Below are positions 1-40,984 of a stretch of DNA of 40,984 bases, in pieces. Below the pieces are notes generated by a model. It ran no database searches and had not been told where the DNA came from. It saw nothing but the letters and a program-made list of their open reading frames with translations. The translations under genes and the position numbers were made by a program. Numbering within the stretch: position 1 is the first letter of the stretch; the number at the start of each line of letters is the position of its first letter. Source of the DNA: Octopus sinensis (lineage: Eukaryota); contig NW_021835324.1 in assembly GCF_006345805.1 (NCBI RefSeq), positions 1 through 40,984 of the forward strand. Reading direction: 5' to 3'.

Positions 1-12752: not shown

Positions 12753-12760
12753 CTGATGGT
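12166..12760. repeat. Compound (GAT)n tract with GAC/GGT/GTT interruptions
   Basis: Direct reading. Confidence 0.95.
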
Positions 12761-12895
12761 GGAGGTAAGGGGTGGGGGTACTGGATGACGCAGTTGGTAT
12801 TGTTCGTAGTGGTGGTGGTGGTGGCGCAATTGCTATAGTTTTTCTATGTTCTTGATGAATACATGCTGTTAGTATTTATTAGGAAAGAAAATTGA

Positions 12896-13337
12896 GGCGG
12901 CAAGCTGGCAGAAACGTTAGCACGCCGGGCGAAATGCTAAGCCGTATTTCGTCTGCCGTTACGTTCTGAGTTCAAATTCCGCCGAGGTCGACTTTGCCTT
13001 TTATCCTTTCGGGGTCGATAAATTAAGTACCAGTTACGCAGTGGGGTTGATGTAATCGACTTAATCCGTTTGTCTGTCCTTGTTTGTCCTCTCTGTGTTT
13101 AACCTCTTGTGGGTAGTAAAGAAATAGGTAATTCGTCTGCCGTTACGTTCTGAGTTCAAATTCCGCCGAGGGCGACTTTGTCTTTCATCCTTTCGGGGTC
13201 GATAAATTAAGTACCAGTTACGCAGTGGGGTCGAGATAATCGACTTAATCCCTTTCTTTGTCCTTGTTTTTTCCGCTCTATGTTAAGCCCTTAGTGGGCA
13301 ATAAAGAAATAAGAAACGTTTCCGCGCCGGGGGAATG
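12896..13337 (+). mobile_element. SINE family E (tRNA-like head, Meta-like domain), tandem multimer
   Basis: A-box-like TGGCAGAAACGTTAG, B box GAGTTCAAATTCC, domain GCCTTTCATCCTTTCGGGGTCGATAAATTAAGTACCAG (recalled as MetaSINE-like); units restart at 13128 and 13313. Confidence 0.88.
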
Positions 13338-13342
13338 AGCCG

Positions 13343-13670
13343 CAAAAATCTCAAATTTTATTTAATTTGCTTTGCAGGAAGGACTGTTTCAACGAAGTTG
13401 TGTCTTGCCCTTACCTTCGAAATACGGAGTAGTCGAAGCAGGGGCAGCTGAAGAAGGGGAATATTCCTTGTTTGGTATATCTTGCACTCTGTCTTTTTGG
13501 TTGTTTGAAAAAAGTCCGTTTCCACGGTTTGGTTTTTACGTTTTTATGTTTTTGTCTCTCATTGTTCTACGTTTTTTTCGTGTCATGTACCCATATATGC
13601 ATGTATATATGCATATAGATGTAGGTATGTACATATATGTATGTATATATGCATATGTTTTATATATTTG
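13343..13670 (+). mobile_element. Unclassified repeat family G
   Basis: Colinear similarity to 15848-16168 (TTTGC..CAGGAAGGA, CCTTCGAAA, CTGAAGAAGGGGA, GTACATATATG). Confidence 0.7.
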
Positions 13671-14172
13671 TGTGTGTATATATACACACACGCACACATC
13701 CGCCATTGCAGCTATTTTCTGCACAACCCTATAGCTCAATGGCAACATTTTTACCTTCAGATCATGTATAATTATCAAGCAAATATTGATAATTATACCC
13801 GCTTTAAAGAACTAATTACATAAGTTATGACAAGTATAAATTTCGTTTGCAATATCTTAAACGCCATCAAATCTTTTAAGTCAAATCTCACGAAGGGGAA
13901 AAATGAAAATCAGACAATATATTTCTAATTCATAAGTAATGAAATCTGATGCTTACAAGGATTTAATCCAATCACACCTGATGAGCTGATTTCAGCAGTA
14001 TTGGAAATATTTTAACCTAGTCAACTGTAATAACTTATATAGCTGACAAATATCTAACAGTAACAAATATGTAAACAATTACAATATAAGTCTTGTTTCC
14101 ATATTAATCTAAAATGTGCGAATGTGTGTATATATACATATATACACATATACATATAGGTATATATATATG

Positions 14173-14248
<76 letters not shown>

Positions 14249-14270
14249 ATTATATATATATATATATATA

Positions 14271-14512
14271 TCAGTTCTGAGCTGATGATAGAAATGTCGA
14301 GTTGACTAATCTAGAAACGTACGTTCTCAAATAACCTTTGCATTTGATTTTTTAATGTCTTTACCCCCATACTTTCGTGAGTTGAATTGAGCAAACACTA
14401 TATGAGAGAGATTTTCTTTAAGTATTAGAAATAGTTTTTAAAAAAGTTTTTTTAGCTACTATTTCTAATGAGTTCAGTATGTGGCAAGTAATTTATTTTA
14501 CTAAGCCCTTTT
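14271..14512 (+). mobile_element. Family P element (hammerhead plus 3' two-hairpin module), Penelope pLTR/retrozyme-like
   Basis: Starts right after a long (TA)n, with the hammerhead at its 5' end and the conserved module at 14424-14510. Confidence 0.6.
14278..14329 (+). ncRNA. Type I hammerhead ribozyme motif
   Basis: Stem I UGAG/CUCA; core CUGAUGA 14282-14288; stem II UAGA/UCUA with inner GUCG/UGAC hairpin; GAAA 14314-14317; palindromic stem III ACGUACGU; GUU cleavage triplet. Confidence 0.75.
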
Positions 14513-14615
14513 ATATAATGTAATAATTTGAATTCGCCTTAAATGGTCCCTTTGCATACTGAATACTTGGTGAAATTGATTAATAATTAATTAATTTTAC
14601 CCTCAATGTTGAAAT

Positions 14616-14646
<31 letters not shown>

Positions 14647-14647
<1 letters not shown>

Positions 14648-14806
14648 GGGAGAATTCACAAAAAAAACAAAAAACGAAGACAGTTGGTGTAGACAACAAA
14701 CAGATGTATTAGTTTAACGCTCGGGAAGCGAAGAAGTCGGAACACAGAAAAACAAAACAAGGAGAGAAAATAAAGAACGTGTAGAGGCTAGCGATCTGTC
14801 ATGGCG
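14647..14806 (-). mobile_element. Family F copy lacking the hammerhead segment
   Basis: Aligns to 16515-16710 apart from a 34-nt gap at 14738/14739; flanked by (TA)n on both sides. Confidence 0.75.
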
Positions 14807-14823
14807 AAATATATATATATTAT

Positions 14824-14865
<42 letters not shown>

Positions 14866-14984
14866 ATATATGTATGTATATGGATACACAAACACACACT
14901 CATGTATATATATGTATGTATGTCTATATATAGAATCGCTTACAGGCTTGTTTTGGAGATCAGAAAATATTACTCAGTTATATA

Positions 14985-15185
14985 TATATGTGAGTATGAG
15001 TCTGTATATGTTTGTCCCCCAACATCACTTAATAACCGATGCTGGTGTGTTTATGTCCCCGTAACTTAGTGGTTCGGCAAAAGAGACCGATATATAAGTC
15101 CTTGGCTAGATATCTTCATCTTAAGGCAGTGCTCCAGCATATCCGCAGTCAAATGATTGAAACATGTAAAATAGTGAAAAAGAAT
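14985..15185 (+). mobile_element. SINE family A, 3' half
   Basis: AACCGATGCTGGTGTGTTTATGTCCCCGTAACTTAG..GGTTCGGCAAAAGAGACCGATA matches 18933-18991. Confidence 0.8.
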
Positions 15186-15190
15186 ATATA

Positions 15191-16168
15191 TGGTTTGTGT
15201 CTACGTTTTCGTTTCTCTTTGTGTTCGACGTCCCTTTGGTGTCCTGTACTCATATATGCGTGTATATGTACATGTAGAGGTAGGTACGTACATATATGTT
15301 TATATATATGCATATGTTTTATTTCATTTATTAATATATTATATGACAAAACGCACGCACCCCCTTAAGTAAGATTGTTCTGTATATCAAGTTTTGGTCT
15401 TGATATTAACTCTGGCGTGCACTCTTCACCTTTCTGTCCCATCCCTATTCTTTGATTTTCTTTTTCCTCTACTTAACTTGTCTCTTCCTCTCTCTCTCAT
15501 TCTTCACTCTCTCTCTCCCCCTCACGATGCTTCATGGTTTCCTCGCAGCCATTCCCCTTCTTCTCTCCCTTACTCTTGCTCCTCCTCCCCCCTTCCCGTC
15601 GTCCACCCGCGACGATACTTCCGCTCTGACTGTCTTTCTGGCCTGGCCTTTCAAGGTAGCTGGACGACATTCTTCCTGCTCCCCTGTCGTTCACAAAAAA
15701 TTCTGCGTTTGCAATACTTTTTTCGTTCGGCGTCAACAGCCCTTCCTATCTTGTTTTTCCCTGTCCTGTCTTTTACTGTTTATATTTTTGTACTGTCGTT
15801 ACTGTCCTGTTTTTTTACCATTTTTTTACCATTTTTTACCCCTCTGCGAAAAGATCTCAGAATTTTAATTGATTTGCTTTTCGCAGGAAGGAATGTTTCT
15901 TGTCGAAGATACGTCTCGCTTTTATCCTTCGAAACCTTAGCGACTGAAGAAGGGGATTTTTCTTTGTGTTAATTGTCCTGTACTCCATTTTTTGTTGTTT
16001 TTAAAAAAATGTCCAGTTCCTTTGGTTTGTGTCTATGTTTTCGTTTCTCTTTGTGTTCGACGTCCCTTCGGTGTCCTGTACACATATATGCGTGTATATG
16101 TACATGTAGAGGTAGGTACGTACATATATGTTTATATATATGCATATGTTTTATTTCATTTATTAATA
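15191..16168 (+). mobile_element. Family G element bounded by ~147-bp direct repeats
   Basis: 15191-15337 and 16023-16168 are nearly identical; 15848-16168 is homologous to 13343-13670. Confidence 0.65.
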
Positions 16169-16173
16169 AAAAA

Positions 16174-16510
16174 TAAAGACCCCCTTCGGTCATGAATGAC
16201 CATGGGATTGCACCTAGAAAGTTACCCTCCTAGACACAAGTCCGGACACGGTTGTTTATGGAAGACCAGCAGTCGCCCATGCATACCAGCCTCCCCTCTC
16301 CACGCCATCAGTGTTATCCAAGGGAAAGACAAAGGTCGATACAGCTTGGCACCAGTGACGTCGCAACTCATTTCTACAGCTGAATGAACTGGAGCAACGT
16401 GAAATAAAGTGCCTTGCTCAAGAACACAACACGCAGCCCGGTCCGGGATTCGAGCTCACAACCTCACGATCGTAAGCTCGACGCTCTAACCACTGAGCCA
16501 TGCGCCTTCA
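16174..16510 (-). mobile_element. SINE family D (tRNA head, CORE-like domain, distinct tail)
   Basis: Head GGCGCATGGCTCAGTGGTTAGAGCG...CTCGAATCCC; TTGAGCAAGGCACTTTATTTCACGTTGCTCCAG shared with family C; different 3' half. Confidence 0.85.
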
Positions 16511-16514
16511 CTAT

Positions 16515-16710
16515 ATATGGGAAGAGTTTACGAAAAAAAAACACAACAAAAGACGAAGGCAGGTGGTGTACAAAACAAACAGATGTATTAGTATAACGCT
16601 CAGGAATAGAAAAAATCTTTTACGTTTCGAGCCTACGCTCTTCTACAGAAAGGGACACAGAAAACAAGGAGAGAGAAAAATGTGTGTAGTGGCTAACGAT
16701 CTATCATGGT
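16515..16710 (-). mobile_element. Family F element (Penelope pLTR-like, hammerhead-bearing)
   Basis: Homologous to 14647-14806, 24618-24679 and 27500-27655; contains the minimal hammerhead motif. Confidence 0.7.
16617..16652 (-). ncRNA. Minimal type I hammerhead-like motif with variant core
   Basis: CUUU-CUGUAGAA-GAGC(GUAG)GCUC-GAAA-CG-UA-AAAG: 4-bp stem I, 4-bp stem II, palindromic ACGU stem III, GUA triplet; core has U at position 6 plus an extra A. Confidence 0.6.
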
Positions 16711-16724
16711 GTCTGATAGATATA

Positions 16725-16875
16725 TATATGACAGGCTTCTTTCAATTTCCGTCAACCAAATCCACTTTGGTCTGCCTGAGGCTATAGTAGAGGACAATGG
16801 ACTAAGGTGCTACGCAGAGGGACTGAAACCGGAACTATGTTGCTGGGAAGCAAACTTCTCGCCACACACCCATAC
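16725..16875 (-). mobile_element. SINE family A, decayed 5' half
   Basis: GACAGGCTTCTTTCAATTTCCGTC..CCAAATCCACT..GAGGCTATAGTAGA..GGGACTGAAACCGGAAC is the reverse complement of the family A 5' half. Confidence 0.75.
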
Positions 16876-17498
16876 TTTTAATTTGTATAACCATTGATGT
16901 GAGAATATCGTGGCTCCAGACAAATAAGAAGGTAAGTGAATCAGGATTGTTCGTATGTGTGGCGTTAACTAAATAACAAAATATACGTACATACAGATAG
17001 ACAGACATTGTAGAGCAATGTATATTTGTATCCATGTAGATGGATGTGAGAGGGGTAAGTATAGGCTCTCCCAGGAGTGTTTTATAAATAAAAAATATAC
17101 ATATGAAGATGCAGACACCACAGTTAACCCATATATAGATATGTTTATGGTGTACGTCTGCAGATAGTGTTTACAGACTCGGAATGAAGACATAGTAATG
17201 TATATGAATACAAAGTCGTTGATAGAGACACACTCAAACATTGACCAATCGAAGTGAATATAAATTTTCTTAAAACACACACGTACATGCATGTAAACAC
17301 AAGCACACACAAGCAAAGATTCTCCCACAACCACACATATACATACATACACTTACTCATACATACACACACACATATATATATTATATATATATATATT
17401 TTTATATATATATATATATACATATATTTCACTCTCCACTTTTTCTCTCTCTCTCTCTCTCCATATATATATATATTTATTTATATATATATATATAC

Positions 17499-17607
<109 letters not shown>

Positions 17608-17734
17608 CTTATATATCCAAGTTTACACGGTTGAACAGTGTTTTGACACTATAAATTAATTTAGTTTATTGAAAATGTTTTTTGAAACTAAAAATAATAG
17701 GTATAAAAACATTATTTATAATTCATAATGATGT

Positions 17735-17802
17735 TAATAATAATAATAGTAATAACAATAATAATAATAATAATAATAATAACAACAACAACAACAGTAA
17801 TT

Positions 17803-17852
<50 letters not shown>
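17735..17852. repeat. (AAT)n/(AAC)n microsatellite
   Basis: Direct reading. Confidence 0.95.
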
Positions 17853-17854
<2 letters not shown>

Positions 17855-18506
17855 AAAATAACAATTAAAAGAGACGTAGTAACAAAAGAAATGTGAAGGA
17901 AAAAATAAATATGACAATAACGAATTATTTGGTTATATCAATAAATTGATGATTAAGATGTTAATACAACAACAGTAACAACATCAATATTAATGACGAT
18001 TATAGGGAGGAAAAGAAAACTCATTGACAAAATATATAAGAATGGACAAAAAAACAAACAACGCCAACATATCCAGAATGTTCCAAGAGTCATTAATGCC
18101 AAATTGGAATTACACGGTGATCTGTCTCTTACGCTTTTTTTATAAGAATTTACTCAATATTTTCTTTTGAGCAATGTTTATTTTCTTTATTTGCTATATT
18201 TAAATTTTTTTTTTGTTTTTATAGTTTGGAGAAGACGAAAGTTTTGTCGAATAATTTTCTTTCTGCTTCGCTAATTTTTCAAGTGTACAATCCATCTTGT
18301 TGTTTGAAAGACTTGTTTGAGCAAGACAAAATTTAAATTAATGTTATTTTAGATTGATATCTATATTTATTTATAGAAAACTACCAATATACGATGTCAG
18401 AAATAGAATTTTCTCTCTTATTGATGCGCTATCTATATCTCTAAATATCTATGTTTCCATTTACCATATGTACATTCTAACTATTAATATTTCTACCTAC
18501 ATTAAT

Positions 18507-18698
18507 GCGGTGAGCTGGCAGAACCGTTAGCACAACGGAGAAGATGCTTAGCCGCATCATTTTCGTTATGAGTTCAAAACCAACTTCACCTTTATCCTTT
18601 CTGGGTCCATAAATCAAGTACCTGTTGAACAACGGGGTTCTTGTTATCGGCTTACTCTTCCCCCCACAAACTGCTGGCCTTTTGCCAAAATTTGAAAC
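18507..18698 (+). mobile_element. SINE family E, older monomer with alternative tail
   Basis: GCGGTGAGCTGGCAGAACCGTTAGCAC...GAGTTCAAA...; ends TGCTGGCCTTTTGCCAAAATTTGAAAC. Confidence 0.75.
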
Positions 18699-18701
18699 TA
18701 A

Positions 18702-19111
18702 GAGTGGCTGTGTGGTAAGTAGCTTGCTAACCAACCACATGGTTCCGGGTTCAGTCCCACTGCGTGGCATCTTGGGCAAGTGTCTTCTGCTATAGCCCCG
18801 GACCGACCAATGATTTGTGAGTGGATTTGGTAGACGGAAACTGAAAGAAGCCTGTCGTATATATGTATATATATATATGTATGTATGTGTGTGTGTTTGT
18901 GTGTCTGTATTTGTCCCCCTAGCTTTGCTTGACAACCGATGCTGGTGTGTTTACGTCCCCGTCACTTAGCGGTTCGGCAAAAGAGACCGATAGAATAAGT
19001 ACTGGGCTTACAAAGAATAAGTCCCGAGGTCGATTTGCTCGACTAAAAGGCGGTGCTCCAGCATGGCCGAAGTCAAATGACTGAAACAAGTAAAAGAGTA
19101 AAGAGAGTAAA
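18702..19111 (+). mobile_element. SINE family A (CORE-like domain, internal (TA)n(TG)n), near full length
   Basis: TGGCTGTGTGGTAAG A box, GGTTCAGTCCC B box, CTTGGGCAAGTGTCTT CORE-like motif, internal microsatellite ~18858-18905, (GAGTAAA)-type tail; several homologues in the window. Confidence 0.9.
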
Positions 19112-20255
19112 GCGTATCTACTTACAAGTCTCTTTCTTTCCCTAATTCTTCGATGATACTTGTGACCAAGTTGATTCGATCGCTGAACCTATATACTATT
19201 CAGTGTCAGAATTTAACAATGTTTAAGAACTCTACGCACACTTTAACCCATAATGTATACTTCAGCCACACTCTTCAACATGGTGGCAGTAGACTGAGGC
19301 ATCTCAATTGGAATCCATTGAAAAATTCAAAGTCTGGCAGACTTTGAGAAAAAGAGAAAAAAGAATGGGACAGTGACGGAAGTGTGCAGTGTACTGCCAG
19401 CATGTCCCTGTGTGTCTTCTATGTTACCTATGAAATATATTTTATACAAGACGTTTCAAATGTACACCCAATAAAACATATGTATGGTGGACAGTTGGGA
19501 ACGCGTTAAAGAATTCAGAAGTATCCTTGTGTGATGTAGGTGTAAATCTATGTTCCTGATTTTAAAACGCTCAGTTATGTTCCTCTCATGTTTTCCCAAT
19601 TCTAATGGAGACGAGAGTTCGACGTACCCAAATACAAGGTCATCCAGGGCGGGAAGAGTGAATATAAGGAAGAGTGAATATAAGGTACCTTAACTAGTAT
19701 AGTAACTTCCAAAAGACAAGAGAGTGAAAATATCATCGTGTCCTCACCGAAGAAAATGAGATAAAGTTTGTAGTAGTTTTAGTGGGTTCTACATTCTAGT
19801 ATGACAGCTGAAAATGTATCCCAGCTAGAGTAAACAGTTTATGAATCCATGGGTATGAAGACCTGGAAACCAACGCTGTTTGGTTCTTATTATCCAGACA
19901 CTTCCACTGCTAAACTGGTGTCTTTTACAAAACTTCTACAAAGAATATCCCATTCAGCAAGGAACAAAATATTTCTTTCGTTTGTTGAGACTCAACGTTA
20001 AAAAAACTTCCCAATTTCAAAATAAACTAAATGTACAAATAGACCAAACTACAAACAAGTAAATCCTCCTCAGAAATGAGTACTTTCTTGAACGCATTGT
20101 GGCTTTGGAATTTGAAAGGCACTCTTTCACGTTCTACCATTTATGGTGTAAAAGATAGTTCGTCTATGAACTACATTAAGTAAAGATAACAGCGTCATAC
20201 ATAGATGTTTACGTTCATAGAAATGGGCATACACACACACACACACGCAATATAT

Positions 20256-20286
<31 letters not shown>

Positions 20287-20308
20287 TATATATATAGATA
20301 GATAGATT

Positions 20309-20345
<37 letters not shown>

Positions 20346-21542
20346 GAGAGAGATAGGTAGATATATGTATGTTTGTGTATGTATGTATCTATGTGTATTA
20401 GTTATGTATATATATATATATATAATATAATATATTATTATATATATGTGTGTGAGTGTGTATGCATGTACATATATATATATAGAGATAGATAGAGGCA
20501 GACAGAGAGAGAGAGACAGAGACAAACAGAGAGAGATACAGAGAGAGAGGGGGATCCTTATACATTTCCGTGTATACAAACTCATTTGTGTGTGTGCATG
20601 ATTTTGTGAATGTGTGTATGTATACGTGAGTGTACCTATAAATGTATGTACTCACAGGTGCACAAACGCACTTACACATACATGTCTACATATATATATA
20701 TATATATATATATGCATGTGTCATTCGGCCTTAGTGTATATATGCCCGAATATAAACACATTTACGAGTAAAGACACACATGTTTGTGAGAGACAGTGAG
20801 TGAGTGCACGTACGTGGGTTGCGGGAATTGCAGGATAAAAGCGAGCGGAAAATAGCGAAAGAGGGAAACAGCGAGATACACAAAGCCAGAGACAATTCTG
20901 TTAAGAGGCGAGATGAATAGCGAAAACAACAATAACACATGCTTGTGGTTATTTGCTGCACAAGGAATACAAATGGCTGACTGAGCTACTTGGAATGCTT
21001 CGTAAAAGCCACTAGAGACTTAACACACAGTCAACAGCACGCTGGATGGATGCAGTTTCTTCATTCAACGCAGGTAACCTACTATAACTTTCTCAGATGT
21101 ACAAACTGAGGTGAACAATTCGATTCAGCTGTTACATTCAACGGACGTGCCAATTACGGAAAGAATCCACAGTTTGGACTCTATCAATACAACTTTGGCA
21201 TTCTTCACTCTCAAGTATTCTTCAACTCCTCCTTATACGCCGTGTTGCCATTATAAGGTTATTTCTCACAATGGTTTCCAGGTGTCTGTATGTTTATTCA
21301 CGTGTGTAGGTATCTTTACGCTTTCGATCAGGCAATCGCTCTGTCTATCACTCCTTAACCAGCTTTCTTCTTTCTCTTACTTATTTATGTGTACACATAC
21401 ATATATGCATGTATGTATGTATGTAATCGATACATATATACATGTATACATGTATATATATATACATGTATATACATATATACATGTATGTATGTATGTA
21501 TGTATGTATGTATGTATGTATATATATGTGCGCGCGTGTGTG

Positions 21543-21849
21543 TGGAGGCGCAATGGCCCGGTGGTTAGGGCAGTAGACTCGCGGTCGGAGGATCGCGGTT
21601 TCGATTCCCAGACCGGGTGCTGTGTGTGTTTATTGAACGAAAACACTTAGAAGCTCCACGATCTTCCGGCAGGGGCAGGTGACGACCCCTGTTGTACTCT
21701 TTCGCCACAACGTTCTCTCACTCTCTCTTCCTGTTTCTTGAGTAACGCTGCAATGGACTGGCGCCTGTCCAGCTGGGGGGAACACATATGCCATAGAAAC
21801 CGGGAAACGGGGGTCATGAGCCTGGCTAGGCTTGAAAAGGGCGACGTTT
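21543..21849 (+). mobile_element. SINE with family-B head and a third tail type
   Basis: Matches family B up to CTTCCTGTTTC (~21737), then switches to TGCAATGGACTGGCGCCTGTCCAG...AGAAACCGGG. Confidence 0.85.
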
Positions 21850-21879
21850 GTATATATATATATATATATATATAGAAAT

Positions 21880-21954
<75 letters not shown>
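21880..21954. repeat. (GATA)n microsatellite
   Basis: Direct reading. Confidence 0.95.
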
Positions 21955-21955
<1 letters not shown>

Positions 21956-22302
21956 AGTGCATGTAAACACATTGATATACTTCTACATTTACACATAGAA
22001 AAATAAATGTACAAACACACATATATATATACGAATGTATGTATAGACACACACACGCGTGCTCGCACACAGACACACAAACATATATATACACAGAATA
22101 TTCAAAAAATATTTAATAACAGTTTCATACTGCATGGATAAAACAACGTAACAGATTTATATAGCATGTCATGTCCCTACAAGAATCTTTCGAGCTTAGG
22201 GATCACCAAAAGACCTATTTGATGCAAACCATGACGCTGGTCTGTAAGAATATATACATATGCCTATATAGGTACATTGGCGTAAATATGCATATACACA
22301 CA

Positions 22303-22759
22303 TCATCATCATCATTGTTCGACCGTGGTCGAGACAATGGAATTTACCATGCTACGCCAGACTTCACGGTCCATCATGGCATCACGGAGGTTCTGTTGCT
22401 GGATGCTTGAATCCCTGGAGATTACATCAGGGTAGGAGAATGTGAGTCATCAAATCTAAGTAGAGACTTCAAACTTGAAATCTTCAAACCCACAGTCGAA
22501 CCAATTCTACTATATGGTTCAGAAACCTGGACGTTATCAAAGAAGCTTGAGAGGTGGTTGGATGGAACATACACTCGCCTCCTTATGAGAGCTCAAAATC
22601 TCTCGTGGAAGCGCCATCCAACCAAAATGCAAATATATGGGAAACTACCACCTGTGTCATCTCTTGTGAAAGGTAGGAGAGTCCAGTTTGCTGGACATTG
22701 TTGTAGAGCTGAAAAAGAAGTAATTTCTCCTCTTCTCCTCTGGAAGTCATCTACTCGCA
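22303..22759 (-). mobile_element. 5'-truncated, 5'-inverted RTE-clade LINE
   Basis: Plus 22447-22759 encodes ...FKPTVEPILLYGSETWTLSKKLERWLDGTYTRLLM...RRVQFAGHCCR...LLLW; minus 22445-22303 encodes the continuation SYPDVISRD...AMMDREVWRSMV...* and a (TGA)n tail; TSD ATATACACACA. Confidence 0.9.
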
Positions 22760-23558
22760 ATATACACACAGAGACACACACACACACACACACACACATT
22801 GGTACGTTGTCGGTCACACATACGTAGTGTGTTTTGCTTATGCGCCAAATTGTTCTGCGGGATAACGGTCGAATAAGTTCCCTACACGATGTGAAGTGTT
22901 ATAGAACAGCTGCATATCACGGGGCAGGTGATACAAAATACCTTTTGAATGACCGAAAATGGTGGATATCGATATTTGGTCATCAGACAGGCTCATCAAT
23001 ACCACGTACTCGGATAATCCCCGAAAAATGGTGAATGGCTGGTCTTTGACTTATATGCAAGAACAGGAAAGTGTATTCGCTGATGTGTTGCAGAGCAGTC
23101 CATGTGAAAAAAACTTCATTAGAGTAATCCAAAATGCTTGAAATCTATGCTATTGTTGAACCTTCACAATAGTGAATTGAAACTATGGAAGTTTTGTAAG
23201 AGAACAGACGTCATTCCGTTGCCTGTTTTCCAATTTGTTTTTAGATTCGTCGAACAACACAAAACTTCCTTGTGCGCTGGAAAACTAAAGACCTGCAATA
23301 AATTCAGCAAGCATTATGTACATACAAATTCACTAAGTGCACACTTAATGCAATGTCTGGACTGCTAAATCTTTCAATCGATTCCAGACGGATGAAAGTT
23401 AAATTTGAACGCAGCTTAAATTGAACTGACAATGCACGGATTCGGAAGAGATGCTGCACAATATGTTATCCGATAGTCTGAAGACTCTACATACACACAC
23501 GCGCAGACATACACTCACACACATACACATACACACACACACATATGCACACACACAC

Positions 23559-23606
<48 letters not shown>

Positions 23607-23636
23607 TTATATATATGTATACACAGACAAACACAG

Positions 23637-23688
<52 letters not shown>

Positions 23689-40984: not shown

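What the first reader, a model, noticed from the sequence alone, without database searches (positions are those of the whole stretch)
16617..16652. Minimal hammerhead with non-canonical core CUG-U-N-GA-A
Seen: 36-nt type I topology, GAGC(GUAG)GCUC stem II, ACGU palindromic stem III and a GUA site, but U replaces the normally invariant A6 and an extra A follows A9. The second copy (27518-27556) also has GUUGAA, a GUC site and a different but pairable stem I (UCAUU/AAUGA), suggesting the variant is a family trait rather than decay. Standard CUGANGA searches would miss it.
Basis: partly seen in the sequence, partly recalled or inferred. Interest (0 to 1): 0.7.

Follow-up and report, generated by a model that had tools for sequence, protein, structure and literature searches.

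The report
Penelope hammerhead with fixed U6 core
This is the small hammerhead RNA motif known from the ends of Penelope-type jumping genes, but in this very abundant, recently spreading family a normally fixed core letter (A6) is U in about 99 of 100 matching copies, which likely slows self-cutting without abolishing it; cutting itself is untested.

Summary
The motif is real, on the minus strand. It is the minimal type I hammerhead in a 199-bp end-piece (pseudo-LTR) of a Neptune-like Penelope retrotransposon. U6 is a lineage trait: 13,318 exact genome matches with U6 against 140 with A6. Full-length copies carry the U6 motif at both ends of an open RT/GIY-YIG frame. Sister families here (11,795 matches) and all 22 motifs beside related elements of other animals have A6, so U6 is derived. 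Subfamilies vary only at N7 and H17, the free positions. In the youngest subfamily 5'-truncated copies start at the predicted cut more often than at a control site (24 vs 9, p=0.014); in the window's own subfamily no sharp peak. The extra A after A9 is already described, and copy 2 is decayed, not compensated. Most likely a slowed, dimer- or protein-assisted ribozyme; a dead but conserved motif is the main rival. I found no natural A6U hammerhead in 7 paper searches, but a key 2017 paper was unavailable. This scan noted U6 Penelope hammerheads before on other genomes. New variant of a known kind.

The parts
16519..16717 (-). Solo pseudo-LTR end-piece (5'-truncated copy) of a Penelope-like element, A7/A17 subfamily, between TA-rich runs
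   Evidence: 73% over 231 columns to the pLTR of full-length element L125; 40 best-scored genome loci 95-100% alike, of 3357 candidates; ends seen
16649..16652 (-). Stem I, 5' strand (CUUU)
   Evidence: sequence; related A6 family has GUUU/AAAC
16642..16648 (-). Core C3-U4-G5-U6-A7-G8-A9; U6 at 16645 replaces the usual A6
16641..16641 (-). Extra A between A9 and G10.1, the known trait of Penelope minimal hammerheads
   Evidence: PMC4209133 text and Fig. S3
16629..16640 (-). Stem II GAGC/GCUC with GUAG loop
   Evidence: centroid keeps this hairpin; other stems and loops in sister families
16621..16628 (-). G12-A13-A14, palindromic ACGU (16622-16625, predicted shared helix III of a dimer), A17; predicted cut between 16621 and 16620
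   Evidence: sequence; dimer model from PMC4209133; cut site inferred
16617..16620 (-). Stem I, 3' strand (AAAG); 102 nt from the cut to the element's 3' end
27483..27640 (+). Decayed copy of an old C17 subfamily (ends approximate): U6 kept, C3U, G10.1A, broken stem I
14648..14807 (-). Third copy with the hammerhead deleted (34 nt gone inside the outer C-G pair of stem I, junction 14739/14738)
24619..24681 (-). Fourth copy, truncated downstream of the hammerhead (ends approximate)

Best explanation
The motif is the minimal type I hammerhead in the pseudo-LTR of a young Penelope-like retrotransposon lineage in which U6 is fixed, and it likely still cuts after H17, but slowly and only as a dimer or with help from the element's protein. 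Shown: the position in both pseudo-LTRs of full-length RT/GIY-YIG elements, the fixation of U6, its derived state, and recent amplification. Inferred: two motifs pair through their ACGU palindromes to form helix III; U6 removes one or two core hydrogen bonds and lowers the rate; since copies end about 100 nt 3' of the cut, reverse transcription has to run through the 3' hammerhead, so a slow ribozyme leaves most templates uncut and costs the element nothing (possibly helps), while the rare cut templates give short copies that begin at the cut.
For: Fixation: 13,318 U6 vs 140 A6 exact matches; the 30 A6 loci read fall into the same flank types as U6 copies, as expected of later point mutations. 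All 30 loci picked by the endonuclease protein, not by the motif, have the motif downstream in sense with U6 (28 exact, 2 with a 1-nt indel). 5 of 10 long-frame regions show motif-ORF-motif at 4.4-4.5 kb (9 of these 10 motifs U6, one C6); L125 has a 1009-aa open frame with RVT_1 above cut-off and a weak GIY-YIG hit. Young: the 150 scored endonuclease hits (of 16,391 candidates) are 97-100% identical. Constraint looks catalytic: the three clusters of 3 or more copies (of 35 clusters, 141 copies) differ by 22-32% in the flanks (9-11% within) and within the family motif only at N7 and H17 (the third cluster is 3 copies, 2 of them picked as A6 mutants); H17 is A, U or C but not G at 1% or more in four sequencing runs. 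Footprint: TA-run joined at the cut site of the U17 subfamily 24 times vs 9 at an equal-length control TA site, two-sided p=0.014; by hand, 10 of 39 listed junction loci of that subfamily fall in this class, next classes 4 (first 100 of 605 matches). Literature: natural A6C is slow but active, and good in Mn2+ (PMC3088659, PMC7151607); an Anolis Penelope hammerhead cuts only with the element's protein and is dispensable for insertion in vitro (PMC11167929).
Against: No cleavage assay. In a saturation screen all single mutants of the CUGA turn had low activity and none was rescued except the C3-G8 swap (PMC9901934); A6C fell to 3.55e-6 per min in 0.3 mM Mg2+. In the window's own A17 subfamily the 26 junctions near the cut do not peak at it: 5A 1, 4A 3, 3A 7, 2A 10, start at +5 5 (by hand; no upstream baseline). 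The 24-vs-9 test is confounded by TA microhomology (the class pools three possible start points), by two CpGs in the control pattern, and was one of two subfamilies tested. Most copies were found by exact motif match, so subfamilies with other core changes would be missed and the conservation is overstated. Monomer folds predict a rod in which U6 pairs with A15.1. Stem II covariation under U6 rests on 5 copies that could be double point mutants. No RT was found upstream of the 3 loci of the window's own subfamily that were extended.
Confidence: 0.6

Rival explanations
1. U6 killed catalysis; the fold is kept as a binding or folding signal for the element's protein (or simply has not had time to drift), and cutting is dispensable for transposition.
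For: CUGA-turn mutants have low activity; hammerhead mutants do not impair insertion in vitro and no RNA reads end at the cut in Anolis; Naiad elements spread without a canonical motif; 13,318 copies come from uncut templates; no sharp junction peak in the window's subfamily.
Against: Only N7 and H17 vary between subfamilies and G17 is avoided, which is the pattern of a cutting motif; excess of cut-site starts in the youngest subfamily.
Confidence: 0.26
2. U6 is compensated (by the GUAG loop, the extra A, a metal such as Mn2+ or the element's protein) and the ribozyme is as active as its A6 sisters.
For: U6 occurs almost only with the GAGC-GUAG-GCUC hairpin: 103 matches with other stems, control 38, mostly point mutants of an A6 family; A6C is rescued by Mn2+.
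Against: No double mutant rescued the CUGA turn in one hammerhead; linkage to the loop is equally explained by a single origin; cut-start copies are rare (24 against thousands of intact copies).
Confidence: 0.12
3. The motif is chance or post-insertion decay of a canonical CUGANGA hammerhead.
For: Copy 2 and a tandem array (L094) are decayed.
Against: A6 makes up 140 of 13,458 exact matches; U6 stands in both ends of intact elements; reversed control 0.
Confidence: 0.02

Closest known systems
Minimal type I hammerheads of metazoan Penelope-like elements (Cervera and De la Pena 2014, PMC4209133; seen: main text parts 1-2 of 4, supplement parts 1-2 of 3 as text)
   Same: Type I order, short stem I, extra nucleotide after A9, G10.1-C11.1, palindromic 15.2-16.2 with no loop III, U-rich flank, place in both pLTRs, mostly solo copies. 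The Acropora digitifera Neptune motif in Fig. S3 has nearly the same layout (4-bp stem II, ACGU).
   Different: All 56 representatives of Fig. S3 have A6 (the descriptor demanded it); the only core variant reported is U3-A8. Here U6 is fixed in a lineage of more than 13,000 copies.
Natural A6C hammerhead of phage Bcep176 (PMC3088659, passages; PMC7151607, parts 1-2 of 4)
   Same: Natural pyrimidine at position 6 of the core.
   Different: A single phage example with C, tested in vitro (slow in Mg2+, good in Mn2+); here U, in a minimal dimer-type motif of a high-copy animal retrotransposon, untested.
Neptune clade of endonuclease-positive Penelope-like elements (features from Craig et al. 2021, PMC8557442, passages)
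   Same: Single ORF with DKG motif, RT, CX4CxxC linker, C-terminal GIY-YIG, pLTRs, (TA)n insertion sites, many 5'-truncated copies.
   Different: Long pyrimidine- and repeat-rich 3' region and the U6 core; clade not tested on a tree with named references.
Anolis PAc Poseidon hammerhead (Frangieh et al. 2024, PMC11167929, passages)
   Same: pLTR hammerhead upstream of the point where copies end; uncut RNA is the main template.
   Different: Different clade; canonical C3/G8 core tested there; protein-assisted cutting shown there, only inferred here.
Small dimeric hammerheads of Penelope-like elements (Lunse, Weinberg, Breaker 2017)
   Same: By the citation and summary in review PMC6765202: short palindromic stem III, cut as dimers.
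   Different: Paper not held; I could not check whether U6 variants are among its sequences.

Membership tests
Minimal PLE hammerhead (type I) | Stems I and II around the core in type I order | tested here: met
   stem I C-G here vs G-C in a related A6 family
Minimal PLE hammerhead (type I) | C3, U4, G5, G8, A9, G12, A13, A14, A15.1, U16.1, H17 | tested here: met
Minimal PLE hammerhead (type I) | A6 (consensus CUGANGAH) | tested here: not met
   U6 in 13,318 of 13,458 exact matches; so a variant, not a plain member
Minimal PLE hammerhead (type I) | Extra nucleotide between 9 and 10.1; G10.1-C11.1; palindromic 15.2-16.2 | tested here: met
Minimal PLE hammerhead (type I) | Located in the pLTRs of a PLE, in sense to the ORF | tested here: met
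   the window copy is linked by pLTR homology only
Minimal PLE hammerhead (type I) | Self-cleavage at H17 as a dimer | not testable with these tools
   only an indirect junction count, mixed
Rfam hammerhead families | Covariance-model match | tested here: not met
EN+ Penelope-like element | Single ORF with RT and C-terminal GIY-YIG between direct repeats | tested here: met
   RVT_1 32 bits (cut-off 29.6); GIY-YIG 16.9 bits, below its cut-off 22.6; motifs read; 570 relatives
Neptune clade | CX2-5CxxC linker before the endonuclease; (TA)n targets | tested here: met
Neptune clade | RT groups with named Neptune elements on a tree | not tested
   no named references fetched; related loci carry the stem II printed for the A. 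digitifera Neptune motif
Non-LTR retrozyme | Non-coding tandem repeats each with an intact hammerhead | tested here: not met
   window copy is solo; the one tandem array seen (14 units, L094) has damaged stems

The most novel reading that the evidence does not exclude
U6 is a selected attenuator: it turns the pLTR hammerhead into a gated ribozyme (off until the element's protein, a partner copy or Mn2+ completes the core), so that reverse transcription can run through it, and this helped the lineage outgrow its A6 sisters. The genome would then hold a natural A6/U6 experiment on what Penelope hammerheads are for.
Probability: 0.22. Interest if true: 0.72.

Novelty: new variant of a known kind. 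Interest (0 to 1): 0.45.

Why it matters
A6 is treated as invariant in hammerhead descriptors, so more than 13,000 motifs in this one genome are invisible to them, as many as the canonical A6 minimal motifs counted here (11,795). The role of hammerheads in Penelope elements is an open question (processing signal or passenger). A young, successful lineage with a substitution that should cripple the core, next to A6 sister families in the same genome, makes this directly testable: if U6 cuts, the core consensus must be widened; if it does not, the motif is kept for something other than cutting.

Tried and rejected
Rfam scans gave no hammerhead. Repeat finder output was swamped by microsatellites. 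Shifted register (U as an insertion, A7 as A6): rejected, it would put A at position 8 against C3 and fails in U7, C7 and G7 subfamilies. Copy 2 as compensatory evidence: rejected. Sequencing runs: no RNA holder listed, only contigs of guessed kind; contigs cannot show ends, none listed. No change at position 6 was listed in eight run layings, but known N7 variants were not listed either, so this is no evidence. Search for a full-length element of the window's own subfamily: no RT in 3 extended loci, nor in 3 loci with GGGC/GCCC stems. Further hammerhead-deleted copies: none like window copy 3 among 120 anchored 3' arms; the anchor did not catch copy 3 itself, so the test is weak. Stem II covariation under U6: 5 copies, not separable from double mutation. 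RNAcofold preferred another intermolecular duplex over the hammerhead dimer for the window copy; the program does not model the core. Paper searches for a natural A6U hammerhead: searches found none (one search gave one twister paper, seen as listing only). Lunse et al. 2017 could not be read, bioRxiv supplements are closed and figures are not held; these may bear on novelty.

Full report
Observation. The 36 nt at 16617-16652 are a minimal type I hammerhead on the minus strand: stem I CUUU/AAAG, core C3-U4-G5-U6-A7-G8-A9, an extra A, stem II GAGC(GUAG)GCUC, G12-A13-A14, the palindrome ACGU and A17. U6 is base 16645. The motif lies in a 199-bp piece (16519-16717) between TA-rich runs. Copy 2 keeps U6 but has C3U, G10.1A and a broken stem I; its UCAUU/AAUGA pairing uses flank sequence and is one base out of register. 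Rfam does not detect the motif.

U6 is a lineage trait. In the 2.72-Gb genome the 27-nt pattern matches 13,318 times with U6 and 140 times with A6; reversed controls give 0. N7 takes all four bases and H17 is A, U or C in different subfamilies. The 30 A6 loci read carry the flanks of the same subfamilies, as scattered point mutants would.

What carries it. Three of the first 30 U6 loci shared 1.0-1.3 kb upstream, which encodes a GIY-YIG endonuclease and RT in sense. A search with the endonuclease gave 16,391 candidates; the 150 scored were 97-100% identical. All 30 loci fetched this way have the U6 motif downstream (28 exact, 2 with a 1-nt indel), and 5 of 10 long-frame regions show motif-ORF-motif at 4.4-4.5 kb. 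L125 has a 1009-aa open frame with DKG motif, RVT_1 (32 bits), a CX4CxxC linker and a weak GIY-YIG match. Linker and (TA)n targets fit the Neptune clade as described in PMC8557442 (passages); no tree was built. The window copy is 73% identical to this pLTR but belongs to another subfamily, whose own full-length copy I did not find (0 of 3 extended loci). The genome looks octopus-like; that is my guess, not a call result.

U6 is derived. The same genome has 11,795 matches to a canonical A6 minimal pattern (control 17), from at least three families; one has homologous flanks, stem I GUUU/AAAC and a 3-nt loop II, and an old family has GGAC/GUCC (23 of 28 matches A6). U6 with other stems gives only 103 matches (control 38), mostly mutants of an A6 family. 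Beside 80 related RT loci from metagenome contigs, a structure-aware scan with position 6 left free found 22 motifs in 18 loci, all A6, all with the extra A; reversed control 0.

Known and not known. The extra nucleotide after A9, the palindrome and the dimer model are described (PMC4209133, main text parts 1-2 of 4 and supplement parts 1-2 of 3); all 56 representatives there have A6. A natural A6C variant is known and is slow in Mg2+ but active in Mn2+ (PMC3088659 passages, PMC7151607 parts 1-2 of 4). All single changes of the CUGA turn gave low activity in a saturation screen (PMC9901934 passages). The Anolis Penelope hammerhead cuts only with the element's protein and is not needed for insertion in vitro (PMC11167929 passages). 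Seven searches found no natural A6U hammerhead; passages of PMC7229834, PMC6155905, PMC13282606, PMC6962438, PMC6765202 and bioRxiv 10.64898/2026.07.22.740005 (part 1 of 5 and passages) did not mention one. Lunse et al. 2017 was not held, so the claim of absence from print is provisional. Unchecked notes of this scan report U6 Penelope hammerheads on other genomes; they are not support.

Does it cut? For: among 141 copies in 35 clusters, the three clusters of 3 or more differ by 22-32% in the flanks (9-11% within) and, within the family motif, only at N7 and H17 (the third cluster is small and mostly A6 picks). H17 variants listed at 1% or more in four runs are U and C, not G. Copies end about 100 nt 3' of the cut, so a cut template would give a copy beginning at AAAG. 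In the youngest (U17) subfamily such TA-joined starts number 24 against 9 at an equal-length control TA site in loop II (two-sided p=0.014); by hand, 10 of 39 listed junction loci fall in this class, the next classes having 4 (first 100 of 605 matches). Against: in the window's A17 subfamily the 26 junctions near the cut spread as 1, 3, 7, 10 and 5 over five classes, with the top class one to two bases past the cut. Microhomology and CpG decay confound the count, most copies were found by exact motif match, and no RNA end data were available. The footprint is suggestive only.

Mechanism. Most likely (0.6) a slowed ribozyme: two motifs share helix III through ACGU, possibly helped by the element's protein; U6 weakens the core; most templates stay uncut, which reverse transcription through the 3' pLTR needs, and rare cut templates leave copies that start at the cut. 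The dimer, the protein's help, the lower rate and any advantage are inferred. Rivals: a dead motif kept for binding (0.26); full compensation (0.12); decay or chance (0.02, refuted).

Verdict. A real, lineage-fixed core variant of a known motif in a known class of element: new variant of a known kind, interest 0.45. Its value is as a ready test of what Penelope hammerheads do.

Noticed in passing
window 14648-14807 (-): A pLTR copy lacks exactly the hammerhead, leaving the outer C and G of stem I: may record a polymerase jump across the folded stem.
   Followed up: partly
L094 5322-8463 (G000:C9521): Tandem array of 14 pLTR stubs at about 230-250 bp period, each with a mostly damaged U6 motif and microsatellite spacers; looks like local amplification, not a retrozyme.
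   Followed up: partly
L146-L148 (G000:C3:48592802-48592945): 56-bp tandem units that each begin at the predicted cut site; other loci show short duplications starting there.
   Followed up: partly
L005, L011, L013, L029 (centre of each locus): Head-to-head inverted pairs of U6 motifs from different subfamilies a few hundred bases apart, the arrangement described for Penelope insertions.
   Followed up: no
runs X19 laid on window 16614-16655: Another organism's run has very high depth on the motif alone, with other flanks and mostly C17: a related family in another species; its position 6 was not reliably read.
   Followed up: partly
L195-L224, L225-L252: At least three canonical A6 minimal-hammerhead families in the same genome (long stem II with 10-nt loop; GAGC with 3-nt loop; old GGAC/GUCC family).
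   Followed up: partly
window 16643-16651 (-): In the A7 subfamily U6 makes the core strand nearly self-complementary; RNAcofold predicts a 10-bp intermolecular duplex that could compete with the active dimer.
   Followed up: partly
window 16200-16510 and 16730-16880: Two other dispersed repeats flank the copy; they resemble tRNA-derived SINEs by recall, not tested.
   Followed up: no
window 7806-8083 and 8468-8745: 278-nt inverted repeat, 95% complementary, 384 nt apart.
   Followed up: no
window 22411-22827 (+): Reading frame that looks like the C-terminal end of an RTE-type LINE protein (by recall).
   Followed up: no
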